A stretch of 63,007 bases of DNA, filler included, from Craspedostauros australis (Eukaryota): the NCBI GenBank assembly GCA_030167865.1. It is 12 parts of 12 records of this genome, joined end to end, with 100 filler letters (N's around TTAATTAATTAA, not from the genome) between each part and the next. Parts side by side here need not be neighbours in the genome. Positions count along the whole stretch, not along the records: positions 35,350 to 43,163 come from JALAGF010001613.1; 11 more parts are not named here. One strand, 5' to 3'. The notes beneath the pieces were generated by a model. That model saw nothing but the letters and a program-made list of their open reading frames with translations. It did no database searches and was not told the origin of the DNA. This document shows, one piece after another, positions 1 to 63,007 of this stretch. The position numbers and the translations under genes are program-made. The stretch's first letter is position 1; every line of letters starts with the position of its first letter.

Positions 1-1373
1 GTCATGCCCATTGGAAACAGTCTTCGTGGGGAGACATGGACACCATCCTGTTCTACCGTGCCCAGTGCAGGCTGTGCTCCATGCTGGTGCCAGTATTTTG
101 TCATTTTTGTCCTGAATGGGCAATCGGATGTCATCGCATGCAGGTATTTATGGTTCAGGACATGTATGCGACAGAAAGCAAGTTGTATCAAATATGCCCA
201 GAGCTCACTTGTGTTCATTGATTTAAGCGAAGTAGAAACAGACATTATGCGCATGCGTATCAATCGAAGACTGGGACACAGCGAAAACCGTCATTGGCAA
301 TCAACTCGCCACGGTGGCGACAACAACTCGCTCACACGATTGTTTGTGTTGTGGTGACACACAGACAGAGAGATCCACCAAATCGCAAATCTTCCCACCC
401 AACAGCGTGAGAGCGCCGACTTGCCAATGAACCCGTCCCAACGTGCTTCATGGCACAGACGCTTCAGTGCCTGTTCGATGCAACACGACTGTGCATGCTG
501 TCCTGGTGACGCGAGTGGTGTGATGCGGTTTGGTGCGAGACAACTTCGACTCAACAAACAATTTACCAACGCTCCTTGTGCAATGACACTTGCCGGCTGT
601 GTACCAGAACAGAGGCGCCTTGTGTGGATCAAGCACCACAACAGCTGAAGTCATCAAAAGAACCACACACGCCAATCTGTGTCAACGAACACACAGTTGT
701 TGTCACAACAGACAAACCACACAGAGTGACGCGTACAGCACTGATGATACGCAGACAAGTGCACCTTTGGGAAAATACAATTCGCGTATTCCTCTCAAAA
801 AATAACCCTATTTTCAGACCTTTTTGGAAAGTCAGAATTAACAATTTAGATACGTTCCAAGACTTGACGCGCTGGTCTGTGCTTTTCCGTATCCTCCTGA
901 AGATGCGATCGGCATCTGAGAGGGCCACGGACTACTATCTTCTTCTCTTCCAACCACGAATCAGCCATCATTGGCCGCGAAATAGTTCCGTGGTTACAGA
1001 GGGAAGTTTGCGCATTGCACGTTGTCGAAAGATATTTTGAACTCCTTGGATTTGTTCATGGCTGTCGAACAAATAATGTCCTGGAGTGGTCTAATCACCG
1101 TCGTAAAACGCAGTGATTGGGTGGAGTTCCTTCTTCTCTGTTGCCATCTGTGCATCCAGTCGCAACTGTAATAGTTGCATCTAGTTGTGTGTGTATGAAT
1201 GCATGCTCGTTCCAGTGTTCTTGCATGTACCTATGCCAATACGTCCACCAGATACTCAATCCCATCCCGTACGACTACTCGCACGAGGAAAGCACATACA
1301 AAGGAGTGGAGGGCAAAGGAGTTAAGTAGAGTGTGAAGGAGTGCAATGCCTTCCCTCAATTTCATCAAGTGTA

Positions 1374-2534
1374 TCATGGAATCCACCGTATCGTCACGGT
1401 CGGGGGTATTGGTTGGTCGTGCTGGGACAACGAGTTGCTGATCGCTGGAATCGACGACCGCAAGTCTTCGTCAACGCCGTAAGGCGGATTGATGAGAAGC
1501 ATGCCACTGCCGACTCTGCGTGGGGGGCTTGGGTCCTGTTGCTGCTGCAGCCGGTCGTCGATTGAGTTGGTCTCCACATCGCCGTCATCTTCATCGTACA
1601 CCTCGATTGCCAAGATGGGAACTTTCTCCGTCGGGCTGCTCGGCTTGGCCCTCCCCTTTCCTTTGCCTTTCTTTTTGTTTTTGCCGTTCGATTTGGTGTC
1701 GGCCAGCTGACCCGAATCGACGGCCTGGCGCACTTTGCGATACAATGCATCTGCCTTGTCTCGGGTGCGGGTTGAGACGGGATGCCAAACGGCTACGCGG
1801 GCCGACCTCCAGTGCGCCTGCCAGAATTCCACGCAGCTGCAGACCTGCTCCGTGTCTGATCCCATCTGGTACGACGGATCCATGAAGATGAGGGCTCGTT
1901 TGGACGAATCGATCACGTCCCAATCTTTCAGCAGCCCGTATCCGTTGCCGCAGTGGGTGTAAATGGGGATCGACTCCATCGACGGATTGACTCGGGGCAT
2001 GTACCGGAGGATGTTTTCCTCGAGCATGTCGAACTGAGCGATGTCCTGTTCGCACAGGATGATCTTGTCTTGCGGGCGGCACATGGACGCACCGATGATG
2101 GGTGAGCCAGGGTATATTGATCGATCGTTGCTGAGATCCTCCATGAGCTGCAGCAACCGATGAGAGGCGGACATTGGTGCTTGCGGTGTTGAAGCCGCGT
2201 CATCGCTTTCGTTTTGCGCGTCAACGTTGGCTGGGGCGATATCATGCTCGTCGTGATCATTGAAGATGCTTCGTGACAGCAAGCCGATGCCAACCTCATT
2301 CTCGCTCAATGTCCGAGATTCGGAAGATGTGAGATGATACAGGCCTTTCCCGGCGTGCGATTCGACGTAGCAAAACGGTTTGTCCTTCTTGGTCATGTGA
2401 TCCAGCAGCTGGATGAGCACAGTGTGCTTGATGACATCCGCAAAATTCCCAGCGTGATACCCGTGTTCGTACAGCAGACGACTGTTGCCTGACGGCGCAG
2501 CCAGCAACACCAACGACCGGGCAAACCGAAGCAT
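1374..2534 (-). CDS. rlmJ: RlmJ-like (23S rRNA m6A2030 methyltransferase family) SAM-dependent methyltransferase, 386 aa, with an N-terminal extension resembling a mitochondrial targeting peptide
   Basis: Motifs YEHGYHAGNFADVIKH, ESHAGKGLY, YPGSP, FMDPSY and GSGMLLINPPY match, in order, bacterial RlmJ (YRHSFHAGNHADVLKH ... YPGSP ... DPPY ... SGMIVINPPW). First in-frame ATG is at 2534 (MLRFARSLVLLAA); no intron is needed. Confidence 0.85.
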   Translation of the reverse strand: MLRFARSLVLLAAPSGNSRLLYEHGYHAGNFADVIKHTVLIQLLDHMTKKDKPFCYVESHAGKGLYHLTSSESRTLSENEVGIGLLSRSIFNDHDEHDIAPANVDAQNESDDAASTPQAPMSASHRLLQLMEDLSNDRSIYPGSPIIGASMCRPQDKIILCEQDIAQFDMLEENILRYMPRVNPSMESIPIYTHCGNGYGLLKDWDVIDSSKRALIFMDPSYQMGSDTEQVCSCVEFWQAHWRSARVAVWHPVSTRTRDKADALYRKVRQAVDSGQLADTKSNGKNKKKGKGKGRAKPSSPTEKVPILAIEVYDEDDGDVETNSIDDRLQQQQDPSPPRRVGSGMLLINPPYGVDEDLRSSIPAISNSLSQHDQPIPPTVTIRWIP

Positions 2535-3117
2535 GTTCACGGTGCTTGTATTGATCGGAATGCTCGCAATGCTGATCTGGACCAGTTGCAATCAGGGTCT
2601 CTTCTGTGTCACCAAGGGGAGCCAGGGAGGATCCTTGCAGAGAGAGAGAGAGGCCACCAACTTGCGAAGGGGAGGTGTTGCTTGTGGAGGAAGTAGATCA
2701 TCAGAAAGATCTTTGAGTTTGTGTGGTGACAGTTGTGTTGGTGTCACAATGCACGACTGAAGCCTCACTCCCAAACACGTTTGGTATCATTCCGCTGATA
2801 CTACAAAAAGGGGTGTAGAATGCTTTTCAGAGTGCAGATTACCACACATAGAGAGAGAGCCACACTCGATGAGACCAATAGGGACACAGGCAAAGTGCGG
2901 CTCTCCATAGCCATGCTACATACTTCTCTACATACGAGTGCGATGGTCATTCCACCAGGTGGACAGGGAAGCAAAGCTGCATTGGTTTGGACTTCTCCGC
3001 TCTGTTACTTAGGTACTCGTGTGGTTGCTGCAGACGCGTGCTTTCACATCACATGCTCAATGATGAAAGATCTGCTTGTGCCATGCTCATGTGGACGCGA
3101 CCAGTGATGCGCCATTC

Positions 3118-5307
3118 TTAATAATCGCTCTCGCTCTCAGAATAACTCCACAGTACATCGCAGAGCTTCCTGCGTTTGTTCGCGACTTCCACGTCGAGGG
3201 ACTCGCATTCAGCGATACCAGTACTTGCGGTTATGCTAAGACGCTCAGCCGCGACATCCTGAGCCGTCTGTCCTTGCTTGTTCCGAATCTCCAGGTCGAA
3301 CTTCACCCCTGCGCACTCCAGCAAGTATGCCATGGTATCCAAATCTCCGTGCCTGCACAAGTTGTGCAACACAGTGTTGCCTTCGTGATTCTGTATCGTA
3401 CCATCCGCTTCCTCGTCTCCCACTACACGTGCTATCGCATGCAAAGCACAGCTATGTTTCGACACGATGTGCAATGGAGTATCGCCCTGAAGATTTTGGA
3501 CACCCGCATTCGGACGGACCAGTTGGATGAGATATCCAAGCACTTCGTCATCCTCGTCGGCAGTGACTTCGTGTAGATTGCGACGAAAAACGACCTCCTT
3601 TCGGAGGCGATCAAAGATCAAGGTGAGGTTGTTGGCATCATTGAACAAGATGGAACCTCCATGCATGCATGCGACGTGCTGTGGTGTGTTGCCGTCCTTG
3701 TTTTGAACGTTGATATCAAAGACAACATGCGGTGATTGGAGCAAGAGTTCGGCCATGGTCTGATCCTCTTTCTCACAGACTTTGTGGAGTTCTGTGTTTC
3801 CGTCACGGTCCTGGACGTTCACATTGATATCGATTTTGCTCAATCCGACCAGGTACTCGATGACATTCACTGCATCCTCTTCGCAAGCGCAATGGAGAGG
3901 CGTGAGATTGTCGTTACTGAGCGCATTGATATCGACGTTGGCTCGAACGGACTCCAAGAGGTACTGCACCGCATCTTTAGCGCCAAAATAGCAAGCAAGA
4001 TGCAGTGCAGTTTCTCCTTGGTTGTTGCGGATGCTGGGATTGATATTCGCGTTATCCGACTCCATGAGATACTTGACGATTTCCAGTTCTCCGATATTGC
4101 ACAGCAAATGCAGCGGGGTGTTGCCATCAGAGGACTGAGCGTTGAAGTCAATACCGTCGAGCTCCGACTCCAGAAAGAACTTGATCACTTCGAAACGCAC
4201 ATTGATGCAAGCAACGTGCAATGGCGTGTCGCCGCGCTGGTCGCAAGTGACACTCGCGTGGCCGATTTGCACCAGCTTGGCAATTGTATCCACATATCCG
4301 AGGTGTGCAGCGGAATGCATTGGAGTTTCATCCTCGTCGTTCTTTGCATTGACATCAATGAAAGGTTGACCAGCATCGAGCATGAGCTGAACGGCATCAG
4401 CATGGCCGTCCCGGCAGGAGTAGTGAAGGGCTGTCATCCCTCTCTTGTCTTGAAGATTGATCTTGCTGGTTGCGTTTGGTGACCGTATCAGCATTTCGAG
4501 GATACGGGTCTTTCCAGACAGGCAAGCCAGATGAAATGGCGTTTGCCCGTCTTCGTTTTGAAGGCCGATGTTGGCGAAGCCGAAATCAGACATCAAGATC
4601 CGTACGACATCTGTGTGGCCTTTCCTACACGCAACGTGGAGTGGGGTGTCTCCATACTTGCTCACGCTGTTGGTATCCACTTCCGCTTCGTCTGTCTCGA
4701 CGAGATACTCGACAACGTCTGCATGGCCCGTCGAACAGGCCAAATGAAGTGGCGTTGCGCCGGTGTGATCCTGGATGTTGGCATTAACGCGTACGTGGTC
4801 CGATTCCACCAAGTACTCGACAGCGTGAAGATGCCCATTTGCGCAGGCAAAGTGGAGTGCAGTGACGCCATCCGCGTTGCGAAAGTTCACCCGGACGAAG
4901 ATTCCTTTTGTCTCTGTCAACAGCTTCACTATGCCCAAATACCCACGCATGCACGCGAAGTGAAGGGGCGTGTTGAGCCTCTCGTTCTCGCTGTGTGCCA
5001 TTATTTCCGCTGGATTCGAATTCAGCAGATACTTGACGATGTGTCGTCGTCCGTAGTTGCAAGCAACTTGGAGCGGTGTTTCCTCTCCACAGTCTAGGGC
5101 ATTGACGTCGATGTTGATTCGATCCGATCCCAGCAGGTACTCCACGATTTCCAAATGACCTTTTTCGCAAGCATGATGCAGAGGCGTCCGGTAGCAATAA
5201 TCCCTCATCTGAATCTTCGCAGTTCCTTCATCGGATTCGACCAGGGAACGCACTCTCGCCAGATCTCCTGCCTTGCAGGCTTCATGGAGGGGGGTGGCCG
5301 AAGACAT
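3118..5307 (-). CDS. Ankyrin-repeat protein, 729 aa
   Basis: Long intact ORF made almost entirely of G.T(P/A)LH.AC..G...iv..Ll ankyrin units. Confidence 0.93.
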   Translation of the reverse strand: MSSATPLHEACKAGDLARVRSLVESDEGTAKIQMRDYCYRTPLHHACEKGHLEIVEYLLGSDRINIDVNALDCGEETPLQVACNYGRRHIVKYLLNSNPAEIMAHSENERLNTPLHFACMRGYLGIVKLLTETKGIFVRVNFRNADGVTALHFACANGHLHAVEYLVESDHVRVNANIQDHTGATPLHLACSTGHADVVEYLVETDEAEVDTNSVSKYGDTPLHVACRKGHTDVVRILMSDFGFANIGLQNEDGQTPFHLACLSGKTRILEMLIRSPNATSKINLQDKRGMTALHYSCRDGHADAVQLMLDAGQPFIDVNAKNDEDETPMHSAAHLGYVDTIAKLVQIGHASVTCDQRGDTPLHVACINVRFEVIKFFLESELDGIDFNAQSSDGNTPLHLLCNIGELEIVKYLMESDNANINPSIRNNQGETALHLACYFGAKDAVQYLLESVRANVDINALSNDNLTPLHCACEEDAVNVIEYLVGLSKIDINVNVQDRDGNTELHKVCEKEDQTMAELLLQSPHVVFDINVQNKDGNTPQHVACMHGGSILFNDANNLTLIFDRLRKEVVFRRNLHEVTADEDDEVLGYLIQLVRPNAGVQNLQGDTPLHIVSKHSCALHAIARVVGDEEADGTIQNHEGNTVLHNLCRHGDLDTMAYLLECAGVKFDLEIRNKQGQTAQDVAAERLSITASTGIAECESLDVEVANKRRKLCDVLWSYSESESDY

Positions 5308-5854
5308 GTCTCATCTGCTCCGTCTCGCTGCGCTGATTCCCTTGTGGCAGACTTGGTTTGGGTTGGTTATTGAAACGGTGGCGGTAGTTGGGTATGAGAT
5401 CGCATCTAATGTGTTGAATGTGTTGAATGTGCAGATTGTGACCGCTGTATTCCGTTTTCTCTACTCGCTGGTTGTCCCTCCGTGGTTCGACGGATTGATA
5501 TGAATCATGAATTGGAAACAAAACGGGATTCGTTGATTTGCGTAGTCAATCGTGTCGGATGTAGTTGGAGTTCGAAAACGGATGCAAAACGCCGCACGAG
5601 CGTACCTCGCAGGCAGATGATGGAAATGGGACGATGGAAACAGGACGATAGACCAGACAGTCATGAGAAGAGGTTTCCCGCGCGGGGGTACCAACAAGAG
5701 AGCTTCCAATGCTCAGGAACTTAGTGTAATACTATATGTAGAACTATACACGACGACCTCCGTTTTCCGCAAATGGGAGTGGCAGTCTGAAATCTGTTTC
5801 GATCAATCCATGGCTCTTGTTGAATCCGCAGCAATGAGGCTTACAGTACGTCAT

Positions 5855-6853
5855 TTAGATGGCTCCCCACCAGTCACCAACCTCATCTTCCGGTTCGCTT
5901 TCGATCTTGCTGCGTTTGTTCGGGCTCTCCTCCGAGAGATAGTCAACGACATCTCTGTGCCCCTCCACGGAGGCCATCATCAGTGGCGTGGCACCGTCGA
6001 TGCTTCGCATATTGAGGCTGGCTTCCGCATCGGCTGACTCCACCAAGTACTCGACGAGCTCGAGATGTCCGCCGGCGCAAGCAAGGTGGAGGGGAGTGAA
6101 CCCCTGGTTGTTCTGTTCATTGATGTCGATGTGACAGTACTGTGCGTTGACGAAAGATTCGACGATTTCGGAGTGCCCTTGGCGGCAGGCAATATGCACG
6201 GGCGTGTCGCCGTTGCTGTTGGCGATACACTCGGCATGGCCAGGGTGGAGCAGCTCTTCGAGAGCACCAACGTGGTTATTAGCGGCCGCATAGTGCAAGG
6301 GAGTAGAGCCCCCGTTGTCTTGCGCGTCGATGCCGATGCGATTCTCAGTGTAGTCAATCAAGACCCGAATAACCTTCCTGTGGCCCATCTGAGCAGCGTA
6401 ATGGATGGCCGTAACTCCGCGGTTGTTCTTGAGGTTGATTTTGCGGTTTGCGCTCGGTGCGCTCATCATCAACTCGACGATGGTCTTCCTTCCGCTCATG
6501 CAGGCGAGGTGGAGCGGGGTTTCTCCGGCTCGATTCTTGTTGCCAACCTCCGTGAAGTTGAGGTCCTTCATCAGCGTTTGAACAATGCCCACGCGGCCTA
6601 GCCTGCAAGCGCAATGCAGTGCTGTGTCCCCGTTATTGTCTCGGATGTTGGTCTCTATTTCATTCTCGTGGTTGTCCATGAGGAAATCGACGATCTGCGT
6701 GCGTCCGTTCGCACAGGCCACATGCAGTGGCGTTGCGCCAGTGTCGTCTTGCTCGTTGAATTCACCGTCGAATTCGTCTGACCAAGTCAAGGCCTGCAGT
6801 CTGGCTAGGTCTCCCGCCCTGCAGGCTTCGTGCAGGAGAGTGGTCTCGGACAT
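5855..6853 (-). CDS. Ankyrin-repeat protein, 332 aa; tandem paralogue of 3118..5307
   Basis: Repeated G.TPLH.AC..G units; N-terminus MSETTLLHEACRAGDLAR closely matches the neighbour's MSSATPLHEACKAGDLAR. Confidence 0.93.
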   Translation of the reverse strand: MSETTLLHEACRAGDLARLQALTWSDEFDGEFNEQDDTGATPLHVACANGRTQIVDFLMDNHENEIETNIRDNNGDTALHCACRLGRVGIVQTLMKDLNFTEVGNKNRAGETPLHLACMSGRKTIVELMMSAPSANRKINLKNNRGVTAIHYAAQMGHRKVIRVLIDYTENRIGIDAQDNGGSTPLHYAAANNHVGALEELLHPGHAECIANSNGDTPVHIACRQGHSEIVESFVNAQYCHIDINEQNNQGFTPLHLACAGGHLELVEYLVESADAEASLNMRSIDGATPLMMASVEGHRDVVDYLSEESPNKRSKIESEPEDEVGDWWGAI

Positions 6854-7524
6854 GTTCAGCTTTGATCCGTTCTATTATGTGTTGATCTGTTCTGGTTTGT
6901 GTTGTTGGGCAACAGACGAGTGTTCCATAGATCGTACTATACGACCACGAGTGTGTTGACTTTCAAATGCAATGAGGAACTATGATGGGTGCGCGTAGGT
7001 TGTGTGTGCTCCCATGGTATGAGACTTGCAAGCCAAGAGAGGGGGAGTGCGTGGATGTTGTTGTCGAGGCTACACTTTGTTGGTGACTGTGCATGGTACG
7101 GTATGGGATGGTACGATCTATGCACAGGATGTGCTTGTTCGATGTTGGTACTGCCCCACAACCAAAGGAATGCTTGTTTTGCGTTCGCCGATTCTCGGGT
7201 GCGTGAGCTCAACAGGTCGACGACGATGATGACAACGACAACGACGACAACATCACACATTCTCTGATTTTGCGAATCCCGAGGTGAACACTTCATCGCG
7301 CGGAGCAAACGTTACTTTCATTCGCATCCTGTATCGTAGAGGGGACTCGTAAGAACGACATACTCCACGCTACTGTATAGGACTATTCACAAACGAGCAC
7401 AATGCAAGACCAAAATGAAGGCGAGTTGATCCTTATTGATGTTTACGTACGACGCCATGCTCGAAGGGCTTGAACGCCGCTTGTGTATGGACATCCGTAC
7501 GACCGTGTGATGGCTGGTTTGTCT

Positions 7525-9605
7525 TTACATGCCATCGGTAAGGGCAGAGAACTCGCGCTTCATCTCATCGATAACGACGGCGTATTTCTTGTTCATCTCG
7601 GCTGGGCGGGACTTAGGATCGACGTACTTGGTGTCAACGACCTTCTGGATGATGGGTGCGAGAGCGGTCTTGATGTGGGCGTACGTCAGCTTCTGGTCGG
7701 CTGGGGAATCCGCGATGGCCTTCTGGCACAGATCGTAGAAGGTGATGATGACCTTGAGCATGCCAACGGTCTTTGGCAGTGGGCATGTGAAGTCGTGCTC
7801 GGTGAAAGCATTCTGGGCGAGGAAATCTTCACGGATGAGACGGGCGACCTCCATGACGACCTTCTGATCCTCGGAGAGGGACTCCTTTCCGACGAGCTGG
7901 ACGATCTCGGACAGGTTGTCCTCCTGCTGGAGGATGGTGCGTGCCTGGTTGCGGAGGTACGAGTACTTCTCGTCCATGCCGTTGAAGTATGGTTCGAGGA
8001 CCTGCATGTACTTGGTGTAGGAGATGAGCCAGTTGAGCGATGGGAAATGCTTACGCTGTGCCAGCTTCTTGTCGAGTCCCCAGAAGACCTGCACGATGGA
8101 CAGGGTGGCGGCGGTGACTGGATCGGAGAAATCTCCACCTGGCGGGGACACGGCTCCGACGACGGAAACGGTACCCTCGCGGTTTGGGGATCCCAGACAG
8201 GCGACGCGTCCGGCACGCTCGTAGAAGGCGGCGAGACGGGCTCCGAGGTAGGCTGGGTAACCGGAATCGGCAGGCATTTCTCCGAGACGTCCGGAGATCT
8301 CACGAAGGGCCTCGGCCCAACGAGAGGTGGAGTCAGCCATCATGGAGACGTTCATTCCCTGGTCACGGAAGTACTCGGCGAGGGTGATACCGGTGTAGAT
8401 GGAGGCCTCACGGGCGGCCACTGGCATGTTGGAGGTGTTGGCGACGAGGGTGGTACGCTTCATGATACCGACCTCCTTCAATCCTCCGGTGGCTTCATCC
8501 TTGATGGTCATGGTGAGCTCTGGGAAATCACAGAGCACTTCAGCCATTTCGTTTCCGCGCTCTCTGTGTTGTTGTTGTTGTCGTCGTCGTCGTCGTCGTG
8601 AATTGTATGGTTTGGATCGTAGAACGCAGTCAAGTTGGTGAGAATGATGTATGACAGGCAGATGGTGAATACAAAAGGGCCGAAAGCAGAACAAGCGCAG
8701 TAAATCATTGGGTACAATTCCAACCGAAGCACCAAACATCACACACAAAGCGACACCCAAGTCACTTACCCGCAACCGACGTAGACAATGGCGTCGGAGT
8801 TGGAGAACTTGGAGAGAGACTGGGAGATGACAGTCTTTCCGCATCCGAAGGCTCCTGGCACGGCGCAGGTTCCTCCAAGCACAGATGGGAACAGACCGTC
8901 GATGACGCGGAGTCCGGTGATGAGAGGTTCCTTTCCTGGAAGCTTCTCGGTGATTGGACGTGGGCGACGCACTGGCCAGAAGTGGGAGAGAGTGAGCTTG
9001 TGGGTCTTGTTCTGGGCCTCGTTGTAGACCTCCATGACGACATCATCGACGACGAAGCTGTCCTTGCCGTCGGATGCGGTGGTGTAGATCTTGGAGACCA
9101 CACCGTAGACGTTTGGTGGGCAGAGGATCTTGTGGGAGTCGATGATCTCGTTCTCGTAGACCTGTCCGATGACGTCTCCTCCTGTGATTGGCTGTCCCTC
9201 CGTGAACTTGCCTGGAGTGTATGTCCAGCGCTTGTTGCGGGAAAGACATGGCACATCCACACCCTTTGGCACGTAAACATCGCCGGTGTCCTGGAAGATA
9301 TCCTCGAGAGGACGCTGGATACCATCGAAGATGGTTCCCATGATACCTGGTCCGAGCTCCACGGAGAGTGGCTGCTTCTTACGCAGGACTGGGTCACCGA
9401 CGGTCAAACCGGAGGTATCCTCGTACACCTGGATGGAGGCGGTGTCACCCTCGAGCTTGATGATCTCTCCGACCAGCTTGGAGTGTCCGACACGGACGAG
9501 CTCGTACATAGCAGCTCCACTCATGCCATCGGCGACGACAAGCGGTCCAGAGACCTTGAAGATGAATCCGTAGTCGGACTCCTTTTCTTCGACAAAATAT
9601 GACAT
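7525..9605 (-). CDS. VMA1: V-type H+-ATPase catalytic subunit A, 624 aa; two exons, complement(join(7525..8563,8770..9605))
   Basis: [10 protein letters not shown]-loop [58 protein letters not shown]. Splicing GTAAGT(8769)...CAG(8564) restores the conserved YVGCGERGNEM; joined length 1875 nt is in frame. Confidence 0.97.
8564..8769 (-). other. Spliceosomal intron (206 nt, phase 2) of V-ATPase A; has (GAC)n(AAC)n microsatellite next to the acceptor
   Basis: Canonical GTAAGT donor and CAG acceptor; removal restores the conserved protein motif. Confidence 0.93.
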
Positions 9606-10841
9606 GATGAGATGGGTTGTTTCTTTCGGTTTGGTATGCGGGATGCTGGTGGTTCAAGCTGGCTTGCTGCGGGGTTGGGATGATTCAGTGGTACCGTGAT
9701 ACGGTGATGCAGTTGTGCGGTGATGCAGTTATGCATTGGGTCCAACGATCGGCACAAGCAGAGAGAGTGATAGAGAGAGAGAGAGATGAAGTCGGTCAGA
9801 ACGTGCTCTGGATGTAGATTTGCGTCGGCCTAAGATCTGCCGTTTCCGCCATTGCCAAACTCGCAGAAGTTGTGGCAATGACAGACACGCCGTTTTACTG
9901 TGCTCGTATGACCGACTGATCCACGGTTTGGTTTCTCATGCCATAGCCGTCCTAATCGTGCCGCTGTCGCTTCCATCCAACGCCACGTAAAGAGCCGCTT
10001 CCGCCAGAGAGCGCCATGGTCAGCATCATCCTCGCAACGCTTGCTCATGCGCCATCAACATCGCCACCATCGACATCGACACACCTTTCCTTGTTGTGAG
10101 CAATGCGGCACACTATCAAATCCAACCCCCACGAAACATCACGTGCCAACGGATTCGTCGCTTCGTTGCGTGCTTTGGCCTGTTGGATGCGTCGGTCAGG
10201 AACTCCGCCCCGCTGAATTCATTCATTTTTATTCGTAACATAAAGCCAAATCGATCAATTTAGCCATAGTCAGATGCGGTGTTGTTGTGCTTGTTATGAC
10301 CGTTGACGCTGGAATGGATGGACCAGAAGTGGAATCTGTTGAGTCAAGCGATCATAGACATGACTGGGAAATATGAATCACGACAACAAGCACAAATCGA
10401 AACACGATGGAGATGGCGACCATGATGACGCTGTGACAAAGACACCAACCCAAACATGCGCATCTCGTCGCTCCAAACGCAATCAGCCCAGCTCCCACCG
10501 ATCGAGGGAAGGTGGTGTGAACCTTTGATCATCTTCTGTGAGACCAACCACCATTGAGTACATGGCGTCATACAACTTCATACAATACAATATAATAAAC
10601 AACAGGGGATCAAGTCGCATCGCAGACAACGATGAATGAAGGGGGAGGTCGTTAGCCAAGGAGAGCACTCGATTTGAGAGATTGAACAACCATTCGACTC
10701 CACGCTGCACCATCTCAACAAAACACATCCGAAGCGACGGCATAGTCGGACGAGTAGTGCTGTTACATCATTGAAGACTGCACTCCACCCTGCTCAACTA
10801 TACCCTGCTCTGCCCTACCCGGGAGTATATTCCATTGCAGC

Positions 10842-13800
10842 ATGACGCCGGAAGACCTGAAAGCATGCCAGCAGATCGCGCAGAACCTGTCGTCCAAGAA
10901 GTACAAGGACAAGAACTACATGTTCCTTGCGCCATTTGACCTGAGCCAAACACCAGGATACATGGACGTCGTCGAGAAGGTGATGGATCTATCGACTCTG
11001 CTGAAGAATGTCACCAACAACGCGTACGCCACCAAGGACGACTTCTTCCAGGACGCAGCCACGGTCTTCGACAATGCCATTGCCTACCATTCGCCTCGCG
11101 AAACCACCTGGATCGCCAAGCTCGCCAAGGACATGCTCAAGATACTGGCGCGCGAGCGCAAGGCAGCTGAGAAGAAGTCAGAGAAGAAGGCAGCGGGCAG
11201 CTCCATCAGCTTCCTCTCCAAAAAGCGATCGTCGGACGGCAATGCAAAACTCAAAATCAGGCTCGGCGCCAGCGGCAGCGCAGGTGGCCGGTCAACGCCG
11301 ACGCCGGGCACGGCATCCGGGAAGTCATCGCCTGTGCCACCTGCGGCGTCTTCCGCATCCAGCAAACCAGCACCTCCGTCCGGCAAGCCAAAGCTCACAT
11401 TGAAGCTCAAACCGATATCGAAGCCGTCGGGGTCTGGGGCGGGAGGAGCAACGGCGTCATCCGGTGGTTCCGGTGCGAACGCATCAAAATCTGACGAGCC
11501 CAAACCGAAGAAGCGCAAGCTGACGATCAAGATGTCCAAGTCCAAGACCTCGGGTTCCACCTCTGCATCATCCGCATCCGCATCGAAACCATCCGCGCCT
11601 GCGACAAAGTCAAACGCCAAATCGTCGTCATCGTCATCATCTGCCGCAGCCTCGTCGTCTTCGCCCAAGCCTTCCAGCAGCAGCAGTCCCAAGATATCGC
11701 TCAAGGCGTCCAACCCATCACGGGGCAAGGAATTGCCCAAGGGCGTGGTCGCGGCAGCATCAACAGCATCCACTTCCAAATCGTCTTCACCGAAAACCTC
11801 TTCGTCCAGCGGGGCCACCACGAAGGGCAAGAAGTCATCATCGGCCTTGCCCACGATCAAAATCCGCGGCTCCAGCTCGTCCGCCACCACCACAAAGTCC
11901 AAGGTTGATTCGGCAACCACCAAAAAGACCACCACGAAGAAGACGAAAGCCGCGAGGGAGTCGACAACGAAAAAGTCAACCACGAAGAAAACTGGGACCA
12001 AGAAATCATCCGGTTCATCATCTGGTTCTTCCTCCATCAACCGCGGCATGATGTCCATGACGCCGCAACGCAAGGCGCAATGTGCCAAGGTCCTGTCCGG
12101 AATCAAACGGCGGAAGCAGTCCATCATGTGGTGGTTCTCGCACCCCGTCTCGGACAAGAACATCGTCCAGGATTATCGCAACAAGATCCCGTTCCCCATG
12201 GACCTCTCCTCCATGCAGTCCAAGCTGGAAAAGAACCAGTACGCCACCATCGCGCAGTTCGCGCTGGATCTGCGGCGCATCTTCTCCAACTGCCTCCGCT
12301 TCAATACGGACGTCAAGGAACAGCTGCGCGGCATTGCCAAGGAAGGGCTCGTCGCGTCGGAGGAGCTCATGATTTACTTCCTTGCCAAGCCGGAGCAACC
12401 GAGCACGGTGTACCCGCCCCTGCTCTACTGCTGGAACCAATGCCTCCTCGTGCTCGACGAGCTGCTGTCGCTGACGAATCCGGAAGACAGCCATCAGACA
12501 GCCTTGTACTTTTTGTTCCCGGTCTCATTCTACTGCGGTGGACAATTCCCGCCAGATTACCTCGATAAGGTCGCGAAGCCGATGGACTTCGGTACCGTCA
12601 CAGCCAATCTGGTGGAGGGGAACTACACCAACGTGGACGCTTTTGCAGCCGATTGCAACCTCGTCCTTGAAAACTGCAACACGTACTACGGCGGCAGGCA
12701 GGATGGCAAGATGTTCGTGGACCAAGCCAATCGATTGAAGGCGAGGCTTCAGACGAGGATCAAATCGCTCAAGAGCGACCTGGACTCCAAGTTCGGGGAA
12801 GAGCTGCGCGCACGTGCTGCTTCCGCCATCAAATCCTCCAGCTTGCCGCAGCCGCCACCGGTCCTGTTGCTCAGCGTATTGACGGATCTGCGATCGACCA
12901 AGTACACGGACAAGGCGACGAAGATCACGGAACCAGCGACGGCCCCCTTCGAACACCCCGTGTCGATTGTGGCATTTCCGGATTACAACAAATTCGTCAC
13001 CATCCCCATGGACTTGCAAACAGTGGAACGCAAGATCAAGGCAGGTCTGTACGCTACACCGGAGGACTTCGAGAGCGAGGTCATGCTCGTGTTCAACAAT
13101 GCCATAGCGTACAACACGTCGAGGAAGTCGGACCACCTGGTGGCCATGGCCAAGTACGGTCTCAAACACTTTCGCAAGATATTCGCGGCCCGGATCCTTT
13201 CATTCGATGACCCTGCGGCTGCCGCCAAGGAGAGCACGTCGAAGGATGCGCAGCGCCGATCATCGCTATCATCCGTCACGTCGCAAGGTCCGACGAAGAA
13301 GATGAAGCTGGAATCATCTTCGATCTCATCGAAGTCCAAAACGACCAACAAATCCAGCACCAAATCCAGCTCGAAATCGACGGTGAAGGGAACGAACAAG
13401 TCATCCACGAAGGGAAGCACCAAAAACACAGCAAAAAGCACCACCAAAGGGACGACGAAGAGCACCACCAAAGCAACGTCGAAGAACACATCGAAGGCAA
13501 CCAGCAAGAACACGCCACGGATATCGCTGTCCATGTCTTCGAACGCGCCACCGGCACCACCCACGCAGTCAAAACCAAAAACAAAGGTCTCGTCCAACAG
13601 GGCTAAGCTGCCACCACCTAGCACCAATCAGCCCGTTCCTCTGCACATCGCCATCGCCCGTGTCAAAGAAGGATTTCCTGTGCGTCGCAATGTCAAGACG
13701 TTGGAATCGTGGGAGGCGATCTGCTCTCGTTTCTTCAAGGACATGATGCGACATCCCTGGATTTCCGCCGCCAGGCCCAAGTTCATCTTTCACGTTCCCG

Positions 13801-15227
13801 TCCCGGCTTTGTTCCCGGAAGTGCGAGACGCCTACGCCGTCAAGATCCGCAAGCCCATGGATCTGACGACAGTGGAGTGCAAGCTGTTGGCTGGAGGGTG
13901 GTACAAGTCACCGGAAGATTTCATCAGCGACGTGGCGTTGATCTTCTCCAACGCCATCGCCTTCAACAAGGACGGTAGGGATGCGGGTGACCCGCTTTCC
14001 TGCGCCTACTACGATGCGTCGGTCCACCTGCTGCGGTATTCGCGATGGTTGTCGATGGAACATTTCAGCCAGTACTTGGAAGACACGGACCACTGCGATG
14101 AGGATGACACCGCCACGAAGCTGCCACCGTCGATGTGGAGATTCACAACGGGCAATCGAGCGAAGGCGCGACAGGAGATGTCGGCCATCGTTCTGAACGA
14201 GCCGCTGGAGAAGAGTCTGGAGGGTGACCGATACACCTGGATGGAAAGCGAGTGCGAGAAGCTCCTGAAGGCGCTGAGGCACCAGTCCGATCTGAGGCAC
14301 ATGACCTTCTTCATCCAGGCCAACTACCCCGCTGACTACACGGCCTTCATTTCAAAGCCGATGGACTGGGAGAAGGTGCAAAAAACGCTCAAGAAGCGTC
14401 AGTACAACAACTTCAGGGGCATTATCGACGATCTGCGCCTGATCTTCACCAACGCTCTGAAGTACAACGCCAGCCACGAGGGCGCGGACACCGTGTCCGG
14501 ACGGGCGTTCGACGCCGCCAAGTTCATGTCCGCCAAGCTGGAGACGGCGATCAACAAGGTGATGCTCTCCGTTAGCGATCGCTTGGAGCGCGAGCGCATC
14601 GATCACAACAACGCCGAACGTGAGATCGAGGCCGCAGAACGTGCCGAGGAAGAACGCATCCGAGCGCAATGGAAAAGCGAGAACAAGGACAGCGCCGGCA
14701 TGGACGGATCGAAGCACCCGGAACGTTCCCAGAATGTCCGCTCGCATAAGCGTTCCGCGTTCCGCCGAGCATCCGACGCTGACTTCGAGGTTCCCTTCTT
14801 TGACGAGGAAGATGATGGCCATCACGAACGATCCTACGTGGAGACCGGACGGGAGCAGAAGGCGATGTTCGAACGGCAGCGCCAAGATCTTCAAAAAATG
14901 CGCGCTGTCTCGTCGTCAGTTGGTGCCAGCGTGTTCCTGCGTCATCAAAAGACTCAGCAGGCCGAGAAATGGCTGGAAGAAGAGCTGAGGAAGCTCACGG
15001 CCAAGGCGCAGGATGATCTGAAGGCAACGGGCGGTGAGACTGGCGGAGTGGGAGGAGAATCCAAGGTCCTGGAAAAGATCGAGGATCCCAACAGACCCGC
15101 CCTTCAGATAAAGCTATTGCCGATAGCGACGAAGAAGGCAGCCACAGCATCGAAGTCGAAAGATACGGACAAGAAGAAAAAGAAGAAGAAAAGGAAGCGA
15201 GCCGTGAATGCCTTCGAACTGGATTAG
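10842..15227 (+). CDS. Multi-bromodomain nuclear protein, 1461 aa: six bromodomain-like units, Ser/Lys/Thr-rich linkers, C-terminal coiled coil and poly-Lys NLS
   Basis: Six units with (P/V)MD(L/F/W) followed by an N(A/C)xx(Y/F) helix: FDNAIAYH, FSNCLRFN, LENCNTYY, FNNAIAYN, FSNAIAFN, FTNALKYN. The ATG follows TTGCAG-C, so a short upstream exon is possible. Confidence 0.9.
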   Translation: MTPEDLKACQQIAQNLSSKKYKDKNYMFLAPFDLSQTPGYMDVVEKVMDLSTLLKNVTNNAYATKDDFFQDAATVFDNAIAYHSPRETTWIAKLAKDMLKILARERKAAEKKSEKKAAGSSISFLSKKRSSDGNAKLKIRLGASGSAGGRSTPTPGTASGKSSPVPPAASSASSKPAPPSGKPKLTLKLKPISKPSGSGAGGATASSGGSGANASKSDEPKPKKRKLTIKMSKSKTSGSTSASSASASKPSAPATKSNAKSSSSSSSAAASSSSPKPSSSSSPKISLKASNPSRGKELPKGVVAAASTASTSKSSSPKTSSSSGATTKGKKSSSALPTIKIRGSSSSATTTKSKVDSATTKKTTTKKTKAARESTTKKSTTKKTGTKKSSGSSSGSSSINRGMMSMTPQRKAQCAKVLSGIKRRKQSIMWWFSHPVSDKNIVQDYRNKIPFPMDLSSMQSKLEKNQYATIAQFALDLRRIFSNCLRFNTDVKEQLRGIAKEGLVASEELMIYFLAKPEQPSTVYPPLLYCWNQCLLVLDELLSLTNPEDSHQTALYFLFPVSFYCGGQFPPDYLDKVAKPMDFGTVTANLVEGNYTNVDAFAADCNLVLENCNTYYGGRQDGKMFVDQANRLKARLQTRIKSLKSDLDSKFGEELRARAASAIKSSSLPQPPPVLLLSVLTDLRSTKYTDKATKITEPATAPFEHPVSIVAFPDYNKFVTIPMDLQTVERKIKAGLYATPEDFESEVMLVFNNAIAYNTSRKSDHLVAMAKYGLKHFRKIFAARILSFDDPAAAAKESTSKDAQRRSSLSSVTSQGPTKKMKLESSSISSKSKTTNKSSTKSSSKSTVKGTNKSSTKGSTKNTAKSTTKGTTKSTTKATSKNTSKATSKNTPRISLSMSSNAPPAPPTQSKPKTKVSSNRAKLPPPSTNQPVPLHIAIARVKEGFPVRRNVKTLESWEAICSRFFKDMMRHPWISAARPKFIFHVPVPALFPEVRDAYAVKIRKPMDLTTVECKLLAGGWYKSPEDFISDVALIFSNAIAFNKDGRDAGDPLSCAYYDASVHLLRYSRWLSMEHFSQYLEDTDHCDEDDTATKLPPSMWRFTTGNRAKARQEMSAIVLNEPLEKSLEGDRYTWMESECEKLLKALRHQSDLRHMTFFIQANYPADYTAFISKPMDWEKVQKTLKKRQYNNFRGIIDDLRLIFTNALKYNASHEGADTVSGRAFDAAKFMSAKLETAINKVMLSVSDRLERERIDHNNAEREIEAAERAEEERIRAQWKSENKDSAGMDGSKHPERSQNVRSHKRSAFRRASDADFEVPFFDEEDDGHHERSYVETGREQKAMFERQRQDLQKMRAVSSSVGASVFLRHQKTQQAEKWLEEELRKLTAKAQDDLKATGGETGGVGGESKVLEKIEDPNRPALQIKLLPIATKKAATASKSKDTDKKKKKKKRKRAVNAFELD

Positions 15228-15792
15228 ACCTGGGTGATGGTGGATATGAATAGAGCAAGCCAGTGCGATACACATATCACGTGCCGGCATGTACAAATTT
15301 GTATACAGGGAATGATGGATTCACAGTTGTTATAAATAATATAACATAGTATTATAATAGATGGGATGGATTACCATGATGTATTGTATTGCATCAGAGT
15401 AGAAGATGAATGATGTACTTGTCAGCGGTGTAGCACTGTCAGCCGACCGCAAGCGCGGGTTGGGGTTGCCACGAGAAATAGTAGTCCAAACAACACTCGT
15501 CAATTTCGTAATTTCAAGTCGTGGATGCTATGTTCGAAATGGTGCGACGAGGATGACCCTCCGAAAAGCACACAGAGAAAGACACGATACGACGCGTCGA
15601 GCTGGGTTCGTTTTTTGGTGCGCATCACAATGGCCTGACAAAGTGCCATTTGAGTGCGGAGAGATAGACACAGCGAGAGAGTGCAGACCCATCGCAAAGG
15701 CAGCACCATCGAAGCCTCCATCGTGGCTACTCTCGCAAGACCCCATCTGTTTTCTACGCGTGAACAAGCAACATCAAGCGCACGGCCGAAAT

Positions 15793-16623
15793 ATGAAGCA
15801 GGCGAACCGACCAAAAGGAAGTCGCCACAAGCGGATGGCCTGCGGCATCGTTGCGCTTTTCGTCCTGCACTTCGCCGGCGACATTCGCAATGTGCGTTAC
15901 TCCGCGAAGGTGATGCAACAGCAACAGCAACCCATTGCCGCACAGCAACAGCAACAGCAACCCATTGCCGCACAGCAACAGCAACAGCAAGATCCTTGGC
16001 AGGAATTGAATGAGGGTCTCCCATCGACCGTCTCGAACTACGCAACAACTGATGGGCTATCAACGCAATCCATGTCGCAGAGTTGCCTGCGATTGAATTC
16101 TCAAGAGTGGCTGTTGGGACCAAGATTTCAGAATGCTGTGAAAAACAGAGCCAACGAGGATGATTCCTTGTTCCGTTGGCTGGATGCATTGGAGGGATCG
16201 ATTGACGGCGCTGCTGCGGATGATGCTGGTGATACCAGCAGCCATGCGGACATGCCACAACAGCAACATCAGATGCAGTTCATGGACGTGTTCAGTTCGA
16301 CAGTGTGCTCTCCCACATCTCGCATAAGGTCATCGTGGCGCGGTGACGATGGCTTCATCGGTGAACAAGACAACACGTCCGACTCATCCAATGAGCGAGT
16401 GTCGATGTGGAAGATCCGGATGATCTACATCGCGATTCACTACCATCAGCATCGGCATGCCATGCCTGAAGGCAAGTTGAGGCGGGCAGCATCCGCCACT
16501 GATGCGGCCGGAAGCCAAGCCGACGATGCGACAGCCGGTCAATGCGATGAAGAGCGCAAGCGATTTCACGTGGGTGCTTTCGATTATGAATGCCCCAATG
16601 CCAAGCTGCTGATTGCCGAAATG
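15793..16623 (+). CDS. Partial type II membrane protein (possibly glycosyltransferase-like), 3' end cut by linker
   Basis: Basic N-terminus, hydrophobic anchor ACGIVALFVLHFAG, Gln-rich stem, then globular-looking sequence (IYIAIHYHQH...FDYECPNAKLLI) open up to the gap. Function is an inference from topology only. Confidence 0.55.
15915..15990 (+). repeat. In-frame 30-bp tandem repeat (about 2.5 copies) encoding QQQQQQPIAA
   Basis: GCAACAGCAACAGCAACCCATTGCCGCACA repeated exactly. Confidence 0.9.
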
Positions 16624-16723
16624 NNNNNNNNNNNNNNNNNNNNNNNNNNNNNNNNNNNNNNNNNNNNTTAATTAATTAANNNNNNNNNNNNNNNNNNNNN
16701 NNNNNNNNNNNNNNNNNNNNNNN
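16624..16723. other. Artificial contig linker N44-TTAATTAATTAA-N44
   Basis: Identical 100-nt string occurring 11 times; gives stops in all six frames. Confidence 0.99.
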
Positions 16724-16870
16724 AGCAGTGAAGGTGGAGCCATCGGCTTGCTTGAGTTGGATGGGGTTGGGATTGGCCATCATGGCGAGTGTTGGAGCTG
16801 TCATCCATGAGGAGGCAACGGCGGCAGCCGCCCACCCAAGCAATGCGCTCTTGGCGACGTTGAATCTCAT
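16724..16870 (-). CDS. 5' fragment of a secreted protein, probably an M6 (immune inhibitor A-like) metalloprotease; cut by linker
   Basis: Signal peptide followed by AMMANPNPIQLKQADGSTFT, resembling the A.PA.P......Q.DG. propeptide start of M6-domain proteins. Only 49 aa are visible. Confidence 0.55.
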
Positions 16871-19800
16871 CGTTGCTCTCTGTTTCTTATCTCTGCTTCT
16901 ACTTGTTGATGCTGTTGTTGTGATTGTGATTGCACTTGTGTTTGTGGGGCTATCCTTGTGATTGTATTATAGCTGGTGCGTCTCGAGTTTTGTGAGCTTC
17001 CCAATTGCGATGGAGCCTTGTCCTAATCGCCTCGTCAGGTACAGCGACGCTTGGGGGCGGAAGTCCTCTGACAGTGCTTTTGGGCGTGACAGAACGTGAC
17101 GTGATGCAACGCGATGTTCCAACCGTTGCTTTCCTCTCTTTTTCAGTCTTGGCGACTTTGTGATCTTGTTTCACATCAATACCATCGTCGGCTGCCAATC
17201 ACTTCACCTTTGTTTCTGTCGTTCGCGCTAACAATTAGGAGTACATTGATAAACTCTATCCCACGAGAGGTAGATAAACGAACGATATAATTAACGAATC
17301 GTGCACTTAGTCGTGTCACAAACGACATCGATCATGTCACATCCGATGCCAGTACCACCCAAAGCGTTGTTGTTTCTTGTGTTTGCTTCTTGTTGTCTTG
17401 GTGTTGTCTTGCGAACACGCGAAGTTTGCGACTCACAAGAAGCTTCATTGCTACCGCACAGGCATAGCACATACACACGCTCTTAAGTATTCACACGAAT
17501 ATGACAACGGCCTTTTCGAACTATGACCGTTACAATTTTATCACAGGAACAAGTGCCTTGAATTGCTTATGGTACGATCCATCAATTCAAATGACCTCCA
17601 GTCACTTGGTACTGGTCGCAAGTCGCACTATTTCTCCGCTCTTTCGAGTTCTCTGTGCGACATGAGATCGGACTGTATTTAACGTTAAACGGCTATACTG
17701 AAAGCTGCGGTAAAATATGCTACTGTTTTTCCCAATATGTCTGACGAGTGCCGCACGCTCGCAACCGCGTCATCAAGAGACTGTTGCTGTCTGGACGGTG
17801 TCGCAACAATACGTCATCATTGGAGTCATTGCACCAAGTGGAGCAGTTAGATACCCCAATTTTGGTGTCATATATTCGTTCAATTTGTCTCGTTTCTGTT
17901 CGTGGCGATCATGTGGGCTGATGCGAACTTCGTGAGTCGACTACGGGCTAGGTCGTCACGGTCTACAAGCCATCATTTTGGGAGTGCCCTGCTGCACCTC
18001 ATGATCGCAATTACAGCATCATTATCCGCATTGAATTAGAATACACGACTACCTACCGCCACCATCAAGGTCTCGATCTTCCATGGCTGGCCACATTCTG
18101 CTTGCGTTCATTCAACGCTCTTGTATGTATCCAATTAGTGCATGCTGTGCGTTGCGCGCTGGAACTTGCTCGTTCCGTTCCGATTTGTTGTCGTCGACGT
18201 CTCCACGATGTACCTTGCCACTTCCTCAGTGTGTAGCTTCGGACGAGAGCCCTTTGTGTATGCCCTTGACTATTTGTTAGATAGACTATTTGCGACACGA
18301 AACCAATCCAGTCTTGCGCACAACGTGTATTAGTCACGAAATAAGTCACGACTCTGAGTCGTGTTACCGATCCATCCAGTCGAATCAATCAAGACTCGAA
18401 CTGTAGGGAAGAATTGCACGTGAAAGGACACGTCGTCACCCACACACTTGCCTCCGTCCAGGGTTTGGTGAAACGCAGACGTTGGTCTCGAAATGCAGGC
18501 GTGGGTGCGATCGAGGAACAAGTCCAGGCTGCAGAAGAGAGAGGCAGGTCGAGATATCACAATCTACTTTACACCAATATCTGCAATCGTCCGCTGGCAT
18601 AAGACACTGTGCGAACTGCGTTCTTGGATTCACGTAAAACGGAAACCCAACACCGAAATGCGGTATCGAGAACGCTGCAGAAGACTGTCCCCTGTCGCCA
18701 TGCGTTCCTTGGATTGGTTTCTAGACTGATGGCGGTGCAAGCAAGGATCCTGGCATCATTCATATCTCCGTGGCTACGATACTTGAAATAGAGAGAATTG
18801 GATAGAAGCTTTCCATCACTGCACCAACCACAAATAGAGTTGAGTAGATCAAAAGAAACTTCTGGAGTCCGCTGTCGTTGCTTCTCTTGGAATCGTTGTT
18901 GGTGCTTGCTCGATTGTTCAGGCGCCGGATGCTGGCGATGATTTGGGATCGCGATCATTCAAGCTTCACGCTGCCCACTCATGACGAATCTGGTTCTATA
19001 GTTGCTGCGGGTCGGTTCACTTAGGTGCCAGCGCCGCTGCCGCTGCCTTCCATGTGCCCATCCGCCTATCGTCTTTGATTGTTCCGTTTGCTCCATTGAT
19101 TGCGTTTTCTGTGGTTTCTCTGTCACAGATCTTCCGAGCTGTCCGTGCAACTTGTTGTGACCGTGTTGTATGTGCAACATGAGGACGCTGGCTGCGACAC
19201 TCGTTGTTTTTGCGTGTTGACACCAACTGTGGTGTTCACCCCGCGCTCGATATTCATAGTAATTTCGTGTGTCTCATGTCGTTCCTGTCACGCGAACATA
19301 CAACTTATTAAAGTCTGATTATAATAATAATTGACAGTTGCCATCGCCATTTCCTCACGTTTTCGCCATCTCTTTCTCTTCCTCTTCAGGCACCATTTTG
19401 CGAACAAAACGAGAGCAACTGCGAGTCGAGCGTGTGAACAACAGCGACATCTGCGCAATTCAGCCTGCAATAGTCGTACTAATGCATGTCACTGTATCGT
19501 GTTGCTGTCTCTTTTTGTTTGCAGCACAGGTTCTGAAAGAGATTGACATACGCGTCACAACTGCTCCCATCTTGTGCGAGAAAGATAACGCTGGAGACAA
19601 AGCACCAAGCGGCCAAGTGACCACGCAGCATCAGCATTGGCACAGAACGCACATCGTCACCTCAGTTGCCATTGTTGCCACAGACCACAGTCGCAAGGGT
19701 GAAAGCAAGTTGAAGCACAGCTATAAACAGCACATCACAGACATTGCAACATCATTGACGACAGTTGGATCGATCAAGCAAGAGAGGAAGCAAGCCAAAG

Positions 19801-19907
19801 CTCAACCGCAAGTATCGTCGGCTGCGAAGGAACCGGAGGAGGTGCTGGACGTGGTTCTGCCCACTTTCGTGCATTCTACGTTGGATTGATCCGTCTTTGA
19901 GAGCACT

Positions 19908-21746
19908 ATGACGGCGTACGAGCTCAGGACGGGCACGTTGGACAGCGACATCAGCGATCCCGTTCAGCTCGCCTTCGACAACTCCTTGGATCCCACAGAC
20001 AGCGGATTCCCGAACGGTGGTGCAGACCATGGCGTGATCGAGAAGAAGGCGACCGCCTCCACCTACTCCGGCAGCTACTCCTCCGAAGAGGATCAACGCA
20101 CTGGCCTCCATGATCAGGAGGGACAGCAGCAGCAACGAAGGCATCAGGATGGAGGGGACGCCAATTCTCGCGTCTTCTACGATGACCAAGGCAACCACTT
20201 TTACTCCAACGAGAGCACGTTCTTCGAGGAGGATACCCACTTCTACGAGCTGAGCCAAGCGAGCGGCCAGCAGCACGGCAGCGGCTCCCATCAGTACAGC
20301 AGCCAGGACGACACGCGTGACGACACCCACACAACGAACGAATCCAGCTATGGCACAACCACCAACTACAGCAGCACGAATGGAAGCACGGAATACAGCA
20401 CCAGCCACGGCACAGAGTTCAGCAGCAGTCAGCAACGCACGCAAGCAAGCAGCCACCAGCACAGCGCTTCCCACACCTCCGGATCGCGAACCAACGACGA
20501 CTGGGCGACGTCCTCGGTCGGGTCCGCAACCTACGGTTCCCGCACGCACCAGACCGACCTGGACGGGCTCAGCTTCTTGGAGGAGGAGGAGGAGGAGCAC
20601 GACGACGATCGTCACGCGGAACGTTCGCGAATGTCTCACACGACGCACACTTACACCACCGCCACGCAGACAACGGGCGATACCACCACAACGTCAGCAT
20701 CCCACCAGCAGTACAGCGCATCGCAACCTGATAGTGCAGTCTACACAACGCAGCTTCAATCACGCGCCAGCAACCATAGCGCCAGCAACCACCATCGACC
20801 GACCGTCGGCTTTCATACGAATTCGTCATCTCCGTTGCAGTCCGTTGCATCCAACGGCAGCGTCTCATCGTGGGAGCCAGAAACCACACGCAACGCGTCC
20901 TTGTTGGATGATGATGATACCGACGACGGCGAAACGTACGCGGACGGCACAACTCTCGGCGGTGACGACCAAACCTACTTCTCGTACGATTCCGATGACA
21001 GCACGGAGATGAACGTCCGCGAAACCTTCCGCGAAGTCGTCAAGAGCTTCAAGAATGGCGATTGCAACTTCGGCGGCGTCATCGGAAGCAACGGCTACGA
21101 CGATGACGAAGACGACGACGAAGAAACGTACGTGGACTTTCCGTACACACCTTCCGGCGGCTTGCGCAGCGTGCGATCCACCACATCGTACCGGAGCTCG
21201 AGATCGCGACGCAGCATGAGCGGCAACCGCAGCACGACGAGCAGAACCAGCCGGCGCAGCACGAGCAGTCGACGACGCCGCGGCGGAGAAGCCAGCACGA
21301 CGCAGGCCTTGTTCGACAAGGTGTCGGCGCTGGGTGAAGAGTTCATGCAGCTGCAGCTGAGCGGTTCGTCACGGTCGTCGCGAGACAACGAAAGCCGTCA
21401 CAGCAGTTCGCGTGGCAGCCGCGGTGGTAGTAGCAGGCGAAGCTCCGGAGGAGGACGCAGCAAAGAACGACCAATGAATATCATGGAATCATTCGTAAGT
21501 GACATGGGTGTGCTGATGAATGCATCATGTGAATATGGTTGGGTTTCTTTGCCCATGCTTTGCAACGATAGCATCTGACTCTCTCTCTCTCTCTCTCTCT
21601 TTGTCCCTCTGTATCGTTTTCTTTATTTGTCCCTCCATCCTTCCATGCTTGCATCATCAAACAATTCGCTCAACCCAAACCCTGCCACGCAACGAAACGG
21701 AAACGAGCAGCAAGACATCTTCAGCTGCGGCACCCGGAACTATTAA
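19908..21746 (+). CDS. Ser/Thr/Asp/Arg-rich low-complexity hypothetical protein; likely join(19908..21494,21711..21746)
   Basis: Long ORF with coding-like GC3 bias. GTAAGT at 21495 and CAG at 21708-21710 give an in-frame end MNIMESF|QDIFSCGTRNY*. The putative intron holds a (CT)n tract. Confidence 0.7.
21578..21600. repeat. (TC)n microsatellite within the putative intron
   Basis: About 11 uninterrupted dinucleotide units. Confidence 0.9.
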
Positions 21747-22938
21747 AGCGCAGAGGCTGGCACGACGAGAAGAGGAAGCGCATTCACACCGCAGGCAGCA
21801 GCAACAGCAGCAGCGACAGCGACAACCCAAAACGCAATTGGACTGATTGACTCCGTCCAATTACAAGGGGCTGACGCCCGCTCATCACTTGATGCATGCT
21901 GACCTCCCTTGTTCAGATCACAAACAAAACCACAGACACAGACACAGACACAGACACAAACGCACATGCATATGGAAATGCATATGGAAGTCCAGCACAC
22001 ACTACGATTAGACGGAGGACAACGGCGCTCCATTCATGCCATACCACACACGCATTTGGTGGGAGAGAAGGCACGTTCCCCCATCATACATATCTTCCTG
22101 CAAGTATCAAACCCTTCATGCGGATTTGCCGAAGACGACTCAGCACCACAACAACATGTTGCTGCGTCTCTTCGAGCCAAACCTTGTTCCTCCCCACCAT
22201 CGTCACCCTCCGTCACACCATGTCACTCTCAAACTTCTACCAACAACATCACTGTGCAGTCACCGCTTGTAAAAGTACAGAATAAATGTAATGCTTCGTA
22301 AGATGTGAATGTGAGATCATTTGAGTTTCGAGTCGAGCAGAGAAGAGAAGAGGAGAACTGTGTTGAAAGCTGAACAACTCTTCAGTGTTTGAGTGAGTGA
22401 TCTAGTCTCAATGTAGCCTTTCGTGTGAACACGTGATTGACGATCGGTGAAAGTGGCGAAACGCCCACATTTTCGTCGCCACATTTTGGCCCACGAACCT
22501 TCGAACAGAACGAAAAAAGATGCACGGCGCACCTCCGTGACAACCCAACGCATTCTTTTGGTAGATGTTCTTTCGCCATTTGATTCTGCATCACAGAAAC
22601 GTCAACAAAAGCATACGCTGTGGCGCCGATGATTCTAAACCGACCAGAGTGACCGGCACGAACAAGGGCTTCAACTCATAGTACCAACCAACACTCTACA
22701 CGCATTCCAAAGCATCAGTGCCGGTGCCAGTGCCAAATACAAGGAGTAGCTCGTACTCTCCCAAGCCAGGACTTGTCACTGCCACATTTGCGAACTTCAT
22801 CTCACCAGCAACGTCGTCATCAACATCAAAGCGTCACTTCCAGTGGAGTCCTCGACGACAGCTCACGACACCCAGCATACCATCGAACAACGAATACTCG
22901 CACACTTCGCCGTGGAAACGAAGAGAGATTTGCATACC

Positions 22939-24009
22939 ATGTCCCCATGGTCCAATATGAACCACATGGCCCCGACCAACCACCAACAGTTTTCCGAGCT
23001 GCAGAAGGATGCAAATCGACGTAGGCAAGCCAATGGCCGACGTGTCACGAGCATTCTCACGCTGGTGGGGCTGACGTCGCTCTTTCTGGCCGACCGCGTC
23101 AACTTCACTGTTTTCGATGCGCGGCGCAGCCTGTCTGTGCAGAGCAGCAACGACATGACGTACCTGCGACACCAGCGACCCTCGAATCTGCCACCCAAGT
23201 ACGAAACGTACACTGAGGAATGGCATGGCCCTTCGATGAGCAGCAACCGTGATCGTAGCGGCAACGACGGCACCACGCACGATCTCCTTTGGAACTGGAG
23301 CCGGTATTCTCAGAACAAACCATTCCGTAGTCGACGGTTGTTGATCGCCGCATTCGTCGATACCACCAACGACGTTCCATCTCGTGAGATTGCCGCCACC
23401 ATCAACAAAGCCTACGCTTACGAATGGAATGTGGATTACGTGACGCTGCAGTACAGCAGCGCAACCTCGGATGACATGATGTACTTCCGGAAAGCCATCA
23501 TGCGTTTGCGACTGCTGTTCGCTGCGGTGGAAGCACAATACGACAACATCCTGCTCTTGGACGGCACGAGCATGATGATGGACATGCAGAAGGACGTTGT
23601 GGAGCTCATGCCATCGTCATCGTCGTCCAAGAACGCCACTATGGTCGTGGCGCCCAAGTTGTTTGCGGCATCTCGAACGCACACCTTCCGCATCCATTCC
23701 CATTGTCAACTGTGGAATGTGCAGCAAGCTCGCACAATCCTCAAAGATTGGTACGAGGTCGTCATAGATGTCGATTCGGAGATCAATCGAAACTACAAGA
23801 CGAGGTACCTGCAGTACGTCTTGCGCCACCACACGCAGCACGTGCAAGCGGTGGACACCTCCATCTTGGGCAGCCCCAATTTGGAGACGTCGTATGTTGG
23901 GCGGTACGACAAGGACATTGGCATCGCGCAAATGAAGAAGGATGCCACATCCATTTGCAAATCGCACGCAACCCGCTGCAAGTTGGAAAATGTCGCTATG
24001 CAATTTTAA
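22939..24009 (+). CDS. Type II membrane glycosyltransferase-like protein (GT34/MNN10-like)
   Basis: TM anchor VTSILTLVGLTSLFLA; NKAYAYEWNVDY and YDNILLLDGTSMMMD resemble the YA...Y and LxLDxD motifs of MNN10/GMA12-like enzymes. Start codon is uncertain. Confidence 0.6.
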   Translation: MSPWSNMNHMAPTNHQQFSELQKDANRRRQANGRRVTSILTLVGLTSLFLADRVNFTVFDARRSLSVQSSNDMTYLRHQRPSNLPPKYETYTEEWHGPSMSSNRDRSGNDGTTHDLLWNWSRYSQNKPFRSRRLLIAAFVDTTNDVPSREIAATINKAYAYEWNVDYVTLQYSSATSDDMMYFRKAIMRLRLLFAAVEAQYDNILLLDGTSMMMDMQKDVVELMPSSSSSKNATMVVAPKLFAASRTHTFRIHSHCQLWNVQQARTILKDWYEVVIDVDSEINRNYKTRYLQYVLRHHTQHVQAVDTSILGSPNLETSYVGRYDKDIGIAQMKKDATSICKSHATRCKLENVAMQF

Positions 24010-24088
24010 CCCTTATATAGTCTTACATGAGGATGTACCCGTAAATAAGTGTGGAGCACTCGTTGAGGACTCCAATTTAACTTTGCAG

Positions 24089-27000
24089 TTACAATGCTGC
24101 TGCGAGATCATTGGCCGCCCGAATCCCGCTGTCGTACGCGCCGCTGGTGGTGCCATAATCCTCCACATTCGTGGCTTCCCCCGCGAAGTAGAGAACCTCC
24201 TCCAATGGCTTCCTCAGTAGTTCGCGATATTCTGCATCATTTGGTTGCATCGCAAAGGAATGGGTGCCTCTTGCGTATTCGTCTTCGTCCCAGCGTGTGA
24301 CATGGACGCTGGTGGGACGAGGTAGAACGGTATCATCTTCATACGGCAGGAATGCCTGCTGCAATCGTTTCATGATGAGATCTACAATGGCGTCTTCAGA
24401 TTGATTCTCGAGACTGTCCGCCACATGCGCAACCAAGATGGCAGGCGCATCATCGTCTTTCCGCGCCGCCCGGGCATTGAAGAAGAGGGTGAAAAGTCCG
24501 AAGGTTGCTGTGGATTGCTGCTGCACCATGCTGAGCCAGATGTCCTCATCTTTGGGCCACCAATCATCTGCAGTATCCCATTGCAGTATGCATTTATTGA
24601 TGGACGCAAATCCGATGGCATCGATGGCCTGCTGCTTCGTGGACGGCAGCGGCGGTGTGAATCGGATGGCGCTGCGATCTTTCAAGACACCCAATGGGAC
24701 GGTCACTATCACCTTTGGTGCATCGGCCTTGTAGAGCTGCCCATCCCGTTGAAAGATGACCTCGGCAAAAGGTTTGCCGTCGGCATCGAATCGTTGATAG
24801 TGGATATCCGAGACGACCGCTCCCAGCTCCGTCTTTGCGTCAGGCGCGAGACTCTGAATGAGGCTTTGGAATCCCGTATCGACCCACAGCTGCGCATCGA
24901 CATCGGCATCATCGCCGAGTGATGCGAGCGTGCTGGCGACCGAGATCTGCTCGACCGGGCCGCCACCCAGACGAGTGAGGATTTCGGTATTGAGCATGCT
25001 GCGCAGGAATGCCCTGCCTTCTTCATCCTTGTCATTCAAGTACAATTCTTCGTACAGCGCCAAATAGTCGAAGTAGCTGAGATCGTCGTCGATGCCCCCG
25101 TTGTGATCGCGCTCGTATTGCAGGTAGGTGACGAATCCGTCCTTGCCATTCCAGTACCATCGCAGCATGTTTCGCTCGTGGGGTGTGGACCATTTGCCGA
25201 GATCTCGCGTCGGCCAGGCGTCGGGATCGAGCGGGTCATCGGATTCGATCTGGTAGAATTCGAGGTTGTCGTAGTTGTAGGACACGTCTGCAGCTTTGCC
25301 GCGATCCTCCGAGGACGATGTGGTGTTGTTGGCCACATCCATCCAGAGCTGCGCGAGTGGTGTGTTGGCCGGGATGAAGGCGCTGCCAGTTTCCACGGCA
25401 GTGCTTGTGGCGGTGATCAATCTGCGATTCGTTTGGGTGAGATCGGTCGTCTGGCAGCGACCTCCGAGTTTTGAATTGGCCTCGAGGATGACGAAGTTGT
25501 TGATGCCGTGCGTCTCCTCCAGCTGCTTTGCCGCGGCCAATCCCGCCAGTCCACCTCCGATGATGATGACTTCGAATGAACCGAAGAGCTCGACGGGAGT
25601 CGGTGTTGGAGAAGATGTCGGTGGGATGGTGTCAGCTGGTTCATCGACGACGGATGGAGCGGATGATGGTGTTTGGGTCTCTGGTGTGCTGGTGGGTGGT
25701 GTGCTGGTGGGTGCTGCGCTTGTGGGTGCTGCGCTTGTGGGTGTTGCACTTGCGTCACTGTTGTCCCCATTGTCCCCGTTGTCCCCGCCATTATCCCCAC
25801 CACCATCGCCACCACCACCATTGTCGCCACCCATAGCCGTGGGCGTGCTGCTGGGCGTACCACCCATGGTGGGCATGGGCGTGACATCGACGGATCGACC
25901 GACGGATTGGTCGGCATTGCTGTCGTCGTTCTCCAACGTGAGGAGGAAGTAGACCGGGACCGACACGATGCACATGAAGCAGCAGCACAGAATGCAGAGC
26001 AAGCACAAGAGCCGTTTGCGACGACTGTCGGCACGCTTGTGGAGTTCGGCGGAATGGACGACGTCGTCATCAAGTGGCTTGACACATTGATCACCATATT
26101 CCACGGCCAATTCGTCGTTGGGACATTCTCCCAGAACCTTCATGGTCTCGGCGTGAACGCCGCTCGTGTCGGTGTGCTTCGTGGAATCCATGGAATCGTC
26201 GTTGGCGGTGATGAGGGTGTGATCGGCGGGCGATTTCGGTGTGGCGTTGGAGATGGCCGGGGTGGGGGCCCGATGCGGACTGTCGGCAGCGAGCAGCGGC
26301 GATTGTTCGATCGACGTGAGGAGGTTCGCGAGATTGGAACCACGTTCGGAGGTGGAATCGTCGCTGGTCATGCTGGTGTTGTAATCCTCAGTGTGGACGA
26401 GTGCCGGCTGACGCAATGCGTGGAGCATGGGCTTCGTGGAGGACGTGAGGTCGCTGATGCCGCTGTCGTTGAGTTGGGCTCGGCGGGCGCTGCCAAAGGA
26501 CCTGCTGCTGGACAAGGAGGCGTTGTCGGAGAAGAGGACGTTCTCTCCATCGATCGATGCATTCAGCGGCTCCAGCAGGCTGTTGGAGACGGCCGAGAGC
26601 GCGATCTGATCCTCGGATCGGTGGGCGATGGGCGAGACGGTGGGCGTGCCGCCATGGCGTGCGGGCGTCAGTGGCAGCTGCGCGTCGGGCGTCGGCGATG
26701 AGGAGGGCGTGGCCAGGATGGCGGCCGGCAGCATGATCGGGACGGAGCCCTGGTCCGCTGCATGCGCTTGGAAGCCGGTGGACAGCTTGGAACGGATGCG
26801 CTGGCGTCGCTGGGCCTCTTCCAGCAGCAGCTCCTTGCGGCTGTCGGCCGAGGAGATGGAGGCGTGCGATTGCGATGTCACGGAAGACACCGGAGATGGC
26901 AATCTGAGGAAGGGAGATGTTCGGACATCGTCCTTGTCATCGTTGTCATCATTGATGTCCTTGTCATCCTTGTCATCATTGATGTCCTTGATGTCCTTGT

Positions 27001-27295
27001 TGGATGCAACTTCTTCTTCATCTCCGTTGGTGAAGCGAGAACGCAGCCGACGGCGACGTTCCTGTTCCTGTGCGAGCTTGTCCCAGATGGCACCTGATTC
27101 TGCTGATGCTGTTGCAGGCAACGGCATCTCTGGTGATGGCATCTCTGATTCCGTGGATGGAGGCATCTCTGGTGATGGAGATGGCCTCGTGAGCTCCCCT
27201 TGCTCTTCGGAAGGTGGTGTCATGGTCATCGTCATCGTCATAGTCGCACTACTATTCACAGTGCTCTCCTCTTGTGCATTGCTTGCGAGATTCAT
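24089..27295 (-). CDS. Membrane-anchored flavin-containing amine oxidase (polyamine oxidase/LSD1-type domain), about 1068 aa
   Basis: FAD motif IIGGGLAGL...LEA...LGGR; VIVTVPLGVLK, INKC, TRW..D.YARGTHS, YFAGEAT...GTTSGAYDSG. These follow a disordered N-terminus, one Cys-rich TM helix and a Pro/Thr stalk. Confidence 0.9.
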   Translation of the reverse strand: MNLASNAQEESTVNSSATMTMTMTMTPPSEEQGELTRPSPSPEMPPSTESEMPSPEMPLPATASAESGAIWDKLAQEQERRRRLRSRFTNGDEEEVASNKDIKDINDDKDDKDINDDNDDKDDVRTSPFLRLPSPVSSVTSQSHASISSADSRKELLLEEAQRRQRIRSKLSTGFQAHAADQGSVPIMLPAAILATPSSSPTPDAQLPLTPARHGGTPTVSPIAHRSEDQIALSAVSNSLLEPLNASIDGENVLFSDNASLSSSRSFGSARRAQLNDSGISDLTSSTKPMLHALRQPALVHTEDYNTSMTSDDSTSERGSNLANLLTSIEQSPLLAADSPHRAPTPAISNATPKSPADHTLITANDDSMDSTKHTDTSGVHAETMKVLGECPNDELAVEYGDQCVKPLDDDVVHSAELHKRADSRRKRLLCLLCILCCCFMCIVSVPVYFLLTLENDDSNADQSVGRSVDVTPMPTMGGTPSSTPTAMGGDNGGGGDGGGDNGGDNGDNGDNSDASATPTSAAPTSAAPTSTPPTSTPETQTPSSAPSVVDEPADTIPPTSSPTPTPVELFGSFEVIIIGGGLAGLAAAKQLEETHGINNFVILEANSKLGGRCQTTDLTQTNRRLITATSTAVETGSAFIPANTPLAQLWMDVANNTTSSSEDRGKAADVSYNYDNLEFYQIESDDPLDPDAWPTRDLGKWSTPHERNMLRWYWNGKDGFVTYLQYERDHNGGIDDDLSYFDYLALYEELYLNDKDEEGRAFLRSMLNTEILTRLGGGPVEQISVASTLASLGDDADVDAQLWVDTGFQSLIQSLAPDAKTELGAVVSDIHYQRFDADGKPFAEVIFQRDGQLYKADAPKVIVTVPLGVLKDRSAIRFTPPLPSTKQQAIDAIGFASINKCILQWDTADDWWPKDEDIWLSMVQQQSTATFGLFTLFFNARAARKDDDAPAILVAHVADSLENQSEDAIVDLIMKRLQQAFLPYEDDTVLPRPTSVHVTRWDEDEYARGTHSFAMQPNDAEYRELLRKPLEEVLYFAGEATNVEDYGTTSGAYDSGIRAANDLAAAL

Positions 27296-27946
27296 TCTCT
27301 TTGGATAATGACAATGACGACCAAGTGTGATGATGCGGTGTGGCAGTTCTTTGGAAGCTGTCGCTGCAACAACAACAGCACCATACAATATAGTAGAATA
27401 CTATACTATTATAAGCCACAAGCCACAAGCCACCAGTACGAATGCAATTATGATGCAATTATGATGGCTCCAGCTCCTCTCATCAGGAATTCCGATGGCG
27501 GATTTTGCCTTCCGCCAAATCAAGGCGACTGTTCAAATCGTTGGCGCCAAACCACGAACAGCGTCTGGAGGGAGCTTTTTGTGACCCCAAATTTTGCTTC
27601 AACATTTCTCCGTTGCACGTCCGACCGTTACGCCTGCATGACATACCTCCAGCGGCAACGTGGCAACGGATAAATCATCGGATCATGGGATCACAAAATG
27701 AAGTTTTGACCGCCATCGTGGGGGAATCTTCAGCATGATGCAGCGTCCATTCGGATGGTGTCATGCAGTACTGCAGGTATACAATACTCTCTCAACAATC
27801 TACTATACTATTCCTGTTGCTCTATCGTGCTCTACCACTCACTCTTTGTGAGTACAAGATGCATGTTGCTTTTGCGAAAAATGAATAATACTGAAATATA
27901 ATGGATGATATCGACATGTAACATTCTCATACTAGTCCAGAGCTTC

Positions 27947-30900
27947 TCAGAACCGCTCCATCGTCACAAATTGACCGGACCGCTCCGAGATCGACCATCG
28001 CTTGTTGGATTTGGTGCTGTTGCTAATACCACCACCACCATCCACACCACCATGAAGCGACGCGTTCAAACCGACGGTGCTGTGCGTGCTGTTGCCTTGG
28101 CTGTTGCGTGCATCGTACTTGCGATAATCCTGCAGGCTCCTCAGCGAATGATCGCCCGACGAGAGCCGCGCACCGCTCGTCCCCATCATCCCTGCGACCT
28201 GATTGTGCTCCAACGACGACAGGATCGTCATGCTGTCGCTGGATTGCAACACGCGCTCCGACTGAATCTCGTAGCACAGCGCCTCGTTCAGCTCCTCCAG
28301 CTTGCGGCCCAGCCGGATTCTAGCGTATTCGCCGCCCAGCGCGGTCGTCTGCTCCGTGTACAGCTGCAGCGTCTTCATCACCTGCAGCTGCGCGTCCACG
28401 AAGATGAATTCGTCCTCGAACAGCATGCGGATGGCGATCGAGGCGGACTTCTCCAGCTCGCCCTTGATCAGGAAGTACTTGGCATGCTCCGCCTCCACCT
28501 GCTGCAGCCGCCCCGTGGATCCCACCTCGGCGAACAGCTCCGACGTGCCTCGTGGTTGCAGCAGCTTGCGTTTCTCGGACTCGTACAGTTCCTGAATCTC
28601 CTTCAGGTGCTCCATGGCCTGCCCGTCGTCGGGGAATCCCATCTCCAGCAGAAGCAGGTACCCGCGGATGCGCACCAAGTACACATTGAACAGCTTCTCC
28701 TCGCGCTTCAGACTGCCCCATCCCGTCTCGATGCCTTGGTCGACGATCTCCACGTCCATGTCGCGGGAGATCTGCAAGTCGCGGTTACCCAGCTCCATGA
28801 TCTTATCCGGCTGATCATGGTCATCCTTGATCGTCAGCAGGAACATGCCGCGGTTGAAGTAACGGTTCGACAGATGCTGCATGAAGTCAAGGCAGTTCGG
28901 CGTCCAGCCTTCCGCGGCGTAGAATTCGTCGTACAGGTCTTCACCCACGCGGATGGCATCGTGGTAGTACGAAGTGCCTCTCTTGATCAGCTGCTTCTTC
29001 GTGATGCCGTACATCACGTCCACACCGCTCTGCTGCATCTCGCGGTAGATCGCGAGCAACGTGTTGCCCAGGTTGTTGCACACCACGCCGATGGCCTTCT
29101 TGTTATTCAGGCCCCGGAAGACGCCCAGCGAATCTACCAGCACGTGATACGCCGTACCCAACTCTCCCGCGTAGAACGCTTCATTCGCCAGCTTGATCAC
29201 GCGGTACAGCGTGTCCATGGTGTTCGAGACGTTGATGATCTCTTTCGAGCCCTTGTTCTGGTCGACGGTGGGAGGGTCGTGGCTCGTGTCATTCTTGTTC
29301 AGACAACGGATCAGATCCAGCAGGTACAGCATGGGTTCCGTGATCGACTGGGTGACAACATAGGAGGTGTAGATGGTGGCGACGATGGATATGGCGATAG
29401 CGATGCACACAATCACGATGCCGATCGTCGTCTCCCTCCGCAGTTCATCTTCGGCAGTCTCGAATGGTTGCAATATCTCTTCGATCGATTGACCCAGCGC
29501 CAACGAGTAAATGATGTGCTTTGAATTGACGTTGATCCCGCTGGTGAAATCGGATGCGTTGACAAACTTGATGGAGTTGACATATACCGGTTCGTATGCA
29601 ATGTATGAATCCACCACTGTATCAACGTCCACAAACAAACCAATTCGGGCGATCGATGCCTTGCCAGTGTTCATGTCATTCGAGATTTTCGTCGCATCCC
29701 GCGCTTGCTTTTGGCATTTTGGCGTGGAGGTGTCGCATGCGTAGTGGGATCCTGAGAACAAGTCGAATTCGACTTGGGTGTCATCGCTGTTTTGAGAGGA
29801 CGACCCGAGCACAATCTGCGGAGCTGACGAGTTGGTGCCAGGCGTCAGCAGCGCACGGACTCCATTCTTCAACAGCGGCGTCCGATGTTCGTTCATGATG
29901 TCAAAAATATTGTCCGTGGTGAAATCGAGGAGCACTTGGCCGACATATTCTTCGGTGTTTGGGTTCACCAAGGAGAATGTCGCGCTTTGGGCTGTGTTGC
30001 CATCGACGAACTCGTATGGCGCTGTCAGATGAAATGGCGTCGGCTCTACACCCGGTGGGGGGTTTGCCAGCATCTTTCCAGTGTGATACCATACTCGACA
30101 TCTGCGAGCGGAAATCGAGCAGAGCATAGTTTTTACGGTGTCATGCGAATGAATGAGCATGTGATGGGAGAGGCAATGGATTGGATGGGTGAATCAATTG
30201 ATGGATGTGCGACGAAATGGGCAAATGCATGTCTTTATTCAATGATGCAGAAAGCCACAGCAAGGTGCAGGGGAAGAGCGCCATGCATGAAGTCTCAGCA
30301 GAAGCAACAGCCAATCTGTTGCACACACAATACATAGGCACAAGACACAGGCGCGCACTCACCTTACGTCAATCCCATGCTTTCCAATTGGACAAAGATC
30401 GGGTCGGTACACGTTTCCTTGATTTTCCTCCGTTGACTCCCAGTACGCTGCAATGCCCTGCATATGATTGTCGCAACCCTGGTCAGCAATTCCCAACCCA
30501 TCTGCTTCGAATCCGACGAAACGCCCAATGCCATTCTCATTGGTGGGATCGTAATTTTGGAGCGCTGCGAAAATCGGAATTGCGGAAATGGCCCGCAGCC
30601 GATCGTACATCGTGCTGTGCATGTTGAACGCTGCGTACGGATCGTCCACATCCAGCAATGTTTCGTTGGGCACATCTTGAATGTTTTCGTACCACGAGGT
30701 GCTCGCTGGCGTCACTCCGACGTTCGGAAAAGTCGTGGCCTGGCGTTCTCCATCCTTGCCGTTTCTGTCTTTTTCGACGAAGTAGTACGGTAGTTGCTTG
30801 CGGCGTTGAGACACTGCGTAATCCTGGCAGCCCGGGTAACCCTCATGCCACGCGCAGTCACAGACAAAGTTCTCCTTCGCCCACGGGCATTCGAAAGGGG

Positions 30901-33604
30901 AGCCATAGACGCTGCACTGCGAGATCGTCGACGATATCTCCTGGAAGGCATCCTCGGCCGCGAGCTTCAAACCACCAAAGAGCAACCAGCTGGCGTACCG
31001 TCTCAGAATGTAGGCATCGTGGATCGATCGGCTGGTCTGCGTCGCGACGTAGTCTGCCCGCAACCGCGTGTTGATGCGCAGCACGTCCAGTTTGACGCGC
31101 AGGAAGCTATCTCGCGCATCGTCGATGCTTTCTTGAAATTCATCGGACGCGATCCAAACGACGACGACGGAAAGCGTGACAGTCGTCACCAACAACGGGG
31201 TGATGATCAGTATCACCACCCAAAGGAACAGCGGCGATCTCAACGGACGTCGTCGATGCTCCAGGGATATCCTTGCGGCGCTGGAGGACACGAGGGTGCT
31301 TGTGGACTTGGAGGAGCTTTGCGGGATGTTGTTGTCGTTCTCCTCGCTGATGGTGTTGGGACCAGGATGCAGAAATTCGTATTTGACTTCCGCTTGCTCC
31401 TGTTGGTAACCTGCTGCGATATCGTCGAGACTGCTGTTACTGTTGTTGTTGTTCTTGCGATTGTACAGACCGACGAATTGTTCGCGCAGAAAGAAGCGGT
31501 TCGGGGTTTCGACGAGCTTGTTCTTATCGGATTGGGCCATCAGCGACCCGCTGAAGTTGCACACCATCTTATTGAATTCCTTGACGACCAGTTCGATTTC
31601 GGTCGTCGGCGTGCACAGCAGCCGCGCGCTCGTCGTTTTGGGCTGAACCTGCTGGAAAATCGATTTTCCATTTGCGGTGGATGCCGTGGTGGATGCGTCG
31701 CCGGATTGTGCGGCACCGCCGATGGTGTAGGTGGTTCCCGATGTTGTGGCTGGTTCGTCATGATCGCGTTCTTCGCCAAAGCTGTTGACGATGTTGTCGG
31801 CCGTCGTGTTCATGTCCTGCAACGGCGCCGTGATGATGTGCGCCACCAGGAGGATGATAATTGCCGCTAGACAGAGACTGGCAACACCAGCGCCGACCGC
31901 GATCTTGATGACATGATCCAGGTTGTCGTCGACGCTTTCGTTGAGGTTCTCGACGGGTTCCAATACATCTTCCTTGGCATTGGAGACGATGGCCAAATAC
32001 GCCGGAACGTACTTCGGATCGTACTCATCCGGGATGGGCGGGATGGGATATCCCGAGACGCTGAAGTCGTCCGTATCCAAGATGGTGTTCTCGAACCGTT
32101 CCTGCATCGTTACCGGATCCCACGTCTGACCATCTTTCGGAATGAGATTGTAAAGTTCCTCGTAGAATTCCGTCGTCACACCGATATTGATCTGCGACGC
32201 CGTGACGCTGCTGCCCGTGTTGGCGATGCTGAGGGCCGACGACGCCACGACGGTGCCCATCGCATCCCATCGCAACACGGAGACTTCTGAATTGTCCGTG
32301 AGTCGCGCCGCCTTGAGGATATCCTCGAGGAACTCGATCGCGATACTGACGAAGGTGCATCCGATGAAGTCGTTGGTGCGTCGATCGTAGATGGCGCGTC
32401 CCAACGAGAGGAGCCACGAATTGGGAATCCACGCGTCGAGGTAGGGCCCGTCGACGACGACCTGTTCCGGATTGAGGGCCATATCACGGAACCAACCACG
32501 TTCGACGGGATTGTAATGAGCGCGCGATTGCAGCTGCGTGCCTTTGTCGTTACAAAATTGATCGAGCTTCATGCCGTGACCGATGGTGCGCGATGAGTCG
32601 TATGGATTAGGAGCGCTGAGCCATTCGCAACCGATGGAGGTGAAATTGGCGCGCGCGTTGATGGCGTACTTGGGATAGTTGATCGTGGCGCCCGCGCCTT
32701 GGCTGGCGAAGTAGAGACCGATGTCGCGCACGTTGCGGTTGAATTCGAACATGGCCTTCATGAGGGGGATGATGTCCTTGCCCTTGCGGTGGATGTGCTG
32801 CGTGTAGGGTGTCGGAAGCATGACGCCGCCGGTGGTAATGTCGTTGTTGGCGGCTGTGCAGTTGGGCATGTAGGTGCGCATGTTGGGATTTGTTTCGTCG
32901 GGATCGCAGGTGCCCGTTATGAAGAAGGAGGCCGTGGACGTGCTGACGATCGGTTTGATATCGAATTGCGAGGCCGCGTTGCGTGAGGAGCTGTACCTGT
33001 CCAACCGCTCCTGCAAATAGTCGTCGCGGTTGTCTTCTGTCGCCAAGACGACGTCGGTGAAATCCCAATCCAACGGCAGAGGCGGCGTCTGGATGGGATA
33101 CCGATTGGTTTTTGCATTCATATCCCAGAAGGGAACGTAGGCATCCGTGGCCGTGCCTTCGTCGAGCTCCGCCGCGTTGTAACCTTCGAATCGATCCAAC
33201 GTGGCATGATAGAGAATCTCCACGATATCCTTGGGATAGATGTGTTCCTGCAGGGACTCCGCGAGGTAGCGCGCCGTGCGTCCTTGAATCCTGTTGTTGA
33301 GATCGTGGAAGGTGTTCGTGTTGATGTCCTTGACGTCCTGACCGATGATGTAGACCATGAGGATGCACGTGAGCATGACGAAGAGCGTGGCGATGGTGTG
33401 GACGGAGCCGAAGGACAGCATGAGCTGGGCCTGCAACGTGACTCTGGGTCTTAGACACAGCCATTGGATGCATCGCATGCCGCACAACGTGCCGGCAGTA
33501 TGTTCATCGTCGTCGTTGAGGTTATCATCGTCGTCATCATAACTCGTGCGAGGCAGAATAAGTTCGCGATTGGTGTGAATATCAGCATCGCCCTTGTGCA
33601 CCAT
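27947..33604 (-). CDS. Four-TM receptor-like protein, 1798 aa: (TM-Cache-TM-HAMP) x2 plus TPR-like C-terminus; complement(join(27947..30101,30363..33604))
   Basis: GTGAGT(30362)...CAG(30102) splice gives GIDVRCRVWY in frame (5397 nt total). Cache-type motifs YNPVERGWF...PY and DVRCRVWY...PY; HAMP-like IT.P(L/M) after TM2 and TM4; TPR-like AIGVVCNNLGN. The ATG is 12 nt from the contig edge, so the gene may be 5'-incomplete. Confidence 0.8.
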
Positions 33605-33616
33605 ATGGCTGCCGTC

Positions 33617-33716
33617 NNNNNNNNNNNNNNNNNNNNNNNNNNNNNNNNNNNNNNNNNNNNTTAATTAATTAANNNNNNNNNNNNNNNNNNNNNNNNNNNN
33701 NNNNNNNNNNNNNNNN
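33617..33716. other. Artificial contig linker
   Basis: N44-TTAATTAATTAA-N44. Confidence 0.99.
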
Positions 33717-35249
33717 GGCGATTCGGCGGTGAACGGTTCCTTTCCTGACGTGTGCGTCGCGATGGTGCGGACACCCAGCTGGTTGATTTCCCATTCCTCC
33801 CATTCGGCACACGGGACAAGAACGTCGTCTGTGACACCAGATGCTGCCACCAAATTCGCCTCGTCGTCTCCAAACTTGACCTCGTGCGTTTGGCGCACCT
33901 TTTGCCCTTTCGCGCAGAAACGCTTCTTCGGCATTCCAGGGAAGCTCAGGACGCGCCCCTCAAGGCATTCTGCGTCCACCAAAACCGTGGTTGTTCCCGC
34001 GATGTTGCCAGCTTCCAATGCGTCGAAAAGTTGGTGTTCCGTCTTGATGTCGTTGTCCTCCAGCACATAGGCTCGCAACACAACAGTGATGTACGCAAAG
34101 TGCGTGTCAAGGCGGCCTTTACCTGTTTGGGCTTCGGTGTAGATCCAGGCCGCGATCTTGGGGACATTTCGTGTTCCGAGGTTCTTGTTCAGCACCAACG
34201 TGATCAGTGCGATGTGCTCGTAGCTCGCGAAACAACACGCATTATCGGATTGGATGACGATTTCGGTGACCGATGGAAGCAGTTTTCTCACCTGTTGTTG
34301 CACAATTTCGAGAAGCCCGCCAACTTGTAGGGTGTCTTGTGTTGGCCTCCCCTTTACGATGATATCGATGAAGCGATAAGTGAAAATGTCATTGTGACAC
34401 NTTATCACCATCGCGCCCAACAGAGACATGCCCTTCTTGCCCCAGTATTCTTGTTGAGCTTCGCCTTGGCCAGTCGGAAGAATTTTCTGCTTGTGGTCGA
34501 GCACCACATGCGCACGATCCTCTCTGTTGTTGATATTTTTGAGGTATTGCTCAATTTGTCCGAATTGAACCTTGCTGCGCACTTTGTGTGCCATGTACCA
34601 CAGTATTTCGTTGTTGAACCCTGGTGCAGCATTGAGCATTGACTCCAATTCTGTCGCGTGTTCCGCAAGGTGATCCTCCATAAGCATCGTGACGAAAGGG
34701 ACATATCGGTCGTCCACAAAACGCATCACCCCTGCACAACGGTTACATACTCCAGTGTGCTGTTTGTCTGTGGGGGCACAAGGCTGTTCATTGTTGTCAG
34801 TGGTGGTGTCATTGGCAGCAGCATGTGTCACACGAGTGATGTCAGGAATATCAATTGTGATGCTTGGAGTGTCGTTGGTGGCAGAAGGGATGTTGTTGGT
34901 TCGAGTGCTCTTCTTACGGAGCTTGTGCTTGTTGGTACGTGTTCTGGTTGGTTGGGATTGTTTCGTCGTTGTCTTCTTCTTCTCGTTGGGCGTGAGCGCG
35001 AATTGAGCTGAGTGGAGTGGGTCATCACACTCCATCTGCATGTGAGAGGCAGTGAATTCCCATTTGACGAAGACAACAAGAAGTTCCAACGCATACAAAA
35101 GTGACTCGGCTGTGCGCACATGCTGGGAAATCATGTCATTCTCGTCCTCGGCATCGTTTGTTGCAGGATACTTAGCCTTCAAAAGTGTGACGAGGCGCGA
35201 GATCGTGCGTTTGAGAGTGAGCATCGCCAGCAAGAAGTGGCTCTCGAAG
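33717..35249 (-). mobile_element. DNA transposon transposase fragment, Sola3-like DDD type (copy A), open at both contig ends
   Basis: LDHKQKILP...EAQQEYWGKKGMSL, QD, QSDNACCF, TEAQTGKGRLDTH give a D-D-D triad in the motif context I recall for Sola3-like transposases. Superfamily assignment is from memory. Confidence 0.6.
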
Positions 35250-35349
35250 NNNNNNNNNNNNNNNNNNNNNNNNNNNNNNNNNNNNNNNNNNNNTTAATTA
35301 ATTAANNNNNNNNNNNNNNNNNNNNNNNNNNNNNNNNNNNNNNNNNNNN
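35250..35349. other. Artificial contig linker
   Basis: N44-TTAATTAATTAA-N44. Confidence 0.99.
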
Positions 35350-35509
35350 GCGCGGTGGCTGTGCTAGCCGTCGTATCGTCACATTTTGGTTGCATTCGGG
35401 ATGTACCTGCTGCATGCCCCACATGTGGACACCGCAGGGCGCTCAGCCCACCAATCAGGAGCAGAGCCCATGATTGACCACCCTTGGGTACTGTTGCGCA
35501 GCGCCGAGG

Positions 35510-38500
35510 TCAAAAGAGGACCCGTTGTGCTTGTTCCTTTCGTCTCGGTCCTTGTTGTTGCTTCGTGAGCATGTCGGATAGGTTGGTTTCGGATGGTTCA
35601 TGCTGTACCACCAAGATACCCGCTGCGATGCTTTCTCTGACGAAGTGATATGCAATGGCATTGGCTTTCTTCCGCAATTGTGATTCTGGTAGTGAGGAGT
35701 TGTACACCACACTCTGATTGTCGACCCTTACATCCGCTGGACCATCTAGTGGAATGCCCATCATACGGAGTTTGTATCTCATGCCGATAATGATTTCAGT
35801 GGCGACCTTGAGCGCTGTGAATTCGCTGCCGAATGTGGATGTCTCAATGCTGTTCTGTTTCTTGCTGTACCATAGTATCGGTGATGTGTTTAAGAACAAG
35901 AGCACGCCGGTGCGTGAGCGTCGCGTGACGCGGTCACCTGCATGATCAGCATCAACAAAGCACGTCATTTGGACTTCCTTTCCGCGTGGCGGTGGCATGT
36001 CAGCAGGTAGTTGTTCATGAGCATCTGGGTAGAAATCGTTCCAGTTGGGTTGCATCACAGGCGGTTTATCAATGTATGCATCATCAAAAACAAGGCGAGA
36101 ACGATCGTGAGATTTGAGGTATGCGAACATGTGAAAGAGAGCATGCAAGTGGCCAATTCGTGGCGCAACACAGTACGATGCCATCATCGAGGTCTCGCAG
36201 CAAATGTCAATGCGTCCGAGCTCAACAGTCCAGCGCAGGATGCCAATCAATTGTTGATAGAACGTCGTTTGTTCAGTGTCACACAGTTGTGATCCGTCCA
36301 GTTCCGGTCGATAGTTGTTTGGTAGGACGCTGGGTGCTTTCGTCTTTAGTCGTAGACTGTGTTCAGTGAGGTATTTGGTGACGATCTTGAGAGCGGATTT
36401 GATGTATTCTTGTGAGCCCATGCTCCATTTGGGGCGTGATGGATCGGCAGTGAGATGGAATTGTGAGATAGTAGATCCAAGGTATGTTGTTGGAGGGCCA
36501 ATGGAACTCGGTTTGAGGAAAAAGTGTGAGTCAATCGCATCAAGGATGCGTCGTGGTTGTTTGGATACAGCAAGGATGTCGTCGGTGTACACGAGCACGT
36601 ATTCGTAATATTCTGACCCATCGCTCGCAACAGCTGGTTTCATCCAGACGTCGCTGTCAGCACGGCAGGAAATGAATCCCAACGAATCGCGCAGTGTTTC
36701 TGCCAGATGCGCTCTCCATGCTGCTCCACTTGATTTCAGTCCATACAGGGCCCGACAAATGATTGCGATCTTCCCCTGATCGGATCCGAATTCCGGACCA
36801 CACCGTGTGTATATGCGTTCCCGGCACGGGGCGTTCAGATACGCATTCTGAACATCCGCAGCAAGGATGTCCAAGTCATTGAGTGCAGCGATCAAGAACG
36901 CAATGCGTACGCTTTCGCGTGACACCACACTCGCGTATGTGATTGTTGCAGGCGCTTCCGTCATGTGTCCCCCAGCGACAAGCCGCGCCTTTCTTGTGAG
37001 GTCCACCTTGACGGCGAATATCATGTGGCATTCCATGTATTGGTAGCCCACGGGGTCAGGAGTGTCAAGTTCTTTGATGTCGAACGCTGGTCGCACGGCC
37101 TTCATTTCTTTTGCGATGGCTTGTCGCCACAGATCCGTGCCTGTAGCCGCGTCGATCGCAAGTGCATGACGCACTGAGGTAGGGAGCTCCACGCCAAACA
37201 TCTCGTTCTTTCGGACGTGTCGCCGCTTCGTTGCCATGATGATGCGTTGTCGTTTACGTAGGGTATGTGGCACCCACCACTTGAATGCAGGTTCGTTGAC
37301 AAGCTTGTTGTCTGCAGCATATTCAGCAACGCGTACTGGGTCGGCTTCTTTTGCGTCGCGTAGATGGATCCAGGATGTGGATCCGTCCTTCCATCGGATG
37401 CAGAGCTTCCAGCCTTTTGTGGATTTGGAGTGAGGAGAAGGGGAAGAAACAGAGGGCAAGCGTTTGTGATCGATGATTTCATCCATCAGCATAGTCGTGT
37501 ATCCGTCGTCGTCAATGCGCGCGTAGATATTCTCCGCAATTTGGTTGGCGCTGAACACTTCGTGGTGTCCATCAAGGAACTCCACTTCGTATTGTGCGGT
37601 GTCAAGCATAGGATTCGGATGGGATCGGCCGATGAGGTTGCCTTCTGTGTCTCGTTTGCGTTGTTTGACTGTTCCGTGTTGCATTTCGTCCCCTGTCGGT
37701 AGGATGACTTTGGTTGCGATGTATTTGTCGAAGATGGCACTGTCAACATCGTCTGGTTCCATGATTTGTTCCAGTGGTTCGGTGTTCTGCAGGATGTCGA
37801 TGTCTTCGGCGGTATCGTCAACGTCGTCGCCGTCGTCATCGATGGTGATGCCCTCCATTCGTTGCTTCCATTTGGATCGAAGTGTGTCCATGAACTCGTT
37901 GCATTTGTGTGCGATTACGTCGCTATGTGTGTCATCGTGGGAGAGAGGCAAAACAGAGGATTTAGAAACAACAACGCCGTTGGCAGTAAGGATGTACGAG
38001 CACATTGCGTCACCAACAGAGCGGCTTGGCCCAAGGTAGCGACCAAGTTGCTTGACGTTCATTGACGCGTCTTGAATGTTGATATACCACACGAAGTCGA
38101 ACCAGCCAAACTCAGCGATGTGAGAGATGTCAGCAGTATCACCGGACAATATGGTTGCGGGTGTCTCGCCATGAAGATCATGGATAGCGATCGCGGTGTG
38201 ACTGCGTATCTCGGCACAGTATTCGAAGCAGTAATCCCACAGGTATTCTGGTGTGTCGGTCGAAGTCATCAAGCGTCGGTAATGCCGTCGCAGTTCGCGG
38301 ATGGTGGCTTCTGCTTTGTTCTGATTGTGGATGTATGCTTCAATTGGTCGGATGGAAACTTGTGCTCTATGCAGCTTGCGACGGAATTCGCCAGCTACGA
38401 GCTCCTTGGCGTTGTCAGGGATGATGGTGTGTGGGATACCGTGGTCACGAAACAGTTCGTCGAGTGTGCGATGTGCTTCTTTGCGTTCTGCCATTGGGTA

Positions 38501-39376
38501 CACCCGGACCCAGTGAAACGGGGTACAGTAGATCATGGCGCACTTGTTGCCACGAATCGACTTGGTCTTTGCGTGCATGGTGTCGGCGTAGAGTTGGGTG
38601 TTGAGCCGACGATATCGTAGTTGCATGGCGTACGGATTGAGACGTCGTGTACCTGATGTATGACGAAAGTCACGAATGGCCAACTGTGTGGTTGCATCAA
38701 GTGTGCGTGATGCGGCTTCCGTTCCGATACGCCAACGTTGCGCGAGGACATCGGGTGTGATAGTCCCCTTTCGACTGGATGTATGGGTGCCATGGATGTT
38801 GATGGATGATATGGTTCGTTGTGATGAGAGAGATGCTCGGATGGCGTCTTCGTCGTCACCTGACGACCACTGGGATGGGTCCCATGTGGCCTCTTGTGTC
38901 ATCATGACGTGGATGCAATCACGGTCGGATTGGACTTCTTGTTGTGTTGGCTTCCTAATGTGGAAGTAGGATACGGTACCCTGTAACCGTAATGGGATGT
39001 GTAGGTCGTCGTCGGATGAGACCACAGAATGGTCTTCCTGTTTCCGTTCGTGCTCTTTAATCATGAGCAGAGGAACATCATTCACGACTATACCCGCAGC
39101 CCTCATTTGATTTGGGCACAACAAAGGATGTTCAAGACGAGGAAAGTAGATCGATTGTGGAAAGAACAGAATAAATGTTTGATATGTAATTGGATCATCG
39201 TATGCTATCGCAGCTGTGACGATTGGTGCATTATCGATGGATCCAAGTGAGTCAATAAAGGGGGTTGCAGTGACGGTTTGATCGGTCTGATGCACAATGT
39301 ACGCAGTATCACCAAAGCAACATGTATCCGCATGCGAATCGAGCTCTGCCCGTGGGGTATCAGATGACAGAGACAT
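35510..39376 (-). CDS. pol: Pol polyprotein (protease, integrase, chromodomain-like segment, RT, RNase H), copy 1
   Basis: PR LDSHAD; IN YADT/PDNA/QNKAE; RT KARLVAGGH, DVQNAYL, ALYGLKSSG, YTDD; RNase H FVDADHA, DNQSV, DMLTK. Confidence 0.96.
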   Translation of the reverse strand: MSLSSDTPRAELDSHADTCCFGDTAYIVHQTDQTVTATPFIDSLGSIDNAPIVTAAIAYDDPITYQTFILFFPQSIYFPRLEHPLLCPNQMRAAGIVVNDVPLLMIKEHERKQEDHSVVSSDDDLHIPLRLQGTVSYFHIRKPTQQEVQSDRDCIHVMMTQEATWDPSQWSSGDDEDAIRASLSSQRTISSINIHGTHTSSRKGTITPDVLAQRWRIGTEAASRTLDATTQLAIRDFRHTSGTRRLNPYAMQLRYRRLNTQLYADTMHAKTKSIRGNKCAMIYCTPFHWVRVYPMAERKEAHRTLDELFRDHGIPHTIIPDNAKELVAGEFRRKLHRAQVSIRPIEAYIHNQNKAEATIRELRRHYRRLMTSTDTPEYLWDYCFEYCAEIRSHTAIAIHDLHGETPATILSGDTADISHIAEFGWFDFVWYINIQDASMNVKQLGRYLGPSRSVGDAMCSYILTANGVVVSKSSVLPLSHDDTHSDVIAHKCNEFMDTLRSKWKQRMEGITIDDDGDDVDDTAEDIDILQNTEPLEQIMEPDDVDSAIFDKYIATKVILPTGDEMQHGTVKQRKRDTEGNLIGRSHPNPMLDTAQYEVEFLDGHHEVFSANQIAENIYARIDDDGYTTMLMDEIIDHKRLPSVSSPSPHSKSTKGWKLCIRWKDGSTSWIHLRDAKEADPVRVAEYAADNKLVNEPAFKWWVPHTLRKRQRIIMATKRRHVRKNEMFGVELPTSVRHALAIDAATGTDLWRQAIAKEMKAVRPAFDIKELDTPDPVGYQYMECHMIFAVKVDLTRKARLVAGGHMTEAPATITYASVVSRESVRIAFLIAALNDLDILAADVQNAYLNAPCRERIYTRCGPEFGSDQGKIAIICRALYGLKSSGAAWRAHLAETLRDSLGFISCRADSDVWMKPAVASDGSEYYEYVLVYTDDILAVSKQPRRILDAIDSHFFLKPSSIGPPTTYLGSTISQFHLTADPSRPKWSMGSQEYIKSALKIVTKYLTEHSLRLKTKAPSVLPNNYRPELDGSQLCDTEQTTFYQQLIGILRWTVELGRIDICCETSMMASYCVAPRIGHLHALFHMFAYLKSHDRSRLVFDDAYIDKPPVMQPNWNDFYPDAHEQLPADMPPPRGKEVQMTCFVDADHAGDRVTRRSRTGVLLFLNTSPILWYSKKQNSIETSTFGSEFTALKVATEIIIGMRYKLRMMGIPLDGPADVRVDNQSVVYNSSLPESQLRKKANAIAYHFVRESIAAGILVVQHEPSETNLSDMLTKQQQGPRRKEQAQRVLF

Positions 39377-39412
39377 GCTAACGGATGTGAGCCGTCTCGT
39401 ATGACCTTGCGG

Positions 39413-40900
39413 TCAGGAACGTCCTTGTTGGTTGCGACGGGTAGCCATGCTGCCAATTCCAGCCTGATTGTTGGTGCCAGATGGGCTACCGCCTTGATTA
39501 GCAGCATCAGTTGGTCCGTAATGGCCAGCCGTCTCTTCATGCGGACGTTTCGATGGTGTGTTTCTGCCCACCGACATGACCCCACGGCGTTTGTCTCGTT
39601 CAGCACGCATCTCAAGTGCCTTGGTCTTCTGTGTGGATGACATGACCGACCATTCGTCGGGTGAGTAATGGCGATCAGTAATGACCATGTTCGGATCATA
39701 TTTCTTGGGTTTGCCTTGACCTCCACGGCCACCCTTGCTTGGGGTTCCGTTACGGTTGCCACGACCGCCTTTGCCGCGATCCATCGAACCAATGGAGCGT
39801 CTGGGTGACGCGATCTGTTTATGGTCAATGACTTCGCTCAGGACATTGATGGCTCCTGGTAGGTCTTCACGAAGAGCTTCGTTGATCTTGATAGCAACGC
39901 ATGCACTGTCGAGGCGAGAATCGCGGATACCATCGAGGAAATGGCGCACTTTCGCCGCGTTCACGAGTGGTTCACCGCATCGTGCCATATCCTCGAACGC
40001 GCCTTTCATGATTTGTGCGTATCGTTCAAAGGTGAATTGACGCGATTTGCCGTCATAGAAGCTGGTAGCGATTGTCTTGGATGCAGCGGCCTTGGTGCGC
40101 GCCTGAAAGGAGTCACCGTGATAGTGTTCCTTGAGTGCGATGAATGCTGCACGACCATTGCGTGCACGCTCAAAGCCTTGGACCCATGCCCATGCAGGTC
40201 CGCCGTGAGTGACGTGGCGAACCACCTGCCACACCTTGGCGTTGTCGGCGTCGTATCGAATGCCTGCATGAATCGCCCGGTCAATGAGTTCCTCCTTCAT
40301 GGTTGGCACACCAAACCCGGTGTTGACTGGAGGCGTGCGATCTTCAGGTTTGCGTGCGTCCTCACGGATCACATAGGAGAGCGGAGCATCAAATGCACCA
40401 TGTGTATTCTCCAAGAAGTTCTGGATGTCTTCGAGACTGTCACGGACTCGGTCCACTTTGACCAGCCGTTCTGGCATATCCATCTCGGTTTCCTTCTTAA
40501 TGCGTTGTTCCTCGAGAAAGAGCTCCCATAACGCAACAAGGCGGTCCATTGTTGCCTCTGCTGCTGTGAACGGGCGTTGAATGCGTTGGAAATGGAATCG
40601 TGCGTAACGCAGTTGACGCAGTTTGGTCTCATGCACCCATCCGATGCTGATGCCTGGATCCTTGATTTGTGGTGGTACGTTGCCTTTGGCTCCTGCCTTG
40701 TAGGCGGGGTTTTCGATGAACCCGCTGCCGTCACAGATGCGCTTGCACAGGGCAGTAACGCCTTCATCGGTGATGGAGAGGAAGTCGTCGAATTTGGTCA
40801 GACCTTGATCTTCAAGAGCGTCGACGATGTCATCGTCTGGGAAACTCAGTACGTTCTTGCAATAGTCACGTATTTCGTTGGCGTTTGCAGCGGCTGCCAT
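39413..40900 (-). CDS. gag: Gag-like protein, 495 aa, copy 1
   Basis: Directly upstream of and in frame with pol; PLSYVIR, DNAKVW, NGRAAFIALKEHY.G, KVRHFLDGI; basic Gly-rich C-terminus. Confidence 0.88.
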   Translation of the reverse strand: MAAAANANEIRDYCKNVLSFPDDDIVDALEDQGLTKFDDFLSITDEGVTALCKRICDGSGFIENPAYKAGAKGNVPPQIKDPGISIGWVHETKLRQLRYARFHFQRIQRPFTAAEATMDRLVALWELFLEEQRIKKETEMDMPERLVKVDRVRDSLEDIQNFLENTHGAFDAPLSYVIREDARKPEDRTPPVNTGFGVPTMKEELIDRAIHAGIRYDADNAKVWQVVRHVTHGGPAWAWVQGFERARNGRAAFIALKEHYHGDSFQARTKAAASKTIATSFYDGKSRQFTFERYAQIMKGAFEDMARCGEPLVNAAKVRHFLDGIRDSRLDSACVAIKINEALREDLPGAINVLSEVIDHKQIASPRRSIGSMDRGKGGRGNRNGTPSKGGRGGQGKPKKYDPNMVITDRHYSPDEWSVMSSTQKTKALEMRAERDKRRGVMSVGRNTPSKRPHEETAGHYGPTDAANQGGSPSGTNNQAGIGSMATRRNQQGRS

Positions 40901-41394
40901 GTTGATGATGTTCGTGTGTAGCGTTGTTGCTAATGATAAGGGAAAGAAGTAGTGCAGGAAAAAGGATTTGTGTTGTCAAGAAAATCACACTGGGACATAG
41001 TGTGTTTTCGACGTGAAAATGGTTCAACGTGTGTTTTTCACGGTGTCAGTCCACGATGAGAAGCACAGACCGGGCAACAAGGCACGCGATCTTTTCGCTG
41101 ATGACAGCGTGTGTCTCATTAAGGATTTCCGCGTGACCTACGGTCGGTGCGTCCACCAGTGTCATCAACACCTCGCAACGCGAACGGTGAGATTGCATCC
41201 CGTTGACGCCGGTCACATTGCGTCAACACATCATGGTCAAAGAGGATGCAGCACAGTACAAGCAGTGCCGGCTTGGTGACGGTCCACCCTCGGAGCGGGG
41301 TCCCAGTATTATCGTCGCCTCTTCAGGCGGTCCCTGCACGCTCGCACATGCCCGCATGAGCGGATGAGAATGATAAACCAAGTTACGACACACG

Positions 41395-41537
41395 TGAAAC
41401 CGATTTAGAGTGAAAAAGAGTAAAGATGCAGATTATGAGTCTTATCGATGTCGTATGCGTCAGTGTGTTGACTGCATTACTGTGTCGTCCATGAATGGTA
41501 ACAGCGTCTATCGTGTAACGTCGTTTCAACGGTTTCA
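41395..41537 (-). repeat. Putative 5' LTR, 143 bp
   Basis: Bounded by the perfect 8-bp inverted repeat TGAAACCG...CGGTTTCA (TG...CA ends); lies about 490 nt upstream of gag and abuts unrelated transposase coding sequence. The partner LTR is not in the assembly. Confidence 0.75.
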
Positions 41538-43163
41538 TACATATCCCGGTTTGTCATCATCCAACACAGCCTCACTTTCTGTGTTGGCCTTCATTGTGTG
41601 AGCATCACACCACCTCTGATTCTCCAATTGCTTTTCTTCTCTCTGCAACTCCTCTTCTCTCTGCTCTTCCTCTGTTTTCGCTGGTGCATTGTGGATTGCC
41701 ACAATTGCGGATGCTGCTGTTGCTTTGTTTGTTGTGTTGGTTTCTGTCTTGGTGAGCACAGCCTCCTGGTTTTGTTTGCGTTGCTTGGCACTGTACGCTG
41801 CAAACAGCGACGCTTTCACGCGCATGGGATTTGCATGCAGTTGTACGTACCAGTCAGTTTTGGTTCTTTCGTTGCCCATCAATTGCTCGTGTGCTTCGTG
41901 TTCGGACGGTCTGTTTTTCGGGTCCTTCGCGGACGCTGCGCAGATGTCCTTCAATTTGTCCGCGATGTAGTCTGGTAGTTTGGCGTTGGTCCATGTTGTT
42001 TTGCTCGCCCAGCCTGGCACTGCGAGTGGTGGGTGTTCGGTTTCCGCCGTCTGGTCTTGTAGTGCTGTGGTGTGATCGGATGGTAGATGTTGTTGTCCGT
42101 CTTGGAGGGCTTTGCCGATCGTGAACGCCTTGCTCTCTGTTGCTGTACGCCCCATTTTGCGTGTCTTGTCCGTCTTCCTGAATGATTCGGACGTAATTGC
42201 CGGCTTGACGGACGTGAATGTTTTGTCCGCGATGACACCCAACTCGTTGATGATCCACCCTTCCCATTCAGCGCTCTTCACCACGACGTCTTCCGTGATT
42301 CCAGATACAGCCACCAACCGCGCCTGGTCATCATCGTACTTCACCTCGTGAGTCATACGTACCTGTTGTCCAGATGCGCGGAATCGTTGTTTTGGTGCGC
42401 CTGGAAGCGTCGTGATGTTGCCTTCGAGGGTCTCTGCGTTGACAAGTACCGTTGTCGTACCTGCGATGTTACCAGCTTGGAGCGTGAGGAAGACTTGGAA
42501 AGGGGTCTTGATGTCCTTGCCACTTTGCACGTATTTTCGCAGTACACGTGTGATGTACGCGAAGTGGGTGTCCAGCATGCTCTTACCNGTTTGGGCCTCC
42601 GTGTANATCCANGCGATGATTTTAGCTGCTTTTCGTGTCGCAAGGTTCTTGTTGAGTACCGATGTGATGAGCGCGATGTGCTCATGACTGGCAAAGCAAC
42701 ACGCGTTGTCGCTCTGTAGGATGATTTCAGTCACGGATGGGTGAATGTCTTTGACCTTTTGTTGCACGATGTCAAGTAGTCCGCCAACTTGAAGAGTGTC
42801 TTGAGTCGGTCTTCCACCGACCACAATGTCGATGAACCGATAAGTGAAAATGTCATTGCGACACGTGATGACCATTGCCCCAAGCAGTGACATTCCCTTC
42901 TTCCCCCAATATTCTTGTTGGGCTTCGCCTTGGCCTGTCGGTAGAATTTTTTGCTTATGGTCAAGTACCACATAGGCTCTTTCAGGCTTATCATTGAGTG
43001 TGGATTGATAAAATTTGATTTGTTGGAATTGAACTTTCGCACGCACTTTGTGAGCCATGTATTTAACGATTTCATTGGCGAATCCTGGCGCCGCCGCAAG
43101 CATTGATTGCAATTCGTCTTTGTGTTCTGCGAGTTCGTTGTCCTTAAGCATTTTGACAAAAGG
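41535..43163 (-). mobile_element. Sola3-like transposase fragment (copy B); 5' cut by linker, 3' apparently interrupted by the copia LTR
   Basis: Same motifs as copy A (LDHKQKILP, YWGKKG, QSDNACCF, GKSMLDTH) plus C-terminal PGWASK. Its stop codon is the first TGA of the LTR. Confidence 0.6.
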
Positions 43164-43263
43164 NNNNNNNNNNNNNNNNNNNNNNNNNNNNNNNNNNNNN
43201 NNNNNNNTTAATTAATTAANNNNNNNNNNNNNNNNNNNNNNNNNNNNNNNNNNNNNNNNNNNN
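43164..43263. other. Artificial contig linker
   Basis: N44-TTAATTAATTAA-N44. Confidence 0.99.
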
Positions 43264-43423
43264 GCGCGGTGGCTGTGCTAGCCGTCGTATCGTCACATTT
43301 TGGTTGCATTCGGGATGTACCTGCTGCATGCCCCACATGTGGACACCGCAGGGCGCTCAGCCCACCAATCAGGAGCAGAGCCCATGATTGACCACCCTTG
43401 GGTACTGTTGCGCAGCGCCGAGG

Positions 43424-46400
43424 TCAAAAGAGGACCCGTTGTGCTTGTTCCTTTCGTCTCGGTCCTTGTTGTTGCTTCGTGAGCATGTCGGATAGGTTGG
43501 TTTCGGATGGTTCATGCTGTACCACCAAGATACCCGCTGCGATGCTTTCTCTGACGAAGTGATATGCGATGGCATTGGCTTTCTTCCGCAATTGTGATTC
43601 TGGCAGTGAGGAGTTGTACACCACACTCTGATTGTCGACCCTTACATCCGCTGGACCATCCAGTGGAATGCCCATCATACGGAGTTTGTATCTCATGCCG
43701 ATAATGATTTCGGTTGCGACCTTGAGCGCCGTGAATTCGCTGCCGAATGTGGATGTCTCAATGCTGTTCTGTTTCTTGCTGTACCATAGTATCGGTGATG
43801 TGTTTAAAAACAAGAGCACGCCAGTGCGTGAGCGTCGCGTGACGCGGTCACCTGCATGATCAGCATCAACAAAGCACGTCATTTGGACTTCCTTTCCGCG
43901 TGGCGGTGGCATGTCAGCAGGCAGTTGTTCATGAGCGTCGGGGTAGAAATCGTTCCAGTTGGGTTGCATCACAGGCGGTTTATCAATGTATGCATCATCA
44001 AAAACAAGGCGAGAACGATCGTGAGATTTGAGGTATGCGAACATGTGAAAGAGAGCATGCAAGTGACCAATTCGTGGCGCAACACAGTACGATGCCATCA
44101 TCGAGGTCTCGCAGCAAACGTCAATGCGTCCGAGCTCAACAGTCCAGCGCAGGATGCCAATCAATTGCTGATAGAACGTTGTTTGTTCCGTGTCACACAT
44201 TTGTGATCCGTCCAGTTCCGGTCGATAGTTGTTTGGTAGAACGCTGGGTGCTTTCGTCTTTAGTCGTAGATTGTGTTCGGTGAGGTATTTGGTGACGATC
44301 TTGAGAGCGGATTTGATGTATTCTTGTGAGCCCATGCTCCATTTGGGGCGTGATGGATCGGCAGTGAGGTGGAATTGTGAGATAGTAGACCCAAGGTATG
44401 TTGTTGGAGGGCCAATGGAACTCGGTTTGAGGAAAAAGTGTGAGTCAATCGCATCAAGGATGCGTCGTGGTTGTTTGGATACAGCAAGGATGTCGTCGGT
44501 GTACATGAGCACGTATTCGTAATATTCTGACCCATCGCTCGCAACAGCTGGCTTCATCCAGACGTCGCTGTCGGCACGGCAGGAAGTGAATCCCAACGAT
44601 TCGCGCAGTGTCTCCGCTAAGTGTGCTCTCCATGCTGCTCCGCTGGATTTCAGTCCGTATAGGGCCCGACAAATAATTGCGATCTTCCCCTGATCGGATC
44701 CGAATTCCGGACCACATCGTGTGTATATGCGTTCCCGGCACGGGGCGTTCAGATACGCATTCTGAACATCCGCAGCAAGGATGTCCAAGTCATTGAGTGC
44801 AGCGATCAAGAACGCAATGCGTACGCTTTCGCGTGACACCACACTCGCGTATGTGATTGTTGCAGGCGCTTCCGTCATGTGTCCCCCAGCGACAAGCCGC
44901 GCCTTTCTTGTGAGGTCCACCTTGACGGCAAATATCATGTGGCATTCCATGTATTGGTAGCCCACGGGATCAGGAGTGTCAAGTTCTTTGATGTCGAACG
45001 CTGGTCGCACGGCCTTCATTTCTTTTGCGATAGCTTGTCGCCACAGATCCGTGCCTGTAGCTGCGTCGATCGCAAGTGCATGACACACTGAGGTAGGGAG
45101 CTCCACGCCAAACATCTCGTTCTTTCGGACGTGTCGCCGCTTCGTTGCCATGATGATGCGTTGTCGTTTGCGTAGGGTATGTGGCACCCACCACTTGAAT
45201 GCAGGTTCGTTGATGAGCTTGTTGTCTGCAGCGTATTCGGCAACGCGTACTGGGTCGGCTTCTTTTGCGTCGCGTAGGTGGATCCAGGATGTGGACCCAT
45301 CCTTCCATCGGATGCAGAGCTTCCAGCCTTTTGTGGATTTGGAATGAGGAGAAGGAGAAGAAATAGAGGGCAAGCGTTTGTGATCAATAATTTCATCCAT
45401 CAGCACAACCGTGTATCCGTCGTCGTCAATGCGCGCGTAGATGTTCTCCGCGATTTGGTTGGCACTGAACACTTCGTGGTGGCCATCAAGGAATTCGACT
45501 TCGTATTGTGCAGTGTCAAGCATAGGATTCGGATGAGAGCGGCCGATGAGGTGGCCTTCTGTGTCTCGTTTGCGTTGTTTGACTGTTCCATGTTGCATTT
45601 CGTCCCCTGCTGGTAAAATGACTTTGGTTGCGATGTATTTGTCGAAGGTTGCACTGTCAACATCGTCTGGTTCCATGATTTGTTCCAGTGGTTCGGTGTT
45701 CTGCAGGATGTCGATGTCTTCGGCGGTATCGTCAACGTCGTCGCCGTCGTCATCGATTGTGATGCCCTCCATTCGTTGCTTCCATTTGGATCGAAGTGTG
45801 TCCATGAACTCGTTGCATTTGTGCGCGATTACGTCGCTATGTGTGTCATCGTGGGAGAGAGGCAAAACAGAGGATTTAGAAACAACAACGCCATTGGCAG
45901 TAAGGATGTACGAGCACATTGCGTCACCAACAGAGCGGCTTGGCCCAAGGTAGCGACCAAGTTGCTTGACATTCATTGACGCGTCTTGGATGTTGATATA
46001 CCACACAAAGTCAAACCAGCCGAACTCAGCAATGTGAGAGATGTCAGCAGTATCACCGGACAATATGGTTGCCGGTGTTTCGCCATGAAGATCATGGATG
46101 GCGAGCGCAGTGTGACTGCGTATCTCGGCACAGTATTCAAAACAGTAGTCCCATAGGTACTCTGGTGTATTTGTCGAAGTCATCAACCGTCGATAATGCC
46201 GTCGCAGTTCGCGGATGGTGGCTTCTGCCTTGTTCTGATTGTGGATGTATGCTTCAATTGGTCGGATGGAGACTTGTGCTCTATGTAGCTTGCGACGGAA
46301 TTCGCCGGCTACGAGCTCCTTGGCGTTGTCAGGGATGATGGTGTGTGGAATACCGTGATCACGAAACAGTTCGTCGAGTGTGCGATGTGCTTCCTTGCGT

Positions 46401-47290
46401 TCCGCCATTGGGTACACCCGGACCCAGTGAAACGGGGTGCAGTAGATCATGGCGCATTTGTTGCCACGAATCGACTTGGTCTTCGCGTGCATGGTGTCGG
46501 CGTAGAGTTGGGTATTGAGCCGACGGTATCGTAATTGCATGGCGTATGGGTTGAGACGGCGTGTTCCCGACGAATGACGAAAGTCGCGGATGGCTAGTTG
46601 TGTTGTTGCCTCAAGAGTGCGTGATGCGGCTTCCGTTCCAATGCGCCAGCGTTGCGCGAGAACATCGGGTGTGATAGTCCCCTTTCGATTGGATGTGTGG
46701 GTGCCATGGATGTTGATGGACGATATGGTTCGTTGTGATGAGAGAGATGCTCGGATGGCGTCTTCGTCGTCCCCTGACGACCACTGGGAGGGGTCCCATG
46801 TGGCCTCTTGTGTCATCATGACGTGGATACAGTCACGATCGGATTGGACTTCTTGTTGTGTTGGCTTCCTAATATGGAAGTAGGAAACGGTGCCTTGTAA
46901 TCGTAATGGGATGTGCAGGTCGTCGTCGGATGATATCACAGAGTGGTCTTCCGTTTTCCGTTCGTGCTCTTTGATCATAAGCAGAGGAACATCATTCACG
47001 ACTATACCCGCAGCCCTCATTTGATTTGGGCATAACAAAGGATGTTCAAGACGAGGAAAGTAGATCGATTGTGGAAAGAAAAGAATAAATGTTTGATATG
47101 TAATTGGATCATCGTATGCTATCGCAGCTGTGACGATTGGTGCATTATCGATGGATCCAAGTGAGTCAATAAATGGGGTTGCAGTGACAGTTTGATCGGT
47201 CTGATGCACAATGTACGCAGTGTCACCAAAGCAACATGTATCCGCATGCGAATCGAGCTCTGCCCGTGGGGTATCAGATGACAGAGACAT
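43424..47290 (-). CDS. pol: Pol polyprotein, copy 2 (1288 aa)
   Basis: Same length and motifs as copy 1, with few amino-acid changes. Confidence 0.96.
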   Translation of the reverse strand: MSLSSDTPRAELDSHADTCCFGDTAYIVHQTDQTVTATPFIDSLGSIDNAPIVTAAIAYDDPITYQTFILFFPQSIYFPRLEHPLLCPNQMRAAGIVVNDVPLLMIKEHERKTEDHSVISSDDDLHIPLRLQGTVSYFHIRKPTQQEVQSDRDCIHVMMTQEATWDPSQWSSGDDEDAIRASLSSQRTISSINIHGTHTSNRKGTITPDVLAQRWRIGTEAASRTLEATTQLAIRDFRHSSGTRRLNPYAMQLRYRRLNTQLYADTMHAKTKSIRGNKCAMIYCTPFHWVRVYPMAERKEAHRTLDELFRDHGIPHTIIPDNAKELVAGEFRRKLHRAQVSIRPIEAYIHNQNKAEATIRELRRHYRRLMTSTNTPEYLWDYCFEYCAEIRSHTALAIHDLHGETPATILSGDTADISHIAEFGWFDFVWYINIQDASMNVKQLGRYLGPSRSVGDAMCSYILTANGVVVSKSSVLPLSHDDTHSDVIAHKCNEFMDTLRSKWKQRMEGITIDDDGDDVDDTAEDIDILQNTEPLEQIMEPDDVDSATFDKYIATKVILPAGDEMQHGTVKQRKRDTEGHLIGRSHPNPMLDTAQYEVEFLDGHHEVFSANQIAENIYARIDDDGYTVVLMDEIIDHKRLPSISSPSPHSKSTKGWKLCIRWKDGSTSWIHLRDAKEADPVRVAEYAADNKLINEPAFKWWVPHTLRKRQRIIMATKRRHVRKNEMFGVELPTSVCHALAIDAATGTDLWRQAIAKEMKAVRPAFDIKELDTPDPVGYQYMECHMIFAVKVDLTRKARLVAGGHMTEAPATITYASVVSRESVRIAFLIAALNDLDILAADVQNAYLNAPCRERIYTRCGPEFGSDQGKIAIICRALYGLKSSGAAWRAHLAETLRESLGFTSCRADSDVWMKPAVASDGSEYYEYVLMYTDDILAVSKQPRRILDAIDSHFFLKPSSIGPPTTYLGSTISQFHLTADPSRPKWSMGSQEYIKSALKIVTKYLTEHNLRLKTKAPSVLPNNYRPELDGSQMCDTEQTTFYQQLIGILRWTVELGRIDVCCETSMMASYCVAPRIGHLHALFHMFAYLKSHDRSRLVFDDAYIDKPPVMQPNWNDFYPDAHEQLPADMPPPRGKEVQMTCFVDADHAGDRVTRRSRTGVLLFLNTSPILWYSKKQNSIETSTFGSEFTALKVATEIIIGMRYKLRMMGIPLDGPADVRVDNQSVVYNSSLPESQLRKKANAIAYHFVRESIAAGILVVQHEPSETNLSDMLTKQQQGPRRKEQAQRVLF

Positions 47291-47326
47291 GCTGACGGAT
47301 GTGAGCCGTCTCGTATGACCTTGCGG

Positions 47327-48814
47327 TCAGGAACGTCCTTGTTGGTTGCGACGGGTAGCCATGCTGCCGATCCCGGCTTGATTGTTAGTGCCGGTTTGGC
47401 TGTCGCCTTGATTCGTAGCGTCACGTGGCCCATAATGCCCATCTGTCTCGTCGTGAGAGCGTTTCGATGGTGTGTTCCTGCCCACCGACATGACCCCACG
47501 GCGCTTGTCTCGTTCAGCACGCATCTCAAGTGCCTTGGTCTTCTGTGCGGATGACATGACCGACCATTCGTCGGGTGAGTAATGGCGATCAGTGATGACC
47601 ATGTTCGGATCATATTTCTTGGGTTTGCCTTGACCTCCACGGCCACCCTTGCTTGGTGTTCCGTTACGGTTGCCACGACCGCCTTTGCCGCGATCCATCG
47701 AACCAATGGAGCGTCTGGGTGACGCAATCTGTTTATGGTCAATGACTTCGCTTAGGACATTGATGGCTCCCGGTAGGTCTTCACGAAGAGCTTCGTTGAT
47801 CTTGATAGCAACGCATGCACTGTCGAGGCGAGAATCACGGATACCATCAAGGAAATGGCGCACTTTCGCCGCGTTCACGAGTGGTTCACCGCATCGTGCC
47901 ATGTCTTCGAATGCACCTTTCATGATCTGTGCATATCGTTCGAAGGAGAACTGACGCGATTTGCCGTCATAAAAGCTGGTTGCAATCGTCTTGGATGCTG
48001 CTGCCTTGGTGCGTGCCTGAAAGGAGTCGCCGTGATAGTGTTCTTTGAGTGCGATGAATGCTGCACGACCATTGCGTGCGCGCTCAAAGCCTTGGACCCA
48101 TGCCCATGCGGGTCCGCCGTGTGTGACATGGCGAACCACTTGCCACACTTTCGCGTTGTCTGCGTCGTAGCGGATGCCTTCATGGATTGCACGATCGATC
48201 AGTTCCTCCTTCATGGTGGGTACACCAAATCCGGTGTTGACTGGAGGCGTGCGGTCTTCAGGTTTGCGTGCGTCCTCTCGGATCACATAGGAGAGCGGAG
48301 CATCAAATGCACCATGTGTATTCTCCAAGAAGTTCTGGATGTCTTCGAGACTGTCACGGACTCGGTCCACTTTGACCAGCCGTTCTGGCATATCCATCTC
48401 GGTTTCCTTCTTAATGCGTTGTTCCTCAAGAAAGAGTTCCCACAATGCCACAAGGCGATCCATTGTTGCCTCTCCTGCTGTAAACGGGCGTTGAATGCGT
48501 TGGAAATGGAATCGTGCGTAACGTAGTTGACGCAGCTTGGTCTCATGCACCCAGCCGATGCTGATGCCTGGGTCCTTGATTTGTGGTGGTACATTGCCTT
48601 TGGCTCCTGCCTTGTAGGCGGGGTTTTCGATGAATCCACTACCATCGCAAATGCGCTTGCACAGGGCAGTAACGCCTTCATCGGTGATGGAGAGGAAATC
48701 GTCGAATTTGGTCAGGCCTTGGTCCTCAAGGGCATCGACGATGTCATCGTCTGGGAAGCTAAGTACGTTCTTGCAATAGTCACGTATCTCGTTGGCGTTT
48801 GCAGCGGCTGCCAT
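47327..48814 (-). CDS. gag: Gag-like protein, copy 2 (495 aa)
   Basis: ATG at 48814 corresponds to 40900 of copy 1; the longer ORF-track start is not conserved in copy 1. Confidence 0.88.
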   Translation of the reverse strand: MAAAANANEIRDYCKNVLSFPDDDIVDALEDQGLTKFDDFLSITDEGVTALCKRICDGSGFIENPAYKAGAKGNVPPQIKDPGISIGWVHETKLRQLRYARFHFQRIQRPFTAGEATMDRLVALWELFLEEQRIKKETEMDMPERLVKVDRVRDSLEDIQNFLENTHGAFDAPLSYVIREDARKPEDRTPPVNTGFGVPTMKEELIDRAIHEGIRYDADNAKVWQVVRHVTHGGPAWAWVQGFERARNGRAAFIALKEHYHGDSFQARTKAAASKTIATSFYDGKSRQFSFERYAQIMKGAFEDMARCGEPLVNAAKVRHFLDGIRDSRLDSACVAIKINEALREDLPGAINVLSEVIDHKQIASPRRSIGSMDRGKGGRGNRNGTPSKGGRGGQGKPKKYDPNMVITDRHYSPDEWSVMSSAQKTKALEMRAERDKRRGVMSVGRNTPSKRSHDETDGHYGPRDATNQGDSQTGTNNQAGIGSMATRRNQQGRS

Positions 48815-49184
48815 GTTGATGATGTTCGTGTGTAGTGTTGTTGCTGATGATAAGACGAAGGAAGGAAGTAGTGAAGGAAGAAGGGTTTTTGTGGTGTCAA
48901 GAAAATCACACTGGGACATGGTGTGTTTTCGACGTGAAAATGGTTCAACGTGTGTTTTCCGCGGTGTCGATCCGCGATGAGAAGCACAGACCGGGCAACA
49001 AGGCACACGATCTTTTCGCTGATGACAGCGTGTGTCTCAGTAGGGATTTCCGTGTGACCTACGGTCGGTGCGTCCACCAGTGTCATCAACACCTCGCAAT
49101 GCGAACGGTGAGATTGCATCCCGTTGACGCCGGTCACATTGCGTCAACACATCATGGTCAAAGAGGATGCAGCACAGTACAAGC

Positions 49185-49284
49185 NNNNNNNNNNNNNNNN
49201 NNNNNNNNNNNNNNNNNNNNNNNNNNNNTTAATTAATTAANNNNNNNNNNNNNNNNNNNNNNNNNNNNNNNNNNNNNNNNNNNN
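49185..49284. other. Artificial contig linker
   Basis: N44-TTAATTAATTAA-N44. Confidence 0.99.
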
Positions 49285-49401
49285 AGTATACTATTGACAC
49301 GAATGTAGTTATACCGTCCAAGTGCGTATGAGAGAATAGCGGGTGAACGATGCACATATACACGTACACCTCGACATATACTCACATGTACATCTCGACA
49401 C

Positions 49402-50841
49402 GTGGACGACTGCACGGATCACTGCTGGAGTTTCTTTCTCAAGAACAAAAGTGATCAACCAGGATACATCAAACGATTCGTCCANACGATCAAGTCACAG
49501 ACNGGTGACCAACAGATCANCTTCCGAGGTGACAACAGCGGAGAGAACAAATCCACGCAGGATATTCTCATCGATGCAGGACTCAACGTGAAATTCGAAT
49601 TCACGGCATCGAACACGCCGCAACAGAACGGTAGGGTAGAACGCAAGTTCGCGTACCTCTGCACCAAGATCCGCTCCATGCTCAACAGAGCACAGCTCAA
49701 CGAAGAGTATAGGCATGGCCTGTGGGCAGCAGCTGCGAGCACTGCCACCGCTATCGCCAACATCACTGTAGCGAAGAACCAGAAGGAGTCACCACATCGC
49801 CAATTCTTTGGCAACGATCCACCATATGCGGAAGCACTCCGCACGTTTGGAGAGGTGGGTGTTGTGAAGACTGCCTACGGCGGGATCACCGCCAAACTCA
49901 AGAATAGAGGAGAAGAGATGGTGTTCATCGGATATGCACACCAACATGCATCACGAGTATACAACATGTACAGACCATCCACCAAATCACTGGTCTGTTC
50001 TCGCGACATCAAATGGCTCAATCAATCATACGGACAGTTCCGTGGCTGGGCACCAGCACCGAACATATCCAGCGAAGCAGGAACGATGGACGCAGACGGC
50101 TTCACAACCATCGGACGGAAGGGAGCAATGCCAAGGACGGCAACGCGTCGAACATCAGAAGCAAAGAGAGTATCTTTCGCCAACACGAACAAATACCACA
50201 TCCTATCAGACAGTGATGATGAGGATGACGAGGTCGATGGAATAGTAACGGAATTAACCCACAACAACGACGAAGATCGGAACGAATCCAATCATGAGGA
50301 TGACAAGATCCTACCATCCGGCGATGAAGCCAACGATGACACAGGCATCACTCCTCGAAACACACCAGCAAGGTCTACACATGACACACCATCGAGACCT
50401 CCACCAAGCAAACCAAGCAAGCGTGACATAGCTAGAAAGGAGAGGATCCGACGTCACGAAGCACAAGGCAGGAAGGGAGAAGCCAATCCCAAACCAACTA
50501 CAGGGAAGAGTATTCCCAGAGCTCTGCGTGAGCTCGCAGACTTCAATGAACGAGGTCGAAAGGAAGAAGGCTATGAGAGCGAATCATCATCCAATGAAGA
50601 TAGTGACGAACTCAACGACGAGATAACTGATGAATCTAACAACGAAACTGCAGATGACGAAGAAATCATAGACGAAGATGAAGAGATCGAGATCACTCAT
50701 CATAGCACAACAGGACTATACAGGATGAACGCAATCATCACCGAGGCACCAGCGATTGACATCGGACTGTCGATGCAGGACAAGAACAAGGAACCAGAGA
50801 AGCACATCGAACCAACGACATTCGATGGAGCCTTCAATCAT
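49402..50841 (+). mobile_element. Ty1/copia family B fragment: integrase core, SH3-like region and acidic linker
   Basis: VDDCT..CWSFFLKNKSD, RGDNSGE, TPQQNGRVER, FIGY, SRDIKW; homologous to 61320..62600. Confidence 0.9.
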
Positions 50842-50941
50842 NNNNNNNNNNNNNNNNNNNNNNNNNNNNNNNNNNNNNNNNNNNNTTAATTAATTAANNN
50901 NNNNNNNNNNNNNNNNNNNNNNNNNNNNNNNNNNNNNNNNN
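50842..50941. other. Artificial contig linker
   Basis: N44-TTAATTAATTAA-N44. Confidence 0.99.
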
Positions 50942-52448
50942 TTGCCTCTTGCTGAACCATTCAATGGGTGTCTGGTTCATCAGATGCAGCACTCCAGTGG
51001 CGGATCTGCCAGTCACTTTGCAGTGTAGCAAGTTGGCGTCGACGAAAGATGTCATGCGCACAGGCTTGCCCTTGGGGGACGGAACGTCATGGGGAAGCTC
51101 CTCTCCTGTGTTTCCATACACAGAGTAGAGCCAGTCATGCTTGGGGGCTTCGAAGTGGTCTTCATGCTGTGGGATTCCGGTACGGAAGCGGATGGAGCCG
51201 TCTGGATGCTTCCGAAGGTAGCCGTAGATACGCTTGGCCCGTTCGAGGTGGCCTTGACGAGGAGATGCTCTGAATCGAGCCAGGGTCATCACGGCAACGG
51301 AGATATCGAATCTTCCAAGCGAGATGCACCACTGAAGGGCACCGATCAAGGACATGAACTTCCTCTTGTCCAATTCTGAGAGCTCTGGTGAGGTATCCAA
51401 CTCTGGACTGTCGGATTTGTCCAGAGGACAGCTTGCCTTCTTTGGGAGTGCGCCAAACATGCGTTCGAAGTTTGTCAACATCCTTTTGATGTAGGAATGT
51501 GGACTCATCTTCAGAGTGCCATCTGGATCTCGACCAAAGTCAGCTCCCAGATGATATTCGATGGGACCGACGCCTTTCAGCTTGTAGCCGTACTTGGATG
51601 TCAATGCGTCAAAGAAGGAATGGGGATCCTTCATGACTGCCATCAAGTCGTCCACATAGACGCAGATGTACTCCCAGTGGGAGCCAGCATCATGCATCCA
51701 GACGTCAGGGTCAGAACGACATTGGGTGAAACCCATGTCTCTGAGAGTGTCGGAGAGAGCTTCGTGAAAACGAGCTCCAGAGGTACGCAGGCCATAGAGC
51801 GCTTTGACGATGCGCATCATATGGCCGGCATGCTCACCGAACTCTTCACCAGCAATGAAGCAGATCTTCTCCTTGGTGAATGCTTCAAGGTAAGCATTAC
51901 CGATATCACCCACCATGGTAGAGAGCCCATTGAGCTCACCTGCCAGGAGAGCGATGCGGAGAGAGCGGAGGCTGACAACCCCAGCATAGGACATGTCCTT
52001 GCACTGGTCTGTCAGATGACCTCCTGCAACACATCGAGCCTTGTGCCGTAGGTCATGCTTGACTGCATAGACCCACTGAAGGCGGATCTTCTGGTATCCA
52101 TCTGGTGGAGTCTGTTGCTTGCCCAGAGACTCGAATGTCCCATAGTCGAACAGCTGCTGCATTTCCTTCCGTTCAGCATCAGCCCAAAGGGTGTTGCCGT
52201 TCTTCCAGTCAAGCTGCATGGCCTCTTGATGGTTCCTGGGCACTTGCACACCAAATTGGAAGGTCGGGATGTTGCCGTGTGTCCGAGTCTTGGCGACATC
52301 AACTTGGCGTTGCATCCTCTCTTGGCGTTGGGAGAGGCGCTGGAGGCGCTTCCATCCCGGTTGCCCGAGGAGACCATGTTTGCGACCATACGCAGCACAT
52401 GTGGCAGGGTCGTCTTGGATCATTGCCGAAAGAGGCTCAGACGAAGTG
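50942..52448 (-). mobile_element. Ty1/copia family C fragment (CoDi-like RT and start of RNase H)
   Basis: KARCVAGGH, DIGNAYLE, ALYGLRTSG, YVDD, FVDAN; related to but clearly distinct from family A pol. Confidence 0.93.
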
Positions 52449-52548
52449 NNNNNNNNNNNNNNNNNNNNNNNNNNNNNNNNNNNNNNNNNNNNTTAATTAA
52501 TTAANNNNNNNNNNNNNNNNNNNNNNNNNNNNNNNNNNNNNNNNNNNN
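52449..52548. other. Artificial contig linker
   Basis: N44-TTAATTAATTAA-N44. Confidence 0.99.
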
Positions 52549-53662
52549 CGTCATCAAAGGCGTGCCCACGATGAAGCGTCCGACGAAGTTTTCCCAAAGA
52601 TGCACGAGCCTGTCCACGAACCACCATCTGATAAAGTAGATGTTTGTTTGATTGGTATACCCCTCTCTGTATCGGCCAATGGCGATCCACTTCGAGACAA
52701 TGATCACGAAGGTGAACGCGGTGGCCCAGACTGGGACGATCAGAGGGAAAAGCACCCACTCATGGTCGGAGAGGACCGTGGAATCGGCGATCGCATTTCC
52801 AACTTCGTATGCTGGGATAATGGGGAGTGCGAAGATGAAGAGTATGGCGAGCGCACCGATGGCCTGGATGACAGCGACGGTTGCTTGGGACAGTGGCCTC
52901 TCGTGTGGGACGGTGGCGAGCCTCCTGAGGGTTGAGAGGTTCCTTGGCAGAGGCTTCCCCGCTGTTGCCTCAAGAACCGCCTTCAGGTCACCGACCATTG
53001 GAAAGAGATCGAAGCAGTTTGGAGGGAGGGTGGCGCTGTACCGTATTGAAAGAGACTGTCGCAGCTCCAGCTCCATCAAGGATGACAGTCCAACATCCTT
53101 CCACGTGTCTTCGGCCTTCACATCAGAACCGATGCACCTCTTCACAAGCTCGTAGAAGTCCATGTCTCTGATATCGAAGTCTTCGATGATGGATTTCCTC
53201 GACGACAGGCGCTTGGATTGGCTTGCGAGGTTGGTATCGTGCGTACTGAAGAAGTGTGACTTTTCGATCACGTCAAGCACCACCTTCTGCGCTCCATCAT
53301 GCAGGCGTTGTCGATTTTGGCGTCTCTGGATCTTCCCGCTTGTTGTTTTGGAGATGGTGCGTTCTTTGACGGCTGCGATTGTTGCTGGTGTCAACCCGAT
53401 GTGTTCGATCACGGCCTTTCTGACCTCCCGACTCACCGATCCTGCATCCTCCGCACGGCTCGCTCGAATCTCAAAGACGATCTCGAGCTGTCCGTCATTT
53501 CCCGAATCGTCGGACGAGAAGGCAGCGACGCAGCCTGGACGGACAGCGGATGATGCCTCCTCGACGGCCTGCTCGATGTCTTGCGGGTAGTAGTTGACAC
53601 CGTTGACGATGATGATGTCCTTCTTGCGGCCGCAGATGTAGAGGTAGTCATCTTGGTAGAAT
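52549..53662 (-). CDS. Internal fragment of an NRPS-like enzyme: fatty acyl-AMP ligase-type adenylation C-terminus, carrier (ACP/PCP) domain, Pls-like membrane terminal domain
   Basis: The frame is open across the whole contig: YICGRKKDIIIVNGVNYYPQDIE...RPGCVAAF, KTTSGKIQR, then DVGLSSL (phosphopantetheine Ser), then two TM helices and KWIAIGRY...FIRWWF...GTP. Confidence 0.82.
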
Positions 53663-53762
53663 NNNNNNNNNNNNNNNNNNNNNNNNNNNNNNNNNNNNNN
53701 NNNNNNTTAATTAATTAANNNNNNNNNNNNNNNNNNNNNNNNNNNNNNNNNNNNNNNNNNNN
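53663..53762. other. Artificial contig linker
   Basis: N44-TTAATTAATTAA-N44. Confidence 0.99.
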
Positions 53763-54780
53763 TGGTCTGTTCGCAACATTCCAAGTCACCGGCAAACACC
53801 GCTGTGGAATGCGAAGTTGCAATTTGCTCGTTCTCGACTCTACAGGTTGTATTCGACCGTACCGGCAATTTGTCCGATACTACATGGTCTGTTCGCGACG
53901 TTCCAAGTCACCATCAAACACTGCTGTGGAATGCGACATTGCAATTTGCTCATTCTCGACTCCACAGGTTGTATTCGGCCGTACCGGCAAATTGTCCGAT
54001 ACTACATGGTTTGTTCGCGACATTCCATGTCATTCACACCCAACGCCGCAGGATGCGACATTGCAATTTGCTCGTTCTTGACTCCACAGGTTGTATTCGG
54101 CTGTACCAGCTAATTGTCCGATACTACCTGGTCTGTTCGCGACGTTCCATGTCATTCACGCCCAATGCTGTAGGATGCGACATTGCAATTTGCTCGTTCT
54201 TGACTCACCAGGTTGTATTCGACCACTCTAATAGATTTGCCAATACTACATGGTCTGTTTGCGACATTCCGTGCCATTTCACACCCAATGCTGCAGGATG
54301 CGACATTGCAATTTGCTCGTTCTCGACTCCACAGGTTGTATTCGACCACACCAGCCAATTGTCCGATACTGCATGGTCTGTTGGCAACGTTCCATGCCAT
54401 TCGCACCCAATACTGCAGGATGCGACATTGCAAATTGCTCGTTCTTGACTCACCAGGTCGTATTCGACCACACCAGTCAATTGGCCGATACTGCATGATC
54501 GGTTTGCAACGTTCCGTGCCATTTCACACCCAATGCTGCAGGATGCGACATTGCAATTTGCTCGTTCTTGAATCACCAGGTTGTATTCGACCACTCTAAT
54601 AGATTTTCCGATACTACATGGTCTGTTTGTGACATTCCGTGCCATTCACACCCAATGCTGCAGGATGCGACATTGCGATTTGCTCGTTCTTTACTCACCA
54701 GGTTGTATTCGACCACTCCAATAGATTTTCCAATACTACATGGTCTGTTGGCGACATTCCAAGTCATTCACCACCAATGG
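53763..54780. repeat. Tandem array of 122-123-bp units, at least 8.3 copies, running off the contig edge
   Basis: TGGTCTGTT-like unit starts at 53763, 53885, 54007, 54129, 54251, 54374, 54496, 54619, 54741. Confidence 0.95.
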
Positions 54781-55233
54781 TGTGGAGTGTGAAGTTGCGA
54801 TGCATTGGAGCCAGCTTCTATTGGTCCACATAGCCACATGGGAAGGTATTGGCATTGTGGCAGAACTCAAGACCGTGCTGGTTTGTTTTTGCATGAGGTA
54901 AGAATGGGAGAAACCAAACACCCCGCACCAGCGTACCTGTATGGACCATGACGCCTACAGAGAGAGAAGTGTTCGAAAATGACAGCAACATCCGCATCGT
55001 CAACCCAAATGTCCACATGTTCCGCCCAAAACAAACCAAGGTTGCCATACAATAAAAAATGCAACACTCACACGCACATCCACACATCAACCCATCAACA
55101 CATTTGCACATTGGTACATCCGCACATTGGTGCATCAACACTTGTGCACATTGACACATCCACACGTCCACGTATCCACACATCAACACATAGAACCAAC
55201 AATTCAACAGCACAACATTGCAGACACTCCACA

Positions 55234-57971
55234 ATGGTGGGCTCCAATGACCATCTTTACAAGAATGGGCCTGATGCCACTTAACTCATGAAGGCATTTT
55301 TTGCTGATCCCACAAAATGGCACTGAGAGGCAGTGCCTTTGCATCTGCAGCATTCGTTCTTACTCAAGTACGATGCAAAGAAGTTCGTTCGGACCCTACG
55401 CAAGTTCAAACGGACATTGGTGAAGAAGGGTTTGTTTCACCGTAAGTACTGCATGCCCAGCCACATAATCAAAGCTCCATCATGAACTCGTCTGCTTGTA
55501 TTCAGGTGCCTTCTCATCTCTTTTTCTCTTTCCTATGACTCCAACATATTACCTTCATCTCTTCATCATCCAATCCAGAGGATGGCAAGCGGAACGAGAT
55601 CTCAACCCATAGTCTTGGTGCCACCATCTGTCCTTTGGATGAACCAGCAGTTGATGATGCTGAGTTGGCAACCTCCAATCATGATACCAACACTGCAACC
55701 AGTTCTAACACTACCGACAGCCACACCAACAGCACCAGGAGCGGAACTAACAGGAACAACACCAACAGGAACGGCACCAACAGACGAATGACACGTGGCA
55801 GCATGTATGAAGCATCAAATGAAGGTGACGCTGCCCCCTATTGGAACCGATGACACATATGAGAGCAGCAGCAGCGCATGGGATAGGTATGACAAAGCAT
55901 CGGACAACATTGATGACACTGATTCCGACAATGACATTGCGTACCTTGGCACTACCAACAAACCAGGCTCAAGCAGATTTACAACCACCCCTCATGGCCC
56001 TATCCCTGCAAGATTGGCCACATTTTTTAGGTATCAGAGTCCCAACGAGTTGCAAGGTTTCAATAGCAGAGTCGAACCGTTGAGGTCTTCCACACAACCC
56101 AGGTGTGGAGACCTCATAGTGAAAGGCATTGCATGGTTGGAGTGGATTTACATATGCCTTCATGCACAACCAGGAATGATGCTATGGTCACCATCGAAAG
56201 TTGGAAAGTGGATGGAGCACATTGGATGTTCCTGATGTTGCTCTGCAAACCACCAGTTGCTTTCGGTCACGACAGAAGCATTTTCGACATGCCCATTGAC
56301 AAGTTGGGACATCCATTCTCAGATTCAGGCCAGAAACGTTCTGCCCATATGCAACAGTTTCGGAATGAAGACTTAACAGAGTCGTTTTGATCCGACATGC
56401 TGGTACCGATGCCATTTCCAATTGACACCATCTTCTGTGACACACCATGCTGAAGATTGGGAGGAGTGGTCTGGCTTTGTCATGTTGTGAGGGATAATGA
56501 TGGTGCCACCCACAACATCCTTACAATATTGGTACGTTTGAAGGAAGCAACCAATGTTGGTGTGACCCAGCACTTCTCTGTATGCCATGATCTGGGCTTT
56601 ACAGATGGTGACGGAAGCCATCAGGATCGCAATACAGAAGCAACGAACACATCTAACTGAAGCACGAACATTGCCACCCACAACATCAACAACATCATGA
56701 CAAGCACAAGGAACATGACTGTCGGCACCACAGCTGCCATGGCTGGCAACAACATGACGCCCTCAACACCCCAACCCACAATCGACCTAGGAGGTCGCTG
56801 CTCCATGCCGGCAGGGGACAGTCTGCGCAATAGCAACGGACAACTACCATCGGCAATGCAGCCAAGGCTGCATGGCCAACAAGCCACGCCCACAGTTTCT
56901 GTAATCAGTCAGTGATCAGACAGCAACCCTGACTGCCACTGAAGACTTCATGTCAGTCTTGATGGACAGTACCAAACTAACAAGAGATTGCATTGAAATA
57001 CAGAGGGCAATGTTTGAGATGATGGAGTCTCAGCTGGCTCTCAAGGTGGAGGCAACACACGCAAAGAAGGCATGGGAGGACACCTTGCAACAGAGATCCA
57101 GATTGTTTGGAGATGTCAATGAAGAAATCCAAGCAATGAGGAAGCCCCACCTTGCAAAAGAAGTGCCCCTGGCAGGTGTCCCCAAAGTCAATGTTGACGT
57201 CTCCCCAAATGGCAACAAATGGTGGGAGCACAAGGAGATCTCCCTCGATGCAGTGTTGGTTGATGTTGCTGGCCAGTCGGCATGCAGATCAGCTTGTCAA
57301 GGTACCATGGCAACAGTTGTGGCAGGTGTGGGAGCTGGTTCAGACCAGTACATGCACCAACGCCCTAACATGGATGAAAGAAGCCGGAGAAGTTGCATTC
57401 TCCCATCATCTCAATGGATCCTACCAGCCCAGGCAGTTGATGCCTATCACAGAACACAAACAGAGACGCAGACAATGCCACCACCACGATCACCAGCAGG
57501 AGCATTGGTGGAAGGCTCAGACATTGGAAGAGTAAGGGCACAGATAGAGGGGATAGCAGCAGCGGGGTCACCTGTACGGATCCTACCAGCCCAGGCAGTC
57601 GACACCCATCACAGAACACAAACAGAGACACGAACAGAGACGCAGGCAATGCCATCACCACGATCACCAGTATCAACAACAGGAGCCAAAATATCTAGAA
57701 TCNGGATGCCATCGCCAACTGCAACACTGGCATCAACTGCAGCGGTCCCTGAAGATGATGCAAGAACAGGAGAGACAGCAGAAGGAAGTACGGAACAAGC
57801 ACTGCAGCCTGCAGCAGCGCCACCAGCAACAGCAGAAGAAGGTACGGAAGAACAACAACCACAACACCAGCATGATGACAAAGAGAAAGAACCAGGAGAG
57901 GCTGCTACTACTGGGATGAGGACCCGGGGGAGGGCTGCACGACAGAGCCGCGGTGATGCAAGTAAACCACA
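55234..57971 (+). pseudogene. Decayed intron-containing coding region, probably part of a methylated repeat or TE
   Basis: Protein-like frame from ATG 55234 is broken by TAA (55282) and TGA (55324); GTAAGT donor at 55442; fragmented ORFs downstream; visibly CpG-poor and TpG/CpA-rich. Confidence 0.5.
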
Positions 57972-58071
57972 NNNNNNNNNNNNNNNNNNNNNNNNNNNNN
58001 NNNNNNNNNNNNNNNTTAATTAATTAANNNNNNNNNNNNNNNNNNNNNNNNNNNNNNNNNNNNNNNNNNNN
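57972..58071. other. Artificial contig linker
   Basis: N44-TTAATTAATTAA-N44. Confidence 0.99.
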
Positions 58072-59177
58072 GAAACAACACAGGGGAAAAACAAACAAAC
58101 AGAGCATGTGTCTTTGTTGGATTCATGGCATGCGGTCACAATCTGGTTCACAACACGGAGTGTATCAGCAATACACCAACAGCAGATAAGCAATAGAAGA
58201 CTGTCATCTGTGTGCCTGCGAGTGCTTCATTTCGCGTCCTGAGCACGCAAGCAAGCCAGAATCATTCGAAACCGAAGTCGGGATTGATGTCACATGATGG
58301 GAAGAACCCGGATCTAGTTTTCCTGTTGGACGAAAAGAGACATTAATAAGGATGTTGGATTTTACCGCTGCTTTGTCCGTTGGGCATGGCCGGCGGACAC
58401 ATTTCCGCCTGGTCGGCGTGATGGCTGAATCCTTTCCGGTCGGAGTAGTACTATGTATCAGGCCGCCAAATTTTCCAGAGCGCATGGTCAGTAAACACAA
58501 AGTTCCTTCGTCACACGTGCATCGCTTGGGCTTGCGCAGGCATGGACCAGATGGCGGGCTTCGTTCGAGCGGAATGGTCGGAGTTGTGGCATCTTGGTGT
58601 CCCAAGCGACACCTTCATGACTAGGCTCCGTGTCTCGTGTTCAGTGTAAACATGTCCGAACGGAGAAGTGATGAAGAAGGTCAAGCCGGAACGGCCAACG
58701 ATGATCTTATTTCGCCACAGTACTTCCGTTTGAATCTCCGAAATTCTCTGCGACATAGGCGGCGCTATTTTGACAGGCCAATCAGCGTTCACGGACCAAT
58801 TGAACAGAAAAGAGGCGCGACCAATCTCAGACGCGCTTCCCAAGAGTGGTTTTTTTACGCGCTACAAACATGAAATGACGAATTTGGCGATCCAACTGAC
58901 ATCTGATTCCGATACCTTGTCCGGTGGTCTGCTTATGCCCTCCATAGTTGTGTTTCATGTGTTCGGATTCACCCGCGGGATTTTGTCAACGCCAGTGTCA
59001 ATTTGGGTTCGTGCTCTCGTTTTGTGTTCTCTCTGTGTGCTTGCCGCTGAAATTGTGGCGAGGACCACGTGCGAGGCGCAAACCCACGCAAATGTAAATT
59101 TGGGGCAATCGTTTGCCACCGCGAAAGGAATATGGCGATGGTGGTCCCCCACCGCGTCTTTCGTCAACCCACTAGTG

Positions 59178-59277
59178 NNNNNNNNNNNNNNNNNNNNNNN
59201 NNNNNNNNNNNNNNNNNNNNNTTAATTAATTAANNNNNNNNNNNNNNNNNNNNNNNNNNNNNNNNNNNNNNNNNNNN
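59178..59277. other. Artificial contig linker
   Basis: N44-TTAATTAATTAA-N44. Confidence 0.99.
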
Positions 59278-59680
59278 ATAACAGAACAACTAACTTAGTG
59301 AACCAATTGTAGCCCCACCCGGTCTACATGAGCAACAGGATTGAGACCTGTTTCAACAGGACATGGCGTCAACTCTCGACTAACCGGTACTTGCGCTCCT
59401 TGGAGGCTGGACAAAGCGGGAAGAGACAAGACCGAACAAAGCTCCAGCAATCAGTGAGCATTCGCACCTCGAATGCACAATCGTTCTGTGATGTGTTACT
59501 AGCACACCAAGTCACACATCCATCGCTGTGCCGATGTTTGTCACCTCACGCCAGAAACCGTGATTCGTGAACACGCGAATAGATACGGGGTTACGGTAAA
59601 AGCCTATTAGTTCATGTTTACAGGTAGTTGATCGTGGCTTCGCCTTCGCCATGTTGGTCATTTTTGAGCTTTCGTCATGA

Positions 59681-61195
59681 TCAAACAAAGAGCAAATATA
59701 CAATCGATTGGAGGGCCACCAGAGTGCTCAACCCAACCAGCGGTGACGATGACGATGTCGGAGCTGCTGTCGGGGTCGATGTGGGCGACGATGACGGGGC
59801 CCCCGTAGCAGCTGTGCCGACAGCAGTCAAGTCGGTCATGTTGAAGCCGCTGTTGGCCATCTTTTCGTAGGCGTTGCGGAAATCCTCCATCCACAGCTCG
59901 TTGTCGTTCACGTATTCGTTCAGCTTGCTGCTGGTGCTGGCGACGGGGCAGTCCACAGCGCCGAGGGTGGCATTGACTTGAGGCATGTTGCAGCTCACGA
60001 CGCCGCCGGCATCCATGAATCCATCGAAATCGTAGGCCAAACCGAGATCGGAATTGAGGAAGACGAGGAAGTCGCCCACCTGCAGGTTGCGGCTTGTGCC
60101 GTCACGGTAGATACCGCTGTTTCCAATGTACTGCCAGATAGCGACCCCGTTGGGCGCCTGCGCCACATTAAAATCTCCATCCCGCACACTCTCAAAGAAT
60201 GCATTGTCCAACGTCGTTGGGTCGGCCACCCAACGGGCGCTGGTGATGGGGCCGGACGGCGCAACCGTGATTTGTCCGCTGCGTTGTTGGTGCGTACATG
60301 GATGGATGGATGGATGGATGGACAACAGATGGAAATAAATTATTGGTTGGTCGAGAGTCGATGGAGGCAGAAATGGTGAGCGAGACGCTTGTGTCGTGCA
60401 CATGACATGCATGTGTGCTCCAGGTAGATGGATGCTTGCAAGGATGTCGGCAGAGCTCGTACCTACAGTGCGCATTCAAACTCTCACTAGAACAGGAAGC
60501 TCAACTTACATTGTGTGTGCTCCAATAGCGGCGACAGTCTCGTCAGCGGTGAGACCGAAGTGTTTCTTGAAGTAGGCGACAGTTTGTTCGGTGGTGAAGT
60601 CCAGTCCTGGCATTTCCCGTGGTGGACCTGCGACGTCGGTGTAACCTGCAGCAGCATCGCATGTTGGCCGACCGAAGTAATCAAATCGGTACTCGAAGTT
60701 GTTGTTGGGTTGCATCCCTTCCGCTGCGACCAATCCAGCCAGCCCCCAGATATCTGTGCGGGTGAGGTATTGGGAGTACGTCTTCACGAGCGGACGAAGC
60801 GCCTCGACTGGAGTGAGCAATCCGCCGTTGTCCTTGTTGGAAAGGTCGATGCATCCATCACACACATCGACGCAGTCATGGAAGGTGAGACGAATGAGTT
60901 GAGGTGCAAGGCGGTAGTTGCTTGCGATAAGGTCAACAATATCCTGTCGCAGCGCGTTGACTGCGTCGCGTGGGGTCGGGAAGTTGAGCGGGGTGACATC
61001 ATCGCCAGTGGCTCGGCCAGATGTATCCTGGCTCAATCCACGGGTACGACGGGCGGACCCATTCACGGCATTGTCTGTGCGAGGAGAGGCAGCATCGCTG
61101 TCGTGGGGGTTGTCACCGCCCGCGGTGTATCCGAGGTATGGGCATGCCTGTGCGGCAGCAATGGTTGCGAGGAGAGTTGCGAGGCTGGTCTTCAT
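59681..61195 (-). CDS. Secreted heme peroxidase (non-animal peroxidase superfamily), 427 aa, with GPI-like C-terminus; complement(join(59681..60278,60510..61195))
   Basis: Signal peptide; distal IRLTFHDC...CDG; splice GTAAGT(60509)...CAG(60279) restores proximal GAHTIG; LDNAFF, LNSDLGL, DFRNAYEKM; Ser/Thr/Pro spacer then a hydrophobic tail. Confidence 0.92.
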
Positions 61196-61219
61196 GCTGG
61201 ATCTTCGGTGATTTGTTTT

Positions 61220-61319
61220 NNNNNNNNNNNNNNNNNNNNNNNNNNNNNNNNNNNNNNNNNNNNTTAATTAATTAANNNNNNNNNNNNNNNNNNNNNNNNN
61301 NNNNNNNNNNNNNNNNNNN
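61220..61319. other. Artificial contig linker
   Basis: N44-TTAATTAATTAA-N44. Confidence 0.99.
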
Positions 61320-63007
61320 CGGAGAGAACAAATCCATGCAAGATATTCTCATCGATGCCGGACTGAATGTGAAATTCGAGTACATAGCATCGAACACACC
61401 ACAGCAGAACGGTAGAGTGGAATGCAAGTTCGCGTACCTCTACACCAAGATCCGCTCCATGCTAAATGGAGCACAGCTCGACGAAGAGTATAGGCATGGT
61501 CTGTGGGCAGCAGCTGCAAGCACTGCCACCGCCATCGCCAACATCACCGTAGCGAAGAATCAGAAAGAGTCACCAGATCGCCAATTCTTTGGCAGCGATC
61601 CACCATATGCAGATGCACTCCGCACNTTTGGAGNAGTGGGTGTTGTGAAGACTACCTACGGCGGGATCACCGCCAAACTCAAGAATAGAGGAGAAGAGAT
61701 GGTGTTCATCGGATATGCACACCAACANGCATCAGGGGTCTACAACATGTACAGACCATCGACCAAGTCACTCATCTGTTCACGCGACATCAAGTGGCTC
61801 AACCAATCATACGGACAGTTCCGTGACTGGGCACCAGCACCGAACATATCCAACGAAACAGAAACGACGGACGCAGACGGCTTCACAACCATTGGACGGA
61901 AGGGAGCAATGCCAAGGACGGCAACGCGTCAAGCATCAGAAGCGAAGAGAGTATCTTTCGCTGACAGCAACAGGTACTATATCCTATCGGACAGCGACGA
62001 TGAGGATAATGAGGACGACGGAGTAGTGACTCAACTGGTCCATAACGACGAGGAAGATCGGAGCGAATCCAATCACGAGGATGATGAGATCATACCATCC
62101 GGCGACGAAGCCGACGATGACACAGGCGTCACTCCTCCGAACACACCAGCGAGGTCTACACATGACACACCATCCAGACCTCCACCAAGCAAACCAAGCA
62201 AGCGTGACATAGCTAGAAAGGAGAGGATCCGACGTCACGAAGCACGAGGCAGGAAGGGAGAAGCAAGCTCCAAGCCAACTACAGGGAAGAGTATTCCCAG
62301 AGCTCTGCGTGAGCTTGCAGACTTCAACAAACGAGGTCGAAAGGAAGAAGGCTATGAGAGCGATCCATCATCCGATGAGGCGAGCGACGAACTCAGCGAC
62401 GAGATGATCGACGATTCCAACAACGAAACTACAGAAGATGAAGAAATCATGGATGAAGGAGAAATCGAGATCACTCACTATAGCACAACAGGACTATACG
62501 GGATGAACGCAATCATCACCGACGTACCAACGATCGACATCGGACTGTCGATGCAGGACGAGAACAAGGAACCAGATAAGCACATCGAACCAACAGCATT
62601 CGATGGAGCCTTCAATCATCCAGATCCCATCCATCGAAAGGGATATCGAGCAGCCATCAAGAAGGAGTTCAACTCCATGGACACACGCAAGGTGTACAGC
62701 AAGATCAAACGAGACGCCATCCCACGCGGCCGCAGATGCTGCAAATGCAAATGGGTCTTCAAGCTGAAGCGCGACGGCACACATCGAGCGCGGCTCGTTG
62801 CATGTGGCTATTCACAAGTCGCAGGAGTAGACTTCCAAGAGCACTACTCACCCGTCATCCATGACGTGACCTATCGGGTCATGATGGTGATCATGCTNAT
62901 CAAGAAGATGGACTGCGCACTCGTCGATGTTGTAACGGCATTCCTACATGGAGACCTCGACGAGGAGATCTACATGAACTGTCCCAATGGGATGGATCAT
63001 CAACCAG
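61320..63007 (+). mobile_element. Ty1/copia family B copy 2: integrase C-terminal part, linker and start of RT; open to the window end and missed by the ORF track
   Basis: Frame from 61321 is colinear with 49540..50841 and continues into CKWVFKLKRDG..RARLVACGYSQ..GVDF and DVVTAFLHGDLDEEIYM. Confidence 0.92.

Follow-up and report, generated by a model that had tools for sequence, protein, structure and literature searches.

A conserved in-frame UGA between gag and pol suggests stop-codon readthrough in a Ty1/copia-type retrotransposon family of Craspedostauros australis

In a retrotransposon family of Craspedostauros australis, gag and pol form one reading frame that is split by a single UGA codon. 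On the basis of sequence comparisons, we consider it probable that this stop is leaky and is read through into Gag-Pol, with the UGA and its following cytidine serving as the signal. The comparisons support a programmed bypass of the in-frame UGA that would set the ratio of Gag to Gag-Pol, and they also support programmed UGA readthrough as an old trait of the family. As all relatives with a readable junction have retained the UGA, Gag-Pol is probably made through such leaky readthrough. The majority of ribosomes would terminate at the UGA to give Gag, while a minority would decode it by means of a near-cognate tRNA and go on, past a short linker, to translate the protease, integrase and reverse transcriptase. 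The UGA and its 3' cytidine would provide a leaky context like that of type II signals, to which a stem-loop a few bases downstream (the candidate listed in Table 1) may add. Translational readthrough as the route of the bypass is our inference, as are its efficiency and any part that RNA structure plays.

The window analyzed here is the whole stretch of 63,007 nucleotides, filler included, in which 12 contigs are linked by N44-TTAATTAATTAA-N44 spacers. The element occurs on the contigs at 35350-43163 (copy 1) and 43264-49184 (copy 2); given these joins, each copy has a contig of its own, and the two are not chromosomal neighbours. Both contigs are best explained as carrying members of one Ty1/copia-type retrotransposon family, of the 'CoDi/Blackbeard' kind known from diatoms. 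Atlas look-alikes of pol serve as a lead only; at 0.99 they include a cluster automatically named 'Blackbeard family protein' and Bacillariophyta clusters. The parts of each copy are listed in Table 1, which confirms the description in the first-pass annotation of twelve open codons linking the gag UGA to pol in frame.

Table 1. Coordinates of the gag-UGA-pol junction and associated features in the window.
Feature	Positions	Strand	Details
gag ORF, copy 1	39416-40900	minus	495 codons, ATG 40900
In-frame UGA, copy 1	39413-39415	minus	gag ends ...TCC TGA, then CCG
Spacer, copy 1	39377-39412	minus	twelve sense codons, PQGHTRRLTSVS, from UGA to first pol-frame ATG
pol ORF, copy 1	35510-39376	minus	ATG 39376-39374, 1288 codons + TGA; starts at 39412 if read through
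Retropepsin-like protease domain (predicted)	38972-39358	minus	AlphaFold2 pLDDT 90.8
Hairpin 1, UGACC-GCAA-GGUCA	39402-39415	minus	-7.0 kcal/mol
Hairpin 2, GACGG-loop-CCGUU	39380-39396	minus	-4.2 kcal/mol; 35/200 shuffles as good
Alternative 3' stem-loop (candidate)	39362-39407	minus	forms once hairpin 1 is open; -14.9 kcal/mol
gag ORF, copy 2	47330-48814	minus	the copies are 95.1% identical in nucleotide sequence over 5921 nt
In-frame UGA, copy 2	47327-47329	minus	same arrangement as copy 1
Spacer, copy 2	47291-47326	minus	between UGA and ATG 47290
pol ORF, copy 2	43424-47290	minus	same frame as gag, ATG 47290

The two copies differ at 289 of 5921 aligned columns, and 222 of their 282 substitutions are transitions. 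Both ORFs are under strong purifying selection, with a dS of 0.33 and a dN/dS of 0.035 in gag, and corresponding values of 0.17 and 0.045 in pol. Since the UGA has been kept despite this divergence and dN/dS is low in both ORFs, the copies represent selected, working lineages rather than decayed ones. As stated in the earlier annotation, the spacers differ by one base only, a T to C change at the base matching 39380 that turns GTT into GTC synonymously. The adjoining gag tail is indeed more diverged, with 27 base differences across 39590-39455 and zero across 39454-39381. The resulting 74-nt run round the stop is ordinary, given that 12 of 288 difference-free runs reach at least 72 nt and the longest spans 212. 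Conservation of the codons past the UGA is unremarkable: 37 of 39 are identical between the copies, compared with 0.87 overall, and 23% of windows are equally conserved. No signal of synonymous-site conservation, which would hint at an overlapping RNA element, was found after the stop, either between copies 1 and 2 or in 9 other pairs.

The product of gag belongs to no Pfam family. Its homologues are upstream ORFs of relatives and, in fused gag-pol proteins, the N-terminal half. The pol product aligns along its full length to 22 relatives. A reverse transcriptase of the RVT_2 type (PF07727, E 1.3e-16) occupies residues 1291-1480 of the read-through protein. For the integrase, there was no Pfam match in the copy 1 protein; PF00665 is present in three fused relatives (P0034, P0035, P0040). 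The gag stop is the only in-frame TGA within 1797 codons of the copy 1 element, and pol closes with TGA at a C-terminus common to relatives, which together indicate that TGA is a true terminator here. A blastn self-comparison of the contig at 35350-43163 detected no direct repeat; as both contigs end 160 nt past pol, the LTRs may simply be unassembled.

A protease fold is predicted to lie directly past the stop. The AlphaFold2 model of the 174 amino acids that follow the UGA has a pLDDT of 90.8, and its residues 19-114 align to HIV-1 protease residues 19-99. The putative catalytic motif is DSHAD (39340-39326) rather than D-S/T-G-A; its first Asp is encoded by the 25th codon past the UGA in copy 1, and by codons 20 to 89 past the stop across the family. 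Retroviral and Ddi1 proteases are the best structural matches, at a weak Foldseek E of 0.1 or worse, and a Foldseek search of the PDB with this domain gave zero matches at E up to 0.001. The best structural matches are likewise weak by VIA (Z 5.8, rmsd 4.3, 96 aligned). We rejected the spacer as an obligatory part of the folded protease, as the first 20 residues past the stop are of low confidence; only the match in position to HIV protease numbering remains. The model predicts the spacer to be disordered.

Relatives of the element were compared at the junction. We reduced 79 metagenomic loci to 42 with a match in the protease region and to 30 with a readable junction; these relatives were taken from the 80 best among at least 563 matches and are not a random sample. 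Reading upstream from the protease motif, one first meets TGA as the in-frame stop in all 30 of these readable loci. Within the same best 80 matches, upstream gag homology was detected in 23 of the 30 loci, always in the pol frame and never in another. The stops that end pol in this set are TGA in 12 cases, TAA in 11 and TAG in 3, and 5 run off the contig. A FastTree phylogeny of 37 pol rows places UGA forms across the whole tree and the 7 single-ORF (fused) forms in one clade, for which one change therefore suffices. Viral contigs searched with the pol alignment yielded 4 pattern matches, none of them a relative.

The context of the stop is also biased. Counts for base, codon, Met and structure across the family refer to 31 junctions, the relatives among them being drawn from the 80 best of at least 563 matches. 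In 22 of the 31, a C comes directly after the UGA. Grouped by lineage, C follows in 16 of 23 groups (binomial 2e-6 vs 22.6% C). Neither a UGA nor a C bias is seen at the pol terminators, which are followed by A in 7 cases, C in 6, T in 8 and G in 5. The next codon is CUN in 16 of the junctions, including 8 with CUA, and CGG in none. Five relatives carry UGA-CUAG (L002, L008, L009, L014, L077). In copy 1 the next codon is CCG, not CUA or CGG, and is the sole CCG among the 31. The pol terminator of the same element sits in the context UGA-CCU; as it is also UGA-CC, context alone does not single out the gag stop.

Stable structure past the stop in some relatives also speaks for readthrough: a 17-pair stem-loop with 3 compensatory pairs occurs in the lineage of L008-L010, and several lineages have a stable stem-loop that starts 2 to 10 nt past the stop. 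The 60 nt past the stop fall within the most stable tenth of the element's own windows in 10 to 12 of 31 junctions; in the window element, such 60-nt windows rank at the 13th to 22nd percentile. The candidate 3' stem-loop of the window element has a z of -1.94 in its extended form (8 of 200 shuffles as good), and its core, an 11-bp hairpin at 39398-39370, folds at -11.9 kcal/mol (z -2.86, 3 of 200 shuffles) with equal energy in copy 2. The 83 to 146 nt that lie downstream fold no more stably than shuffles (z +0.08 to +0.67). A broader reading holds that a whole, old, diatom-type copia clade depends on obligatory UGA readthrough without a shared RNA stimulator, each lineage relying on local structures of its own or on a trans-acting protein. 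We regard this as rather unlikely. It draws on UGA, never UAA or UAG, having been kept while pol diverged by more than one substitution per site. On this reading, the stop-sequestering GNRA hairpin of the window element could act before the ribosome arrives, for example by slowing its approach or binding a factor. Alternatively, by analogy, a protein of the element could damp termination in trans. In MuLV, the reverse transcriptase acts on eRF1 to that effect. Were this reading true, these elements would amount to a naturally occurring algal collection of independent readthrough enhancers.

Bypass at the RNA level is unlikely. It would require that minority splicing or editing removes the stop, or that a pol transcript starts from a promoter at the junction. 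Precedents are splicing in Drosophila copia, which regulates its ratio of Gag to Pol in this way, and a weak promoter at the Tca2 junction (Forbes et al. 2007, PMC2194720). In the present family, however, coding conservation reaches the stop on both sides. The peptide motif G-x-x-M-T/S-R-R precedes it and R-R-V/L follows it, the spacer region of relatives being a common stretch rich in R/RR-V/L. As these motifs lie 5 to 9 codons from the stop, there is room only for an intron far below usual length, and the only local GT...AG pair near the stop, as read from the sequence, spans 15 nt. Furthermore, bypass at this level leaves the constant UGA and the C that follows it unexplained.

Termination followed by reinitiation, which the first-pass annotation had offered as an alternative, or internal initiation would yield free Pol without Gag, through a restart at AUG 39376 or by internal entry. 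An in-frame AUG does occur 12 codons past the stop in both copies, where it falls in the 3' arm of the favoured 11-bp hairpin, and in 23 of 31 junctions a Met occurs at some point from the stop up to the protease motif. In addition, AlphaFold2 places the folded protease beyond Met 39376; given the low confidence of the first 20 residues, a protein begun at Met13 would still contain the folded domain. We nevertheless disfavour this explanation as quite unlikely. The remaining 8 of 31 junctions have no Met in that interval, and neither exclusive UGA nor a C bias would be expected. The peptide motifs run across the stop and are also found in fused proteins, and one clade has fused both ORFs. Finally, free Pol would have to reach particles by some other path, a point also raised by Forbes et al. 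(2007, PMC2194720).

Structure-assisted readthrough had been proposed previously, with hairpin 1, which holds the UGA in its 5' arm beneath a GCAA tetraloop, and the GACGG/CCGUU hairpin as the stimulatory signal. The programmed bypass of the UGA in this proposal is supported by the 30 of 30 relatives (from the best 80 of at least 563 matches), the C bias and the selection on both ORFs, whereas the hairpin signal is very unlikely. Both hairpins can be drawn, and copy 2 either leaves them unchanged or improves them. Taken alone, hairpin 1 is locally stable, with only 1 of 200 shuffles folding as well (z -3.9), but 31 of 200 do so within the 47-nt stretch (z -1.09). The copy 1 stop is paired with a probability of 0.95, and a few relatives (L002, L025, L014) also pair the stop in their predicted folds; however, of the control TGAs in copy 1, 15% reach the same degree of pairing or more. 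Across the 31 junctions, pairing of the stop is not enriched (mean 0.58 vs 0.565 for control TGA triplets, Wilcoxon p 0.78). Hairpin 1 contains the stop, and its 3' arm ends 11 nt past the UGA; from what is established about the ribosomal mRNA channel, it would lie within that channel and be melted once the UGA occupies the A site. The stop-containing GCAA hairpin is very probably not the stimulator.

Hairpin 2 fares no better as a signal. It is matched by 35 of 200 shuffles and absent from both the MFE and centroid folds of the 83, 123 and 146 nt contexts, and in all longer contexts folded it is displaced by the 11-bp hairpin. The G-U to G-C change between copies, which had been taken as structural support, does not serve as such. 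With 222 of 282 substitutions being transitions, one U to C change at a third codon position is the chance expectation. In the favoured fold the variable base is an unpaired bulge, and a competing, mutually exclusive stem formed at long range likewise has G-U replaced by G-C in copy 2.

It is highly improbable that there is no bypass, with the copies being defective or the host reading UGA as an ordinary sense codon or selenocysteine: the LTRs are not on the contigs, such that completeness of the element cannot be shown, and some diatoms have selenoproteins, but both ORFs are under strong purifying selection, the UGA is kept in all 30 relatives (best 80 of at least 563 matches), the single in-frame TGA in 1797 codons and the TGA that ends pol at its conserved C-terminus point to termination, and Rfam, including its SECIS families, gave zero matches at E up to 1 in the 7814-nt contig at 35350-43163, the 3' end of the element lying off the contig.

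Leaky readthrough of the gag UGA would have implications for annotation and experiment. An in-frame stop between gag and pol is, to our knowledge, the rarest way in which Ty1/copia elements set their ratio of Gag to Gag-Pol, and we know of Tca2 as the one studied example, which has resisted explanation. Here the gag-UGA-pol architecture appears fixed across a large and diverse aquatic (diatom-type) group, always with UGA and mostly with C or CUA following. The family thus offers many natural variants for testing what makes a UGA leaky in stramenopile algae. The architecture should help to tell working from dead copies in diatom genome annotation, and 'gag' and 'pol' called as two genes on these contigs would be one expression unit. 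We found no paper on conserved UGA readthrough in diatom copia elements in the open-access literature searched.

Comparison with known systems adds the window element as a member to the Tca2 or type II kind and reveals no new mechanism. UGA-CUAG readthrough was reportedly described in mammalian cellular genes by Loughran et al. in 2014; five relatives carry this context, whereas the window element does not, and host genes are not retroelements. CoDi/Blackbeard elements are diatom elements of the Ty1/copia class, 5-8 kb in length (Maumus et al. 2009, PMC2806351), a class to which the window element also belongs; the 'Blackbeard family protein' cluster is a lead towards this kind. The relevant passages of that paper leave the identity and conservation of the stop codon unstated and propose no readthrough; its Additional file 1, which gives the ORF1/ORF2 structure of each element, may already record in-frame stops in CoDi elements.

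In MuLV, few-percent readthrough of gag-UAG-pol sets the ratio of Gag to Gag-Pol (passages in PMC2194720 and PMC3159437). The likeness is an in-frame stop between a retroelement gag and pol. This type III signal differs in having UAG-G, an 8-nt spacer and an essential compact pseudoknot, while the stop is UGA, not UAG, in all 32 junctions considered here, the window element included, so that the MuLV-type UAG-G is not seen. Type II viral signals consist of UGA-CUA or UGA-CGG with an extended 3' stem-loop, for example in alphavirus nsP3/nsP4 and in tobra-, furo- and pomoviruses, as given by Firth et al. (2011, PMC3159437). The stem-loop of such a signal would be conserved, begin about 7-12 nt past the stop and show covariation and synonymous-site conservation. 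The window element resembles these in having UGA and a 3' C in both copies, and UGA-CUA is the commonest context in the family (8 of 31). It differs in that its own context is UGA-CCG, and so the next codon is neither CGG nor CUA. Its 3' stem-loop is short and local, whereas alphavirus stems span loops of 100-150 nt, and this stem-loop is not significant against shuffles in longer contexts and is accompanied by no enhanced synonymous-site conservation.

The closest parallel in architecture is Tca2, a Ty1/copia element of Candida albicans with gag and pol in frame around a UGA (Forbes et al. 2007, PMC2194720). As described in passages of that report, its pol is made from full-length RNA, so the stop must be bypassed; a purine-rich 8-nt spacer and a potential pseudoknot follow the UGA, and a 300-nt junction gave no readthrough in yeast (PMC2194720). 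The window element belongs to the same superfamily, and its gag and pol, too, share a frame that a single UGA interrupts. In contrast to the purine-rich spacer of Tca2, however, the 8 nt past its UGA (CCGCAAGG) contain 4 purines. Tca2 is fungal and not a close relative, and the window element is known here through comparative evidence.

The in-frame UGA between gag and pol is, as judged from sequence comparison, an old and selected feature of this copia-type retrotransposon family. In both copies of the element, gag ends at a TGA that is followed by 12 sense codons and a pol in the same frame, the layout described in the first-pass annotation. The single-base spacer difference it reported in copy 2 is also borne out, being a synonymous T to C change at the base matching 39380. 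The coordinates of these and other features are collected in the table.

Coordinates of the gag-UGA-pol elements, nearby RNA structures and other features
Feature	Position	Strand	Details
Copy 1 contig	35350-43163
Copy 2 contig	43264-49184
Copy 1 gag	40900-39416	(-)	495 codons, ends at TGA 39415-39413
Copy 1 spacer PQGHTRRLTSVS	between TGA 39415-39413 and ATG 39376	(-)	12 sense codons
Copy 1 pol	ATG 39376 to 35510	(-)	in frame with gag
Copy 2 TGA	47329-47327	(-)	ATG at 47290; arrangement as in copy 1
DSHAD motif	39326-39340	(-)	active-site-like
Hairpin 1	39415-39402		UGACC-GCAA-GGUCA
Hairpin 2	39396-39380
11-bp hairpin	39398-39370
Copy 1 post-stop stem-loop	39407-39362		hairpin 1 open
Stem-loop of three relatives	L009:1784-1850, L008:1133-1199, L010:6496-6562		after UGA-CUA/CUC
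Open frame past pol terminator	35350-35512, 43264-43426	(-)	53 codons, to contig end
+1-frame ORF across junction	39205-39828, 47119-47742	(-)	207 codons, both copies
ORF upstream of copy 1 gag	41535-43151	(-)	538 aa
Copia-type fragments	49402-50889	(+)	small neighbouring contigs
	50894-52423	(-)
Spacer places between contigs	within 16624-61319		11 places

The 63-kb window is not a single chromosome stretch. It consists of 12 contigs with N44-TTAATTAATTAA-N44 spacers between them and, as a result, contig neighbourhood within it is meaningless. The two copies lie on separate contigs, and the entire copy 2 contig aligns to that of copy 1 (95.1% identity, 5921 nt). Elsewhere in the window are eukaryotic genes (bromodomain, ankyrin, amine oxidase) and more copia fragments; those on small neighbouring contigs contain an SH3_retrovirus domain and RVT_2. 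The 538-aa ORF upstream of copy 1 gag, on the same contig, matches no Pfam family; at the DNA level it shares 70.6% identity across 941 columns with another window contig at 33770-34699. It may belong to the element itself, be carried in an LTR or come from a host gene family, with none of these preferred.

Of the 5921 aligned columns, 289 differ between the copies, and the coding part is free of frame-breaking indels. Nei-Gojobori counts between them give a dS of 0.33 and dN/dS of 0.035 for gag, and 0.17 and 0.045, respectively, for pol. Purifying selection has therefore acted on both ORFs ever since the lineages of the two copies diverged, and the UGA is retained in both copies. Divergence is uneven along the copies (35350-41263 versus 43264-49184): counts per 90 nt range from 0 to 21 differences, and the longest identical stretch measures 212 nt. 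This pattern suggests recombination between family members. A long +1-frame ORF also crosses the junction in both copies and probably arose by chance, the coding sequence being GC-rich.

RVT_2 is the sole Pfam recognition in the element, and pol can be aligned over its full length with 22 relatives. A confident fold (pLDDT 90.8) is predicted for the 174 residues that follow the stop; it most resembles retroviral and Ddi1 proteases, at a weak level (Foldseek E 0.1 or worse); a VIA match is likewise weak (Z 5.8, rmsd 4.3, 96 residues). This region carries the motif DSHAD instead of the usual D-S/T-G-A. The motif is nearly invariant in the family, where the variants DSNCD, DSGSD, DTHAD and DNHAD occur.

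A protein search with the junction region as query yielded 59 proteins, mostly pol-only ORFs (1280-1480 aa) starting just before ELDSHAD. Seven proteins of 1801-1844 aa (P0020, P0026, P0031, P0034, P0035, P0036, P0040) are fused gag-pol forms. Scanning metagenome contigs with the pol alignment gave 79 loci, from the best 80 of at least 563 matches. The protease region was matched in 42, of which nine lack the protease N-terminus, three have no stop in the pol frame before the contig begins and 30 provide readable junctions. Among these best-matching loci, going upstream from the protease motif, the first stop met in frame is TGA in all 30 readable relatives, as it is in both window copies. The same-frame open run before it mostly spans 233-593 codons, with exceptions in L052 (7), L077 (33) and L035 (121), and is shortened by the contig start in L061 and L064. 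In 23 of the 30 loci the upstream sequence showed gag homology, which was in frame with pol every time and never in a different frame. Pol terminators of the same set are mixed (TGA 12, TAA 11, TAG 3; five run off the contig), so it is only at the gag-pol boundary that TGA is used exclusively.

C follows the UGA at 22 of 31 junctions (those of the 30 relatives and copy 1, copy 2 being left out); counted by lineage group, it does so in 16 of 23 (binomial 2e-6), whereas pol terminators are followed by A7 C6 T8 G5. At these 31 junctions the next codon reads CUA eight times, CUG four times and CUC three times. In a FastTree phylogeny of 37 pol rows (L010 and L051 were omitted as too short), UGA forms are distributed over the whole tree and the seven fused forms make up a single clade. 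UGA forms carry a G-x-x-M-T/S-R-R motif ahead of the stop, and the fused proteins have it at the former boundary; by its sequences, this clade is one that has lost the stop.

On the simplest reading, translational bypass would take the ribosome from gag directly into the protease, and Gag-Pol is probably made by UGA readthrough. Reinitiation at AUG 39376 is possible for the window element, in which the predicted folded protease lies downstream of this Met, but it is a poor fit to the eight of 31 junctions that have no Met between stop and protease motif, to the exclusivity of UGA and to the C bias. A spliced or separate pol transcript would provide pol by another route, but would leave the codon choice unexplained, and coding motifs reach to 5-9 codons from the stop on both sides. 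UGA reassignment or selenocysteine insertion is unlikely given a single TGA in 1797 codons, termination of pol with TGA at a conserved C-terminus and no Rfam match at E up to 1 on the copy 1 contig. The pol terminator of the element is itself UGA-CCU, sharing its first two following bases with the gag stop UGA-CCG; the frame beyond it is open to the contig end in both copies, which are identical over the 160 nt after it. This stop may be leaky too, or the resemblance may be a product of chance where the sequence is GC-rich, with neither preferred.

The first-pass annotation had further proposed that two hairpins stimulate readthrough. Hairpin 1 is real and locally stable (-7.0 kcal/mol, 1 of 200 shuffles as good), while the 47-nt stretch containing it is equalled by 31 of 200. 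Family-wide, the stop codon shows no more pairing than control TGA triplets do (0.58 versus 0.565, Wilcoxon p 0.78). From what is established about ribosomes, hairpin 1, with a 3' arm that finishes 11 nt past the stop, would lie within the ribosome once the UGA occupies the A site. Hairpin 2 (-4.2 kcal/mol, equalled by 35 of 200 shuffles) gives way in 83-, 123- and 146-nt contexts to the 11-bp hairpin (-11.9 kcal/mol, 3 of 200), which is equally stable in copy 2, since the variable base is bulged out of this stem and unpaired. The 123-nt fold contains a mutually exclusive long-range stem between GGUCAU and a stretch near 39308. In this competing stem, too, copy 2 has a U to C change that converts G-U into G-C, so one-sided changes of the kind cited in favour of the hairpin "support" rival folds equally; with transitions accounting for 222 of 282 substitutions between the copies, such a change carries no weight. 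The difference-free 74-nt run around the stop is one of 12, out of 288 such runs, that reach at least 72 nt. Conservation of codons after the stop (37 of 39 between copies, versus 0.87 overall) is matched by 23% of windows. Together with the ribosome position, the shuffle, substitution, conservation and family-pairing results leave the specific hairpin model unsupported, and it is very improbable that these hairpins are the readthrough signal.

Other RNA structures are predicted near the stop in part of the family. At 10 to 12 of 31 junctions, versus about three expected, the 60-nt stretch at the stop or shortly past it ranks in the top tenth for stability among windows from the same element, and several junctions have strong stem-loops beginning 2-10 nt after the UGA. 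A stem-loop in one lineage, L008-L010, has 17 pairs, three with compensatory changes among the three sequences; its outer stem begins 3 nt, and its main stem 10 nt, after UGA-CUA/CUC. No such structure follows the stop in other relatives, among them L001, L002, L020/L021 and L045/L050/L060. The post-stop stem-loop of copy 1 reaches -14.9 kcal/mol (z -1.94, 8 of 200 shuffles as good), and the 60-nt post-stop windows of the element rank at the 13th-22nd percentile. As modelled, the window element may possess a helper RNA structure.

Atlas look-alikes of pol include a cluster auto-named 'Blackbeard family protein' as well as Bacillariophyta, a lead suggesting that the window element may belong to the broad group of diatom CoDi/Blackbeard elements. 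In-frame gag/pol stops are already known from MuLV and copia-type Tca2 (PMC2194720 and PMC3159437). Viruses are known to have UGA-C/CUA signals accompanied by 3' stems, and in alphaviruses and several plant viruses the type II readthrough motif is UGA-CUA (Firth 2011, PMC3159437). We found no published description of family-wide UGA conservation in the open-access literature searched. The closest known case is Tca2 of Candida albicans, for which PMC2194720 describes the junction as lacking readthrough in yeast, a result that counts against a simple context model. Alongside these systems, family-wide conservation of the UGA is a modest comparative result that extends past the coordinates first annotated.
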